Translations under genes and position numbers: made by a program | In this document: positions 1-64,000 of the stretch, one piece after another | Numbering within the stretch: position 1 is the stretch's first letter | How the letters are laid out: each line of letters opens with the position of its first letter | Source: an uncultured delta proteobacterium | GTDB lineage: Bacteria > Myxococcota_A > Polyangia > Polyangiales > Houyiibacteriaceae | Length of the DNA: 64,000 nucleotides | Assembly: GCA_963699755.1 (NCBI GenBank) | Contig: CAVOVB010000001.1 | Coordinates: 1,824,001 to 1,888,000 of the forward strand | Reading direction: 5' to 3' | Notes under the pieces: generated by a model | What the model was told of the DNA's origin: nothing | What the model saw: only the letters and a program-made list of their open reading frames with translations | Databases searched by the model: none

Positions 1-2
1 TT

Positions 3-578
3 TTCCTGGTACGCACGACGAGACCCTACTTCGCCGTGCTTGGGCGTGTGCCCGAATCGCAGACCTATCTCAACATGGCGCGCCACCCGCACGCCGAAAC
101 GATTCCAGGCATCATCCTCGTCCGTGTCGACGCACAGTTCTATTTTGGCAATGTGAGCTTTCTCAAAGAAACGGTGCGCACCCTGGTCCGTGAATCCGAG
201 ACGCCGGTCCGATACTTCGTCCTCGAAGCGGCGGGGGTGAACGATCTCGACTCGGCGGCAGCCGCAACGCTGGCCGAGCTCGATGAGGAGCTGGCGGCGC
301 AAGGCATTCTCCTCGTTCTCACGCGAATCAAAGGCCCCGTCCGCGACGTTCTTCACCGCGCCGGGCTTCTCGAAAAGCTCGCCGCGGAAGGCCGAGTCTA
401 CCTTTCTACGCACCGTGCGATCGAGGTCCTTCGCTCGGGCATGGCGCTCCCGGACCTCTCCGCAGAGGCCGATGACCCGCGGGAGCCTGCAGACCAAGTG
501 GGCTGCGGCATGCTCAACCTGGAAGCGCCTGACCCTGGCAAGAACTTTTTCGAGACCGTAAAAAAGCGAAAGCAGTGA
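3..578 (+). CDS. SulP-family anion transporter, C-terminal part with STAS domain (5' partial)
   Basis: Open from window edge: FLVRTTRPYFAVLGRVP...VRVDAQFYFGN...VNDLDSAA...GPVRDVL, typical SulP STAS region. Confidence 0.85.
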   Translation, partial: FLVRTTRPYFAVLGRVPESQTYLNMARHPHAETIPGIILVRVDAQFYFGNVSFLKETVRTLVRESETPVRYFVLEAAGVNDLDSAAAATLAELDEELAAQGILLVLTRIKGPVRDVLHRAGLLEKLAAEGRVYLSTHRAIEVLRSGMALPDLSAEADDPREPADQVGCGMLNLEAPDPGKNFFETVKKRKQ

Positions 579-616
579 GGAAGGGTGCCGGGGTGGGGGA
601 ACGGCTTGCGTTGTTT

Positions 617-764
617 GGTTTAATTAAACCGCCCGCCCACCCCCGCCCGTAGTCCTCCCTGCCGCGGCAATCGCTTCGCTGTGCCTTGGCGGCGCGTTGC
701 GCCGGGCTTCGCCCTGCGGGCTCGCGCTGCCGCGGGTGGTTGGGGGTGGTCGTGAAGGGCGGGC
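617..764. repeat. Intergenic palindrome plus multi-branched GC-rich hairpin (REP/MITE-like or structured RNA)
   Basis: Perfect palindrome GGTTTAATTAAACC 617-630; pairings 631-638/757-764, 637-644/742-749, 662-669/728-735; inner hairpins 691-703 and 704-714. Confidence 0.55.
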
Positions 765-823
765 AGTGTCAGTGTCGGTGTCAGTGTCAGTGTCAGCGCC
801 AGCGTCATCGCCAGTGTCAGCGC
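764..823. repeat. Degenerate hexamer tandem repeat, (CAGTGT/CAGCGC)-like x10
   Basis: cagtgt cagtgt cggtgt cagtgt cagtgt cagcgc cagcgt catcgc cagtgt cagcgc. Confidence 0.85.
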
Positions 824-851
824 CAGCCTTTCGGCCGGCCGGCGGAGAGGT

Positions 852-2294
852 GTGGGTCCGCAGGTGAGTGGCGTCGACGATTACCATGCGTGGCGGCGCA
901 GGACGGAGGCCTTGGCTGAACGGGCCGATGTGGAGGCCTGGCGCGCGAAGCCCGAGTCTTCTGTTTACGACGCCAAGCTCTTGCGCCAGCACACCGAAGA
1001 GCTGACCCGCACGCGCGAGGCGGGCAAGGCGCTTCAGCTGGTGCCCTTGCTGCGAGAGGCTCTGTACCGGCATCTGGGTGAGTTGGCGGACCCCCGGCTC
1101 TATGCGCGAACACCGCTCGGCACCAAGCATCTGGTCGAGGGCTTCTACGAAGAAGCGCTCGCCTGCATCGCGTACTTGGCAGACCCCGATCAAACTGGGC
1201 TCTCCCCCGAGTTCACGCTCGCCGGCTTTCGAAGAGCAGCGCACATCTTCGGGCGTTCGGCACTCCTGCTCTCTGGGGGAGCCACGCTTGGCTTTTTCCA
1301 CCTAGGAGTCGTCAAGGCTTTGTTCGAGCAGGGCCTCTTGCCCAGCGTCCTTTCCGGCGCTTCGATGGGCGCCCTCATCGCGTGCGGCGCCGGGGTTCGA
1401 ACGGATGAGGAGCTCGAGGCGCTCTTCGCCGACCCACGGGTCATCCGGACCGATGCGCTCAAGCGCCTTCCGCCCAAGCGCGCCGCAAGCGAACGCGCCG
1501 TCTATGACCCGGCGCGTCTCGAAGCAGTGGTCGCAAACAACTGCGGCGACTTCACCTTTGAAGAGGCGCACGCGCGCACGGGCCGCACCGTCAGCATCAG
1601 CGTTTCACCGACTCGCGAGCGCCAGAAGCCAAGGGTGCTTTGCCACTTCACGACGCCCAAAGTTTTGATGAACAGTGCCGCGGTCGCTTCGGCGTCGATT
1701 CCCGGGGCCTTTCCAGGCGCGATGCTTTACCAACGAGACAGCTCGGGTGAACGTATCCCCTACATGTCGACGGAACGATGGATCGACGGCTCGCTCAAAG
1801 GCGATCTTCCGATGCGCCGGTTGAGTCGTCTTCACAACGTCAATCACTTCATCGTCAGCCAGGTCAACCCACACGTCGCGCCGGTTCGCGGCGTCACGGG
1901 AAAGCGCGGGATCGTCCCGGTCGTCTCCGGCGTGATCCTCTCGAGCGTTCTTGCGCAGGTAACCCACCAACTCGAGCTCGCCCGAGGCTTCACGAAGAGC
2001 ACGCCGCTCTACAGCACGTTCGACGTCGCCCACTCCTTGGCCAATCAGCCCTACAGCGGCGACATCGACATCCACCCGCGCCTTCGCCCCAGCGCCCTCC
2101 TCCGCGCCATGTCGAACATCTCCCACAAGGAGCTGCTGAAACACATCCTGGAAGGCGAGCGCGCCACCTGGCCGCTTCTCGCCCGCGTTCGCGATCAGAC
2201 CTGTGTATCGCGCGCCTTGGATGCAGCGATACGGCGGCTGTCGTCCGAACAGGCCGCCACGCGACGGCCTAGCTATCCACGGCCAAGTAGATGA
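852..2294 (+). CDS. Patatin-like phospholipase / TAG lipase with DUF3336-like N-terminus
   Basis: LSGGATLGFFHLG glycine loop, GASMG nucleophile elbow, WIDGS catalytic Asp, NHFIVSQVNPH; start codon uncertain. Confidence 0.85.
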   Translation: MGPQVSGVDDYHAWRRRTEALAERADVEAWRAKPESSVYDAKLLRQHTEELTRTREAGKALQLVPLLREALYRHLGELADPRLYARTPLGTKHLVEGFYEEALACIAYLADPDQTGLSPEFTLAGFRRAAHIFGRSALLLSGGATLGFFHLGVVKALFEQGLLPSVLSGASMGALIACGAGVRTDEELEALFADPRVIRTDALKRLPPKRAASERAVYDPARLEAVVANNCGDFTFEEAHARTGRTVSISVSPTRERQKPRVLCHFTTPKVLMNSAAVASASIPGAFPGAMLYQRDSSGERIPYMSTERWIDGSLKGDLPMRRLSRLHNVNHFIVSQVNPHVAPVRGVTGKRGIVPVVSGVILSSVLAQVTHQLELARGFTKSTPLYSTFDVAHSLANQPYSGDIDIHPRLRPSALLRAMSNISHKELLKHILEGERATWPLLARVRDQTCVSRALDAAIRRLSSEQAATRRPSYPRPSR

Positions 2295-3138
2295 CGTCGT
2301 CTCCGACTTCGACGTCGAGGTTCGGCAGCACGGCGTAGCAGGCTCGGCTCGTACGAATTTCAGTGACGCGGTCGCGGCCGACGAGCGTGCCCGGCGCGAG
2401 TCGCTGGAAGCCCGTCCATTGGGCGCCGAAGTGAAACTCTACGCTCGGCTTGGTGATCGTTTCGACGACATGCACCGTGCGTACTTCGCTGCCGTTGGTC
2501 GGGTGTCCGTCGTCGATCGCGCCGGTCACTCGAAGGAAGTTCATCGCGATGCGCTGCGCGGTCTCCGAGATCCCTGGATCCCCGTGCGAGCCGCACTCGA
2601 CCGACATGGCGGGAATGCCCGCGAGCTTGAGGAAGCCAATGATCACCTTGTCGGCGAGGCCGTACCAGGACTGCACGAGGTATGCGATGCCGATCTGCTT
2701 CGCGAGCTCATCGATGTGCGCCTCGCCGTTGCTCACACCGAATGCGGGCGTTGCGGTCCCCGCTGAGTGAAGGTCCAAAAACACGTCGAGCTCGCCAAGC
2801 ACTTCCTTTAGCTCGAGCGCGCGATGGTGCTCGTAGCCCCAGGCTTCCTCGCGAAGGGTCTCGGTGAACTCGAAATCCCAGAGGCGGTTGAGGTCTTCGC
2901 CCTCTGGCGTGTGACGCCGCCCTTGAGAAGTCGCTTCAGGGTTTGCATGAACCAAAAAGATCGTGCCTTTGGCGGGCGAGAGCTCTCCGTTTTCGAACGC
3001 ACTTGCGATGTGACGAATTGCCTCGGCCCCGCAGGGTTCGTTCCCATGCATCGAGCCGCCCACGCCGATGTAGGGCTTCGGCCAATCCGGAGATGCCGAT
3101 ATTCGCAACACGCCCGGTTTCAACTCTTCGATGTACAC
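2269..3138 (-). CDS. Succinylglutamate desuccinylase/aspartoacylase (M14) family hydrolase
   Basis: HGNE Zn motif, DLNR, LDLHS, VECG. Confidence 0.85.
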   Translation of the reverse strand: MYIEELKPGVLRISASPDWPKPYIGVGGSMHGNEPCGAEAIRHIASAFENGELSPAKGTIFLVHANPEATSQGRRHTPEGEDLNRLWDFEFTETLREEAWGYEHHRALELKEVLGELDVFLDLHSAGTATPAFGVSNGEAHIDELAKQIGIAYLVQSWYGLADKVIIGFLKLAGIPAMSVECGSHGDPGISETAQRIAMNFLRVTGAIDDGHPTNGSEVRTVHVVETITKPSVEFHFGAQWTGFQRLAPGTLVGRDRVTEIRTSRACYAVLPNLDVEVGDDVIYLAVDS

Positions 3139-4670
3139 AGCTCACTCTTCGTTTCGCGGTCCAGCACCTGTCTCGTCCGTTCGAACCAATGGTCCGCTTC
3201 GGCTGGGCTCTTGCCCACCGCAGTAATGCCGAGCTTTCCGAATTCGCTGAGCGTGCCCGTGAAGTGGAAGATCACGCCCGATTCGGAGTCGTTTTGATAG
3301 TGCAAACCGTTCGCGGTGGCAATGTCCAACAAGTCTTCGATGAGCAGGCCGCGGTAACTTTCCGAACGCAGCGAGTCGGTCGCGACGTAGAACTGCGGCT
3401 CGCCGCCTGGGGTCAGGTAAAGGCCCGCGTCCGGATCGTATCGGCCGTCCGTCAACATTCGAAGAAGCATCATGGGATGCGTCGTCCCGCCCAAACGCAA
3501 GTTGGTTTCGATCGCGTAGTGTTTCCAGGAGCCATCGTCGTCGCGCACGCAGATGAAGTCGACGGCCAACCGACCGACCGCGCCCTTCTGCTGGAGGATT
3601 TCGGCCACGCGAAGCGCATCCCGCTGGATGTCCATGCGATAGGCTTCGTCGGCAGGGAATCGACAGCCCGCATAGACCTGACCGTCCACCCCTTCGACGA
3701 GCTGGTCGTGCGTCGAAATCATGTCGAGACTGCCTTCGGGTGAGATCCGGAGCTGACAGCTCGGTGCGCGCTTCGCCCTGTCTTCGACGAAGGCCTCGAC
3801 GACACCGCCTTCCCGTTCGAGCTTCTCCCGAAAGCTCTCCCAGCTCAGTAGGGAATCGACGAAGCGCATCGTCGAGAGGGAATCGGCCAAGGCTTGCTTC
3901 CGCGCCTTGCCGCTCGCGCCGCTCCCCGGGGCGACGGAGCGCAGAGCGCCCAGGTCGAGGATTGCGTTGCCCTGGCCGCTGAAGCCGGTGTTTTGCTTCA
4001 CGACCACCCGCTCGAGCTCGACATCATCGCACCAGAGGCTGTCGATGGCTTCGACTAAATCCGCTTCGCTTTTCAGGTTCTCGACCCCTGGCAACATGCG
4101 AATGCCGGCTTCACGAAACGCCCAGCGCGACCCGGTCTTGGTGCCGAGCCAGGTCAAGTCGGGATCCACGCCGTAGAGCGGAACGCCGAGCGCGACCGCC
4201 ACGCTCCGCTCAAGGTCGGAAACCGTGAAGCAGGTCATGAGCCCGCAGTCGGGCCGAATCAAATTGCGGATCCGCTCGATGACCCGTGGTCGCTCCAGGA
4301 TCTTCTTCGATAGAGGCACGAACGAGCTGTCGTAGAGGGAGAGCACGGTGAGCCGTTGCCGCAGCTGCTCCGTTGGGATACCGCGGATCAACGAGAGCAT
4401 GTAATCGACAGCCGCCGGATGGATCGGCGCGGAGCTCACGTAGATCAGACGCGCCTGCGGATGTCGCAGCAAGTTCAGCGTGAACAGCATCCGCTCTTCG
4501 TAGTGAATCACGCCGTCGATCGCGACGGTGTCGATGCCATCGAACGACAAGGAAGGCACGACCACGATGTCTCTTGGCTCGGGTCCGTCGCCGTCGGCCA
4601 AAGCCCACCGTGGGGCCAGATGAGCCTGCAACTCGCGAAATGCCTTCATTTCGTCGCGGTCGCCACTCAT
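3120..4670 (-). CDS. PGM1-related ATP-grasp peptide ligase
   Basis: VVVPSLS, HYEER, LGTKTGSR, GFSGQGNA, STHDQ, GCRFPAD, ETNLRLGGTTHP, as in the pheganomycin ligase PGM1-related family. Confidence 0.8.
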   Translation of the reverse strand: MSGDRDEMKAFRELQAHLAPRWALADGDGPEPRDIVVVPSLSFDGIDTVAIDGVIHYEERMLFTLNLLRHPQARLIYVSSAPIHPAAVDYMLSLIRGIPTEQLRQRLTVLSLYDSSFVPLSKKILERPRVIERIRNLIRPDCGLMTCFTVSDLERSVAVALGVPLYGVDPDLTWLGTKTGSRWAFREAGIRMLPGVENLKSEADLVEAIDSLWCDDVELERVVVKQNTGFSGQGNAILDLGALRSVAPGSGASGKARKQALADSLSTMRFVDSLLSWESFREKLEREGGVVEAFVEDRAKRAPSCQLRISPEGSLDMISTHDQLVEGVDGQVYAGCRFPADEAYRMDIQRDALRVAEILQQKGAVGRLAVDFICVRDDDGSWKHYAIETNLRLGGTTHPMMLLRMLTDGRYDPDAGLYLTPGGEPQFYVATDSLRSESYRGLLIEDLLDIATANGLHYQNDSESGVIFHFTGTLSEFGKLGITAVGKSPAEADHWFERTRQVLDRETKSELCTSKS

Positions 4671-4738
4671 TCCTTTTCTATAGCATGCAGATGCCGGATT
4701 TACTTGCAGCCAGAGCGCGGGAAGGGCACAAGATCCCC

Positions 4739-5008
4739 GTGGCCATCGTCATCGAGTTATTGATCCCACTTGCGGTCGTCGGCCTGATCGGCTGGGGCCT
4801 CTGGCTCTGGTACAAGCTTCGGCTTGCACGCGCGGAGGAGACCGAACGCATGCAGGAAGAGCTCAGCGAGCTCCGCGCGTACAAGCAGGACACCGAAGCC
4901 CGCCTCCAGGCGCTCGAAACGATCGCTACGCTCGGCGAAGGCCGAATCCGAGTGGACTACAAAGACGTCCCCGAGGATGACGACGAACAGCGCAAACGCA
5001 GGGGTTGA
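4739..5008 (+). CDS. Small single-pass membrane protein with coiled coil (PspB-like architecture)
   Basis: Hydrophobic N-terminus LLIPLAVVGLIGWGLWLW followed by EELSELR...EARLQALETI; GTG start inferred. Confidence 0.6.
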   Translation: MAIVIELLIPLAVVGLIGWGLWLWYKLRLARAEETERMQEELSELRAYKQDTEARLQALETIATLGEGRIRVDYKDVPEDDDEQRKRRG

Positions 5009-5013
5009 TCGTC

Positions 5014-5589
5014 ATGGCGACAGCGAAGGAGGGACCGGAGCAGGAGGGGCTCTTCAGCTTCCTTTCGAGGCGCCGGTTCTTGAAGGTGAGTCTGGTGGCG
5101 GGTGGCGCCATCCTGGGCGTGGGTGGTGGTGGTCTTTTGGCCCTGAGGGGGCGGGCGCCCAAAGTCGAAGGGCTCCGGGTGCTCGATGCGCACGAATACC
5201 GAACGCTTCAAAGCTTGGTCGCCGTCATGCTCCCCAAGACCAACGGGATTCCAATCGACGCGGCGCCGATGGATCTTCCGCGAGCGTTCGACGGATTTCT
5301 TGCCGACGAACCCGAGCACAACGTCAAGGATCTGCAAAAAGCGCTGGTTCTCATCGAGCTCGGCCCCCTGGTGTTCGACAAGAAGCTCAATACGTTTTCG
5401 CGACTCGGCGTCGCGGAGCGTACCGAGCATTGGAACGGCTGGGCCACTAGCGACAGTTTGCTGCGACGTCAGGTAAGCATCGCCATGCGCAAGTTCTTCA
5501 ATCTCGTTTACTTCGACCATGAGCAGGTGTGGCCGTACATCGGCTACCCGGGGCCGTCGATGAAACGTACCAAGGAAGTCACGCCGTGA
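5014..5589 (+). CDS. Tat-signal partner subunit of GMC oxidoreductase (gluconate 2-dehydrogenase subunit 3-like)
   Basis: SRRRFLK twin-arginine motif; C-terminal WPYIGYPGP; stop overlaps GMC start. Confidence 0.75.
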   Translation: MATAKEGPEQEGLFSFLSRRRFLKVSLVAGGAILGVGGGGLLALRGRAPKVEGLRVLDAHEYRTLQSLVAVMLPKTNGIPIDAAPMDLPRAFDGFLADEPEHNVKDLQKALVLIELGPLVFDKKLNTFSRLGVAERTEHWNGWATSDSLLRRQVSIAMRKFFNLVYFDHEQVWPYIGYPGPSMKRTKEVTP

Positions 5590-7115
5590 GTGGCGCCATC
5601 CTCGACCTGTCCAAAGAGGCGACGCCCGACGGGGTCATCGCGGAGGTCTGCGTCATTGGCTCGGGCTCCGGCGGGGCAACGGCTGCGCGAATGTTGGCAG
5701 AGGCCGGTCGCGAGGTCGTCGTGCTCGAGGAGGGGCGTGATCTCGTCGGCCCAGAGCGGACGCAACGCGACGCGCCGATGTACGACCAGCTCTACATGGA
5801 CCGGGGAGGGCGGGCCTCCCACGACCTTTCGGTGAGCGTCCTGCAGGGCAGGGTGCTCGGCGGGGGCGGTGTGATCAACACCTGCGACGTGGTGCCGATC
5901 CCCGATGGGGTGCTGCGGCACTGGGCGGTCAAGTACGGGCTCGAAGACTACGCGCCTGAGCGATTCAAGCCCTTCACCGAGGACGCGCTTGCCGATCTTT
6001 CGGCGAGTCGCATCCCGGAGAGCATGGTCAACCTCGCGAACGCCAAGTTGCGTCAAGGGGCCGAAGCGCTCGGGCTGCGCGGCGAGGTGATGCTGCACAA
6101 TCGCGTGGGCTGCCGCGGGCTCGGCACCTGCCTCATCGGCTGCCCCATCCACGCCAAACGAAACCCACGCATGGTCGCGCTTCCCAAGGCGATCGAGGCC
6201 GGCGCCCGCATCTTCACGAGGGCCCGCGCCGTGAAGATCCACAAAGCCAGTCAGGAGCTCAAGGAGATCGAGGTGCGCACGCTCGACCCCGGGGGCTACC
6301 ACGAACAGAACGAGCTCAAGGTCCGAGCAAAGATCATCATCATCGCCGCAAACGCCGTCTCGTCGGCACAACTGTTGCTGCGTTCCGGCATCGGAAACGC
6401 GCACGTTGGGCAGAACCTCATGCTGCAACCCCAGCTCCCCGTCATCGGGATCTTCGATGAGCGCATCGCCGCGTTCGACGGCATCCCTCAATCGTATGCC
6501 GTCACCGAGTTCGAGCAAGACGACAACGCCGAGTTCGGGCTTTGGGGCTTTCGGATCGAAGGCATCATGGGCACGCCCGGGATCGTCTCCAGCCTCTTGC
6601 CGTTTTCGGGTGCCCCCGGGATGGAGGGCATGGCGCAGTATGATCGCATGGCGCCTTCGCTTCTCCTCGCCCCTGATGCGCCTTCGGGTCAGGTCGCAGT
6701 TGCGCGCAATGGTCGGCTGACGATTCGCTACGAGCAGCGCGACAATCATCGTGAGCGGCTCCGGCGTGCGGTCGAGCTCGCCGCCAAGGTCTACCTGGAA
6801 GCCGGCGCGCGAGAGGTTCTAGTGCCAACCGTGCCACCTCTCATCATCCGCTCGGCCCGTGAGGCCCAGCAAGCGCGGCAGCTGCCTTTCGCACCCGCGA
6901 CGGCGCCGATGATCAGCGCCCACCAGCAAGGCACCGTGCGATTTGCAGCCTCGGACCGCGATGGAGGCGCGGACTTGAACGGCCAGGTCTTTGGCACACG
7001 CGATGTCTACGTCTTCGACTCGTCGGGTTTTCCAACCAGCGCATCGAGCCACACCATGACCCCCATCATCGCTTCCTCGCGCATGCTGACGAGCAAGCTC
7101 CTCACCCGAATCTAA
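5586..7115 (+). CDS. GMC family oxidoreductase
   Basis: VIGSGSGG FAD motif, GRVLGGGGVIN, CRGLGTCLIGCP, SAHQQGT, VYVFDSSGFPT. Confidence 0.9.
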   Translation: MSGAILDLSKEATPDGVIAEVCVIGSGSGGATAARMLAEAGREVVVLEEGRDLVGPERTQRDAPMYDQLYMDRGGRASHDLSVSVLQGRVLGGGGVINTCDVVPIPDGVLRHWAVKYGLEDYAPERFKPFTEDALADLSASRIPESMVNLANAKLRQGAEALGLRGEVMLHNRVGCRGLGTCLIGCPIHAKRNPRMVALPKAIEAGARIFTRARAVKIHKASQELKEIEVRTLDPGGYHEQNELKVRAKIIIIAANAVSSAQLLLRSGIGNAHVGQNLMLQPQLPVIGIFDERIAAFDGIPQSYAVTEFEQDDNAEFGLWGFRIEGIMGTPGIVSSLLPFSGAPGMEGMAQYDRMAPSLLLAPDAPSGQVAVARNGRLTIRYEQRDNHRERLRRAVELAAKVYLEAGAREVLVPTVPPLIIRSAREAQQARQLPFAPATAPMISAHQQGTVRFAASDRDGGADLNGQVFGTRDVYVFDSSGFPTSASSHTMTPIIASSRMLTSKLLTRI

Positions 7116-7141
7116 CCCTCACCCGCCGCGGACCGCGAACC

Positions 7142-7336
7142 CTATTCCTCTTCAATTTGAATCGACTGGGTCGGACACATCATGCAGGCGTCCCGCACCT
7201 TGTCCTCGAGGTCGGGGGGGACGTCGTAGGTTTGAATCATCAGACTGCCATCTTCAGCGAACGAAAAGACCTCCTGGGCCTCTTCCACGCAGACGCCGTA
7301 GTGATTGCAAGTCGACGGGTTGTACATGATCTTCAT
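7142..7336 (-). CDS. Small [3Fe-4S]-type ferredoxin
   Basis: 64 aa; CNHYGVC (CxxYxxC) ... ACMMCPTQSI, like P450-associated ferredoxins; GGAG RBS upstream. Confidence 0.85.
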   Translation of the reverse strand: MKIMYNPSTCNHYGVCVEEAQEVFSFAEDGSLMIQTYDVPPDLEDKVRDACMMCPTQSIQIEEE

Positions 7337-7351
7337 AGGCCTGCTCCCACC

Positions 7352-7783
7352 TCAGGGTCTATTCAACAGCTCCCTTTCTTCGTACTCCATGTCGTCCCGG
7401 ATGGCGCGCGAGAGCTCGCGCACGCCGATGACCAGCTTCGAGCCAACCGCCGTTTCGTCGAGCTCGGCAATGATGCGATCGAAAAGCTTGCGCTGCCCTC
7501 GATGCTCGCGACGCATGTCTTCGGCGACCTGGTTGGCTTTGCCTGCCTCGGCAAGCGAAGGGAGTTGGTACTCCTCGTAGTGCAAATGCTCGATCAACAG
7601 CGCGCCGAGTTGTTGGAGCTCGTCGCGTAGCGCGATCACCGACTCATTGTCGCCGTGGTCGACGCGCTCGGTCAACGCCTCGACCCGCGCAAGCTGTGCG
7701 GAGATCTGCGCATGCTCGCTTCGGATGCGCGCTCTAATTTCGTCTGGGGTTGCGAGCATGGCTGTGTCGGAACCGCTGTCCAT
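7352..7783 (-). CDS. Hemerythrin-like (HHE) domain protein
   Basis: Helical; EHAQI, EHLHYEE, EHRGQ, DDMEYEE (last HxxxE His appears replaced by Asp). Confidence 0.7.
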   Translation of the reverse strand: MDSGSDTAMLATPDEIRARIRSEHAQISAQLARVEALTERVDHGDNESVIALRDELQQLGALLIEHLHYEEYQLPSLAEAGKANQVAEDMRREHRGQRKLFDRIIAELDETAVGSKLVIGVRELSRAIRDDMEYEERELLNRP

Positions 7784-8827
7784 CTATGCTGCGACAAGTC
7801 GCTTGCGGCGCTCTGCCAGTGTGAGCGGCTTGCTCACCTCCTTGAGGCCATCATACTCGTCTTGCGCCTGTTTGTGGTACCAGTCTGGGTAGAAGTGCTT
7901 GCACCACTTGCGAAATTCAGCGACCGGCCCATCCCCTTCGCAGAGCATGGGCCGCTCGAGGAAGGTCTTGTTCTCCCAAATCGGGGCGTCCTCCTCGAGT
8001 TGCCGCGCGATCTCCTTGGTGAAGGCTTTGCCGACCCCTGCGGTGATATCGGCGCCGCCGAGCTTTTTGACGGTGAATGAGAAGCGAACGTCGCAGAATT
8101 CATCGTCGATCGGCGTGACCGAAGCCATGTTCGTGGTCTCGACGATGCCCCGAAAGCGACTCACCGAGAAGCCAAAGCCGTGGACCTCGACATCGAGCTC
8201 GCCCTTCACCTCGCCCTGCGGCGTTTCGTAGATCGTGTCCGTGATCATCTTGATGTGCGGGTACTCGAGCTCCATCGTGTGGGGCTGCGGCACGATGTTC
8301 ATGCCATGCACATAGCGGAAATGCGCTTTGTCGACGACGTTCTCGCACATGTCCTGGTTGTGGGATCGGAGCTTCCAGTGCTGTCGCCAATACGGAGTCC
8401 ACGCATCGTTGTCCCACTCCGGGATCACGGGGATCTCCCACTCGGGTTCTCTCCCCTCGATGTCGTGCCAGACCATGATGACACCGTTGACCTCGTGAAC
8501 GGGCCAAGCCGTGATGTTGGCCTTGCGCGGAAGGTGCTGCGCGTAGGGCACTTGGATGCACTTGCCTGCGCCGCTGAACTTCCAAGCGTGAAATGGGCAG
8601 ACGATGCCCTCGCCTTCGACTTTGCCGCCGTGTCCTAGGTGTGCGCCCATGTGCGGGCAGAACGCGTCGAGCACGTTGACCTCGCCGCTTTCGGTGCGGA
8701 ACATGACGAGCTCGACGCCGAAGTATTTGAGCGGCTTGACCTCGCCCGACTTGATTTCATCCGAGTAGGCCACCTGAAACCACCCTCGCGGGTAGCGTGG
8801 AATCGAGAAACGCGGTTTGTTGCTCAT
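7784..8827 (-). CDS. Rieske oxygenase, KshA/cholesterol 7-desaturase family (copy 2)
   Basis: YPRGWF, CPHMGAHL..CPFHAW Rieske motif, ENVVDKAHFRYVH mononuclear Fe motif, DAPIWENK..PMLCEGDGP; ATG at 8827 with GGAG RBS. Confidence 0.88.
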   Translation of the reverse strand: MSNKPRFSIPRYPRGWFQVAYSDEIKSGEVKPLKYFGVELVMFRTESGEVNVLDAFCPHMGAHLGHGGKVEGEGIVCPFHAWKFSGAGKCIQVPYAQHLPRKANITAWPVHEVNGVIMVWHDIEGREPEWEIPVIPEWDNDAWTPYWRQHWKLRSHNQDMCENVVDKAHFRYVHGMNIVPQPHTMELEYPHIKMITDTIYETPQGEVKGELDVEVHGFGFSVSRFRGIVETTNMASVTPIDDEFCDVRFSFTVKKLGGADITAGVGKAFTKEIARQLEEDAPIWENKTFLERPMLCEGDGPVAEFRKWCKHFYPDWYHKQAQDEYDGLKEVSKPLTLAERRKRLVAA

Positions 8828-8837
8828 GTTCGTTCTC

Positions 8838-9812
8838 CTACTCGGCAGCGTCGGCGGCCTCGTTGCGTGGCGTATAGAACTGCGCGTACCAACGGCGGAA
8901 CTCTCCGATGGGACCGTCGCCGTCGCACAGCATGGGTCGGTCGAGGTAGATCTTGTTTTCCCAGATCTGCACATCCTGCAGGTAGCCGTCACGCATGTTG
9001 TTGATGAAGTGTTCGACGAGCTCGTCGGTCATACCCTTGGTGGCTTTCATCGACACCCCGAACCGAAGCATCACATTCTCGTCGTCGATTGGCGTATGCG
9101 CGTTGATGATCACGCCGAGCCCCTTACCGAACATCTTGGTGACCTGATACGCGGGGCCATAGTAGGTCGCCGTGGACTCGAACTCGTCCTTGCCGCCGTG
9201 CACGGGATAGGCGACCGCCTTGATTTTCTGCTGGCCGATGTGATCGGTGTAGGTGTTGCTGAAGGAGCCAGGGACCGGGTGTGTGTTGTGCACCGGGATG
9301 AAGTGGCCGGCATCGGCGAGGTTTTCGGCAATGGCGAGCGGCGGTGTCTTGATCTGAAGCTTCGCGTAGCGCCAGGGAATGAACTCCGGGTCTTCCCATT
9401 CTTCGAGTACCGGAATCTCCCAATCCGGCTGGCTCTTCTCACGGTCGTGCCAGACGAAAATCATCCCGTTGCGCTCGAGCACCGGCCAGCACGCAAGGCC
9501 GGCCTTCGGCGGAATGCGCTTGGCGTACGGGATCTCGACGCACTTTCCGGAGCCATCGAACTTCCAAGCGTGAAACGGGCAGACGATCGCTTCGCCGACG
9601 ATTTTGCCGCCGTGTCCGAGGTGCGCGCCCATGTGTGGGCAGTACGCATCGAGAACCTTGGCCTCGCCCGACGCTGTTCGGAACAACACCAGCTCCTGGT
9701 CGAAGCGTTTCAGTGGCACGACCTGGCCGTGCTCGAGCTCGTCGGAGAACATGAGCAAGAACCAGCCCCTGGCAAAACCTGCCCAAGGCCCCGCTTTCGT
9801 TTCGGTGATCAT
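8838..9812 (-). CDS. Rieske oxygenase, KshA/cholesterol 7-desaturase family (copy 1)
   Basis: FARGWF, CPHMGAHL..CPFHAW, ENLADAGHFIPVH, DVQIWENK..PMLCDGDGP; ATG at 9812 with GGAG RBS. Confidence 0.88.
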   Translation of the reverse strand: MITETKAGPWAGFARGWFLLMFSDELEHGQVVPLKRFDQELVLFRTASGEAKVLDAYCPHMGAHLGHGGKIVGEAIVCPFHAWKFDGSGKCVEIPYAKRIPPKAGLACWPVLERNGMIFVWHDREKSQPDWEIPVLEEWEDPEFIPWRYAKLQIKTPPLAIAENLADAGHFIPVHNTHPVPGSFSNTYTDHIGQQKIKAVAYPVHGGKDEFESTATYYGPAYQVTKMFGKGLGVIINAHTPIDDENVMLRFGVSMKATKGMTDELVEHFINNMRDGYLQDVQIWENKIYLDRPMLCDGDGPIGEFRRWYAQFYTPRNEAADAAE

Positions 9813-9861
9813 TGGATGCTCCAACTATCTGTTCGCCGGGACCGGCGACGCGCGGCCCAAC

Positions 9862-9890
9862 TAGAACATGTTCCACTAGAACATGTTTCA
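9862..9890. promoter_or_regulatory. Tandem KstR-like operator boxes (TnnAACnnGTTnnA x2)
   Basis: TAGAACATGTTCCA 9862-9875 and TAGAACATGTTTCA 9877-9890; overlaps a minus-strand TTGCCA(9908-9903)-17bp-CATGTT promoter candidate. Confidence 0.7.
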
Positions 9891-9931
9891 TTTTGACACC
9901 CCTGGCAAGAACGATTTATCAGCATTTCGAC

Positions 9932-9983
9932 GTCTAGGTATTGACGGCCAAAACCTAGACAGTAGATAGACATCACTGCAACA
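9932..9983 (+). promoter_or_regulatory. Fasciclin promoter with CarH/CarA-type operator
   Basis: TTGACG -35 at 9941-9946 flanked by inverted GTCTAGG/CCTAGAC; TAGACA repeats at 9956 and 9967 (11-bp period), partial third at 9978. Confidence 0.65.
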
Positions 9984-10008
9984 ACGCAGCATTTTGGAGG
10001 AAAAACTC

Positions 10009-10527
10009 ATGCGAACGAAGACAATTTTGCTTACCGCCCTGGCCTCGTTGGCGCTCGCCGGCTGCGCGAAAGACGCACCGAGCACGGCGACTGCCGTTAC
10101 CGCAACGGCCGCTCAAGGAGACATCGTGGCCGTCGCCGTGGGGGCTGGGCAGTTCAACACGCTCGTCGCAGCCGTCCAGGCCGCGGGCCTGGTGGAGACG
10201 CTGCAAAGCCCCGGACCGTTCACGGTCTTCGCGCCAAACGATGAAGCGTTTGCGAAGCTACCGGCCGGTACGGTGGACAGTCTCCTGCTCCCCGAAAACA
10301 AGGCGAAGCTCACAGCCATCCTGAAGTATCACGTGGTCGCTGGCGAAGTCCTCGCGGCAGACGTCGTGAACCTCTCCTCGGCGGACACGGTCGAGGGCCA
10401 GTCGGTCCAGATCAGCGCCGGCGATTCTGGCGTCCAAATCAATGACGCCAACGTGATCGGGACCGATGTGATGGCCTCGAACGGAGTCATCCACGTCATC
10501 GACACAGTTCTCATTCCCGCTTCCTAA
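10009..10527 (+). CDS. Fasciclin (FAS1) domain lipoprotein
   Basis: Lipobox [45 protein letters not shown]. Confidence 0.93.
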
Positions 10528-10539
10528 CGATCAATCCCG

Positions 10540-10574
10540 GGCCGCCTTCGAACGGAGAGGCGGCCTCTTTTCTT
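10540..10574 (+). terminator. Intrinsic terminator after fasciclin gene
   Basis: GGCCGCCT (10540-10547) / AGGCGGCC (10558-10565) stem followed by TCTTTTCTT. Confidence 0.7.
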
Positions 10575-10702
10575 CCCGGTGCAGGACGGGTACTCGCTGC
10601 AGGAGCACGCAAGATGGATGAATACCACCACCACGACCTTCAGCGTCACGAGATTGAGCGTGACCCGACGCGGTGGGTGCTCGTCCCTGTGCCACTTTTG
10701 TC

Positions 10703-11638
10703 ATGACAAACAACGTAAAAGAAATGAGCGGTCCATACCCAATGCGGGTCGTTTCCAGATTGACCGGCCTGTCCGCGGATACGATTCGCGTGTGGGAACG
10801 TCGCTACAGCGCAGTGGCTCCGGATCGGACAGATGGGAACAAACGCAGATACAGTGGCGCTCACGTGCGTCGCCTGGTTCTCTTGCGCCGCGCGACCGAG
10901 CTCGGGCATTCCATCGGTCAGGTCGTCCAGCTCTCGGACCCGGAGCTTCGGAGGCTCATCGGGGAATCGAGCCCCGACACTGGCAGTCAGGTGTCGCTCT
11001 ACGCGGCCATCGTCGAGGACTACTTGAAAGCGGTCTTCGAGTACGACGTGCGGCGCGCGGAATCGATTCTCACTCGAACCGCGGCGATTCTACCTCCGAT
11101 GACCCTGACGCTCGAAGTCATTGTCCCGCTGATGCGTCGCGTCGGCGAAGCATGGAACGCAGATGAGCTTCGCATTTCGCATGAGCACATCATTTCTGGG
11201 CAGCTTCGTAGCCTGCTCGGCACGCTCATGCGACACGAACAGCCGGCCACCGGGGCTCCGCGAATCATCGTCGCCACACCTCCGCGTCATTTGCACGAGT
11301 TCGGCGCCATCATCGGTGCGTTCATGGCTGCAGGCCGTGGCTTCGAGCCGATTTATCTGGGCACCCACATGCCCTTGGAGGAAATCGCAGAGGCCGCAGA
11401 GCAAAGCGGGGCGACCTTGGTGCTCTTGAGCATCGCCCGCGATTGTGAGCCTGGCGAAACCCAAGAGCTCATCTCTGGGATCTCGAGCCTCGCGAAGCAA
11501 CACGAGGTTTGGCTGGGCATTCCAGAGCAGCACGAGCTTTCCCGGCTCCCTCTGCCCGCGAAACTCCTTCATCGCTACGAGGACCTGGACGTCGCGCTCA
11601 CGAATAAACCCGCCATTGGGCGCGAGAGCTTGGGCTGA
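10703..11638 (+). CDS. carH: CarH/LitR-type MerR regulator with cobalamin-binding domain (B12 photoreceptor)
   Basis: RVWERRY MerR motif, W-x9-EH (WNADELRISHEH), HLHEFG B12 motif, YLG; start 10703 or 10724. Confidence 0.8.
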   Translation: MTNNVKEMSGPYPMRVVSRLTGLSADTIRVWERRYSAVAPDRTDGNKRRYSGAHVRRLVLLRRATELGHSIGQVVQLSDPELRRLIGESSPDTGSQVSLYAAIVEDYLKAVFEYDVRRAESILTRTAAILPPMTLTLEVIVPLMRRVGEAWNADELRISHEHIISGQLRSLLGTLMRHEQPATGAPRIIVATPPRHLHEFGAIIGAFMAAGRGFEPIYLGTHMPLEEIAEAAEQSGATLVLLSIARDCEPGETQELISGISSLAKQHEVWLGIPEQHELSRLPLPAKLLHRYEDLDVALTNKPAIGRESLG

Positions 11639-11711
11639 CCGGCCGCTCGCCCCGTCGACCAAGAAGCAACAACGCGCTTCATGAACCGCTCGATTCCTTT
11701 ATACTCACGCG

Positions 11712-12839
11712 ATGATTCATCGCTTGGGTTGGACCTGTTGTATTCTCGGGTTGGCACTGGGGGCTTGTGATTCTTCGGCTGAGCCGGCGGTTCGGCGGCT
11801 CTCGGGGGGCCTCGGCTCGTGGTCACTGCCGACTGGTTGAATCAGTCGCTGACCCTTCTCGACTACGGAAGGCTGGTCGATGGGGCGAGCGATGGGCCTT
11901 CATCGGTGCTCAGAACCATTGACCTTGCGGACTGGGAACCGGGTCCCATCGAAGTCGAGATCACGCCGGACGGCAAGACGGCAGTCGTAACCGTCGGGCC
12001 TGCGTATTTCGACGGCCTGCCCGGGCTCGTTGGCGGCCCCGAGATCCCGGAAGGAGGCACACTGCTGATCGTCGACTTGGAGTCAGGAGTCGCCGACGAG
12101 GTTCAAACTCAGGATGTCCCCCTTGGCATCGCGATCAGTCCTGATGGCATGACCGCCTACACCGCGAACTACGGTACAAGAGTTGCGCGTGGCAGCAGCC
12201 TTTCGGTCATCGACATTCCCGGGCGCCGAGTCATCGAGGAGGTCGACGTCGGAAGCGGACCCCGAGCAAGTTGCTTTGAGCCCCGATGGGAGCCTTGGCA
12301 TCATCAACATCGTCAGTGGAGGGGGCATCCGAATCTTCCAGACGTCCGACGTAGCCGGCACGATGAGCGACGTGCTCGAAACCGGTTCCGATCCATCCGA
12401 TGTCTCATTTCTCGACGGTAACGATCTCGCGGCCGTGGCGAACACGCTCGGCTTCAGCGTCACGCTGATCGACACGTCCGACCCGAGCAGTCCAAGCGTT
12501 CTCAGCAGCGTCCCAGTCGCTGGTGGCGTTCCCTACGGGCTGACCTACGTCCCTTCGCGAGACGAGTTGCTCGCACCGACCAACCCGGCGAGGCCGGGTA
12601 TGCTGACCAACCTGATCACCATCGCGCGAGCTGGCGACACGCTGACCCCCAGCGCGCCGCTGCAGCTTTCAGGGGAGAACTTCCCGCTAACCGCGGCCGC
12701 CGATTCGGCTGGCGACTTTGCGTTCGTGGCCCACATCGTTGACCAAAAGCTTTCGATCATCGAGCTCGAGACCGGCGCTTCGCGCGCGGTCACTTGGCTT
12801 GCAGGCCCCGGTCCATCTTACGTCGCAGTCCAACCCTGA
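11712..12839 (+). CDS. YVTN/YncE-like beta-propeller lipoprotein (two frameshifts, ~11810 and ~12260)
   Basis: MIHRLG..LALGAC lipobox in one frame; repeats P-x-x-(I/V)-x-(I/L)-(T/S)-PDG and 'AYTAN' continue in two other frames. Confidence 0.65.
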
Positions 12840-12957
12840 ACGGGCGATCACCAACGCACCCGCGGGTTCCGTTGACGACGGAACGCGGGCCTCCGCGGCG
12901 TGCGCTGTCTATATTGAAGCGGAGAAGAAAAGGGGGTCTTTTCTTCATGGGGGATGA

Positions 12958-13867
12958 ATGATGTCTGTGCTTCGTGGTTGGGGACTTGCTGGTTTCTTAG
13001 TTGCTGCTGCGCTTTGGTTGGCGCCCGGTCAGGCGCGCGCGTTCCCGGCTGAGCCGTACAGCCTCGACGAAGGAATGAAGGCCCATACCAAGCGGTTTCA
13101 CATCCTTGGCGAGATCGCTCTGTTTGGCGGGAAGCTCGAGGGCAACCAGCGGTCCATCGTCGTCAGCCCACTGATCGAGATGCGTTTACAGCTGGCATAC
13201 AGTGTTCTGTTTCAGGTCATGTGGGGAATGTCGTACGTCAATGTCGACCTTGCCGATGAAGACAGCGATCCGCAGAACGCCTTTCGCTCTGGCAATCCCT
13301 ATGCCGCCTTTCACTATCAGGGCAAAAAGAACCAGTTTTCGTACCGCCTGGGCGTTGGCGTGACGATACCGGTCGCAACCGTCACCTCCGACTTGAATGA
13401 AGTTTTCGCACAGCAATCTGCGTACACGCTGGCCGCGGCCGTGCGAGGCAACACCAACTATTGGATTTGGGACGCCCACGCGGTGAGCGTCATCGTCCCG
13501 ATCGCGTTCGAACGACGCAAGCCAAGCGGGTTTCTCTGGGGCGCTTACGTCGACACCGGCGCGATGATCAAGATCGACAACAAGAACAACCGAACCTCCA
13601 AAACCGATTTCATCATGCAGATGATGGCGATGATGGGCTACCAAGCCACCGACTGGCTTCGGGTCGGCTCTCGCTTCAGCTTGGTTCTGATTCCCAAGTT
13701 CAAGGACGCACAACACGCAACTTGCAATCGAGCCGTACCTGCGGTTCGGCAATGACAACGCGTTCGGCGCGATCCGCCTCAACATCAATCTCGACAATCC
13801 GTGCGGCTTTTCCTTCGACGACCGCCAGGTCTGGGGCTTGCGAATCGGAGGCGGCGCAGCCTTCTGA
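12958..13867 (+). CDS. Putative outer-membrane beta-barrel protein (frameshift ~13715)
   Basis: Signal peptide (..QARA), amphipathic strands, alternate frame TQLAIEPYLRFG...VWGLRIGGGAAF* with terminal Phe. Confidence 0.6.
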
Positions 13868-13896
13868 CGACCGTGGCGCGACCGCTGGTCGCTCAC

Positions 13897-15192
13897 CTAG
13901 CCGAAGATCGGCAGGTCTTCGCCCGCGAGCGGGAACGCGGCTTTGAAGTCGTTCGGAACGCCCGACAGATTGCGCAGCGCGCGGTGTACGTGGGCGATCG
14001 AAAGCCTGGTTCCCTCAGCCGTGTCCGGCGAGCCGGTCGGTAGCAAGGTCACCGGGTCGATGAGCTGGAGACCATGGCGGTCGTCGGTTCCACCGACGAC
14101 GCGGTTACCTGGAATCCCGGGGCCCATCATCATCATGCTGCTGATCGGCCAATGGTCTTTGCCGTTGCCGTTGTTGTAGCCGGGCGTTCGACCGAAGTCC
14201 GAGCCCATCACGACTGCGACCTTGTCGGCAATCCCCATTCGCTCTGCCTCTTGCATCGCAAAGTTGGCGCCGTTGACGAAGTCGATGAGTCGCGGCAGGT
14301 GATTGCCGTCGTGGTTGCCGTGGGTGTCGAAGCCGCCGCGGCTGACGCTGACGCTGACCGAAAGGCCGGCCTGATACGCTGCGAGCGCAACTTGGATTTG
14401 GCGCTCGAGCTGATTGTTCGAGAAGTTTTCCGGAAGCGAGTCAGAGACCCGCTTGAGATCGTCCTGGCCGAGCCGAGCCAGCATGAGCTCGTTCTGCCCA
14501 TCCCAGATCCGCGGCAAGCGTTGCTTACCCTGAAGCCTGAGGAGTCGAAGCTGCTGCTCGCGCTGGACGATGCCGGGAACGTCCGGATGGCCGAAGTAGT
14601 TTTCCTCTGAGCCGGTCGGATCCGGCCGAGAAGGGTGCGCGAGGTTGTGAAGGAGACCACCGTCACCGAGCGGCACCGCATTGGTCACGCCTTGGGTGTC
14701 GAGGTACCCTCCGTAACCGATCAAGGGCATCGGAAGATTGGGGCCGTGCGTGGCCGCAATCAGCGCGCCAATCGGCGGATGGCCCTCGGCCGTTCGCCCG
14801 CTCCAAGTGCCGCGGGTGCCCTGGTCATGGCCGTTGGTCGTGGTGTCCATCCCGTTGATGACCAGCAGGCGCTCGTAGTGAGTCTGAAAGAACGCATCGA
14901 GCGCGGTGCCATCATCGCCGAGCGGCGCATACTCGATGTTGCCTGCCGTCCGGATGTCGCTCTTGAGGAAGCGCCCCATCGGATTGTTCTCGTTCTCCGT
15001 GGCGCGGCCCTTCGGATCGCAGAGGTGAGTGGGGTCCCAACCGCCGCCTGCGTGCATGAAAATCCAGTACGTGCCCGTGTAGGCCGAGCCGCTGATCGGC
15101 TGAGCGCTCGCGCGCAGAGGGTCCATCGCTGCCGGCAGAACACACGTCAGCCCAGCCCAGCTTGCCATTCGTATAAAGTCACGACGATCCAC
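13897..15192 (-). CDS. DUF1501 domain protein, Tat-exported
   Basis: MDRRDF Tat motif, GGWD, GGFDTH, SDFGRTP, GKDHW. Confidence 0.85.
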   Translation of the reverse strand: MDRRDFIRMASWAGLTCVLPAAMDPLRASAQPISGSAYTGTYWIFMHAGGGWDPTHLCDPKGRATENENNPMGRFLKSDIRTAGNIEYAPLGDDGTALDAFFQTHYERLLVINGMDTTTNGHDQGTRGTWSGRTAEGHPPIGALIAATHGPNLPMPLIGYGGYLDTQGVTNAVPLGDGGLLHNLAHPSRPDPTGSEENYFGHPDVPGIVQREQQLRLLRLQGKQRLPRIWDGQNELMLARLGQDDLKRVSDSLPENFSNNQLERQIQVALAAYQAGLSVSVSVSRGGFDTHGNHDGNHLPRLIDFVNGANFAMQEAERMGIADKVAVVMGSDFGRTPGYNNGNGKDHWPISSMMMMGPGIPGNRVVGGTDDRHGLQLIDPVTLLPTGSPDTAEGTRLSIAHVHRALRNLSGVPNDFKAAFPLAGEDLPIFG

Positions 15193-15205
15193 AGCTAGTC
15201 CTCCC

Positions 15206-17476
15206 TCACTCGTACAGGTATCGGTAATCAGACAGGAGATAACTCATCGCGGCCATCCAGGCGCGAATGGTGTATTCCGTGTCCCGGTTGATTCGGCGGC
15301 TGTCCGGTAAGTCCGCGCCGGTGATTCGGTCGTTGTTGAGGCGGCACTGGCCTACGAGCTGGTCCGAGACCGACTCGTCAGCCAGACCTTGGCGGCCTAG
15401 ATTGTACGCCTCCATGAGAACGACCATCGTCGCTGCGATTTCCTCGTCGCCACCGGAGAGATCTTCGCCGAGAAGCCTGTCGTGGAGATGGCGAACCGCC
15501 TCCCGGACCTGGTCTGAGGTTTCCGACAGCGGCGTGTTCTGATCGATGCCTGGGAAGAGGAGCCGCTGGTTTGCGGGCTTCGAGAAGTCGTACGGAACGG
15601 CCGAGCAAGCCACCTCGTAGGCCATGCGCTGCGCGAGGCTTGCCATGACGCCATTGGGCTCCGTCACCCGTTGTGTCACCAGGTCCGAATCGATGCCGCC
15701 GTAGAAGATACGGTACTGGTCGAGCAAGTAGTCGGCCCGGTTCGGATTCGATCGCCAACGAACACCTGTGGTCGCCTGGATCTTGCGAGACAGATGCTCG
15801 GGCGTCAGGAGCCGAGCCGTGCCAAACGTCGAAAGCTCTTTTTCGAGATCGCTGGTGAGTGGGCTGGCGTTCTTGGCGCGGAAGTACGGGCTCAGGACGA
15901 TTTCGCGTACCAGGACCTTGAAGTTGTACCCGCTGTCGATGAAGCGCTGCTGAATCGTGCGCAAGACCTGCTGCTGCACGTTGTAGGCGCGCTGGAGGGC
16001 CGGATCGACGGTGGGGTCGATGTTTGGATCGTCATCTGGAAGTGGCGGAGGAGGTGGAGGGGGGGTCGATCCACCGACGCCGCCCATGCCACCGACGCCA
16101 GGGTCACCACCCATGCCACCGACGCCAGGGTCACCGCCCATGCCACCGATGCCAGGGTCACCGCCCATGCCACCGACGCCAGGGTCACCGCCCATGCCAC
16201 CGACGCCAGGGTCACCGCCCATGCCACCGAGACCAGGGTCGCCGCCCATGCCGCCGACACCAGGGTCGCCGCCAGCACCGCCTGCGCCGCCACTACCGCC
16301 CGTGCCACCCATGTCAGGTGGAGTCGGGATCGTGATGTCGAGAATCTCTTGCCCTGTCAGTCCTTGGAAGACCGTCTTCACTGTGGCCTGGGCGAATCTC
16401 GGATTCTGCGCGACTCGCTGGGCAAACCATTGCAGCGCGTTTCTCCGATTCTGGTTCGGCAGCGCTTCGCCGTTGAAGCCCGGCGGCAAGATGTAGTCGG
16501 GCCCAAACCATTCGCCGTCGCCGCTGTATTCACCGTTCTCATTCCAGTTCATGAAAAGGCCGGCGACCGGGTCCATGGTGGTATGACAGACGATGCAGTC
16601 CGGGTTGTTGAGCGTCGGGTTCTCGCCGAAATCATTGCTCGCATCGACCGGTCGATTTCCGAATTGATTGATGTCGATGTCGAGGAAGAAGAAGTACGCC
16701 ATGCGCGAACGGTGCCGATTGATGTTCGTGTCGCTCGTCGGAAAACGGTTGAGGAACATCGCTGACGTGAGAATGCCGGCATGAGGAATGCCTGGCACGT
16801 AGATCTCCTGGAAGCCTTCCGGATTGTCGCCGAGCCCAACTGGGATGTCTGGTAGTCCGATGAGTGAAAACGCCGAGTAGGTGTTCGCCATCGTGTAGTC
16901 CGCAGTCAGGATCTCGGTGAACGGACGCTCGGACCGAATGACATGCGCGATCAGCTCCAGCGGTTCCCGCGCCAACGAGTCGTTGGTCATCAATGCCGTC
17001 TTGTCATCGCCGGGGAACCTGTTCTCGAACCAGCGGAGATTCGGCCAAACCTCTTCGTCGAGCAGCTCGATGGCGTTTTCCCGGCCGAGGTATTTGTCGG
17101 TCAAGAAATGATCGTTGTAGAGCTCGATCATTCGCAGGGTGAAACCAGGGTCGCGCATCATCTCCGCGAGTGACGCTTCGAGCCCGAGCTGGCCGTGAAC
17201 TTCCGCAACGGCTCGCTGCGACTCGGTGGGAAGCTTACCCGTGAGCTCGAGGCTCGCCTTACGCAGTGTCTCGGTCCAACTCAAGAGCTCGAGCTGTCCG
17301 TCATACGGGTTGGCAAAGCCGTCCGATCGCGGACAGGCGTTGATGTCTTGGGTTGAGCAGCCCCCAAAGAGGGTGGGATCTTCCTTGCAGCCCGATACGG
17401 TGAGCACCGAACCGAGCAACAGGATCGCCAATCCGCCCTTAAGGCTGCCGTGAATGCAAGTCTGACTCATCTGCAC
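15206..17476 (-). CDS. Large lipoprotein, DUF1588/DUF1592-like, with c-type heme motif and Gly/Met linker
   Basis: Lipobox VSGC, HAGILTS, CIVCH followed by MDPVA, Gly/Met/Pro repeat; co-oriented upstream of DUF1501. Confidence 0.7.
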   Translation of the reverse strand: MQMSQTCIHGSLKGGLAILLLGSVLTVSGCKEDPTLFGGCSTQDINACPRSDGFANPYDGQLELLSWTETLRKASLELTGKLPTESQRAVAEVHGQLGLEASLAEMMRDPGFTLRMIELYNDHFLTDKYLGRENAIELLDEEVWPNLRWFENRFPGDDKTALMTNDSLAREPLELIAHVIRSERPFTEILTADYTMANTYSAFSLIGLPDIPVGLGDNPEGFQEIYVPGIPHAGILTSAMFLNRFPTSDTNINRHRSRMAYFFFLDIDINQFGNRPVDASNDFGENPTLNNPDCIVCHTTMDPVAGLFMNWNENGEYSGDGEWFGPDYILPPGFNGEALPNQNRRNALQWFAQRVAQNPRFAQATVKTVFQGLTGQEILDITIPTPPDMGGTGGSGGAGGAGGDPGVGGMGGDPGLGGMGGDPGVGGMGGDPGVGGMGGDPGIGGMGGDPGVGGMGGDPGVGGMGGVGGSTPPPPPPPLPDDDPNIDPTVDPALQRAYNVQQQVLRTIQQRFIDSGYNFKVLVREIVLSPYFRAKNASPLTSDLEKELSTFGTARLLTPEHLSRKIQATTGVRWRSNPNRADYLLDQYRIFYGGIDSDLVTQRVTEPNGVMASLAQRMAYEVACSAVPYDFSKPANQRLLFPGIDQNTPLSETSDQVREAVRHLHDRLLGEDLSGGDEEIAATMVVLMEAYNLGRQGLADESVSDQLVGQCRLNNDRITGADLPDSRRINRDTEYTIRAWMAAMSYLLSDYRYLYE
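16085..16273 (-). repeat. 27-bp coding tandem repeat x7 (GGDPG[V/L/I]GGM)
   Basis: catgccaccgacgccagggtcaccgcc-type units repeated 7 times, in frame. Confidence 0.92.
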
Positions 17477-17705
17477 AAACGTCAGCCTAACATGCTAGAA
17501 AACACCCTGCAGGACTAAATTCAAACTGTAATACAATGGAATACAGTCAATTCATGTACCTTAAGGGTCAATTTATTTCGTGAGCGGGCTTGCATCTTCT
17601 CTGTAGTTTGCGAACATCAAAGAAGAAAGCAGGGGTGAATTTTTCCTTTGGAGAAGTGATTTTTTTCCCCCATCATTAGAGCCTCAACAGAATTTTTTAT
17701 CAGGA

Positions 17706-18206
17706 GTGACAGAAAAAATGTCTTACACACGGACGAATTGGGTGCGATTCATGGTTTTGGTCGCTTGTGGTTCGGTTCTCGCAGCTTGCGGGGAAAGCGA
17801 CGTCGGGGCGCCATTCTCTGCAAACCTGGTGTACTGCGATAACCCGATGACGGCTGAGCTGTCGTGCTCGCTCGGAGGCTATTCGATAGCGGACGACTCC
17901 GCGCTCCGTACCAAGTTAGAAGGTTGCGCTACGGGCCAAGGCTGTCATGCCGCGGGAACTTCGTTCACGACCTGGGCTATGGATCTCTCCGGATCGGTCG
18001 AGGGCGCGCTGTCAGCGCTGACGACCTTCGCGGATAATAGCCCGTACTTCCTGGTCGACGACTTCGATCCTGATTGCAGCCAAGTGCTGAGTGAGATCAC
18101 GAGCGAGCCCGTGGGAGCCGTCCGGATGCCGGTCACCGGTGGCTATTGGAGCACCGCGGAGACGGACTGCTTTCGGTCGTATCTGCACGAGCTGTATCCG
18201 CAGTAG
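17706..18206 (+). CDS. Hypothetical lipoprotein with CATGQGCH motif
   Basis: Lipobox LAAC; Cx5CH motif; RMP..GYWS C-terminus resembling myxobacterial cytochrome-like domains. Confidence 0.6.
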   Translation: MTEKMSYTRTNWVRFMVLVACGSVLAACGESDVGAPFSANLVYCDNPMTAELSCSLGGYSIADDSALRTKLEGCATGQGCHAAGTSFTTWAMDLSGSVEGALSALTTFADNSPYFLVDDFDPDCSQVLSEITSEPVGAVRMPVTGGYWSTAETDCFRSYLHELYPQ

Positions 18207-18227
18207 CGGACTGACGACACTTGACGG

Positions 18228-19260
18228 TCAGCCTCGCTCGGCGCGGCGGATCCCCAGATTGACGATCTTCTGTAGGAGATTCGGGTAGGTCATCCCGGCG
18301 GCCTTGGCCGCGCCCGCAAACTCTTCGAACTCGCCGATGTCGGGGTTCGGGTTGGCTTCCAAGAAGTACAACCCGACCCGACTCGTCGAGCCGAAAGTCG
18401 ATTCGCACGCATCCGTCGGTGCCGAGTCGCCGGCAAATCCGCCGCGAGAGCCGCGCGATCCGGCGTTCCGTTTCTTCGGAAAGCCCCTTCGCTCGGCCGA
18501 TGCGCACGCCGTACTTTTGCTGGTACTCCAGATTCCATTTGACCTTGCGAGTGGCGATCTTGGGCGCGTCATCGGGAAGCTTGTCTAGGAAGATCTCCCA
18601 GGTCGGAAGCACCTGCAATCGATGATTTCCGAGGACCGAGACGTAGAGCTCCCGGCCCTCGATGTATTGCTCCACGACGGCGTCCGTGCGAATTTTCTCG
18701 TGAATGAAGGCCACTCTTTCTTCGAGGGCCTTGTTGCTGTGCACGACGGAGGCCTGTGCGATTCCGTAGCTTCCTTCTTCGATTAGCGATTTGACGATGA
18801 GCGGGAACTCCAGCCGCTGGGGAGGCTTGATCTTCCGGTAGCGGGGAAAGACACGGAACCGCGGCACCTGAATCCGGTGATAAGCCAGGACCTTCTTCGA
18901 AAGTGCCTTATCACGGGCCAAGAGGAGCCCTCGCGGGTTGCAACCGGTATAGGGCGCACGCTGAAGCTCCAGGTATCCGACCACGTGCGCATCGAAAATC
19001 GCCTCTCCGTCGAACTCCTCGAGAAGGTTGAACACGACGTGTGGCCTGAATTCTTCAATTGCAGTGCGAAGTGGCGCGAGCTCGTCGCTCAGGCCGATCA
19101 TGATGACCTCGTGTCCAAGCGCCCGCAGACCCTTGCGCACCTCGAGCTCCGTCTTGAAAGGCGCGACTTGTTCGTCGGAGAGGTCGCTGATGTCTTCGGG
19201 CGGGATGAGACTCTGGTGCACGAGAACGATGATTCGCCTTCGTTTTACAGTGGATGCCAT
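18228..19260 (-). CDS. D-Ala-D-Ala-ligase-like ATP-grasp enzyme (frameshift ~18375)
   Basis: VVFNLLE, PYTG, DKALSK, PLIVK..EEGSYGI, EQYIEGRE, RIDFR then YFLEANPNP in another frame. Confidence 0.85.
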
Positions 19261-20261
19261 GTGTCCCGCCGGTGCAGAAGGTGCACCGTGTGCACCGTCA
19301 ACATGATGGCAAAGTCGAGCTTCGTCTGACGCTCCCCCTTGGTGAGTCGGAGCCTCAGCTCGCGACACCGGCCGATGATATCACGAAGCACCTGGTCGAC
19401 GGTGAACTGATATTCGCCCGTGAAAATCGAAATCTGTTCTCGAATTTGGCGGCGATTGCGACGCAGGAATCCAGCTGCCGTCTCGTTGTTCCGATAGCGC
19501 GGGGAGTCGCTGAAGATCTTGAGAAGGTCCCTGTCATACTCGTCGCTAAAACCAGGGCTGTAGTGGTCCTGCCGGCGTTCGTAGTGGCGGCGCAGCGTGT
19601 GGCGGAGTCGTGGCAGCGAGTACGGGCGCGCGCGTGAGCTTACCTGCGGCTTCTCATCCGCGAGGTCGGCGATGAGTGCGTCGATGTACTCGAGCTTCTC
19701 GAGCGCGGATGAGCGTGCATATTGCTTTCGCCAATTCGAGCGCGGGGCTAGCCAGACGGCAAACGTTTCGGCGAAGTCTTCCACGGGATGGGCCTGCGCG
19801 TACCAGCCGTCGAGGTGTTCCACGAATCCTTTGCTCGAGGGGTTGGGTCGGTAGAAGTCCGGGTAGGGCTCGGAAGCGCGGCCGAATGCCTGCTGCCAGA
19901 GCTTTCGCCGCTGGAGGTTGTATGCGTGCTGGAGCGCATGCCCGGCTTCGTGGCGAAGCAGACGCATGCACTCGACGCGAGTGCCCCCCTCCACCTCGAA
20001 CATCATCTGCCGTTCCAACCGCATCAGCCGGGGGTGCGCGAGATAGAATGGCACTCCGACGCCGGGAATGCCGTCGGGAGAGCACCACTCATCGCTCAGC
20101 CAGAAGTGGATACGAAACCGCCGCAGCCCCGCGATGTCGAGCTCTTCGCGAAGGCGCCCCACGCAGTCTTCGAGCCACGTATCGGCAACGGTGAGACCGA
20201 GATCGCTCAGGCGAACGTCGAGGAGCTCCTCGGTTGGCAGACTTTCCCAGTCGACGGGCAC
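19245..20261 (-). CDS. Putative zinc-binding metallopeptidase (Peptidase_Mx-like)
   Basis: LRHEAGH zincin motif; YAQAHPVEDFAETFAVWL; overlaps ATP-grasp start. Confidence 0.8.
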   Translation of the reverse strand: MPVDWESLPTEELLDVRLSDLGLTVADTWLEDCVGRLREELDIAGLRRFRIHFWLSDEWCSPDGIPGVGVPFYLAHPRLMRLERQMMFEVEGGTRVECMRLLRHEAGHALQHAYNLQRRKLWQQAFGRASEPYPDFYRPNPSSKGFVEHLDGWYAQAHPVEDFAETFAVWLAPRSNWRKQYARSSALEKLEYIDALIADLADEKPQVSSRARPYSLPRLRHTLRRHYERRQDHYSPGFSDEYDRDLLKIFSDSPRYRNNETAAGFLRRNRRQIREQISIFTGEYQFTVDQVLRDIIGRCRELRLRLTKGERQTKLDFAIMLTVHTVHLLHRRDTWHPL

Positions 20262-20313
20262 AGCGGGCGCAGCTTGAAGGATCTATCTGCGCGCGACAAC
20301 AGCCTGGCGACGC

Positions 20314-21060
20314 TCAGTCACGCTCGTGGCAAAAGGTCCCGTTCCAACCGTCCAGGCAGTTGCACTCATAGGAACCGTACTCGTTTGTGCAGCTCTCGGT
20401 GCCGAATGGGTTGCAGAAACCGAAGGCGAACGCGCATTCGTCGAGATCGTCGCATTGCAGCTCTGACGTTTCCCAACTGCCATCGGCTTGGCAGGCAATG
20501 CTTTCATAGCCTGGCCCAAAGCCCCACTCACAGCTGATCGTCACGACGTCGCCAAACTCAGTGCCTGTGATTTCCCCAGTCTCAGAGTTGGGCGGCCCTT
20601 CGGGTGGGCTTCCGCAGCCCACCGGGACGTTGCAGTTCGTGCCTTCAAAACCCGGCTCGCAGACGCAAACCACTTGGCCGGAGCTGTCATCGCAGCTTCC
20701 GTTGATGCAGGCGTTTGGAGTCTCGCAGCTCAGGAGCCGCACCGTGCACAGGCCGCCCGGGTCGATGCCCCATCCTTCGTGGCAGTCGCATGACGACGAG
20801 CGAACCCGATCGACGCAATCGCCGTTCATGCAGTCGACTCCCCGGCAGTCGTCGATCCATTCCGAGCAACTGGGGCCCGAATAGTCCACCGGCTCGCAGA
20901 AGCAGTCGGTCACGACGCAAACACCGCCGTGTTCGCAAACCGGTGTACAGCTCGCGCGCGGGCCTGGACGTTCCAAGCCGGCGAGACCGCTGCGATCCAC
21001 GAAGCAGCCAGCGATCGCGGTCAACGCGACCAGCGCGCAAACCCCAAGCGCCTTGTTCAT
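20314..21060 (-). CDS. Lipoprotein with EGF-like, Sushi/CCP and calcium-binding EGF domains
   Basis: Lipobox IAGC; EGF Cys spacing (CVCEPGFEGTNC); Sushi (CGSPP..GDVVTISCEWGF..CQADGSW..C); DDLDEC..CTNEYGSYECNC. Confidence 0.8.
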   Translation of the reverse strand: MNKALGVCALVALTAIAGCFVDRSGLAGLERPGPRASCTPVCEHGGVCVVTDCFCEPVDYSGPSCSEWIDDCRGVDCMNGDCVDRVRSSSCDCHEGWGIDPGGLCTVRLLSCETPNACINGSCDDSSGQVVCVCEPGFEGTNCNVPVGCGSPPEGPPNSETGEITGTEFGDVVTISCEWGFGPGYESIACQADGSWETSELQCDDLDECAFAFGFCNPFGTESCTNEYGSYECNCLDGWNGTFCHERD

Positions 21061-21135
21061 GCTTCTGCCCACGCTTCAATGAAACAAAACCACACGGGTC
21101 CTACCAGGGTGACATGTGCGAAATTGTGGGTGTGG

Positions 21136-21795
21136 CTACCAGGGAAGCGGTTCGCCGTTCGCTTGCCAGAAGCCCCCAGTGTCCTCCAGGCGAAGCCCGT
21201 CGATTCGCGAGATCAAGCCCTTGGCCGATTCTGAGGCCGGGATGCCGTGGTGGCCGGTCATGTCCGTCGCGACGAGGCCCGGATGAAGAATCGCGACCGA
21301 CACGCCCTTGCTGCGAAAGTCGTGCGCGAGGTTCACGCCGGCCATGTTCAAGGCCGCCTTCGCCATGCGGTAGCCATAGTAGCTACCAGAGCCGTTGTCC
21401 CCGATCGAGCCCATCCTGCTGGTGATGAGGATGATCTTCGAGCCCTTCTCGAGATGAGGGGACAGGGTCGACGTGACCCGAAGGGCGCCCAGGGCGTTGA
21501 CTTCGAACTGCTCCCGGATTCGGTCGAAGTCGAGGCCGTCGAACGATTCGTTTCCAAAGATGCCGGCGTTGTTGATGAGGACGTCGATTCGAGTGTCGCC
21601 GAGCTCCTGCGACACCGCTTCGAGCGCCGCCTGGTCGGTCACATCGACCTTCTCGAAGAGTCGCACACCGAGCGCCTCGAGCTCCGGGCTCGCTTTTCGG
21701 CAAAGCGCGATGATGTCGTCGCCGCGCTCCCGGAGCTGGCGGCTGAGCTCTAGGCCGATGCCCTTGTTTGCGCCCGTGATCAGTACCGTTGCCAT
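21136..21795 (-). CDS. Short-chain dehydrogenase, CsgA/C-factor-like
   Basis: TGANKGIG, NNAG, YGYRMAK, HPGLVATDM. Confidence 0.88.
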   Translation of the reverse strand: MATVLITGANKGIGLELSRQLRERGDDIIALCRKASPELEALGVRLFEKVDVTDQAALEAVSQELGDTRIDVLINNAGIFGNESFDGLDFDRIREQFEVNALGALRVTSTLSPHLEKGSKIILITSRMGSIGDNGSGSYYGYRMAKAALNMAGVNLAHDFRSKGVSVAILHPGLVATDMTGHHGIPASESAKGLISRIDGLRLEDTGGFWQANGEPLPW

Positions 21796-21857
21796 GAAGC
21801 CCTCCTCGGTTTGAAGGCTATCATAGGGCCCCTATCGTCGTGTCGAGCCCAAGGCGC

Positions 21858-22292
21858 TCATCGAATCGGGACGCAGAGCCGGTCCCCGGCGATGAACTCG
21901 CATCCAAAGCCAGCGGGTACGTCGCAGTCGGCGTCGATCTCGCAGCGCTCCACGCAGACCCGTGCCCCGATCGGACCTCCAAGGACCGCATGATCCAGAC
22001 ACGCGCCTGGCAGACCGTTGAATTCGGAGAACGGACAATCGAGATCATCGAAGCAGTCGACCGTGCAGATCGCGTTCACGAAATCCGTGTAGCGATCGGC
22101 GGGCAAGGCGAGCTCTTCGCAGTACTCGCCTGCGTAGCAATCGACGTTCGAGTAGCAGACTTCGTACGTGATCGCTTTGGGACCCGGTTCGAAGACATCG
22201 TCGTAGTCCCCAATGAAAATGCAGCCGGAAAGCATCGAGGTGAACACTGCGATTCCCAACCAGCTAGAGCGTCGAATTGGATTAAGTTTCAT
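21858..22292 (-). CDS. Small Cys-rich lipoprotein
   Basis: Lipobox LSGC; repeated CxxDxDC motifs. Confidence 0.7.
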   Translation of the reverse strand: MKLNPIRRSSWLGIAVFTSMLSGCIFIGDYDDVFEPGPKAITYEVCYSNVDCYAGEYCEELALPADRYTDFVNAICTVDCFDDLDCPFSEFNGLPGACLDHAVLGGPIGARVCVERCEIDADCDVPAGFGCEFIAGDRLCVPIR

Positions 22293-22433
22293 CGTGAAAG
22301 CCCTCTCTCTAAGCAGATAGACGTCCCTCCGTGCCTGCGATTCAACCGAGCGCGTTCCCTGTTTTTTCGGCCCGAATTTCAGCCTGATCTCGGTCTCCGC
22401 AAGTACCCCGGACCGGCGGTATCGTTCCGACCC

Positions 22434-22817
22434 ATGGCCACCCGCGGACGCGCTCGTCTTCTATTCATTGATGGCTTCGTCAACCTCTTGTTGGGTGTCG
22501 CGCTCCTGTGCTTCGATCCCGTCGCGGGTTGGTTGGGTGTTCCAGCTTCCGATACGCCGTTCTATCCAATGATTCTTGGAGCAGTGTTGTTTGGAATCGG
22601 GATCGCACTGATCTGAGAAGGTGTCCGCGGCGATGGTCAGCTGGTTGGTCTCGGCCTTGGCGGGGCCATCGCGATCAACCTCAGTGGCGGCTTGGCGCTG
22701 ACAGGCTGGCTGCTCTTCGGCGATTTGAGCTTACCCTTTCGAGGGCAGCTCTTCCTTTGGACCCTGGCCTCGATTCTAGTGCTGATTAGCCTCGCAGAGC
22801 TCAGAATGCGTGCCTAG
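22434..22817 (+). pseudogene. Four-TM membrane protein interrupted by in-frame TGA at 22614
   Basis: Hydrophobic frame continues past stop: ..GIGIALI*EGVRG..GLGLGGAIAINLSGG..LISLAELRMRA*. Confidence 0.6.
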
Positions 22818-24457
22818 GCTTTTCCGCGTTTGGTTCCTTGCCTGCTAGCGCTTTTCCCAGCTCGGCGGCCCGAGTAGACGCAGTCGGCGATCGACAGGCC
22901 GCTGACGTATTGGCGGGAGCAGATGCCCACGGCGTTCCGGCCAGCCGCATACAAACCGGGGACGACGCCTCCGTTTTCGCTGAGGACTTGCCCCGTTCTT
23001 TCGTCGACCGCGAGCCCACCGAGTGTCATTACCGCGCAGAGGTGGCGCTTCGAGCCGAGTGAACAGTCGATCGCGTAGTACGGTCCGCTGCTCAGCGGGT
23101 GCACGCTGTCAGGCGCTTTGTCGAAACGGTCCGCGCGAATCCCTTGCGCCACCGCGTTGTTCTCATCGAGCGTCTTTTGAAGCGCCTCGCGCGGCACATC
23201 GAGCATCTTCGCCAAGGCATCGACGTCTTCGGCCTTCTTGCAGTTGAGGTAGAGGTTCATCAGCGCGGCGGCCCGCTGAAACCACTGGAGCTCGCCCGGC
23301 TTGGACTGCTCGTGGGCGAGCTTCTTGAGCTTTTCATCGATGATGAGCGTGGCAACGCCGTGATTCTCTTCCACCATGGCCTCGCCGATCTTTGCGCCGT
23401 ACCAGAATTCGTTGGCAAAGCGCTCGCCTTTGTCGTTGACCAACACACCCTGGGCAAATGCGTTTGGCGGGTAGAGAAAACGCCACGCCGAGGCTCGGTG
23501 CATCTGCTCGAGCCTCCCCCCGACGCTTTGGCCGAGACGAATCCCCAGGCCGTCGTCACCGGCCGTTCCGAGCGGCAGGCCGGGGACGAACTCAGGCAGG
23601 TGCTCGGCGACCATCTCACGATTGAAGACGAAGCCGCCGGCGCAGAGGATCAGGCCGCGACGGGATCGAATCCGCTTTGGCTCCGAATGCCGGCGCTCGA
23701 TTCCATCGCAGCGATTTCGAAGCCACCCCGCCAGGGCGGGCGCGATCTTCCCGATGGTGGTCTCGAAGTCGTGCAGTCGCTTGTGAAGGCCGCGCCAGAA
23801 GCCCGAAGCGATGCGTTGGTACTCCGCGCCGCTCACGCGGCCGTTTCTGTCAACGATCAAGCGGCTGACACGCGCCTGGAGCTCGATCCGCACGCCTTCC
23901 GCAACCGCCGTTTGGCGCAGCGGCTCGATGATGTTCGCGCCGGGAAAGGCTCCGCCGTCGGCACGGTGGCCCCGCGGCGCCGGCTTTGCGTGCTGGCTGT
24001 AAGGAGGGAAGGTCTCGTTCCCGGAATAGTAGAGATGGTACTCGTCGGTCGGATAGGAGGTCTTGATCGGGCAGAGATTCGGCAAGAACGGAACGCCACG
24101 GTCGGTCAGCCACTTCACGTTGGCCGCGCTGGTATCACAGAAGTCCCGCAGCGTTTCGTCCGACACCGCGTCCTGCACCTCCATCGATAGATATCGGTAC
24201 ATGTTCTCCACGCTGTCCTGGACGCCGGCCTCTTTCTGAATGTGGGTGCCGCCCCCTCCGTAGAAGACTCCTCCGCTAATCGAGGTGGCGCCGCCTCCTT
24301 CGAAACGATCCAAAATAACGACCTCGGCGCCGTGCTCACGCCCTTCGATGGCAGCCGTGATGCCTGCGGCGCCCAAGCCCACGACGACCAGATCTGCAAC
24401 GTCATCCCAGTGCGCGCCGTCCAGGTCTTCGACTACGATCGGGCTCAGGCGGCTCAT
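22814..24457 (-). CDS. FAD-dependent 3-ketosteroid delta4(5-alpha)-dehydrogenase-like protein (TesI family)
   Basis: VVGLGAAG, GGGATSISGGVFYGGGGT, KTSYP..LYYSGNE, PAPRGHR, TLGGL, YVSGLSIADCVYSGRRAG. Confidence 0.75.
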   Translation of the reverse strand: MSRLSPIVVEDLDGAHWDDVADLVVVGLGAAGITAAIEGREHGAEVVILDRFEGGGATSISGGVFYGGGGTHIQKEAGVQDSVENMYRYLSMEVQDAVSDETLRDFCDTSAANVKWLTDRGVPFLPNLCPIKTSYPTDEYHLYYSGNETFPPYSQHAKPAPRGHRADGGAFPGANIIEPLRQTAVAEGVRIELQARVSRLIVDRNGRVSGAEYQRIASGFWRGLHKRLHDFETTIGKIAPALAGWLRNRCDGIERRHSEPKRIRSRRGLILCAGGFVFNREMVAEHLPEFVPGLPLGTAGDDGLGIRLGQSVGGRLEQMHRASAWRFLYPPNAFAQGVLVNDKGERFANEFWYGAKIGEAMVEENHGVATLIIDEKLKKLAHEQSKPGELQWFQRAAALMNLYLNCKKAEDVDALAKMLDVPREALQKTLDENNAVAQGIRADRFDKAPDSVHPLSSGPYYAIDCSLGSKRHLCAVMTLGGLAVDERTGQVLSENGGVVPGLYAAGRNAVGICSRQYVSGLSIADCVYSGRRAGKSASRQGTKRGKA

Positions 24458-24503
24458 CTGGATTGCGCAAGCTAGCATGCCGGTTCAAGTTCGGCAGCGG
24501 CAC

Positions 24504-25568
24504 ATGGAGCTCCCCGTCGATCCGAATCAAGTTGGTCCCGTCTGCCTGGTGACCGGTGGCAACGGCTACGTTGGCAAGCATCTGGTTCGCCGGCTCTTGG
24601 AGCTCGGCTGCGAGGTGCGCGCGCTCGATCTTGCGCCGTTTGAGGGCGATGGGCCGGTCCGGAGCATCGTTGGTGACATCCGGCGAATGAGCGATCTCCG
24701 TGCGGCCTGTGAGGACGTCGATACCGTCTTTCACACTGCCGCGATCATCAACACCCTCACGCTCGCGCGCGCGAGCGTCCGCCGCCACGTCTATGGCGTC
24801 AATGTTCTTGGCACCGAATGCGTGATCCAGGCCTGCCAGGCCGCGGGGGTGAAGAAGCTCATCTTCACCAGCTCGATTACCGTCGCGGTCGACCGTCCGA
24901 TTCGCGAGGGAGACGAAACGGTGCCCTACGTTGGAACCGACGGCCTGCCCGACCTCTATTCGCAAACCAAGAGCCGGGCCGAAAAGATGGTCCTCGAAGC
25001 CGACGACCCTAACGGCCTGCGAACCGCGGCGGTTCGACCGGGTGGTGTTTGGGGGCCCGGCGAGGGGGCCATGATGGTGCAGGACTTCCTCGAGCACCTC
25101 GCTGCTGGGCAGTTCAAGCTCAAGATAGGCGACGGCAAGTCCGTAACAGACAACGTCCACGTCGATTCGGTGGTGGACGTTCACTTCCTCGTGGCAAAAA
25201 AGCTCGGCGAGGAACCGAAGTTGGTTGGAGGCCAAGCGTACTTCGTGAGCGACGACGAGCCGACCAATCCCGTCGGCTGGTACCGGCCAATCGTCGAAGG
25301 CCTCGGGTACTCCTGGCCGAAGCTCCACATTCCCCGCTCGCTGGCCTACGGCATCGCGTATCTCGGGGAGGTCGCCCACTACTTTGGCGGCCCGTTTCCC
25401 ATGCTCACCAGGCGTTCGGTCTTGTCGATCTGCAACGACGCCTCGTTCCGCGTCGACAAGGCCCGCACCGAGCTCGGCTACGAGCCGCGAACCAGCGCCG
25501 CGGAAGGCATTCCCGAGCTGATGCACGAGTTCCGAGCGACACACGACCGCTTGAAGGCGACGCCATGA
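24504..25568 (+). CDS. 3-beta-hydroxysteroid dehydrogenase/isomerase family (extended SDR)
   Basis: TGGNGYVG, FHTAA, DLYSQTK (YxxxK), RPGGVWGPGE, DNVHV, GQAYFVSD. Confidence 0.8.
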   Translation: MELPVDPNQVGPVCLVTGGNGYVGKHLVRRLLELGCEVRALDLAPFEGDGPVRSIVGDIRRMSDLRAACEDVDTVFHTAAIINTLTLARASVRRHVYGVNVLGTECVIQACQAAGVKKLIFTSSITVAVDRPIREGDETVPYVGTDGLPDLYSQTKSRAEKMVLEADDPNGLRTAAVRPGGVWGPGEGAMMVQDFLEHLAAGQFKLKIGDGKSVTDNVHVDSVVDVHFLVAKKLGEEPKLVGGQAYFVSDDEPTNPVGWYRPIVEGLGYSWPKLHIPRSLAYGIAYLGEVAHYFGGPFPMLTRRSVLSICNDASFRVDKARTELGYEPRTSAAEGIPELMHEFRATHDRLKATP

Positions 25569-26293
25569 TCAAGCTCATCTACTTGCTCTGGCCTCGCCAG
25601 CCGATGGAACCCGCAGCGCGCCGGCTTGCCTTGGTCGAGCGCTGCGCGCCAAGGCTTCTCGATTCCGGCGCGCGGTATCTTCTGATGAACATCGATGACG
25701 ACTTCGCCACCGTGCCGTCACCAACCCCGACGACCCAGCTCACGGATCCCTTCGCAGCCGAGGTCAGTATCTGGGTCGACGATCTGAACGTGCGTGGCAC
25801 GCTCGAAGCGATCTTGCTCGACGCGGACTTCGACATCGCCGGCTACCGCGTCCGCGAGCACCTCTACACCGACTATGGAGGAAACGAGCATGGCACTCCG
25901 CGTGACTGGCCCGATGGGAAGCGCTCGCCGTACGTCATTTCGGTGACTCCGCTGGAGAGACCGAAGCGCATCCCCAAGGACCGCTGGATGCGGCACTGGT
26001 TCAATCGTCAGGGGCCGATGTCCGAAAAGATGCAGCCGCGCGCGCGCTATGTCCGCAACGTCGTCGAGGAGGTCCTGACACCCGGTGCCGTACCGTACGA
26101 AGGGATCGTCGAGGAATCCTGGCCGTCCCCGGAACACATGACGAATCCGTACGTGTTTTATGGGGCTCGCAATCGATTCGAGCTCCTGCGAAACATGGGG
26201 ATCATGATGCAAAGCGTCGCGGCCTTCCTCCCGATTTGGAAGATCACCAGTGTCACCACGAGCGAGTACTACATCCGCAGCCGGGGGGCCTAA
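25565..26293 (+). CDS. EthD-like domain protein
   Basis: LERPKRI..WMRHW, YVRNVV, YEGIVEE; start overlaps 3-beta-HSD stop. Confidence 0.6.
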   Translation: MIKLIYLLWPRQPMEPAARRLALVERCAPRLLDSGARYLLMNIDDDFATVPSPTPTTQLTDPFAAEVSIWVDDLNVRGTLEAILLDADFDIAGYRVREHLYTDYGGNEHGTPRDWPDGKRSPYVISVTPLERPKRIPKDRWMRHWFNRQGPMSEKMQPRARYVRNVVEEVLTPGAVPYEGIVEESWPSPEHMTNPYVFYGARNRFELLRNMGIMMQSVAAFLPIWKITSVTTSEYYIRSRGA

Positions 26294-26349
26294 AGGGTCG
26301 CTTTCTGCTGGACCCGTGGCACCATCGTATGGGTACACTGTCCGCTCCA

Positions 26350-26919
26350 ATGCCAACCGATCGACGTGATTTTCTCAAGCTGTCGGTAGCCGGTGCCGCT
26401 GCGCTTTCGACGATGAGTGCCGGTGCGACCTTATCGGGTTGTACGTCCAGCGCGCCTGCGTCGGGGATGAAGGTCCTTCGTGCCGAAGACGTGGAGCTCT
26501 TGCGCGCCCTGACGCCTGCCGTGATGAAAGGTAAGATCGCACCGGGGGACACGACCGCCATCGACCAAACCCTGAAATCGTTCGATACCTTGCTGGTCGA
26601 TCTCTCCGAGTCCGTCGTTGCAGGCGTGCATCAGGCCTTCGACGTGCTGAGCTTTGGGCTGAGCCGCGGGCTGATGACAGGTCAGTGGTCTTCCTGGTCG
26701 AAAGCTTCGCCAGAAGACGCCGAAAGCGCCCTGGCGCGTTTGCGCGACAGCGGCATCGGCTTGTTGAACGCGATCTACGCGGCGGTCATCAGGCTCACCA
26801 TCAGCTCTTGGTATCTCATTCCTGAGAACGCAGCGACGACCGGATACCCCGGCCCGCCCAGGAAGGTCGCCAGTCCAGTGCCCATGGTCGCTCCCAGGGA
26901 GGAGGAGGCCGCACCGTGA
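26350..26919 (+). CDS. Tat-signal (lipo)protein partner of GMC oxidoreductase (LaoB-like)
   Basis: DRRDFLK, LSGC, C-terminal WY..GYPGPP; stop overlaps GMC start. Confidence 0.72.
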   Translation: MPTDRRDFLKLSVAGAAALSTMSAGATLSGCTSSAPASGMKVLRAEDVELLRALTPAVMKGKIAPGDTTAIDQTLKSFDTLLVDLSESVVAGVHQAFDVLSFGLSRGLMTGQWSSWSKASPEDAESALARLRDSGIGLLNAIYAAVIRLTISSWYLIPENAATTGYPGPPRKVASPVPMVAPREEEAAP

Positions 26920-28535
26920 CCGATCTTTCCAAAGTGATTCTGGGCAGCAGCACCGACCCGTACAACAAGGCGGCCGAACACGGCTGGGACATCCGTGACG
27001 CCAGCAAGCTCACGTCTGCGCTCGAGCTCGAAGCAGACGTGGTCATCGTCGGCACCGGTGCCGGCGGAGGCACAGCAGCCGAGACCTTGAGCAAGGCCGG
27101 CTTGCGCGTGGTTCTCCTCGAAGCAGGGCCCCTCAAGACCTCGAGCCAGTTCGACATGCAGGAGCGCGCGGCTTACCGCGACCTCTATCAGGAAGGGACC
27201 GGTCGCGGCACCAAAGACGGGGGCATGGTCATCTTGCAGGGCCGCTCGGTTGGAGGCTCCACGACGGTCAACTGGACGACGAGCTTCCGCACCCCGCCCG
27301 AGACGCTGAAGTTCTGGGCGGAGCAGATGGGCGTGAGCGGCTGCTCGGTCCAAGAGATGGCGCCGTACTTCCAGCACATGGAGCAGCGTCTCAACATTCA
27401 CAAATGGCCTCAAGCGCCCAACAACAACAACGGCATGTTGCAGCGAGCATCAGAGAAGCTTGGCTACTCATGGGACACGATTCACCGGAACGTACGGGGC
27501 TGCTTGAACCTTGGTTACTGCGGGCTTGGTTGCCCGGTCGACGCCAAGCAATCCATGCTCGTCACGACGATTCCAGCGGCCTTGGATAACAAGGCCACGC
27601 TCGTGCATCGCGCGCGCGTCGTGAACGTGCTGCGCAACGGCGACGTCGTGACGGGTGTCGAAGCAGAGGCTCTCACCGCCGACGTCCGGGGGACGACCGG
27701 GCAAAAGATCATCGTTCGAGCCACGCGTACCATTCTGGCAGGCGGCGCGATCAACTCGCCGGCGGTCTTGCTGCGCTCGAAGGTCCCCGATCCGCACGAC
27801 CTCATCGGCAAGCGCACGTTCTTGCACCCGACGACGCTCACCATGGCGATCTACGAGGAATCGATCGACCCGTTCTACGGCGCCCCTCAGTCGATCTACT
27901 CCGACCACTTCCAGTGGCAGAATGTCCACACGGGCCCGGTCGGGTTCAAGCTCGAGGTGCCCCCGCTGCAACCCGCATTTGCCGCAGGGTTCTACGCGGC
28001 CGCAGGTGAGGAGATCACCAGCAGCATGGACCAGCTCAGGAACACGCAGTGCATGATCGCTCTGATGCGCGACGGGTTTCACGAAGAAAGCCAGGGTGGT
28101 GCGGTCGAGCTCAACGACAAAGGGCAGCCCGTCGTCGACTATCCGATCAACGACTACCTGATGGAAGGCGTGCGGCGGGCCTTCAACGTGATGCTCGAGA
28201 TGCAGTTTGCCACGGGCGCCAAGTCTGCACGGCCTGCGCACAAGCAGGCGAAGCACTACACGTCCTGGAAAGAGGCCAAGGCGGCCGTTGCCGCGCTTGA
28301 TGTGGTCGTACACAAGGCCACCGTCGGTAGCGCCCACGTCATGGGTGGCTGTCCGATGGGCGACGACCCGAAGCGAAGCGTCGCTGGCAGCGATGGCAAG
28401 TTCCACCATCTGGACAACCTCTACATCATGGACGGCTCCCTCTTCCCCACCAGCATCGGCGCCAATCCACAACTCTCGATCTACGGCCTCGTCTACAAAC
28501 TCTCGAGCAACCTGGCCACGCAGTTCCAAGCCTGA
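26916..28535 (+). CDS. GMC oxidoreductase, long-chain alcohol oxidase/LaoA-like
   Basis: VGTGAGGG, GGSTTVNWTTSFRTP, CLNLGYCGLGCP, SAHVMGGC, DGSLFPTSIGANPQ. Confidence 0.88.
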   Translation: MTDLSKVILGSSTDPYNKAAEHGWDIRDASKLTSALELEADVVIVGTGAGGGTAAETLSKAGLRVVLLEAGPLKTSSQFDMQERAAYRDLYQEGTGRGTKDGGMVILQGRSVGGSTTVNWTTSFRTPPETLKFWAEQMGVSGCSVQEMAPYFQHMEQRLNIHKWPQAPNNNNGMLQRASEKLGYSWDTIHRNVRGCLNLGYCGLGCPVDAKQSMLVTTIPAALDNKATLVHRARVVNVLRNGDVVTGVEAEALTADVRGTTGQKIIVRATRTILAGGAINSPAVLLRSKVPDPHDLIGKRTFLHPTTLTMAIYEESIDPFYGAPQSIYSDHFQWQNVHTGPVGFKLEVPPLQPAFAAGFYAAAGEEITSSMDQLRNTQCMIALMRDGFHEESQGGAVELNDKGQPVVDYPINDYLMEGVRRAFNVMLEMQFATGAKSARPAHKQAKHYTSWKEAKAAVAALDVVVHKATVGSAHVMGGCPMGDDPKRSVAGSDGKFHHLDNLYIMDGSLFPTSIGANPQLSIYGLVYKLSSNLATQFQA

Positions 28536-28607
28536 AAAAGGGGACAGTCCCCTTTTTCACCGCCGCATGAACGAACTAACCCTTTCAAAAAGGGGACTGT
28601 CCCCTTT
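28533..28607. repeat. Pair of REP-like palindromes GGGGAC(A/T)GTCCCC between convergent genes
   Basis: TGAAAAAGGGGACAGTCCCCTTTTTCA 28533-28559 and AAAGGGGACTGTCCCCTTT 28589-28607. Confidence 0.8.
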
Positions 28608-28608
28608 A

Positions 28609-29649
28609 TTAGACGAGGTTCTTTAGGAACTCGAGGAGGTGTTGGTTCACCGCTTGGGGCTGCTCCTGCTGGACGAAATGGCCCGCGCCGGTGACGAGCT
28701 CGATGCTCCGGAGGTCCGGGACCCGGCTTGGCATGGTTTCGAGGGTTTTGGGCGTGATGATCTGGAGGACGGGGTCTTTTTCCCCGCAGATGAACAGGGC
28801 GGGCTGCTCGATTGGGCGGCGACCGTAGTCCCGGTCGTGCTCCCAGTTGAGGTCCATCGCGCGGTAGGAGTTGAGGCCACCGATGAACGCGGCCTTGGGC
28901 CCCGCCTGCATGTACTCCTCGACCAGAAAGTCGAGGTCCTCTTTGCTGAGCCAGGGCCACGGCAAGGGCTCTTTCGGATCCGCGAGCACGTCCAAGTAAC
29001 CGGTGCCTTCCCCGGGGAACTTCTTGAAGTCGAGCAAGCGTCCGCGCGCGCTCAAGGCCCAGTAGATCCGCTTCAGAAACAATCGAGGCTGACTGCCGAG
29101 CTCGGCTTCGGCCGGTCCCACTTTTTGGAAGTAGTGCAGATGAAGGAAGTGCCTCTCCGCGATGGCGGCATAGGTCTCGCTTGGTTTGCGGCCCCTTGCC
29201 GCCGCTTCTTGGCTTGCGGTGGCCGGTTTCCCTCTCGTCTTCTCGCCTCCAGCAAATCCAAGCCCGTAGGGCACGGCTAGCGATACGACCCCGCGGACCC
29301 GCTCCGGTGCGTGGAGCGCGGCCGCCCACGCTGCCTGCGCGCCGAAGTCGTGGCCGACGAACACGGCGTCCCGTTCCCCAAGCGCGTCGAGGACTCCGGT
29401 CAAATCGGCGACGATCGTTTGGTTAATATATTCCCTTGCGGAGAGGGGTCGGTCACTTCGGCCGTAGCCACGCATGTCGACGGCGATTGCTCTGAAGCCA
29501 GCGGCCGCGACCACTGGCAGTTGATGCCGCCAGGAGTACCAGAGCCCCGGAAAGCCGTGACAGAACAAGACGGCAGGCCCCTTGCCGCGGCTGACCGCGT
29601 GCATACGAATCCCGTTCGATTCGAGCGTCAGGTGCCCGGCGCTGCTCAC
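28609..29649 (-). CDS. Epoxide hydrolase-like alpha/beta hydrolase
   Basis: HGFP, SWRHQ, DMRGYG, GHDFG, LNSYR, GEKD, AGHFVQQE. Confidence 0.88.
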   Translation of the reverse strand: MSSAGHLTLESNGIRMHAVSRGKGPAVLFCHGFPGLWYSWRHQLPVVAAAGFRAIAVDMRGYGRSDRPLSAREYINQTIVADLTGVLDALGERDAVFVGHDFGAQAAWAAALHAPERVRGVVSLAVPYGLGFAGGEKTRGKPATASQEAAARGRKPSETYAAIAERHFLHLHYFQKVGPAEAELGSQPRLFLKRIYWALSARGRLLDFKKFPGEGTGYLDVLADPKEPLPWPWLSKEDLDFLVEEYMQAGPKAAFIGGLNSYRAMDLNWEHDRDYGRRPIEQPALFICGEKDPVLQIITPKTLETMPSRVPDLRSIELVTGAGHFVQQEQPQAVNQHLLEFLKNLV

Positions 29650-29667
29650 GTCTTCAGAGCGCGGCCG

Positions 29668-30669
29668 TTACGGCTTCGCAGCTTCTGTCACCGCATTGAT
29701 GAGGCTTTTCGAGAACATCCGTCCGGTGAGGTTGTCGCGAACCTGCTTATCCGCGGCGTCCCACGCAGCTTGGGCATCCCCGGCTTCCACTGCTTCGATG
29801 CCTTTGGTGAGGACGATCTTGTAAGCCTTCTCGTCGTCTTTGCGAATGACTTTGTTGAGCAACTCGTGTGCGCGTTCGGCGGTGCTGTCGAACGCTTCTC
29901 GAAGCTCGGGTGGGAGCTCGTCATACTTGTCTTTGCGCATCATCGTTCCACCGGCGATGATCGCGGAGTTGTGCGCGGTCATGTATTTCACACGCGTGTA
30001 CCACTGCAACGCCACCGCGGTGAGCGCCGAGGAAGAAATCACGTCGACCATTCGGGTTTGCAGCGCCGGGTAGACCTCGGGCACGCCGAGCCGAACCGCG
30101 CTTGCGCCGATGACTTGATAGAATTCGACGAAGATCGGATCGTCCTTCCAGACCCAGGGGCGCATGGCCTTGATATCGTGGGGCGACTTGATGGGCTTCG
30201 CCGAGAACAGGCGCGTCTTGCCAGCGTCGCCCCAGCCGACGAGCTTCATGTTCTCCTTCGCGAACATCGCTTCGAACTCAGGGGCCATCTTGCCGCGAAC
30301 TCGGTCGAGCTGCTCATAGGTGGGGAGCAAGCCCGGCAGCACCAGGACATTCATCGCGGGTATTAGCAAGCTCATCCCGGTCATGGTGACCACGCCACCG
30401 TCGAGCTGTCCGACCCGCATCTTGCGGACGAAGTCGCGCTCGTCACCCTGGGAGCCACCAGGGTAGAATCGCATCTTGAGCTTTCCGTCGGTCTTCTCTT
30501 GAAGCGTCTTGTTCCAGGCGTTGAGAATCTTCATCCACGATGAGCCCGCGGGCGCGAGGGACGCGATCCGTAGCGTGTAGGCCTCTTCGGCCTTGGTGGG
30601 TGTGCTGGTGCCTGGCAGCGCGAAGGCGGCGACCAAAAGCAGAAAAATAGGTACAAAACGGCGCTTCAT
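29668..30669 (-). CDS. dctP: TRAP transporter substrate-binding protein DctP
   Basis: Signal peptide; ASLAPAGSSW, YPGGSQGDE, GQLDG, PEVYPALQT. Confidence 0.85.
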   Translation of the reverse strand: MKRRFVPIFLLLVAAFALPGTSTPTKAEEAYTLRIASLAPAGSSWMKILNAWNKTLQEKTDGKLKMRFYPGGSQGDERDFVRKMRVGQLDGGVVTMTGMSLLIPAMNVLVLPGLLPTYEQLDRVRGKMAPEFEAMFAKENMKLVGWGDAGKTRLFSAKPIKSPHDIKAMRPWVWKDDPIFVEFYQVIGASAVRLGVPEVYPALQTRMVDVISSSALTAVALQWYTRVKYMTAHNSAIIAGGTMMRKDKYDELPPELREAFDSTAERAHELLNKVIRKDDEKAYKIVLTKGIEAVEAGDAQAAWDAADKQVRDNLTGRMFSKSLINAVTEAAKP

Positions 30670-30877
30670 TCTCTAAAACCTTTCCCGTCGCGTGGGAGCC
30701 CGCCGAGAGTCACAAGTTCCCTCGCCGTCGTCAATATGAATGGTTTGCTTTCTCGAACACGCTGAACACTTCATCTCCGAATAGCTCGACGGGCCCGCCT
30801 TGGCTTTTACTCAGTGCCTCGTCAACCCCGACTCCTACGATCACCTTTCCGGGCGAGCTATGCTATGTGCAGGCTCG

Positions 30878-31222
30878 ATGGTCCGCGACCTCATCGAAAA
30901 CCGTGACAGCACCGCGCGCGACCACCTGGCCAACGAGCGGACGTTCCTGGCATGGGTGCGGACGGCGCTCGGCCTCGTTGGGCTGGGGGTTCTGCTGGAA
31001 CGGCTCGGGGCTGGGGGCGAAGCGATCGCGGTGGCCGCGGGACTCGGCTTCATCAGCTTCGGTGGCCTGTCCCTGATGTACGCCGTGAGCCGATATCTCT
31101 GGGTCGCGAAAAACCTCGAACGCGGCATGTTTCCGGTGGCGATTCGAGGCCCGATTGTCGTTGCCTTTGGCGCCATTCTGGTCGCGGGCGGGGCCATGCT
31201 TTACGTGCTGCTCCTCCATTGA
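30878..31222 (+). CDS. YidH/DUF202 family membrane protein
   Basis: RDHLANERTFLAWVRT plus 3 TM segments. Confidence 0.88.
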   Translation: MVRDLIENRDSTARDHLANERTFLAWVRTALGLVGLGVLLERLGAGGEAIAVAAGLGFISFGGLSLMYAVSRYLWVAKNLERGMFPVAIRGPIVVAFGAILVAGGAMLYVLLLH

Positions 31223-31231
31223 GGTTCGCGC

Positions 31232-31765
31232 TCAGAAATCAGCCTCGGTGCCGCATTGGAGCATGTCGGTGCCCATGTATGGGTTTGAGACACCTTCAGA
31301 CACCTGCACCCACTTCTTGTAGCCTTTCGCCATGGGGCATTCGTAGACGTGTCGGCCCTGCTGGAGGCTCGGCTCGGCGGACAGTACGGCGATGAGTGCC
31401 TGGCTCACATCGCCAAACGCCTTTCTCGCTTCGCTCAGGTCCGAGCTTTCCAAGCCGGCGAGCCGTTGTGCGGCGCTCGACAGATCCTCCAGAGGCCGGC
31501 GGAGGCTATCCGGAGCCGATGCCGAGGCCAGACGTGCCGCGTCCGCAAGCTGGGTTGCCGGCGTTTTTACGTCTCCGCGATCTTCTGCGAGTGCACCGCG
31601 CGCTAGGTCATAGGCCGCGACGGCTTCGTCGATTCTCGCGCTCGTCTCGGCAGGGAGCGTCGACGGTTCGGGAACCGCCTCCCGGCTCTTGCTGCATCCA
31701 ATGAAAATGCTCGCCACACCGATTACGGCGCCTACGAGCAGAACCGCTGGTCGTCCATTCGTCAT
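31232..31765 (-). CDS. DUF3347-like periplasmic metal-binding lipoprotein
   Basis: Lipobox FIGC; RKAFGDVS, YECPMA..W..NPYMG..MLQCG; ATGA overlap with cusA stop. Confidence 0.8.
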   Translation of the reverse strand: MTNGRPAVLLVGAVIGVASIFIGCSKSREAVPEPSTLPAETSARIDEAVAAYDLARGALAEDRGDVKTPATQLADAARLASASAPDSLRRPLEDLSSAAQRLAGLESSDLSEARKAFGDVSQALIAVLSAEPSLQQGRHVYECPMAKGYKKWVQVSEGVSNPYMGTDMLQCGTEADF

Positions 31766-34700
31766 ACCTCGTCTCCATTTCCTTCTGCGTGATTGACCTG
31801 AAGCGCAGGAAGAGAGCGACCCTTCCATGCAGCAAAAATCGCTGGATAGACCGTGAGCTCCAGCAAGAACGAAGTCACCAGACCGCCCACCATCGGCGCA
31901 GCAATTCGCTTCATGACGTCTGCTCCCGTGCCTGTGCTCCAGAGGATCGGCAAGAGTGCAATCGTGGTGGTCATCACGGTCATCAGCTTCGGCCGGATTC
32001 GCCTTGCGGCCCCGTCGACGATCGCTTCGGTGAGGTCCGCCGGAGTTTGGAGCGTTCCGTCGTCCTGTGATTTCTTGTGGGCGAGGGTCAGGTACAGCAG
32101 CATGACGACACCCGTTTCCGCGTCGAGGCCAGCCAAGGCGATCATGCCGACCCAGACCGCAACGCTCATGTTGTAGTCGAGGAAGAACAGAAGCCAGACC
32201 GCTCCGATGAGGGAAAATGGCACGGCGAGCATGACCATCGCAGTCTCCGCCCAGGACTTGGTGTTCCAATAGAGAAGCATCATCACCAAGAACAGCGTCA
32301 CGGGCACGACCAACTTGAGCTTTTCCTTGGCGCGTTCGAGGTACTTGAACTGACCGGCCCAGCCCAACCACACACCCGCAGGCAGTGTGACCTCGTCGGC
32401 GATGACACGCTTTGCGTCCTCGACGTACTGCGCGATCGGTCGGTCGGTGTCCACGAAGACGAAGCCCACGAGCTTGCCGTCTTCACTGCGAACCATCGGA
32501 GGTCCCATCACGAACTTCAGGTCCACGACTTGGCTGATCGGCACCTGCGCGCCCGTCTGCGTGCTGATGAGAATCTCTCCGAGTAGCGATGGATCATCAC
32601 GGAACTCGCGCGCATAGCGAACGGTGATGGGATAGCGTTCCCGTCCTTCTACGGTCTCCGAGACGGTCATGCCGCCGACGGCCGTCATGATGACCTCGTT
32701 GACGTCGGCCACGCGGAGCCCGTAGCGCGCGGCCTTTTCGCGATCGACTTCGAAATCAATGAAAAACCCACCTGCGGATCGCTCCGCAAACGCGCTCCGC
32801 GTCCCCGGAATCTTGGACACGGCCTGCTCGATCTGCACCGCGGTGTGCTCGATCGTCTCGAGGTCATTTCCAAACACTTGGATGCCCAAGGGGCTTCGAA
32901 TGCCGGTCGCTAGCATTTCGGTGCGCGTTTGCACCGGCATCCAAAAGATGTTGGGCATACCCGGGTAGCGCACGGTTTCGTCCATCTCCTGGATTAGGCC
33001 CTTCCAAGTGAGGCCGGCTCTCCATTCGTCTCGCGGCTTGAGCACGATGGTCGTTTCCAACATGCCGAGCGGCGCGGGATCCGTGGCGGTTTCCGCTCGC
33101 CCCGCCTTGCCGAACACCGAGACCACCTCGGGGAAAGACTTGAGCTGGCGGTCCATGGCCTGGAGCACGTTCGAGGCCTCCGTCACGGACATCCCCGGAG
33201 GCGCCGTTGGCATGTAGAGAATCGTGCCCTCGTTCAGCGGAGGCATGAACTCGCTTTGCAGCTTGAAGAAGGCGGGAACCGTCAGTCCCATGGCGACGAG
33301 CGCAAAGACGACCACAGCCCGCCGGTGCGCCACGACGAACCGAACGACTGGCGCATACGAGGCGATCAGCCAACGGTTGAGGGGGTTCTCTTCTTCGCGG
33401 CGAATTTTTCCCCGGATCAGGAGTACAGCCAGCGCCGGGATAAGGGTGATCGAAAGGATCGCGGCAAACCCCATCGAGTAGGTCTTCGTGAAGGCCAGCG
33501 GCTTGAACAGACGCCCCTCCGCGCTTTCCAGGGTGAACACCGGCAAGAACGAGACCGTGATCACCAGAAGCGAGAAGAAGATCGACGGGCCGACCTCTTG
33601 CATCGCAGCCACGATCGTTTGCTGTCTCGACCCCGGCTGTCCCTCGGCATCCCAAACCTCCAACTTCTTGTGGATGTTCTCGATGACGATAATCGATGCA
33701 TCGACCATGGCGCCGATCGCGACAGCGATTCCGCCCAGCGACATGATATTCGCCGTCAGGTTTTGATAGTACATCGGGATGAAGGAGAGCATCACTGCAA
33801 GCGGTAGCGTGATGATGGGAACGAGCGCGCTTCGCGCGTGAAGCAGAAACAAGAAGATGATCACGCTGACCACGATCATCTCTTCGATCAACGTGCTTCG
33901 GAGCGTGCCGATGGCTCTCTTGATGAGGTCGGAGCGGTCGTAGGTGATGACCAGCTCGGTGCCATCGGGAAGGCCGGCCCTCACATCTTCGATCTTCTGC
34001 TTGACCGCGTCGATCACCGACAGCGCGTTTTCGCCGTAGCGCATGATGACGATGCCACCGACCACCTCGCCCTCGCCATCGAGCTCGGCGATTCCCCGAC
34101 GCATCGAAGGGCCGATGCTGACGACCGCCAGTTGATCGAGCAAGACCGGCGTACCGCCTTCGCCGAGCTTGACCGGGATCTTTCGCAGATCGTCTTCGCT
34201 ATGGATGTACCCGCGCCCCCGGATCATCTGTTCATGACCCGCAATCTCGATCGTGCGCCCTCCGGCGTCTTCGTTGGACTCGCGTACCGCCCGCACGACA
34301 TCCGCGATGCCCACGTCGTAGGCACGAAGCTTCACGGGGTCGACCTGCACCTGATATTCCTTGACGAAGCCGCCGACGGACGCCACTTCCGCGACCCCAG
34401 GCACGCTCTCGAGCGCGTACCGCAGATTCCAGTCCTGGAACGAGCGCAGCTCTTGCAGGTCGTGCTTACCGCTCCTGTCCACCAAGGCGTACTGGAACAC
34501 CCAGCCCACGCCGGTCGCATCCGGGCCTAGGGTGGGGCGCACGCCGTCCGGCAGGTCGGCGAGCGCGGAGTTGAGGTATTCCAGGACTCGGCTTCGCGCC
34601 CAGTACATGTCGGTCCCGTCTTCGAAGATCACCGAAACGAACGAGAGCCCGAAGAAAGACTGGCCTCGCACGAACTTGACCTTCGGCGCTGCCAGCAGAA

Positions 34701-34953
34701 AGGTCGAAATCGGGTAAGTGATCTGATCTTCGACCAAGTCGGGGCTTCGGCCCTGCCACTCCGTGAAGATGATGACCTGCGTGTCCGAGAGATCTGGAAT
34801 CGCGTCGAGCGGTGCGTTCCGGAGCGAGTAGTAGCCCCAAACACCCGCCACGATTGCGAACAAGAGCGTCATGAAAGGCTGACGCGCACTCGCCTCGATG
34901 AGGCGGGCAATCAGAGTAGGCTTCGGGCTCGCCTCGTCTTCAGTGAGCGCCAT
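31762..34953 (-). CDS. cusA: CusA/CzcA heavy-metal RND efflux permease (Cu/Ag type)
   Basis: LDAIPDLSDTQVII, GPDATGVGWV, GAMVDA, EFMPPLNEG, RIRPKLMT. Confidence 0.95.
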   Translation of the reverse strand: MALTEDEASPKPTLIARLIEASARQPFMTLLFAIVAGVWGYYSLRNAPLDAIPDLSDTQVIIFTEWQGRSPDLVEDQITYPISTFLLAAPKVKFVRGQSFFGLSFVSVIFEDGTDMYWARSRVLEYLNSALADLPDGVRPTLGPDATGVGWVFQYALVDRSGKHDLQELRSFQDWNLRYALESVPGVAEVASVGGFVKEYQVQVDPVKLRAYDVGIADVVRAVRESNEDAGGRTIEIAGHEQMIRGRGYIHSEDDLRKIPVKLGEGGTPVLLDQLAVVSIGPSMRRGIAELDGEGEVVGGIVIMRYGENALSVIDAVKQKIEDVRAGLPDGTELVITYDRSDLIKRAIGTLRSTLIEEMIVVSVIIFLFLLHARSALVPIITLPLAVMLSFIPMYYQNLTANIMSLGGIAVAIGAMVDASIIVIENIHKKLEVWDAEGQPGSRQQTIVAAMQEVGPSIFFSLLVITVSFLPVFTLESAEGRLFKPLAFTKTYSMGFAAILSITLIPALAVLLIRGKIRREEENPLNRWLIASYAPVVRFVVAHRRAVVVFALVAMGLTVPAFFKLQSEFMPPLNEGTILYMPTAPPGMSVTEASNVLQAMDRQLKSFPEVVSVFGKAGRAETATDPAPLGMLETTIVLKPRDEWRAGLTWKGLIQEMDETVRYPGMPNIFWMPVQTRTEMLATGIRSPLGIQVFGNDLETIEHTAVQIEQAVSKIPGTRSAFAERSAGGFFIDFEVDREKAARYGLRVADVNEVIMTAVGGMTVSETVEGRERYPITVRYAREFRDDPSLLGEILISTQTGAQVPISQVVDLKFVMGPPMVRSEDGKLVGFVFVDTDRPIAQYVEDAKRVIADEVTLPAGVWLGWAGQFKYLERAKEKLKLVVPVTLFLVMMLLYWNTKSWAETAMVMLAVPFSLIGAVWLLFFLDYNMSVAVWVGMIALAGLDAETGVVMLLYLTLAHKKSQDDGTLQTPADLTEAIVDGAARRIRPKLMTVMTTTIALLPILWSTGTGADVMKRIAAPMVGGLVTSFLLELTVYPAIFAAWKGRSLPALQVNHAEGNGDEV

Positions 34954-36208
34954 GCCCGCCTCCCCAATACCCGGTGGCGGATCGAATGCGGCTCTCGGCC
35001 GCGATGAGAAAATTCCCGGAAGTCACGACGACATCGCCCGGTTCGAGGCCGTGCGTCACTTCGACGTAATCGCCTGCCCGTACGCCGACTTCGATCTCTT
35101 GCGGACGAAGCCTTCCTTCGCCGAGGTCGACGAATACCAGGCGGCGGGGCCCCGTGTAGATCACCGCCGAACTGGGAATCACGAGTCGTTCCCCGAGGTC
35201 TACAGCGAGCTCGACATCAGCGTACATGTCGGGCTTGAGCGTCAAGCCTGGGTTGTCGAGCGCCACACGCACACGACCCGTCCGTGTGACTGCGTCCAGC
35301 GTTGGGTAGATGTAGTCCACCGTGCCCTCAAAGCTCTGCCCGGGCACATAGGGAAGTTGCACGGACACCGGTTGATTTTTCTTCACCTGGGCCAGATCGG
35401 ATTCATACACTTCCGCATCGACCCAGAGACGGCTCAGGTCGGCGATTCGGTAGACGCGTGTGCCGACCTCGATGCGCCCGCCCTCCACCACATCTTTGTG
35501 GATGACGTATCCGGTGGCTGGAGCCACCACAGGAACGTTCTCCCAGGCCTCGCCCCGCCGTGCGAGCTCGCGAATCTGTGCTTGGCTCATGCCGAGCAGA
35601 CGAAGCCGTTGTTCGGAGGCGCGCGTCAGCTCCGAGCTCGTGACCGAACGAGCCTCACGGTCCCGTTTCAACGTGGTCAGGTATTCGCGTTCGGCCGCGT
35701 AGAGCTCGGGGCTGTAGAGTGTAAACAGGACTTGCCCTCGCTTGACACGTTGCCCGGTCTCCTCGACATGGAGCCGGTGCACCCAGCCACTCATGCGAAG
35801 GTTCACGTCCGAGAGACGTGTCTCGTCGACCTTGACTTGGCCCACGGCACGAATCTGACGCGAGACGTTTCGCCGCTCCACGGCTGCCGTCCTGACCCCA
35901 ATCTGCTGCCGGCGCACTTCGTCGACCACGATGATCCCACTCTTCAAGTCCTCCTGCTTCACCGGCGTGAGGTCCATGCCGCATATCGGACACTTCCCTG
36001 GCGACGGCTGCTGCACAGAAGGGTGCATGGGACAGGTGTAATACGCGACGCCCTCTTCGTGCGCGTGATGATCGACCTCTTCCTGGCTTGCCTCCGGCTG
36101 CCCGGTGTCCCGGCTGAACATCCAAATCGCGGCGCCAGCCATTCCGAGAAGCAGCAGGCCGAGGAGCGCCCAGTAGCGTCGCTTTCCAGTAGGTTCACGG
36201 AAGCTCAT
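34940..36208 (-). CDS. cusB: CusB-type RND periplasmic adaptor with heavy-metal-binding domain
   Basis: YYTCPMHP..PGKCPICGMDL, LYSPEL, IYPTLD, LKPDMY, SGNFLI. Confidence 0.92.
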   Translation of the reverse strand: MSFREPTGKRRYWALLGLLLLGMAGAAIWMFSRDTGQPEASQEEVDHHAHEEGVAYYTCPMHPSVQQPSPGKCPICGMDLTPVKQEDLKSGIIVVDEVRRQQIGVRTAAVERRNVSRQIRAVGQVKVDETRLSDVNLRMSGWVHRLHVEETGQRVKRGQVLFTLYSPELYAAEREYLTTLKRDREARSVTSSELTRASEQRLRLLGMSQAQIRELARRGEAWENVPVVAPATGYVIHKDVVEGGRIEVGTRVYRIADLSRLWVDAEVYESDLAQVKKNQPVSVQLPYVPGQSFEGTVDYIYPTLDAVTRTGRVRVALDNPGLTLKPDMYADVELAVDLGERLVIPSSAVIYTGPRRLVFVDLGEGRLRPQEIEVGVRAGDYVEVTHGLEPGDVVVTSGNFLIAAESRIRSATGYWGGGHGAH

Positions 36209-37583
36209 TCGGCCCTCCTTGATTTCCCAGGCCCGGTAAGATTCCGCGTGCCCGATCGAGCTCTGCAGCCCGCTGCCCGAGGCTGGCCAAAACCTGCTCG
36301 TATTCGATCTCGAGTGTTCGAAGCGAACGTTCGGCGTCGATCAGCGCCTGAAAGCTATTCCGTCCGGTGTCGTAACCGAACCCGGCTGCGTCGATTTGCG
36401 CCCGCGCCGCCGGGATCAGTCGCGTCTCATACAACCGAACCACATGCTCCGCTTCGAGCACGCGCTGGCGTGCTTGATCGACCTCGACCCGCACCTCGTC
36501 TCGCTTCACAGAGAGCTCGGCGGAGGCCTGCTCGGCACGGGCCTGCGCTTCGTCGACGGCGCCCTTCCGCGACCTGATCTGCAGTGGCAGGTTCAGCGAA
36601 ACCCCGGTCATCCATTGATGCTCCGTTCGGGCCCACATCGAGTTGTATTCTCCCATGAGTCCTATTGCGGGTGAGTAGTTGCGTTTGGCGAGCCCGACCG
36701 CGGAGTCCGCAGCCCGCAACTGAGATTGCGCGGCATGAAGCTCGGGCCGATGCTCCAGCGCGTCTCGCTGCAATTCTTCCGTCTGAGGCACTTCGATCGA
36801 GGGTGGTGTCGTCCTTCGAGGCGGCGCAGGGAGCTCCAGCTCGGGGCGCTGATGGAGCAGGCCGTTGATCTGCGCCATAATCACCCTCCGCTCCGATTCG
36901 AGCATGACGCGTTGATGGATGATGTGCGCCAGCTCCACCTCGGCTTGCAGGACATCTTGCTGAGAAGCGCGTCCTGATTCGTATTGCACCATCGCGCTTG
37001 CTTTGATGTCCTCGATCAGCTCACGATGCTCGTCGTTGAGCGTGAGCACACGCGTCACTCGGTGGTAGTCGTCGAACAGGGACGAAGCCATCAGGGCAAG
37101 CGTCAGCCGCACCGCTTCGTAGCCGCCGCGCATCGCCTCGGCCTCTGCGAGCGCAACCTCTCCGGCAAACCTGAACTTACCGGGCGTGGGGAAGCGTTGC
37201 TCGAGCCGAACGACTTGGCCAAACCGCACCACGTCCGAGCGTATGCTCAGTGGCGCAAGCGAATAGCTCGCCATGGTATCTTCGAGGGAGCGTGCCTGGG
37301 GGTGTTCCGCCAGCGTGGCCCGCCAAGCCTGCCTCGCCGCTTCCAAGTTGGGGTTTCGCGCGAGGACGGCGCGAACGAGCGCCTCCCGTTCTAGCGCGGT
37401 GTCGCTGCGGAACGATGATTGCTCCTCGAGCTCCTCCCCGTCGGCACCGTTTCGTGGCTTTGCTGCGTCGAGCGCGCTTTTTTGCGCATGGTACTCACCG
37501 CGCTGGCCGTGCGCGCAGCCACTGAGGCCCATACTCCATACGAGCCAAGGCACCACGGCCGCGGCCATTGGTATTCGATTCAT
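36195..37583 (-). CDS. TolC-family outer-membrane efflux protein (CusC-like)
   Basis: Lipobox LSGC; two OEP repeats (RNPNL..; HRPEL..); precedes cusBA. Confidence 0.85.
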   Translation of the reverse strand: MNRIPMAAAVVPWLVWSMGLSGCAHGQRGEYHAQKSALDAAKPRNGADGEELEEQSSFRSDTALEREALVRAVLARNPNLEAARQAWRATLAEHPQARSLEDTMASYSLAPLSIRSDVVRFGQVVRLEQRFPTPGKFRFAGEVALAEAEAMRGGYEAVRLTLALMASSLFDDYHRVTRVLTLNDEHRELIEDIKASAMVQYESGRASQQDVLQAEVELAHIIHQRVMLESERRVIMAQINGLLHQRPELELPAPPRRTTPPSIEVPQTEELQRDALEHRPELHAAQSQLRAADSAVGLAKRNYSPAIGLMGEYNSMWARTEHQWMTGVSLNLPLQIRSRKGAVDEAQARAEQASAELSVKRDEVRVEVDQARQRVLEAEHVVRLYETRLIPAARAQIDAAGFGYDTGRNSFQALIDAERSLRTLEIEYEQVLASLGQRAAELDRARGILPGLGNQGGPNELP

Positions 37584-37681
37584 TGCTCCATTGCTCCTCT
37601 GCACATACCCAGGGCCTGCTTTGAACACAGACCCGCCTCGAACGGCGATGAACGCCGCTCAGCCCAAGACGCGCAGAGGGC

Positions 37682-38065
37682 TCAAATCAGATAGGAGCAG
37701 TTCCAAACAAACAGAGGTGGGCCGTGTACTCCAGGAGAGCCGCGCGCCAGCGGAATCCACCCCGCGTCGGTGGGGGGTGCATCGCCGGGCTCGTCCATCT
37801 GGACGGCCGAGGAAATCAAAAGGGGCGCATCCACGCCGGCCTTGTCGCTTCCGGTCGCGACCGGCGGATGCTCGCTCTTCGAGATCAGCGCGCCGCAGCA
37901 ATCGTCGACAGGCTCGAGCTGGACGGGAGGCCCCTCGTGTTCGCCGTGGCAGCAGCAGGTCCTCACGATGAGGCCTTCCATGGCGCACAGATGCAGCGCC
38001 GCCCCAGCCACCCCGGTGGTGGCCACGAACATGAGCGTCAAAAGGGCTGTGGCTGCTCGCAGCAT
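37682..38065 (-). CDS. Small secreted Cys/His-rich leader protein (HxC..CC..PP; DUF2946/CutF-like architecture)
   Basis: Signal-like N-terminus, LHLC, TCCCH, DDCC, C-terminal RGSPGVHGPP; start 38065 or 38077. Confidence 0.7.
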   Translation of the reverse strand: MLRAATALLTLMFVATTGVAGAALHLCAMEGLIVRTCCCHGEHEGPPVQLEPVDDCCGALISKSEHPPVATGSDKAGVDAPLLISSAVQMDEPGDAPPTDAGWIPLARGSPGVHGPPLFVWNCSYLI

Positions 38066-38143
38066 TCGGACGCCCATTCTAGCACAGCGCCCGCCAGGTG
38101 CGGTCGCGTCGTTTTTGCCCCATAGCGGGGAGGGTAGGAAGCC

Positions 38144-40387
38144 ATGCCTATCTCGAACGAACTGTACACCTGTCCCATGCATCCGGAGGTCCGACAAGAT
38201 CACAGCGGGTCCTGCCCGACCTGCGGAATGGCGCTCGAACCCGTCGCGCCACCGCCACCACGAGCGCAGGTCGAGTGGACCTGCCCGATGCACCCGGAGA
38301 TCGTGAGGGTCGAGCCGGGAAGCTGCCCGATTTGCGGGATGGCGCTCGAGCCACGCGACGTCTCGGCAGATGACGATGCTGCGAACCCGGAGCTCGTCGA
38401 TATGACGCGCCGCTTTTGGGTGGCGGCCGCGTTCGCCATTCCGGTGGCTGTCATTGCGATGGGCGACCTGCTTCCCGGAGAGCCGATCTCACAGATCCTT
38501 ACCCCGAGGGCGCGGACTCTGTTGGAGCTTGCACTCGCAACACCCGTTTGCCTCTGGGCAGCCTGGCCTTTTTATGTTCGCTTCGCACAGTCGTTGAAAA
38601 ACAAGAGCCTGAACATGTTCACGCTGATCGGCTTGGGTGTGAGCGTTGCATATGGCTACAGCGTCGTCGCGGCGCTCGCGCCCCAAATCTTTCCCAAGTC
38701 GTTTCGAAACGAGGGTGGAGAAGTCGCGGTGTACTTCGAGGCGGCTGCGGTAATCGTCACGCTGATCTTGTTGGGGCAAGTTTTGGAGCTTCGCGCGCGT
38801 GGTCAGACGGGGGCCGCAATCAAGAAGCTCCTCGGCCTCGCGGCAAAAACGGCGCGACGCATTCGCGAGGACGGAAGTGACGAGGACGTACCGTTGGAGC
38901 ACGTTCATGCTGGGGATCGCTTGCGTGTGCGCCCTGGTGAGAAAGTGCCAGTCGACGGGGTCGTTCTTGAAGGGGCAAGCTCCATCGACGAGTCGATGGT
39001 GACTGGCGAGCCGATTCCCATCGAGAAGCACGAGGGAGATCAGGTCATTGGAGCAACGATCAATGGTACCGGAATGCTCATCATACGGGCCGAAAAGGTT
39101 GGCTCGGATACGCTTTTGTCCCGGATCGTCGCGATGGTCGCCGAAGCGCAACGAAGCCGGGCTCCGATTCAGAAGCTTGCGGACGTGGTGTCCGGCTACT
39201 TCGTGCCGATCGTAATCAGTGTAGCCATCGTGACGTTCGCGATTTGGGGGCTGGTCGGCCCGGAGCCACGCATGGCGCATGGTTTGATCAACGCGGTTGC
39301 CGTCCTCATCATCGCGTGCCCTTGTGCGCTCGGCCTGGCGACCCCGATGTCGATCATGGTCGCCATGGGCAAAGGGGCGAGTGTCGGCGTTCTCTTCAAG
39401 GATGCCGAAGCGATCGAAGTCTTGCGCAAAGTAGACACCCTCGTCGTGGACAAGACGGGAACGCTCACGGCGGGCCGACCCGCGCTGGTGATCGTGGAGA
39501 CGGCCCCTGGGTTCGACGCGACCGAGCTGCTCAGCGCTGCATCCGGTCTCGAGCGTGCAAGCGAGCATCCCTTGGCGGAAGCGATCGTGGCCGGTGCTCT
39601 AGAACGAGGTGTTTCCATACCGCATGCGGAATCGTTCGAGTCGATCACGGGTCAGGGCGTGCTCGGCCGTGTTGCGGCCCGTGACGTGGCGCTTGGGAAT
39701 CTCAAGCTGCTCGAAGGACTCGGCCTATCCGCGGGTGCGCAGGCTCGCCGGGCAGACGAGTTACGCGGCCAAGGGCAAACCGTCATGTTCGTCGTGGTCG
39801 ATGGAGCGGTCGTCGGGATTCTCGGCGTGGCCGACCCCATCAAAGACAATACGCCAGACGCCATTGCCGCCTTGCATGCGGAGGGGGTGCGCGTCGTGAT
39901 GCTCACTGGCGACAACCGCAAGACCGCCGACGCAGTCGCCGCGAAGCTGTCGATCGACGAGGTGATCGCCGAGGTGCTGCCCGATCAAAAGGCAGAGGTC
40001 ATCAAGCGCCTGCAGGACGGCGGAAGCGTCGTGGCGATGGCGGGCGACGGGATCAACGACGCCCCGGCGCTAGCGCAGGCGCATGTCGGAATCGCCATGG
40101 GCACCGGCACCGACGTGGCGATGGAGAGCGCCGGCGTAACTCTGGTCAAAGGCGACCTGCGCGGAATCGTTCGTGCCCGAAAGCTCAGTCGGGCGACGAT
40201 GGCCAACATCAAACAGAACCTGTTCTTTGCCTTCGTCTACAACAGCTTGGGGGTGCCAATTGCTGCTGGCGTGGCCTATCCGGTGTTCGGCCTCCTTCTC
40301 AGCCCGATGATCGCGGCGGGAGCGATGAGCTTCAGCTCCGTGTCCGTGATCGCGAACTCGTTGCGTCTGCGCCGCTTGCAGATCTAA
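38144..40387 (+). CDS. copA: Copper-translocating P1B-type ATPase
   Basis: Two (Y/W)TCPMHP..CPxCGM domains, TGE, CPC, DKTGT, SEHP, GDGIND, YN and MSFSS. Confidence 0.95.
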
Positions 40388-40500
40388 CGTACGGCTCGAC
40401 CTCGCTCGTTACGCGAAGGTGATCACACTGGCATGCGCGAGCCTCGCAGCGCGATCACGTCGTTGTGGGAGCTCGGTGGAACCCGGCGCAGCGCCGCGTC

Positions 40501-40815
40501 CTACCAGTGAATCCCGTGCATGATGTGTGCGAAGGCCACTGCTTCGGGCCCCGGCGGTCGGTGATCGCCTTCCTCGCCCTTCTTTGGCGAATCCGGGAAT
40601 CGAACGGCTGAAGGCATCGAGGGCGGCCTTGCTCGCGACGTAGGCGCTGAACCGTGGCGCATTGGCTTGAACACCGATGCTAGAGATGGTGACGATTTGG
40701 CCGCCTTTGCGCTCACGCATGGTCGGCAAGAGGCCCAAGATGAGCTTGAGCGAGCCGAAGTAGTTGAGCTCCATCGTTCGCTCGAAGTCGTGATAGCGGT
40801 CGTACGAATGGGACA
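40501..40815 (-). pseudogene. Fragment of fatty acyl-CoA reductase-like SDR (5' truncated, internal deletion)
   Basis: SYDRYHDFERTMELNYFG..PRFSAYVASKAALDAFSR jumps to terminal ..PGPEAVAFAHIMHGIHW in another frame; no Rossmann N-terminus. Confidence 0.7.
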
Positions 40816-40887
40816 CCCCCCGACGGCAACACGGGACGCGATAAAAAACATGGCTTTGCGGCGCTATTGAAGGTAGGGAACGGTCAG

Positions 40888-41499
40888 ATGCACCCTAGGC
40901 TCGAAGCCTACATCAGCCGCGCGCTGCCGCATATCGATGAGGTTGTTGACGAGCGGAAGCGCGCGCTACGAGAAGTCTCCGCGTTCGTTGCGGCCAAGCA
41001 TCGGGCAGGGCAAGTCGCCGAGCTGACGTTCGTCTGTACGCACAACTCCCGGCGGAGCCAGATGGGGCAACTTTGGGCCGCGGCGGCCGCCGCGCACTTT
41101 GGAATAGAGCATGTGCGCACGTACTCGGGTGGCAACGAAGCAACGGCGTTCAACCCGCGCGCAGCGGCCGCGATGCAGCGCGCGGGTTTCATCATCGAGA
41201 ACCCGGGAGGCGACAATCCGTGCTACCAGGTGACGTTCGACGAAGAGGGTCCGGTCATCGAATGCTTCTCGAAGATCTATGATGACCCTGTCAATCCCGC
41301 GACCGGCTTCGCGGCCATCATGACCTGCTCCGATGCGGACGAGGCCTGTCCCGTGATCAAGGGCGCGGCCCTTCGCGCGCCGATTCGTTACGATGACCCC
41401 AAAGTCGCCGACGGAACGCCGGACGAGGCGTTGGCCTATGATGCGCGTTGCCTGCAGATCGCGACGGAGATGCTCTACGTATTCGCGCGGGTCGCCTAG
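40888..41499 (+). CDS. Low-molecular-weight phosphatase/arsenate reductase-like protein
   Basis: FVCTHNSRRSQ P-loop, MTCSDADEACP, YDDPK; close to acr3. Confidence 0.82.
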   Translation: MHPRLEAYISRALPHIDEVVDERKRALREVSAFVAAKHRAGQVAELTFVCTHNSRRSQMGQLWAAAAAAHFGIEHVRTYSGGNEATAFNPRAAAAMQRAGFIIENPGGDNPCYQVTFDEEGPVIECFSKIYDDPVNPATGFAAIMTCSDADEACPVIKGAALRAPIRYDDPKVADGTPDEALAYDARCLQIATEMLYVFARVA

Positions 41500-42371
41500 C
41501 GGACGATGACGGAGCTGGGTTCGGGCGGGGCAGCCAGCACGTCTCGGTTCGACTTTGGCTGCCGTCCGTCGGCCTCGGAGATCCCATACTCCCGTGCAAG
41601 CTCCGCGACGATGAGAACGCGGCCCGAGCGCTCCATCCGCCTCTCGTCGCAATGCAGTGCCTCGATGACGCGGCCGATCAGATTGGGACTCTCCGCGTTG
41701 GCGAGAAACTTTCCATACGGGCCCTTCATGGCATCGGGATGCTGAAAGAGCGGCTCGTTCCGCTCGGTTCGAACGAAACCCAGCCACAGGCTCATGGCGG
41801 CCACGTCGTGATCGCGAAAGTCGACGGCCATGTCCATCGCCATCTTGTCGACTCCTGCTTTGCCCGCACCGTAAGCGGGGCCATGCATGTAGCAGCGCCC
41901 ACCGTAGCTCGAGGTGAACACGACGAGGCCACCTCCGGTTCGAAGCAGGATCGGCGCAGCAAAATAGCTGGCGACGTAGTGTGAGCGTTGCCCCACGTCG
42001 AGAATGCGCAAAAGGTCGAGGGACTTCTCCCAAAACGGACCGGGCTTGGCGAGCTCCCTCGGCACCGCGGTCGCGTTGTTGACCAGGATGTCGAGGCGCC
42101 CCTGCTCGTCGCCGACGCGTGCGAACAACTGGCGAACCTGCTCGTCGTCGGAGTGGTCGCAAGTGACGGCGATGCCTCGGCCGCCAGCCTCGGTGACCGC
42201 CGAAGCCGTGGCCTGCACCGTCCCGCCCAGCGGATGCTCCTTGCCGCTTTTCTGGCTCCGTCCGCTGACGTACACCGTGACACCTGAAGCACCGAGGGCG
42301 ATGGCAATTCCCTTCCCGACGCCGCGGCTTGCACCGGTGATGACGGCGACTCTCTCGTGGCTCCCGTTCAT
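41496..42371 (-). CDS. SDR family oxidoreductase (DHRS1-like)
   Basis: TGASRGVGKG, LVNNA, YGAGK, AESP. Confidence 0.85.
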   Translation of the reverse strand: MNGSHERVAVITGASRGVGKGIAIALGASGVTVYVSGRSQKSGKEHPLGGTVQATASAVTEAGGRGIAVTCDHSDDEQVRQLFARVGDEQGRLDILVNNATAVPRELAKPGPFWEKSLDLLRILDVGQRSHYVASYFAAPILLRTGGGLVVFTSSYGGRCYMHGPAYGAGKAGVDKMAMDMAVDFRDHDVAAMSLWLGFVRTERNEPLFQHPDAMKGPYGKFLANAESPNLIGRVIEALHCDERRMERSGRVLIVAELAREYGISEADGRQPKSNRDVLAAPPEPSSVIVR

Positions 42372-42375
42372 GGCG

Positions 42376-43437
42376 CTATGCTTCTAGCACGGCGGGGGGA
42401 GCGAAGTATCTCTTCCGAATCCCGAGGGCGACGCTGACCAGGGCGATCATGACCGGCACCTCGACCAAGGGGCCGATGACCGCCGCAAAGGCGGCTCCGT
42501 GATGAATGCCAAAGGTCGCGACGGCAACCGCGATCGCGAGCTCGAAGTTGTTCGAGGCAGCCGTGAAAGACAGCGTCGTCGCCACCGGGTAGTCGGCCCC
42601 TGCAGCCTTCGAGAGCCAGAACGAGATGAAGAACATGGCCACGAAGTAGATGAGAAGCGGTATGGCGATGCGAACCACGTCGAACGGTAGGGCGACGATC
42701 GTGTCTCCCTTGAGCGAGAACATGACGACGATCGTGAAGAGAAGGGCGACTAGCGTGATCGGACCGATGCGCGGCGCAAAGGACTCGTCGTACCAGTCGC
42801 GTCCCTTCGCCTTGATGAGCCCTGTTCGTGTCAGGAAGCCAGCAGCGAAGGGGATGCCGAGATAGATCGCGACGCTCTTGGCGATTTCGGTGATCGTGAT
42901 GTCGACGACCACTCCTTCGAGGCCCAGCTGTGCCGGCAGCCAGGTGACGAAGAACCATGCATAGACCGAGAAGAACAGAATCTGAAAGATCGAATTGAAA
43001 GCGACCAATCCTGCTGCGAATTCGCGGTCTCCGAGCGCGAGATCATTCCAGACGATGACCATGGCGATGCAGCGTGCCAGCCCGATGATGATCAGCCCGA
43101 CCATGTACTCCGGCTTGTCGGGCAACAATGTGACCGCCAAGGCAAACATGAGCACTGGGCCGATGACCCAGTTCTGAATCAGCGACAGCGTCAGGACCTT
43201 CTTGTTGGTGAAGACGCGCCCCATCTCCTCGTACCGGACTTTCGCGAGGGGCGGGTACATCATTAGAATCAAGCCCACCGCGATTGGGATGGACGTCGTA
43301 CCGATGCTCATGGCGTTCAGCGCATCGGCAAATCCCGGTACGAGGTAGCCCAGGCCAATGCCGAGCGCCATGGCGACGAAGATCCACAGCGTCAGGTAAC
43401 GGTCGAGAAATGAAAGGCGGCGCTGCTGGCTGGTCAT
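42376..43437 (-). CDS. acr3: ACR3 family arsenite efflux transporter
   Basis: [51 protein letters not shown]. Confidence 0.95.
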
Positions 43438-43490
43438 CGTGTTGCGCTTTGCGTGGCAGGTGGCGGGAGCCTTCCATATACTCCGCGGCA

Positions 43491-44246
43491 ATGAAAGCCG
43501 AACGGCATGAGCGCCAACCCAGCCATTATCTGATTCAGGGCCGCAACGTGACGATGCCATGTGTCGTTCGGGATGCATGCTCTGCGACGGCGACTTGGCT
43601 CGTCAGCGCGCAGGCGGCCCAGGCGCTGCTCCCCGGGCCCGAGCTCGAGATCGCCCAAGTGCTCCCAGGGCGCGGGCTGCTCAGCATCGCGTGCATCGAC
43701 TACCGCGACAATGACCTAGGCGACTACAATGAGGTTTCGATTGCGTTCTTCGTTCGCAAGCGTGGTGATCGCAAGGGCGTTCCGTTCATGGGCGCGGGAA
43801 TCGACATGATTCGGGGGGTTCTCCCAACGCACATCATTCATCTTCCGGTGAATCAGTCCTTCACCTGCGAGGCCGGGCAAACGATTTGGGGGTTTCCCAA
43901 GACGGTCGATGAAATCGATTTCGACACGAGCGGCGACCGCGCCCGATGCGTGTGGAACAAGGACGGGCAAAACGTGCTGAAGATCAGTTTCCCGATCGGC
44001 GGAAATCGCGCCTTTCCTGAGCAGGAGCTTTGCACCTACAGCTACATCGACGGGACGCTGCATCGGACGCCGTTCATATCGAGCGCTGAAAATCTCGGCG
44101 TTCGGCTTGGCGGCGTGAAAATGGCGCTGGGTGCACACCCAATCGCGGACGAGCTGCGTTCGCTCGGTCTTCCGAAGCCAGCACTGATGAGCTTGTGGAT
44201 GGGAAAGATGAGAGGCCGGTTCGAGGCTGCCGAGAGGTGTGCCTGA
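43491..44246 (+). CDS. Acetoacetate decarboxylase family protein
   Basis: [18 protein letters not shown] motif. Confidence 0.75.
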
Positions 44247-44265
44247 GGCACAAAGGGAGAAACGC

Positions 44266-45375
<1,110 letters not shown>

Positions 45376-45376
45376 A

Positions 45377-46060
45377 GTGAGCGACGCATCCGAGATTTTC
45401 GTTCATCAGTTCGAGCTCGGTCCCTGGGACAATTTCATCTATTTCATCGGCGACAAGGCGACTCGGACGTGTGCGGTGGTCGACCCGGCATGGGACGCCG
45501 ATTTCATTCTCGCCGAGGCCACGCGGCTCGACGTCGAGATCAGCAACATTCTCTGCACTCACAGTCACTTCGACCACGTGAATCGCGTGGACGAAATTCT
45601 CGAGAAGCGAGACGTGCCGGTGCACATGCTCGGTGAAGAAATCGACTTCTCAGGGTTTCGCTGCGAGAACCTGCATCGTCACCGTCCGGGCGACATCCTG
45701 CGGATCGGCGACCATCTCGAGGTCACGATGGTGCATACGCCTGGTCACACGCCGGGTTCGACCACGTTTCGCCTTCGGGACGCCATCGTCACCGGCGACA
45801 CACTTTTCATCCAAGGCTGCGGACGCTGCGACTTCGTCGGCGGCGACCCGGAGGTCATGTACCAAACGCTCAAGTGCCTCACCGAAGCACTCCCCAGAGA
45901 CACCCGCATGTACCCGGGCCACAACTATGGCCCCGTCACGGTCTCGACCCTCGACGAAGAGCTCAAAGAAAACCCCTATCTCCAACACCAGACCCTAGAA
46001 GCCTTCGTCTCCCACCGAATGGAAGGCAAAACCCCCGGCACGCAACTGCCGCAGCCATAG
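45377..46060 (+). CDS. Metallo-beta-lactamase-fold hydrolase, glyoxalase II-like
   Basis: THSHFDH, HTPGHT, TGDTLF..GCGR, PGHNY. Confidence 0.85.
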   Translation: MSDASEIFVHQFELGPWDNFIYFIGDKATRTCAVVDPAWDADFILAEATRLDVEISNILCTHSHFDHVNRVDEILEKRDVPVHMLGEEIDFSGFRCENLHRHRPGDILRIGDHLEVTMVHTPGHTPGSTTFRLRDAIVTGDTLFIQGCGRCDFVGGDPEVMYQTLKCLTEALPRDTRMYPGHNYGPVTVSTLDEELKENPYLQHQTLEAFVSHRMEGKTPGTQLPQP

Positions 46061-46103
46061 GGACATTGCGTTCGAGGGCAGGGTCAGGGCTCAGGGTCGG
46101 TCC

Positions 46104-46656
46104 CTAGCGTGTCCCCTTTTGGCGGGCGCGGGTGAGGCCGGTGGATACGTATTGGATGGTGCTGATGGTGATCGTCGCTAGGATGGCGACGCCGAGGAGC
46201 TGCAGTACGAGCATGGGGGGCTGGCCGCGCCAGGCGTGGCTGATCGTGAACAGGACGAAGAGGATCTGGAGGACGGTGTTGAGCTTGCTTGCGCCGGTGG
46301 GTTCGCCGTGGATGGGCGCGACGGAGAGTTGGTAGACGATTGTTCCTGTGATGATGATGAGGTCGCGACCGATGACGATCGCGGAGAACCAGATCGGCAC
46401 CAGTCCTATCCACGCGAGGGTGACAAATGCGGCGAACATGAGAAGTTTGTCTGCAGCCGGGTCGAGCAGGCCCCCTAGTCGAGTGCGCCAGTCGAAACGT
46501 CGGGCCAAAAATCCATCCAGAGCGTCGGAGAAGCCCGGCGAGCAGGATCAAACCCAAGGCGAGTCCATAGCGCCGCTGCAAGAGGCTCCAGACGATCGGC
46601 GCTACCAAGATGATGCGCACGATGCAAATCATGTTGGGGATGTACTTGAGCTTCAC
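46104..46656 (-). CDS. CDP-alcohol phosphatidyltransferase (PgsA/cardiolipin synthase-like), frameshift ~46530
   Basis: IPNMIC.R; SDALDG..AR..TRLGGLLDPAADK, IGRD. Confidence 0.82.
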
Positions 46657-46673
46657 GGGGGATCCGGTCGGAG

Positions 46674-47505
46674 CTATTTGGCGGTGAACTTGGAGTATCC
46701 GACGGTGACTCGCTGGTACGTGGACGGGAGCAGCCGCACCATCCAGTCGAAGATCGCGCGTCCGGGCCGACCAGGACTCGTCGTTGGTTGCGTCGCACGC
46801 GCGTCGAGGATGACCCGCGCCGCCTTGTCGGGGCCAGTAATGAATGCTTTCTCGAACTTCTCCGTGGTGTCCACGTCATTGATACCAAGATCCCGGATGC
46901 TGCTGTCGACCCGCGCGGCACGGGCGATTCCGGTCTTGATGCCGCCGGGATGGACGCTCGTCGCGCTGACGCCACAGTCCATCATGTCGAGCTCCTGCCT
47001 CAGCGATTCGGTGAAGCCGCGCACGGCAAATTTCGCGGCGTTGTACGCGCTCTGGCTCGGGATCCCCGCCAGGCCGAACACGCTCGAGATGTTGATCACG
47101 TGACCCTCGCCCGACGCCTTGAGATGCGGCAAAAAGGCCTTGGTGCCGTCGACGACACCCCAGAAGTTGATGTTCATCAACCATTCGAAATCTTCGTAGC
47201 GCATGGCCTCGACGGTGCTTGCCAGTGCGACGCCGGCGTTGTTGAAGATGAGGTTGGCCTTGCCGTGCTCGTCCACCTCCTTGTCGCCCAGGCATAGACC
47301 GCCTCACGATCGGCGACGTCCACCCTCTGAGACGTCACGTGAACGCCGAGCCTTCGCACTTGCTCGACGGTGTCAAGCAATCCTTCCTCGTTCACGTCGG
47401 ATAGCGCGACGTCGCATTTGTGGCGCCCGGCTCCATGGCGAGCGCGCGGCCGATGCCAGAGCCGGCGCCTGTGATGGCGGCCACCTTGTTTTCGAAGCTT
47501 TTCAC
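46674..47505 (-). CDS. SDR family oxidoreductase (several frameshifts)
   Basis: KVAAITGAGSGIGRALA, FNNAGV, NINFWGVV, AYNAAK, HPGGIKT across three frames. Confidence 0.8.
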
Positions 47506-47632
47506 GACTAACCCTCTCCCCGGAAGCAGCGACCCTGCCAGACGGGATTCGCGCCGTCGACCACTCGGAATCTCCGGCCAGACGGGCTGCGATTGCTGGC
47601 ATACTGGCACGAGAAGAGGCCCTGGAGGAACC

Positions 47633-47932
47633 TTGCCGAACGCGTACATTTCTGGAACCGGCTTCTACGTGCCTGACGACGTTGTCAGCAACGACGATCT
47701 CTCGAAACGCTACGGGATCGACACCAGCCACGAATGGATCGAGAAGCGCACGGGCATCGCAGCGCGCCGTTTCGCACCCGAGGGGGTCGGCACGTCGGAT
47801 CTAGCGGTTCCCGCCGTCCAGATGGCGCTCGAACGAGCGGGGCTTGCGAAGACCGACATCGGGATGATCGTTTTTGCGACGCTGTCCCCAGACCACGCCT
47901 TTCCGGGGTCGGGGGTCTATCTTCAAACCAAG
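47633..47932 (+). pseudogene. N-terminal fragment of 3-oxoacyl-ACP synthase III (FabH-like)
   Basis: GGAGG RBS plus TTG; GTGFYVP, DTSHEWIEKRTGI, TSDLA, ATLSPD..FPG; breaks before the catalytic Cys. Confidence 0.75.
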
Positions 47933-48095
47933 GAACGTGTCGGGAGGCCCTGCGATCTCGCTGCCCCTGGGCCGTAGTGAGGATGGAATGCCTTTGGGCG
48001 TGCAGCTCGCATCGCCGCTCGGTGATGAACGAACGCTTCTCGAGCTGGCACTGGAGATCGAAGCGGCAGCGCCCTGGCCTCGGATTGGCGCCTAG
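47933..48095 (+). pseudogene. C-terminal fragment of an amidase-signature enzyme
   Basis: [37 protein letters not shown]. Confidence 0.7.
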
Positions 48096-49152
48096 CGTCC
48101 GAGCAGCTCGGCCAAGACAGCGGGGTCGTCGGTGATGATCGCGGTCGTGCCCTTGTCGAGCTGGGCCTGCATGAATTCGGTGGTATTCACCGTCCAAACG
48201 TTGACCTGTAGGCCGGCATCAAGCGCGGCTTGAACCGTCTCGGCCGTGATGGAGAAGAGCGGATGGATCGCGTCTTGCTCCAGGCGCAACGCCGTTTCGA
48301 CGAGTTCCAGGCCTGGATCGACGAGAGGAGGGCGGAGTAGTATCCGGGGCGCGCCGTCTTGACGAGCTCCGCGACGGTTTCATCGAACGAGGAGAAGATG
48401 GTTCGATTCTCTCCGCCGATGAGCGTGATTTCATCGAGGACAGCCGCAACCAACTGCTCGGGCCCGGTCGTATCGGTTAACAAGTCCTCCGAGCCGAAGA
48501 CCTTTAGCTCGACGTCCATGATTGCGTTCCCGCCGATGGCCGGCGTAGACCTCGGGCAACGTCGGCGGCCGTTCGTCGGTTACGGCGCCTGCGCCATCGA
48601 GCAAGCGACACGCTTGGATTCGTCGAAGGTCATTGCACTGACGCAGCCCTGTGCAATTTGCGGTTCCATTGAGCGTATCGTCGTGCATCACGATCTAGTC
48701 GTCCAAGGTGATCTCCACGTCGAGCGAGACGCCGTCGGCCCCTGCATCGATTGCCGCGACGAACGAAGAAATCGAAGTCCCCGGGAAAGGATGGCCCGCC
48801 CGCGTCGGCCCGGTGCCGCGATGACCGAGGTTGGCGGACGGCGTGGAGAAGCCCATTTGATCTCGCACCAAGTCTGCTGGGCGAGTTCTCGCATACAAAT
48901 TTCCTGTTGGTCCCACTCGGCTTCGCAGGCCGTGCTGTCACAGGCATTCTCGGTCGCGCAGGAGTACCAGGCGCGCGTTTCGTCGGTGCAGTTGACGTTG
49001 ATCGTTTGGTTGACCACACGCTCGCAGTTCGGGAATTCGGAGCACGCCGCGCAGCATGCGGTGGCCACGGGGTCGAAGGGGCAGCCCCCGACGATGAACC
49101 GCAACGGAACGCAAGGAGCAGCAACCCGACCCATTCCGCACGCACACGTCAT
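48092..49152 (-). CDS. Glycerophosphodiester phosphodiesterase with Cys-rich N-terminal domain (multiple frameshifts)
   Basis: GHRG, GADGVxLDV, HDDTL, VELK, FSSFD, VNVWTVN, IITDDP pieces; GGAGG RBS before ATG 49152. Confidence 0.65.
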
Positions 49153-49600
49153 CCGTACACCTCCACTCGGCACCAGGTTGCGAGGGTAACTGAGGACGGA
49201 GGGATTGTCCCGTGCATTTCGAGATCGGAGACGTGTACGTACCAGGGGGCCCGCGAGTCGTAGTACACGCTGAACTTGGGTTTGACTCCCGATCGCCGTC
49301 GAGCGCGCCAGCGCCTCGACCATGACCTTGCCATTCCTCGTTAGCCAGGGCATCGCCGAGCCACAGTCGGCACAAAAAGCCGTGGACCAATACTTCGCGT
49401 CTGGGCAGCTCGAATCGCCGGACCTTGTCTTCGCCCCGCTCCCAGTGGAACTGACCCACGGGGACGAAGATGTTGGCCACGTGCGAAGAGCCGGTCTTTT
49501 TCCGACATCGGCTGCAGTGGCAGTACTGAAACCCACGAAACGGGCCTTCGATGCGAAAGGCCACAGCTCCGCACACGCACGATCCGCAATCCCCATCCAT
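49149..49600 (-). CDS. GFA (CENP-V/glutathione-dependent formaldehyde-activating) family protein (frameshifted)
   Basis: GSCVCGAV, CHCSRCRK..GS, FCADCGS; 3' end uncertain. Confidence 0.78.
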
Positions 49601-49613
49601 GACAGTCACTCCT

Positions 49614-50151
49614 TCAGGGGCAAGAACTTGAGCTTCTGGCCTCCGATACTCGCTTCGGCCATGAGGCCGGCTGTCGGAAGGACTACGATCGCCATGCTGT
49701 CCGCGTACTTGGCCTTGGCCGCGGCTCCTTGGTCGGCCGCTTGGCAGTCGCCGGGCGCTCAGCTCCAGCCTGTTCTTTTTGAAGCGATTGAGCGCCGACT
49801 TGGTCTTGAATAGGATGATTCCTCGGCAAACTTCTGGCCGCCGATTTGCGCGCCGATGGTCCCTTGGGAGAGATGAGCGCGTCCGATGAGCTGCCCCCTG
49901 CGTAGACCTCACCGCGCCCCCCGGCGCCCCCCGACGATGAACCCGCCCTTGGCGACCTCGGGGAAGATTGCATAGCCGACGAGATTCTTGAGGCTAGCCT
50001 GGAAGGTTCTGTCTTTTTCGTGGAACCGTTCCATCGCATCCCGGACGTCGGCCGCTAGCTGCGCGTCGCTTTCGCTGTCCGCGGCAACCGGGGTGGCGGC
50101 TGTGAGGAGAACTAGCGAGAGGCCGAGGACGAGGAACGGTGAGGCTGGCAT
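49614..50151 (-). CDS. Ysc84/SYLF lipid-binding domain protein (frameshifted)
   Basis: Signal peptide; GYAIFPEVAKGGFIVGG, GEVY, EASIGGQKLKF. Confidence 0.72.
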
Positions 50152-50304
50152 GCGAAGATTTTGGACCAGACGTCGCGCTGGTCAGAAACCGCCAGCCGGA
50201 GTGCCAGGCGGGCCCTACGAAACCGGCTAGGATCCTCCATCCATGAGCGACCTTATACTTTGACTCTTTATTTTCCCCACCCAACTGACTACAAAGTCCC
50301 TCGT

Positions 50305-51324
50305 ATGCGTAAATCTATTTTTTCTTGGGGTGCTGCTCTCCGGCCATCGTTGGCCATCGTCGGCCCGGCGGTTGCCGAAGACCCAAGAGTTCATCATGGA
50401 GGTCGGCACCGTGGCTCCCAAGGGAAGCCCCTGGGCCGAACAGCTTCAACGCTTCAAGGCTGAGGTCCAGGAAAGGACGAACGGTCGGTTGAAAGTGAAG
50501 CTTCGGCTCGGACGAGGCAACGAACGGTCGATGGCGCGCAGGGTTCAGATGGGAAGCATGCAAGCGTTTGCAGGCTCCGTCGGCGGCATGAGCTCGATCG
50601 TTCGAGAGGTCAATGTCATCGAGGCGCCCTACGTTTTCGAGACCTTTGCGAGCGCGGACAAGGCCCTCGGATACGCCCGAGGTCACCGAGCAGGTCAAGA
50701 AGGTCCTTGCAAGCGAGGGTTGATTTTCGGTATATGGGCTGAGAACGGATACCGGTCCTACTTCAGCAACCAGAAGATCCGCAAACCAAGCGACATGGCC
50801 GGGATTCGCTTCCGTTCACAAGAGTCAATGGTGCACGTCGAAACCTACGAGGCCTTCGGCGCGGACTCCGGTTCCCATCGACAACGGCAATACCCTGACT
50901 GAGCGTGCAGACCGGGTCGTGGACGGTTTCGACAACACGCCGCTCTTTGCGATGGCGGCTAGCTGGTATCAGGGCCTCAAGGAAGGCCAGCGCCACATCT
51001 TTCTCAGCCGCCATTGCTACCAGCCCGCGCTCCTCGTTTACTCCAAGAAGTGGTTCGACACCCTTCCAAAGGAAATCCAGGAAGTGATCACGATGCCTCA
51101 CGACCTCACCGTCTGGGGGCGAAACCAGGTCCGAAGGTCTGAAAATCCTGTCTTGCTCAAGAACCTGGAGCGCTATGGGTACGAATCTGACCGATCCCAC
51201 GGCAGGGTAAGAGCTGGCTTAGCCTTCAAAGGCCTGAAGCAGAAGGGCGTCCCGGACCGCATCGCGAAAGAGATGGGGCCCGAGGGGGTTGCACTCTTGA
51301 AGGCTATTCCGTCAGACATTCTGA
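50305..51324 (+). CDS. dctP: Second TRAP substrate-binding protein DctP (multiple frameshifts)
   Basis: GTVAPKGSPW, ENGYR, KPSDMAGIRFRSQES, QTGVVDGFDNT, HCYQP. Confidence 0.72.
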
Positions 51325-51333
51325 GCGTCGCCC

Positions 51334-52193
51334 ATGAAACCACACGTTCTTCACGGCAAGAACATCGCCGTTTCGACTCATCCTCTAAAAGCGCGGCAGG
51401 TGCTCGGCAAGTACCGGATTCGCCGCCGAATGGAGCCGGTGCGTTTGCGACGGTGTACGAGGCGTACGACACGATCGAGGGCATCCCCATTGCGCTCAAA
51501 GTTCCGAACCTCGATCAGCTCGACAAGGAATCGCTGAACAGTATCCAACGCGAGGTCCGTCTCACGGCGCGCCTGGACCACGAGAACATCTTGCCGCTCC
51601 GCAACGCCATGATGATCGACGGGCACTTCGTGATTGCAACTCCGCTGGCCAGCAGACACTGACCGACCGCTTGCACTACCGCCTTGGTCCGAAACCGCGC
51701 TTTCGTACACCGAGCAGCTGGTCGATGCCCTCGCGTACGCGCACGAGGTTCGAGTCATTCACTGCGACATCAAGCCTGACAACGTCATCCTCTTTCCGGA
51801 GGGGCACGTTCGCTTGGCTGATTTCGGCATCGCGAAAGTCGCGCTTCGGACGCGAACGATCATGGGCTCCGGGCAGGGCACCGTCGGCTACATCGCGCCC
51901 GAGCAAGCGATGGGCAAGCCGTCGTTTCGTTCGGATGTGTTCTCGATGGGCCTGCTAATCTATCGCATGTTTGCCGGCGAGCTCCCCGCCTGGCCGTTTG
52001 ATTGGCCGCTGCCGGGTGCCGAACGGCTTCGCCGCACCGTCAGCCGGGATTTCATCGGGTTTCTTCGCCGCGCGATCGAGGTCCGGGAACGCAAACGATT
52101 TTCGGGATGGCGTACAGATGCAGAGGGCGCGTTCAAGCGGTCGCGCCCAAGGCCCTTCGAAAGAGCACGCGCAGCAAGAGAGCGTCACTGTGA
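51334..52193 (+). CDS. Hanks-type Ser/Thr protein kinase (frameshifted)
   Basis: GAFATVY, IALK, HCDIKPDN, LADFG, GTVGYIAPE, SDVFS. Confidence 0.85.
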
Positions 52194-52996
52194 GCAAAGC
52201 CCACATCTTCGCAGATGTGGACATGGAGCGGGGACAGCGCTTCGAGCTTGGCGGCTGCGAGGCGGTCGTGCGCAGCATTCGGAAACCAGGACGGGAAGGG
52301 CCGAACGAAGACGCTGCGGGCTTGATCTCATTCGGCGAGGAGGCCGCTGTAGCGGTGGTGTCCGATGGCGCCGGTGGCCATCCTCGCGGTGCCGAGGCAG
52401 CGAAGCTTGCGGTGCAAGCGGTCTGTGAATCGGTGGCGGAGCTGGGCGCAGAGATCGCGAATCTGCGCGGGGCGATCATCAATGGCTTCGAATCCGCGGA
52501 CGGTGCGATTTCCGCGCTTGGAACCGGCGCGGCGGCCACCCTCGCGGTCGTCGAAGTGCAGGGACATAAGATGCGCTCCTATCATGCGGGCGATTCGATG
52601 GTGCTGGTGACCGGACAACGCGGACGCATCAAGTGGCAGACGATCCCGCACTCTCCGGTTGGCTATGCCGTCGAGGCGGGGTTGTTGGATGCAGGAGAGG
52701 CACTGCACCACGAAGACCTGCACATCGTGTCCAACCTCTTGGGCACGAAAGACATGCGAATCGAGCTGGGTGCCACACTTACTCTGGCGCGGCGTGATAC
52801 GGTCGTTTTGGCCAGCGACGGGCTCAGCGACAACCTTCACCTCGACGAGATCGTGGAGCAGGTCCGTAAGGGGCCGCTCGTGAGGGCCGTCGACGACTTG
52901 GCTGCCCTCGGGCGTCGACGCATGGAGGCGCCGTCCGACGGGTTTCCCTCGAAGCCTGACGACCTCACGTTCATCGCGATTCGCCGCCGTCGCTGA
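52190..52996 (+). CDS. PP2C-family protein phosphatase
   Basis: NED, VSDGAGGH, HAGDS, LASDGL, DDLT. Confidence 0.88.
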   Translation: MSKAHIFADVDMERGQRFELGGCEAVVRSIRKPGREGPNEDAAGLISFGEEAAVAVVSDGAGGHPRGAEAAKLAVQAVCESVAELGAEIANLRGAIINGFESADGAISALGTGAAATLAVVEVQGHKMRSYHAGDSMVLVTGQRGRIKWQTIPHSPVGYAVEAGLLDAGEALHHEDLHIVSNLLGTKDMRIELGATLTLARRDTVVLASDGLSDNLHLDEIVEQVRKGPLVRAVDDLAALGRRRMEAPSDGFPSKPDDLTFIAIRRRR

Positions 52997-53106
52997 CCCC
53001 GTGAAGCGACTTCGTCGCCACGGGGCGACCAATGCCCGTGGACGACGTACAGCATCGACAATGTCGGGTCGCGCTGATGGTGGCACTTGGTGGTATGGTT
53101 CACGCC

Positions 53107-54400
53107 ATGCTGTCTCGGCTTGGTGAGGTTTTCAGCCGATGGGCCGAACGCTGGGTTCCCGACCCATTCGTGCTCGCACTCGCACTGACCATGATTGCGC
53201 TCCTCGGAGGCTTCGCGCTCTCGGGGTCCGTCGCCGGTGCTTCAGGGCTGGTACGGCGGCTTCTCGAGCACGCCGCTGCTCGCCTTTGCCCTGCAGATGT
53301 GCCTCATCTTGGTGACCGGTCAGGCCTTGGCGGCGAGCCCGCCTGTGCAGAGGCTGGTCCGAGCGGTCGCGCGCGTGCCCAAGCGGACGCCGGAGGCCGC
53401 TGGTTTGGTCGCGCTCATCGCCTGCCTGACCGGTCTCATCCAGTGGGGGCTAGGGGCGGTCGTCGCGGCATTCGTGGTTCGGGAGATCGCCTACAGCGCT
53501 GCGCAAGACGAGCGGCCGATGGACATTCCGGTGCTCGGTGCTGCTGCGTACACGGGGCTCGCGGTCTGGCACGGCGGGCTCAGCGGTTCGGCTCCCTTGA
53601 AGGCCGCGGAGTCGGCGCAGTTCACGCAGGCTGCGACGCAGGCGATCCCCGTGAGCGAAACGCTCTTCTCACCGCTGAATCTCGCCGTCAGTGGCGGCTT
53701 GCTGATTTTGTTGCCACTCCTATGCGTCGCGCTCGCGCCCAGGGCCGCATTGGTTCCCGAGGTCCCAGCTCTGCGCGCCGCCGCATCGCAGCGGGGTAAG
53801 CGCTCGGCTCTGGGGCTGATCGTCGGCGGCGCAGCCGTTCTCCTGGTCGGCTACGGCTGGTTCCGAGGAGAGGTGGCGTTCGATCTCAACTCCGTGAATC
53901 TCTTTTTCCTGGCGCTTGCGCTTGCCGCACATGGCTCGATTCGGAGTTTTATTGATTCGGTCTCGGACGGGGCGCGCGGCGCGGGCGCCATCATTGTTCA
54001 GTTCCCTTTGTATTTCGGCATCCTCGGCGTCATGCAGGCGAGCGGAATGATCGAGCGGCTCTCGTCGGCCATGGCTTCCGTCGCATCCCACAGTACCTTT
54101 CCCCTGCTGACCTTCCTCAGCGCGGGCCTGGTGAATTTCTTCGTGCCCTCGGGCGGAGGCCAGTGGGCGCTTCAAAGCGACGTTCTGCTCAGCACGACCG
54201 CCGTCCTCGATCTCGATTCGGGGCGCACGGTCATGGCCTTTGCCTACGGCGACGAGTGGACGAACCTCCTGCAGCCGTTTTGGGCCCTGCCGCTGCTTGC
54301 CATCACCGGCCTCAAGGCTCGCCAGATCGCTGGCTACACCGCCGTCTTGGCGATCGGCATGGGGCTTTACGTCGGCGTCGTTCTTTTGCTGTTCGGCTAG
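53107..54400 (+). CDS. atoE: Short-chain fatty acid transporter AtoE (frameshift ~53235)
   Basis: [50 protein letters not shown]. Confidence 0.88.
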
Positions 54401-55044
54401 AGACCCGCCGCAACCCTGTACGCCGCTTCGGTGCTTTCCGCAATTTGCTCGAGCGTGGCGCCGTCGCCCAGCTCGACCAACGTCATGCCACCGCCGCCCT
54501 TCTTGTCGATCTCGAACACACCGAGGTCGGTGATGAGCAAGTCGACCACGTGGGTGCCGGTTAGTGGCAGGGTGCAGCGCTTCAAGAGCTTGGGCTTGCC
54601 CTTGGCCGTGTGTTCCATCACCACGACGACGCGAGGAACGCCTGCGACCAAGTCCATGGCTCCACCCATCCCCTTGACCATTTTGCCGGGGATCATCCAG
54701 TTCGCGAGGTCGCCGTTTTCCGCAACCTGCATCGCCCCCAGGATGGAAAGATCGATGTGCCCGCCGCGAATCATGGCAAACGACTCGGCGCTCGAGAAGA
54801 AGCTCGTCGTGGGCAGCTCGGTCACCGTCTGCTTACCGGCGTTGATCAAGTCCGCGTCCTCATCGCCTTCGTAAGGGAACGGGCCCATCCCGAGCATGCC
54901 GTTTTCGCTTTGCAGCTGGACGGTCATCCCGGCTGGAATGTGGTTCGAGACGAGGGTCGGTATGCCGATTCCGAGATTCACATAAAAGCCGTCGCGAAGC
55001 TCTCGCGCGGCACGTGCAGCCATTTGTTCACGGTTCCAAGCCAT
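54397..55044 (-). CDS. scoB: 3-oxoacid CoA-transferase subunit B
   Basis: [14 protein letters not shown] (catalytic Glu), [13 protein letters not shown]. Confidence 0.93.
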
Positions 55045-55054
55045 CGTCTTCTCC

Positions 55055-55759
55055 TCAGGCGCGCGGGCGCGTGGTCCGTTGCTCGATGTGCTTCGAGGGG
55101 TTTGGGTAGTGAACGATGCGATCGACGTAGATGCCCGGGGTCATGATCTGATCGGGCTCCAACTCGCCGGCCTCGACGAGATGCTCGACCTCGGCGACGG
55201 TCACTTTGCCCGCCGTGGCCATCATCGGGTTGAAGTTCCGCGCAGTCTTTCGGTAGATTAGATTCCCCTCCGTATCACCCTTCCACGCATGCACGATTGC
55301 CAGGTCGGCGACCAGCCCCCGCTCCATCACGTACGGCTCGCCGTCGAACTCGCGGACCTCTTTGCCCTCGGCGACCGAGGTCCCGACACCGGTCCTGGTG
55401 AAAAACGCCGGAATCCCAGCGCCACCCGCGCGAATTCGCTCGGCCAAGGTGCCTTGTGGGTTGAACTCGACCGTCAGATCGCCATCGAGGAACTGTTTCG
55501 CGAAGAGCTTGTTTTCACCCACATACGACGAGACCATCTTCACGATCTGACGCGTTTCCAACATCACTCCGAGACCGACGCCATCGACGCCAGCGTTGTT
55601 CGAGATCACCGTCAGGCCTTTCACACCGGACTTCGCAACGGCTTCGATCAGTGCCTCGGGTATACCGCACAGGCCGAAACCACCGGACATCAAGGTCATG
55701 TTGTTGCTGAGCAGCCCATCGAGGGCGGAGGTCGCGTCTGGGTACACCTTCTTGGCCAT
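55055..55759 (-). CDS. scoA: 3-oxoacid CoA-transferase subunit A
   Basis: [42 protein letters not shown]. Confidence 0.93.
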
Positions 55760-55803
55760 GGCTGGTCTTTACCTCCGGCTTCCGCGGCTGACAATCTCGA
55801 ACC

Positions 55804-56661
55804 CTAGTTGAAGCCCAGCATCTCTCTGGCTTCCGTCGGCGATGCGACCTCTCTGCCAGCATTGCGCGCACACTGGGCCAGCGCTTCGATCAGCTGTCCG
55901 TTGCCCGTCGTTTTGTCACCGTTCGGCAGGTAGAAAGTGTCCTCGACGCCAGTTCGGAGCATGCCTCCGAGCTCGGCGGCCCGTTGGTGCGTTTCCCAGA
56001 TGTCTTCGCGGCCGATGAGCGTCGCTTGCCAGTGGGCGTCGCCGCTCTTGTACTTCATGAGGAGCTCGAGCAGCTCTGGATCACAAGGCATCCCCGATGC
56101 GACACCCATCACGAAGTTGTAATGCATCTCCTTGGCCATCCCGGCCCTGAGATAGAGTCCGACCGAACGCACGATTCCAACGTCGAAGCACTCCATCTCT
56201 GCGGTGGTGTGCGTCTCTTTCATCGCGTCCAGCATCTTTTGGACCTTGTCGACGCTGTTGAGAAACACCATCGGAGGCCAGGCCCAGGTGTTGTCCCTCT
56301 TGAGCTTCAGGTAGTTGAGGCTGCCCGCGTTGCAGGCGGCGATCTCTGGCTTGATTCGATGAAGGCAGGCGATCGGCCCAGAGACATCCTCGTCGATCAC
56401 GCCCGTTGTCTGATTGATGATGATGCCAGGGCAGGCCTGGCGGATCGCATCGCTCGCAGCCGCTGCAACCCCCGGATCCCAGGACGGAAAGTGCCCCATG
56501 CCCGGCTCCTGACGGCGAAAATGGATGTGCACGATCGAGGCGCCCGCGTTGTAAGCATCCCGCGCCGATGTGGCCATTTCTTCGGGAGTGACGGGAACAG
56601 GATGCTGTTTCGGGTTGGTGAGCACGCCGTTCAGCGCACAGGTGATGATCGCCTTGTCCAT
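55804..56661 (-). CDS. Beta-keto acid cleavage enzyme (BKACE/Kce, DUF849)
   Basis: IITCAL.G, PVTPEE, AGASIVHIH, ECFD, RTGVED. Confidence 0.88.
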   Translation of the reverse strand: MDKAIITCALNGVLTNPKQHPVPVTPEEMATSARDAYNAGASIVHIHFRRQEPGMGHFPSWDPGVAAAASDAIRQACPGIIINQTTGVIDEDVSGPIACLHRIKPEIAACNAGSLNYLKLKRDNTWAWPPMVFLNSVDKVQKMLDAMKETHTTAEMECFDVGIVRSVGLYLRAGMAKEMHYNFVMGVASGMPCDPELLELLMKYKSGDAHWQATLIGREDIWETHQRAAELGGMLRTGVEDTFYLPNGDKTTGNGQLIEALAQCARNAGREVASPTEAREMLGFN

Positions 56662-56706
56662 CTCCGTCCTCCGGCTTCGAGAGATTCAGCGCATTACTAG
56701 TCTAGG

Positions 56707-56722
56707 TTTACGTAAACGTCAA
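56707..56722. promoter_or_regulatory. LiuR-type operator
   Basis: TTTACGTAAACGTCAA quasi-palindrome between the divergent BKACE and MerR genes. Confidence 0.72.
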
Positions 56723-56786
56723 GCTGCGCCCAGCGACGTAAGTCATCTGTTGATACAGCAAGCCCGTCGCGCTATGCTCCGTGCCG

Positions 56787-57248
56787 ATGGCCTCGGCTTC
56801 GAAGACGACTGCTCGGAACGACACGGTAAAGGCGTTCGTCGAGGCCCACGGGGAGGGTCAGACGCCGGAATTGTTCTCGATTTCGGACCTCGCAGACGAG
56901 TTTGCGATCAGCCATCGTGCGATCCGTTTCTACGAGTCCAAAGGCTTGCTTTCACCAAAGCGGCTGAACGGCGCTCGAATCTACGCGCGTCGCGATCGTG
57001 CGCGCCTGCACATCATCGTTCGCGCGAAGTCGCTCGGCTATACGCTCGAGGAGACCAAGGACTACCTCGACCTCTATGGCCAACAGGGTGAGGGCCGCCT
57101 GAAGCAACTCGAGATTTCGGCGGCTCGAAGCGCAGAGATGATCGCCGAGCTCGAGGACAAGAAGCAGCAGATCGACGAGAAGATTGAAGAGCTGCGGCTC
57201 ATCAACAACGTGTGCCGCCGAAAGATTGCCGAGAAGAAGTCGCGCTGA
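56787..57248 (+). CDS. liuR: MerR-family regulator, LiuR-like
   Basis: FSISDLADEF.ISHRAIRFYE.KGLL.P.R..RIY..RDRARL, LGYTLEE. Confidence 0.78.
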   Translation: MASASKTTARNDTVKAFVEAHGEGQTPELFSISDLADEFAISHRAIRFYESKGLLSPKRLNGARIYARRDRARLHIIVRAKSLGYTLEETKDYLDLYGQQGEGRLKQLEISAARSAEMIAELEDKKQQIDEKIEELRLINNVCRRKIAEKKSR

Positions 57249-57251
57249 GCC

Positions 57252-59036
57252 CTAGAACCAGTCCTGTTCCGCCCGGATGTAAGAGTCCTCGTTGGAGCGG
57301 CAGAGCTCTGCGAGCAGTGGGATGCGTGGGACCTCAGTCCGGATCCAATACTGCGCCGCTGCGTCGGTCCCATGTCTGCGCTTCTCGGAAATAGGCGCGG
57401 TACGCGCCGAAGCGGCCATCTTGAGCCATTGCCAGCCGATGACGAGGGTTGCGAACATGTCGAGGTAGTCCCAGCTGTGGCCGAGCATGCCGTCCGCATC
57501 TCCGGCCATGCCGCGCTGGCCGAGCTCCATGGTGATGGCGCCGACCGTGGCGACCGCGTCTTCGAGGGGTGAACAAAGCGCCGGATCGCAGCCCGCTTCC
57601 CGCGCACGAGCAATCGTAAGGCCGATCTCCTCGGCCAACGCCCGCAGCGGGGCACCGCCTTTGGACATGACCTGCCGGCCGAGCAGATCCATGCTTTGGA
57701 TCCCATTGGTTCCTTCATGAATCGTGTTCAGCTTCTGATCACGCATGTAGGCTTCGGGAAGGTATTCGCTCGTGTAGCCGTAGCCGCCGTGGATTTGAAC
57801 AGAGAGCACATTGGATTCGAAGCCTCGCTCGGCGGGAAAGGTCTTCGCAACTGGGGTGAGCAAGTTGAGCAACAGACCAGCGCGCTCCCGGTCCTCTTCC
57901 GATGCGCCATGCGCAGCGACGTCCGCGTAGCGGGAGACGGTGCCTAGCAAGGCCAGGCTGCCCTCGATGATTGCTTTTTGGCGCAACAGCATCCGACGAA
58001 CGTCGGCGTGCTCGACGATCGATACCTGTTCGCCGTCGCGCCGGCCCGGCGTGCGCCCCTGCTTGCGGTCGAGCGCGTACAGTCGCGACTCGTGATATGC
58101 AGCCGAAGCCGTAGCAAAGCCGTTGACGCCCACCATGATGCGGGCCTCGTTCATCATCTGAAACATGCAGCGAAGGCCTTGATTGGGTTCTCCGACGAGC
58201 CAGCCCCTGCAGTCGCCTTCGTCGCCGAACTCCAACGCCAGGCTTGGAAGTCCCCGCCAACCGATCTTGTGAATCATGCCGGCCACCGTCACGTCGTTGG
58301 AGACGAGGCGACCGTCTTCTTCACGAAGCCTCGGGATTGCGAACAAGGAAATCCCCTTGGTCCCCTCGGGCGCGCCTTTGATTCGGGCCAGGGTGAGGTT
58401 GACGACGTTGTCGGTGATGCCGTGATCCGCACCGGAGATGAAGATCTTACTGCCCTTGATCAGGTAGTGACCGTCGTTCGTAGGCGTTGCCGTCGTGTTG
58501 ATGTCGCCGAGGCTGCTTCCGGCCTGTGGCTCGGTGAGGGCCATTGTCCCGGTCCACTCACCTTCATACATGCGCGCCAAGAAGAGCTCTTTGACCTCAT
58601 CGGAACCAAAGGCTTCGATCAAATGCCCCGCCCCCAAGGTCAGACCGATGTAACCGTACGCGCTCAGGTTGGCCGCCATGAGGTACGCGCTCGCCATCCA
58701 GTGGATCAGCATGGGCATCTGCTGACCACCGAGCGATTCGGGGCGGGTCGCGGTGAGCACCCCTAGGTCGATCATCTTTTCGTAGAGCTCGGGAAGTGCG
58801 GGATGGGTACGGATTCGCCCGTCGCGAAACACCGGAGGCTCTTCATCCATCGGCTTGTATGTAGGCAGGAGGTCCTGACGCGAGAATCGCCGGACGCTGT
58901 CGATGTAGAGGTCGAACGTCTCCTTGGAGTGCTGCCGATAGGCTTCGAGCTCGCAGAGCGACTCGGCGTCGAGCACCGAGTAGAGAAGAAAATCGACGAG
59001 ACCATCGTCGATCAGGGGATTGCTTTGTGTTGCCAT
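57252..59036 (-). CDS. Acyl-CoA dehydrogenase (long type)
   Basis: [47 protein letters not shown]. Confidence 0.92.
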
Positions 59037-59129
59037 GTGCTTCGGCTTCCTCAGTTCGGCGAAACCTAGCACCGGAACTGCATACTTCCCGCGTGAATTG
59101 TCTCGACGCATGCGGTATCAACCCCAACT

Positions 59130-60337
59130 ATGGATTTCACGCATTCCGAGCGGGCTCAAAACGTGATGGCGCAGGCGGAGCGTTTCGTCCGCGAGCGCGT
59201 CGTGCCCAACGAGCAGACCTATCTCGACCAGCTCGTCGGCACCGACGATTGGCGAGACTGGAAGATTCCCCCAATCGTCGAAGAGCTAAAAGCCGAAGCA
59301 AAAGAGCTCGGGCTTTGGAACCTCTTCTTGCCCGACGAGGAGTACGGTGCCGGCCTGGACAACCGCGACTACGCGCCCGTCGCCGAGATCACTGGGCGAA
59401 GCTTTCTGGCGCCGGAGGTGTTCAACTGCAGCGCGCCCGATACTGGCAACGCCGAGGTCCTGGTGAAGTACGGTTCTGACGAGCAGAAGAAACGGTGGCT
59501 CGAGCCGCTCCTCGATGGGAAAATCCGTTCCGCCTTTGCCATGACAGAACCGGCAGTCGCATCGAGCGATGCGACCAACATGCAAGCCACTTGCGAGGTC
59601 GTTGGTGACGAAGTCGTGCTCAACGGCCAAAAGTGGTGGACGAGTGGGGCCGGTGATCCCCGCTGCGGCTTTTACATTTTCATGGGCGTCACCGATGCAA
59701 ATGCCAGCCGCCACGAACGTCATTCGATGGTGCTGGTGCCCGCCGACGCCAAGGGTGTGAAGGTTCTGCGAATGTTGCCCGTGTTCGGTCACCTCGATGA
59801 GCCACACGGGCACGCCGAGGTCCTTTTCGACGACGTGCGTCTTCCGGTGAGCGCCATCGTCGCAGGGCCGGGCCGTGGCTTCGAAATCGCCCAAGGCCGC
59901 CTCGGGCCTGGACGCATCCATCACTGCATGCGGGCGATCGGCGCGGCGGAGCGAGCCCTCGAGCGCCTCTGCCAGCGCGCCGTGCTTCGGGTCGCTTCGG
60001 CAAGCCGCTTTCGAACCTCGGCGGCAACCGAGACATCATTGCGAACAGCCGCATGGCGATCGACCAGGCCCGTCTACTGACGATGAAGGCCGCCTGGGCG
60101 CTCGACACGATGGGCACCTTCGGCGCCTTGGTCGACATCTCCGCCATCAAAGTCATCGCGCCCAATGTGCTGCAGTCGGTGGTCGATGCGGCGATTCAGA
60201 TCCATGGCGGTGAGGGTATGTCCGACCTCGAGCTCACGCGCCTGCTGGCGATGGCGCGCGCTCTACGAATTGCCGACGGCCCGGATGAAGTGCACCGCGG
60301 CATGGTCGCGCGGCTCGAGCTCAAGAAGTACGTCTAG
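59130..60337 (+). CDS. Acyl-CoA dehydrogenase (FadE2/ACAD10-11-like), frameshift ~59995
   Basis: [37 protein letters not shown], then [17 protein letters not shown] in another frame. Confidence 0.9.
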
Positions 60338-60339
60338 GC

Positions 60340-61047
60340 TCAGCGAAAGAGCAAGCCCACGTACGGCGTGACCCACTGCTCGCGCTGAAAGAAAAAGCTA
60401 CCAGGCCCCGTCAGCGAGTATTTGACGCCGAGGTCGATGTAGCTTCCGCTCGCTACCCGGATCGCGAGGCCTATCTTCGCGGTCATGCCGGGAGTGAAGC
60501 GGAAGACTGCGATTCGTGCGCAGTAGTAGTAAATGTTGCCGGTGCAGACCACGTTCGTTTCCGCTACGCGCCACCAGTTCGCATCGAAGCTGATGCCCAG
60601 ATACGGCAGGAGAGGGGTGTTGTTTGGCACCTGAACGCGCACCTCGGGCGCGAGGTAGAGGCGGGTCATCGGCCGACGGTCAAAGCCCGGGTCGATGCCG
60701 GGGATGTTGTAGAAGTTGATCGGCGTCCACATTGCGCCGAGCCCGAGGCCGAAAACCACGTAGCCCATGTCGAAGCCGCCGAAGCCGTTCAGATCCACGC
60801 CCGGTCGGACCACGTCTCTGTCGGCGTTCAACCATATCGGGACCCCAAGGCTGAAAGAGCCCTGATAGCCCCGGTGCGAGGCTCGCTGCTCGACGGATGG
60901 CTGAGGCGGGTACTGTTCAACCGGGCGAGTCGTGTAGGGCGAAGTTTGAGAGGGCTCGTAGGACCAGGCTCCCTGCGCCGATGCCACCGAACCGAAAAGA
61001 AGCAGCGCCAGCGGCCCCAGAAGTGAAAAGAATCGCGTGTCGATCAT
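60340..61047 (-). CDS. Putative outer-membrane beta-barrel protein
   Basis: Signal peptide (..ASAQ), amphipathic strands, PYLG, C-terminal VTPYVGLLFR. Confidence 0.6.
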   Translation of the reverse strand: MIDTRFFSLLGPLALLLFGSVASAQGAWSYEPSQTSPYTTRPVEQYPPQPSVEQRASHRGYQGSFSLGVPIWLNADRDVVRPGVDLNGFGGFDMGYVVFGLGLGAMWTPINFYNIPGIDPGFDRRPMTRLYLAPEVRVQVPNNTPLLPYLGISFDANWWRVAETNVVCTGNIYYYCARIAVFRFTPGMTAKIGLAIRVASGSYIDLGVKYSLTGPGSFFFQREQWVTPYVGLLFR

Positions 61048-61256
61048 GTTTTGTTCATCCAGCGGGCGAGTTTGCGAACCAGAAATCGTGGGCTGAACCG
61101 CACGCTGAATGCAGTCAGCCAGTTCATCAGGCCCGTTTCTCTTTGGTCCATGCTTAGCTCCTTGGCGCTCGGATTCCTGCATGAGCATCCGCGAGTCCTG
61201 TGACACGTTACCGTGCTCCTCTCAAGACTCGATCCGGAAAAGCAACAGGAACATCC

Positions 61257-62437
61257 ATGGCTGAGTCACGACATCCCGATTGGGAGCCGATCACCGCGTA
61301 CGTCGCCGACATGTCGTATTTCAGCGGCAAGATGGAAGCGTACCTTCGCTACAAGGAGATTCCGTACGAGCGACGGGTCGTCGACATGAAGGTCATGCGC
61401 GACGAGATCCTCCCGGCGACCGGCCTCATGAAGGTGCCGGTGCTCCGCTTGGCCAACGGGCAGTGGCTCAAAGACACGACGCCGATGATCGACTGGCTCG
61501 AGTCGGCGTACCCGGAGTCACCGGTGATTCCCCGGTACCCGTCCTCCGCTTCATGTCGAAGCTGGTCGAAGATTACGCCGACGAATGGTGCTGGCGGGCG
61601 GCGCTCTATTGGCGCTGGCAGCCGGTCGAATCTCGAAAGCTTCTCATGCATCGCATTGGGCACGAGGTGCTCGCCGATTTCCCGGCGCCCAAGTGGCTCG
61701 CCGGCTGGTACTACGGGCGCCGACAGATGGCGACCTACTTGCGAGGGGACGGAGTGAGCCCCGAAACCGCGCCGCAGGTTAAGCGACAGTACCTCGACCT
61801 GCTCGACGCCATGAGCGAGCTTCTCGAGGAACAGCCGTATCTGCTCGGTAGCCATCCGACACTCGTCGACATCGGTTTGTTCGGGCCGATGTTTCGGCAC
61901 TACGCGCAGGACCCTACGCCGAGCCGCGTGATGGAAGAGCGAGCACCTGCGGTTTACGCATGGGTGGGCGGCTGTGGAACGCGCGGGCGCATCGACTTGG
62001 GCGAGAGCCCATCCTCAGCGATTTTTCACAGCCGGGTTGGGAATACTTCCTTCGCGAGATCGCGCAGAGCTACTGGCCTTTCCTCGTGCGGAACGCGCGC
62101 GCTTGGGCAGTCGGGGAAGCACGGGTCGACCACCAAGCGCACGGCGTCACCTATCGCAAGCTCAAGGTCGTTCACTATCGCGTCTATTGCCTCGAAGTTC
62201 TTCAAAACGAGTATCGGCGTCTCAGCGAGCCCAATCGGAAGGCGGTCGACGAATTGCTGCGGCCCTACGGCTCGATCGGAGCTCGTCGACGGGCTCGACT
62301 CGGGGCTCATCGAGGAGCATCAGTTGCCGCTGCGACCCAATCGCGTCCAGCCTTCCAGGCTCATGCGAATGAAGCTGGCGCTCATGGGCACTCCATGGGA
62401 CATGCCGGTCACACCGAAGGAAAGAGAGAAAGCATGA
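61257..62437 (+). CDS. Glutathione S-transferase-like protein (frameshifts ~61540, ~61968, ~62278)
   Basis: SYFSGKMEAYLRYK, KVP, DTTPMI, EDYADEW, YLLG..PTLVD. Confidence 0.78.
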
Positions 62438-64000
62438 CGGACAAGGATTCCTTCACTCCGAACTGGTTCGAGGGGGCGCTTCCCAAGCGTTCGTATCGTT
62501 CGGCGTTCAAGTGGGGAGCGCCGGAGGCCTACAAGCACCCGAATCCGCGGCTCTACGCTTTGATGAAGGAGACCTTCGGACTCGATGACGCGTACTTCGA
62601 AAAGCCGCAGAATCTTGGCCTCGACGAGGTGACGGCGGACTCTTCGATTTCGCTCAGCTCCGAGCAGGTCAGCTTCTTTCGCCGCCTGCTGGGCGACGAA
62701 AACGTGAACGACGACGTCTACTCGAGGCTCCGCGTCTCGTACGGTAAAACGATGATCGACGCGCTTCGGCTGCGCGACCACGAGGTCGAAAATCTCCCTG
62801 ATTTGGTGCTTCACCCGCGCGACCGCGACGATGTCGAGCAAATCGTTCGCTACTGCCACGAGCAGGAAATTCCTCTCTATACCTACGCCGCCGGCTCGAG
62901 CGTGACACGTGGCACCGAGTGCGTGCGAGCCGGGGTTTCGATCCATCTCGGCACGCACATGAAACGCGTCCTGTCCCTCAACGTCGTCAATCAAACGGTC
63001 ACGGTGGAGCCTGGTATTCTCGGTCCGGATCTCGAAGCAGCCCTCAACGGTGCCCGTGAGGGTTTCAACGCGCCGCACGCGTATACCTGCGGTCATTTTC
63101 CGCAGTCGTTCGAGTTCTCGTCGGCAGGTGGCTGGGTGGTGACGCGCGGCGCAGGGCAGAACTCCACGTACTACGGCAAGGCGGAAGATCTGGTGCTGAG
63201 TCAGGAGTACATCACGCCCGTTGGCGCCATCGAAACCGTCGACGTCCCTGCATATTCGACCGGACCCAACCTCGATCAGATCATGATCGGAAGCGAAGGA
63301 GCGTACGGGATCTTGGTGGCGGTGACCTTGAAAGTCTTTCGCTATCAGCCCGAGAACACGCGCCGCTTCAGCTTCATCTTTCCGGATTGGAAGAGCGGGA
63401 CGGCCGCGGTGCGCGAGATCATGCAGGGTGAGTTTGGTGTTCCATCCGTCTTCCGATTGTCCGATCCGGAGGAAACCGACGTTGCCTTCAAGCTCTATGG
63501 GGTCGAGGGCACGCCGATCGACACGCTCGTCAGTCTGCGAGGTTTCAAAAAGGGCGAGCGTTGTCTGATGCTCGGAACCGTCGACGGAGACCGCGCCTAC
63601 ACGGCAATGGTCAAACGGCGCCTTCGCCAGGTCTGCAACGCGCATGGCGGGATGTACACCACCGGATTCATCACCAAGAAGTGGGAGCACGGTCGTTTTG
63701 CCGATCCGTACATGCGCGAGGACCTGCAGGACTACGGCATTCTCATCGACACCCTCGAGTGCGCCACCAACTGGGAGGAGCTCCCGAAAGTGCACGAGCA
63801 CGTCCGGGCGTACGTGAAGAGCCGACCGCAGACGGTCTGTATGACGCACATGTCCCACTGCTACCCGCAGGGCGCGAATCTATACTTCATCTTCATCGCG
63901 AAGATGGGTCACCAGGAGTTCCTGGAGTTTCACCGTGGCATCCTCGATGCCGTCCAGGCTTCCGGCGCAACCATGAGCCATCATCATGGCATCGGAAAGA
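62434..64000 (+). CDS. FAD-linked oxidase, alkyl-dihydroxyacetonephosphate synthase-like (3' partial)
   Basis: FKWG, PDLVLHP, GHFPQSFEFSSAGGWVVTRGAGQNSTYYG, GSEG, DTLE, HMSHCY, SHHHGIGK; open to window end. Confidence 0.85.
   Translation, partial: MTDKDSFTPNWFEGALPKRSYRSAFKWGAPEAYKHPNPRLYALMKETFGLDDAYFEKPQNLGLDEVTADSSISLSSEQVSFFRRLLGDENVNDDVYSRLRVSYGKTMIDALRLRDHEVENLPDLVLHPRDRDDVEQIVRYCHEQEIPLYTYAAGSSVTRGTECVRAGVSIHLGTHMKRVLSLNVVNQTVTVEPGILGPDLEAALNGAREGFNAPHAYTCGHFPQSFEFSSAGGWVVTRGAGQNSTYYGKAEDLVLSQEYITPVGAIETVDVPAYSTGPNLDQIMIGSEGAYGILVAVTLKVFRYQPENTRRFSFIFPDWKSGTAAVREIMQGEFGVPSVFRLSDPEETDVAFKLYGVEGTPIDTLVSLRGFKKGERCLMLGTVDGDRAYTAMVKRRLRQVCNAHGGMYTTGFITKKWEHGRFADPYMREDLQDYGILIDTLECATNWEELPKVHEHVRAYVKSRPQTVCMTHMSHCYPQGANLYFIFIAKMGHQEFLEFHRGILDAVQASGATMSHHHGIGK

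Follow-up and report, generated by a model that had tools for sequence, protein, structure and literature searches.

The window analysed, a stretch of 64,000 nucleotides from an uncultured member of the Polyangiales, contains a minus-strand operon for a CusCBA-type efflux system that is headed by a small open reading frame, hereafter the leader, from which a copper ATPase gene diverges at a distance of 78 nt (Table 1). The best match of the pump among solved structures is E. coli CusA (1119 bits), and M581, M631 and M680 of the pump align with Met residues of that protein which we take to form its Cu(I) site. Longer flanks were available for 35 loci, 27 of which covered this triad, with all three Met residues in 23, two in 3 and none in 1; most relatives have a CusA-type pump, often together with a divergent copper ATPase gene. 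A downstream start was found in 18 of 19 further, distant loci, belonging to an OEP gene in 15, a CusB-like gene in 1 and a small DUF3347-like protein in 2.

Table 1. Features of the leader-cusCBA locus (positions within the window)
Feature	Position	Strand	Basis
Leader ORF, 127 aa, predicted exported Cys-rich arrest-peptide-like protein	37682..38065	-	Homology, family
Predicted Sec signal peptide, residues 1-22, ending A-G-A	38000..38065	-	Hydropathy 1.0-2.6 over N-terminus
Putative metal-binding segment (H25, C27, C37-C39, C56-C57)	37895..37993	-	Conservation
RGSP (108-111), likely arrest motif (predicted), position homologous to RAPP/RGPP	37733..37744	-	Conservation, SecM precedent
Second Pro-Pro motif HGPP (114-117), conserved less well, perhaps a secondary pause	37715..37726	-	Conservation
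Extended -10 promoter-like element TGCTAGAAT (predicted), 10 nt before leader ATG	38076..38084	-	Motif match
Coding-region anti-SD UGCUCCU (C123-S124-Y125 codons), pairs with AGGAGCA or second GGAGCA	37693..37699	-	Folding, covariation
Post-stop anti-SD strand GCCCUCUGCGC (stem of the original prediction)	37671..37681	-	MFE, cognate-duplex test
Inner hairpin P2	37639..37661	-	98.7% paired; a single pair shows double changes (10 sequences)
Inner hairpin P3	37612..37634	-	94.1% paired; double changes in 4/8 pairs
cusC ribosome-binding region, GUGC-AGAGGAG SD + duplicated GGAGCA; 3' strand of occluding helices	37584..37604	-	Folding
cusC-like outer membrane efflux protein	36195..37583	-	Pfam OEP, E 1e-36
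cusB-like membrane fusion protein with HMBD domain	34940..36208	-	Pfam HlyD_D23, HMBD; PRK09783 CusB best NCBIfam match, below cut-off
cusA, Cu(I)/Ag(I)-type RND pump	31762..34953	-	TIGR00914 above cut-off
Divergent copA-type copper P1B-ATPase (context)	38144..40387	+	TIGR01511 above cut-off

The original prediction, made before any database search, had described an ORF of about 127 aa bearing the metal-ligand clusters LHLC, TCCCH and DDCC and a C-terminal RGSPGVHGPP. All of these were confirmed: the ORF (38065-37682, minus strand) has 127 aa, with LHLC at residues 24-27, TCCCH at 36-40, DDCC at 54-57, RGSP at 108-111 and HGPP at 114-117. The leader appears to begin as an exported protein, with a basic start, a hydrophobic helix and then an A-G-A site. 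In a structure model helix 2-21 was the best-predicted part, the model as a whole being of low confidence (pTM 0.29) and largely unstructured. Cys residues occupy positions 27, 37-39, 56-57 and 123. In an alignment of 141 sequences with a mean column identity of 22%, C27 is invariant and the only other positions conserved in at least 90% are C37-39, C56, C57, P111, C123 and L126. The tail, PP-(L/I)F-x3-CS(Y/F)L, is very conserved, although its Cys is absent from several distant relatives. The distance from the last CC to the Arg of the RGSP-type motif is 51-54 residues (5th-95th percentile, 155 proteins). With the ribosomal tunnel and membrane together estimated at about 47 residues (PMC9973294, in the text available), this spacing would bring the Cys cluster to the point where SecY opens into the periplasm while the ribosome is arrested.

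Of 70 candidates, 49 were homologues of the leader, and a profile search extended the family to 430 clusters at 50% identity. Of 401 genomes of the order, 61 have a match to the profile, and of 301 genomes of the phylum, 48 match a broader one; the named relatives are uncultured Polyangiales or Myxococcales and one Holophagae genome, and a narrower pattern scan returned uncultured genomes only. The family is Myxococcota-wide and lies nearly always directly 5' of a metal RND efflux operon. Neither the leader nor the spacer that follows it matched Pfam, NCBIfam or Rfam, no Pfam or NCBIfam model covers the family, and a plasmid search with one distant member gave no match.

A TGnTAnnnT element precedes the leader ATG by 8-15 nt in 57 of 70 loci. 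Across these 70 loci we found no SD on the 5' side of the leader, and further upstream, beyond the -10 box, the sequences are not conserved; a simple -35/-10 promoter scan of the locus gave no match. This motif match suggests a constitutively transcribed mRNA whose 5' end is very short, SD-less and near-leaderless, which would fit post-transcriptional control. An upstream ATG at 38077 was rejected as the leader start, since it overlaps the -10 box and since in nearly all loci the Met precedes the first Cys by 26 residues. Contigs from four metatranscriptomes cover the leader and cusC; one, of 667 nt, runs through the leader, the spacer and the cusC start, and three others stop within the spacer, where intrinsic terminator-like matches have weak U tails. 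Some of these contigs extend across the gap between the divergent promoters; they may therefore stem from carried-over DNA and do not decide co-transcription.

The original prediction had also stated that the window holds no CueR, CsoR or CusRS gene. Extended to the genome, this stands for CsoR, which had no match, and for CueR and CusS, none of which scored above cut-off; the window does contain two MerR-like genes, but their translations are without a CueR-like Cys pair. The genome has eight MerR-like genes below cut-off, one of them Cys-rich and distant from the leader-cus locus. A CsoR-like palindrome (CCCC-N5-GGGG) upstream of the leader was discarded as an operator, since it is not conserved between loci and the genome has no CsoR match.

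Translation of cusC was proposed to be controlled by a stem formed between the nucleotides just after the leader stop and the cusC SD, with a second hairpin in between. On the minus strand, CCUCUGCGC (37679-37671) pairs with GUGCAGAGG (37604-37596) through eight Watson-Crick pairs and one G-U pair, the GUGCAGAGG side overlapping AGAGGAG (37600-37594) ahead of the cusC ATG at 37583, and the hairpin GAGCGGCG/CGCCGUUC is present within the 98 nt that separate the leader stop from this ATG. Both elements were as described, and the anti-SD is larger than had been noted. A third hairpin (37634-37612), the coding-region anti-SD UGCUCCU (37699-37693), the duplicated GGAGCA before the ATG and the extended -10 box ahead of the leader had been overlooked. 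Because GGAGCA is duplicated, both anti-SD strands can pair simultaneously. The 131-nt region from the last leader codons to the cusC start (minus strand, 37700-37570), for which folding had been suggested as a check, folds at -60 kcal/mol (z = -3.74), and none of 200 shuffled sequences was as stable.

We then compared 79 loci, which remained from 87 non-redundant loci after removal of two without a start, five with a weak SD call and one with an ambiguous start; this set contains the locus under study and its close kin. In every one of the 79 loci the main pairing partner of the downstream ribosome-binding site (RBS; -16..+3) lies at -30..+17 around the leader stop, compared with 13 of 142 control gene pairs taken from the same genome, and this, together with the covariation described below, bears out the expected conservation of anti-SD pairing. 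The coding side is dominant in 72 loci and the post-stop side in 7, the main anti-SD falling within the leader's last nine codons and stop in 72 of the 79. RNAalifold analysis of 35 close loci pairs UGCUCCU with AGGAGCA and recovers the two inner hairpins. In 34 distinct sequences the UGCUCCU helix is 98.7% paired with double changes in one pair, and the Ser124 codon is TCC in 33 of 34 loci as against 17% genome-wide. Between clades the Cys codon tracks the base adjoining the SD: it is TGC with GGAGY in 31 of 35 clade A loci and TGT with GGAA in 28 of 29 clade B loci, and three of the four clade A loci with TGT carry a GGAAC copy. Within clade A or clade B the coding-strand helix showed no cognate advantage. 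The post-stop stem failed a column-wise test (40.4% paired) because it shifts register between loci, leaving the alignment out of register, whereas tested sequence by sequence in 34 dereplicated loci its cognate duplexes averaged -13.6 kcal/mol versus -10.8 kcal/mol for non-cognate ones. This advantage was reached in 0 of 20,000 permutations overall and in 2 of 20,000 within clade A, values which, like the counts above, overstate independence since the homologous loci are kin. RBS pairing was present in 12 of 18 newly found distant loci and absent in 6, in some of which the start choice may be wrong. Sequence comparison thus indicates that the SD-occluding structure and the leader are conserved and covarying.

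The original prediction placed ribosome arrest at HGPP, 10 codons before the leader stop. On grounds of conservation we rejected this motif as the main arrest site: of 50 close homologues, 35 have xGPP at the second site and 8 have no PP there, and HGPP occurs in only 11 of 149 distant representatives. Residues 108-111, by contrast, are RGSP in 43 of the 50 close homologues, RGPP in 4 and RSSP, RASP and PGPP in 1 each. Among the 149 distant representatives the motif is RGPP in 62, RAPP in 42 and RSPP in 3 (107 together), with other matches in 2 and no R[AGS][PSA]P match in 40; in 93 of the 149 the last motif match ends 15-16 residues before the C-terminus. The RGSP of the leader ends 16 codons before the stop, and its codons vary synonymously among homologues, which argues for selection at the protein level. 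Judged by its conservation at the RAPP/RGPP position, RGSP rather than HGPP is most likely the arrest motif. For SecM of Mannheimia succiniciproducens, RGSP has been demonstrated to be the arrest motif, and SecM-like uORFs with RASP are listed as well (PMC10987492, in the sections available). As far as the available text of PMC12992588 goes, no substitution of the third-position Pro retained arrest in ApdA and only Gly did so in ApdP; with this Pro near irreplaceable there, RGSP may arrest weakly outside its SecM context.

Where a ribosome must stand for cusC to open was computed by equilibrium folding in ViennaRNA, with an assumed footprint of -12..+15 forced unpaired. The cost of opening the cusC RBS was 15.8 kcal/mol in the free RNA, 17.2 with S110 in the P site, 16.8 with P116 and 7.4 with the last codon; for the SD core the corresponding values were 13.0, 14.1, 14.0 and 4.7 kcal/mol, falling to about 2.5 kcal/mol if trailing ribosomes cover the upstream coding sequence. 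The largest opening came from a ribosome at the last five leader codons, and the result held when the 3' footprint was varied from 12 to 21 nt and when three different RBS windows were used. Over the 79 loci, a ribosome at the stop lowered the opening cost by a median of 8.2 kcal/mol, one at the arrest motif by 0.0 and one at the second PP by 1.6; drops of at least 3 kcal/mol were seen in 66, 4 and 15 loci, respectively. Among 143 co-directional gene pairs of the same genome with spacers of 80-170 nt, leader-cusC ranked first with a drop of 8.4 kcal/mol, the other 142 giving at most 3.5. Of the 18 new distant loci, 9 were opened by at least 3 kcal/mol with a ribosome at the stop and none with one at the motif. 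In these calculations, a ribosome held at RGSP or HGPP thus cannot open cusC, but one finishing the leader can. Footprint-constrained folding therefore favours a switch in which stalling is off and release is on, in agreement with the polarity first proposed, in which the SD stays closed during arrest and opens once the stop is reached, and opposite to that of SecM and CutF. A passing ribosome would open the cusC site only briefly.

We lean towards a model in which the leader is an exported metal-sensing arrest peptide whose last codons hide the cusC RBS, so that efflux is translated only after arrest is released. The extended -10 promoter would constitutively yield a near-leaderless leader-cusCBA mRNA. 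As the nascent leader enters SecYEG, its ribosome would arrest at RGSP with 16 codons left to the stop, when the Cys cluster, by then 53-83 residues out, is just reaching the periplasm; by the folding calculations this ribosome would be too far upstream for the anti-SD strands and cusC would remain closed. Copper binding may then fold the Cys/His segment and pull the chain free, much as Zn-driven folding releases SecM arrest (PMC4571824, available text). On the last codons and stop, the released ribosome is computed to cover both anti-SD strands and open the site by 8-12 kcal/mol, which would allow coupled initiation of cusCBA. That copper should release the arrest follows from efflux needing to be on when its signal is present and from the geometry of the leader, and the same has been proposed for CruR, in which copper would relieve RAPP arrest (PMC9426467, available text). 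The metal signal is probably copper, judging from gene context.

The main alternative, though an unlikely one, is that copper, as in CutF, prolongs a stall in the tail or at the stop rather than at RGSP, the parked ribosome keeping the site open. CutF itself is described as working in this way (PMC9973294; 10.1101/2025.02.05.636593, in the text available), stop-codon arrest peptides exist (PMC10987492), the tail with C123 and L126 is very conserved, the leader stop is TGA in 86 of 87 loci versus 465 of 866 long ORFs, and the last five codons are where a ribosome opens the site most. Such a stall would leave the fixed R[AG][PS]P unexplained, however, and RNA pairing accounts for much of the tail conservation; moreover, the tail Cys is missing in several distant members, and stalling at HGPP leaves the site closed. 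Pausing in the tail might also act as a further step within the release-on model.

Quite improbable, in our estimation, is plain translational coupling without sensing, with the leader a small periplasmic metal-binding accessory protein to whose translation the helix ties that of cusC. Coupling through RNA unfolding over 50-60 nt is known (PMC12548453, available text), RGSP may be a weakened motif, and the Cys-rich MerR-family gene elsewhere in the genome could govern transcription. Yet RAPP and RGPP are reported to be avoided in proteomes except in arrest peptides (PMC12992588), the leader is modelled as mostly unstructured, the motif position and Cys spacing are fixed, and the lack of conservation upstream of the -10 box means that no shared operator is visible. 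We consider it very doubtful that a release-on switch responds to another input, whether a different thiophilic metal (Ag, Zn, Cd) or the periplasmic disulfide or secretion status. Six periplasmic Cys residues could form disulfides, as proposed for CutF (10.1101/2025.02.05.636593), and one relative precedes an RND pump without the Met triad and three precede pumps with two of the three Met residues; against this, the locus itself and most relatives have a CusA-type pump, often with the divergent copper ATPase.

To our knowledge, detailed dissection has been limited to two copper-sensing leaders, whose inputs are opposite and whose outputs differ. With 127 aa, P116-P117 and 98 nt from its stop to the cusC ATG, the leader falls within the published size, motif and neighbour rules for CutF-like proteins, namely fewer than 150 aa, PP within 15 residues of the C-terminus and a same-strand neighbour at less than 1000 nt (PMC9973294, available text); the definition also includes a cleavable Sec signal peptide, such as the one predicted at residues 1-22. 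Like the leader, CutF of Rhodobacter capsulatus is a small Cys-containing uORF with a C-terminal Pro-rich motif, and it is Sec-exported, as predicted for the leader (PMC9973294, PMC8456105), and a stem hides the SD of its downstream copper-detoxification gene (10.1101/2025.02.05.636593). CutF ends PEPEGPPPRL, and its stall, 2-4 residues from the stop, melts the stem and switches expression on (PMC8456105; 10.1101/2025.02.05.636593). In the leader the SD-hiding stem is present but, by computation, is not melted by a ribosome at the Pro-rich motif: the RAPP-type motif lies 16 residues upstream of the stop, the anti-SD is beyond reach and stalling is predicted to be off. The ligands differ too, being C, CCC and CC in the leader and CxxxC in CutF as described. 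CutF is the one tested efflux-side system, and its opposite input, copper prolonging the stall, counts against our preferred model.

CruR (Bp2923, DUF2946) of Bordetella pertussis resembles the leader in that copper on Cys residues is proposed to relieve a RAPP-type arrest and in that the spacing from Cys motif to arrest motif matters (PMC9426467, available text); the arrest itself has been shown (PMC12992588). The C-terminal RAPP-like motif is RGSP here and RAPP or RGPP in relatives, but it lies 15-16 residues from the end rather than 3 (CruR, as described, has RAPP at 139-142 of 145 and a CXXC motif, which is absent from the leader). The output of CruR is Rho-dependent termination that turns import off, whereas that predicted for the leader is SD exposure that turns export on. 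DUF2946 (PF11162) matched neither the leader nor anything in the genome, and 6 of 141 family members match it weakly (best E 0.016). Members of the SecM/ApdP/RQH family have a RAPP-like core and a stem over the downstream SD, as the leader has, and a signal peptide and force-sensitive release, as proposed for the leader, but in them the stalled ribosome disrupts the stem, the target is secretion machinery and there is no metal-binding segment (PMC10987492, in the sections available). CusD, SilD and CzcI of Cupriavidus metallidurans are likewise small uORFs heading metal RND efflux operons; CzcI is without a Pro motif (PMC9973294), and only 1 of 141 leader-family members matches a CzcI-like model, weakly (E 0.08). 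By its name, HYC_CC_PP (NF047658)/DUF8199 (PF26622) has a similar motif order (H/Y-x-C, CC, PP), but NF047658 matched neither the leader nor the genome, and only 2 of the 141 family members match it (best E 0.025); in the ESM Atlas, 47% of the members of one look-alike cluster (at 0.96) bear DUF8199.

The original prediction knew of no such control for an RND efflux operon in myxobacteria. As regards context this was overstated: leaders 5' of RND genes are already known, OEP/RND genes being the commonest neighbours of CutF-like leaders in a survey of 29 published sequence clusters with differing modes of action, most of which, including a large group 5' of RND efflux genes, its authors leave without an assigned mode (PMC9973294, available text). 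Myxococcota are not among the groups named in the available text of that survey, and our literature search, largely confined to open-access papers, turned up no work on a leader of this type in Myxococcota or ahead of an RND operon. Myxococcus xanthus cus2 is copper-inducible in transcriptional fusions, and the available text of that report does not mention a leader (PMC7010606). That search gave no earlier description of the family, the 16-codon offset, the location of the anti-SD within the tail codons or the release-on logic, although the clusters of the CutF survey may include such proteins.

We judge the chances evenly balanced that these leaders form a class of metal-sensing arrest peptides that is phylum-wide, near-leaderless, covered by no model and inverted in its logic. 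In such a class a RAPP-type brake would stand 16 codons short of the stop and the codons that follow would be the anti-RBS strand, so that arrest would silence efflux and release by copper activate it, the tail perhaps adding an RBS-opening pause at the stop, and this switch would replace CusRS or CueR control of RND efflux in these bacteria. For the RND-associated group of leaders the family offers a precise, testable answer that combines CruR-type release with an SD-melting output. If true, stalling of this arrest peptide would repress its downstream gene instead of activating it, and efflux control in genomes that lack recognisable CusRS, CueR or CsoR would find an explanation.

Two stretches of leader codons, those for the likely arrest motif RGSP (residues 108–111; CUCUCCU) and for PPL at the second Pro-Pro site (CCUCUG), are complementary to the cusC Shine-Dalgarno sequence and may act as back-up anti-SD strands. 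Rare codons are used at these sites, Ser110 being encoded by TCT in 19 of 33 cases, compared with 5% genome-wide. At the other end of the leader, cleavage after A22 would leave a mature N-terminus, A-L-H, that fits the Xaa-Xaa-His pattern, a Cu(II)/Ni(II) site; its histidine is conserved in at least 90% of close homologues and is mostly tyrosine in distant ones.

The gap between the leader and the divergent P1B-ATPase gene copA is only 78 nt (38066–38143) and holds no recognisable regulator; many loci of clade B have copA starting right next to the extended −10 box of the leader. Elsewhere in the source genome, a Cys-rich MerR-family protein (L142) was the top, albeit sub-threshold, CueR match; it is a candidate metal-responsive transcription factor.

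Features in and beyond the window
Feature	Position	Strand	Remarks
Small exported protein, downstream of cusA	31232–31780	−	weak DUF3347 and LIC13259-family similarity
RGSP and PPL codons	37744–37711	−	
A-L-H of predicted mature leader	37999–37991	−	
Arsenate-reductase-like gene	40867–41499	+	
ACR3 arsenite exporter	42376–43578	−	
MerR-family regulator (L142)	G000:C1:1396462–1396839		Cys-rich

Almost the entire window recurs syntenically, leader and cusCBA included, at 78–91% identity on contig C7 of the same genome (L031; about 90000–190000). Because 9% contamination is reported for this genome, the copy is probably a co-binned relative and not a duplication. Its cusA matched as two overlapping pieces, which suggests a frameshift.

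For one leader (L101 / L135 / L212) the spacer is shorter and the Shine-Dalgarno sequence intact; no outer membrane efflux protein match lies downstream of the leader, the next long ORF encoding a LuxR-type regulator. Here the leader is possibly a remnant left by efflux gene loss.

The small exported protein encoded after cusA carries a C-terminal CPM motif and is likely a periplasmic copper chaperone substituting for CusF; at two distant loci (L175 and L176) a similar gene lies directly 3′ of the leader. The arsenate-reductase-like and ACR3 genes are part of a small metal-resistance cluster near the leader locus.
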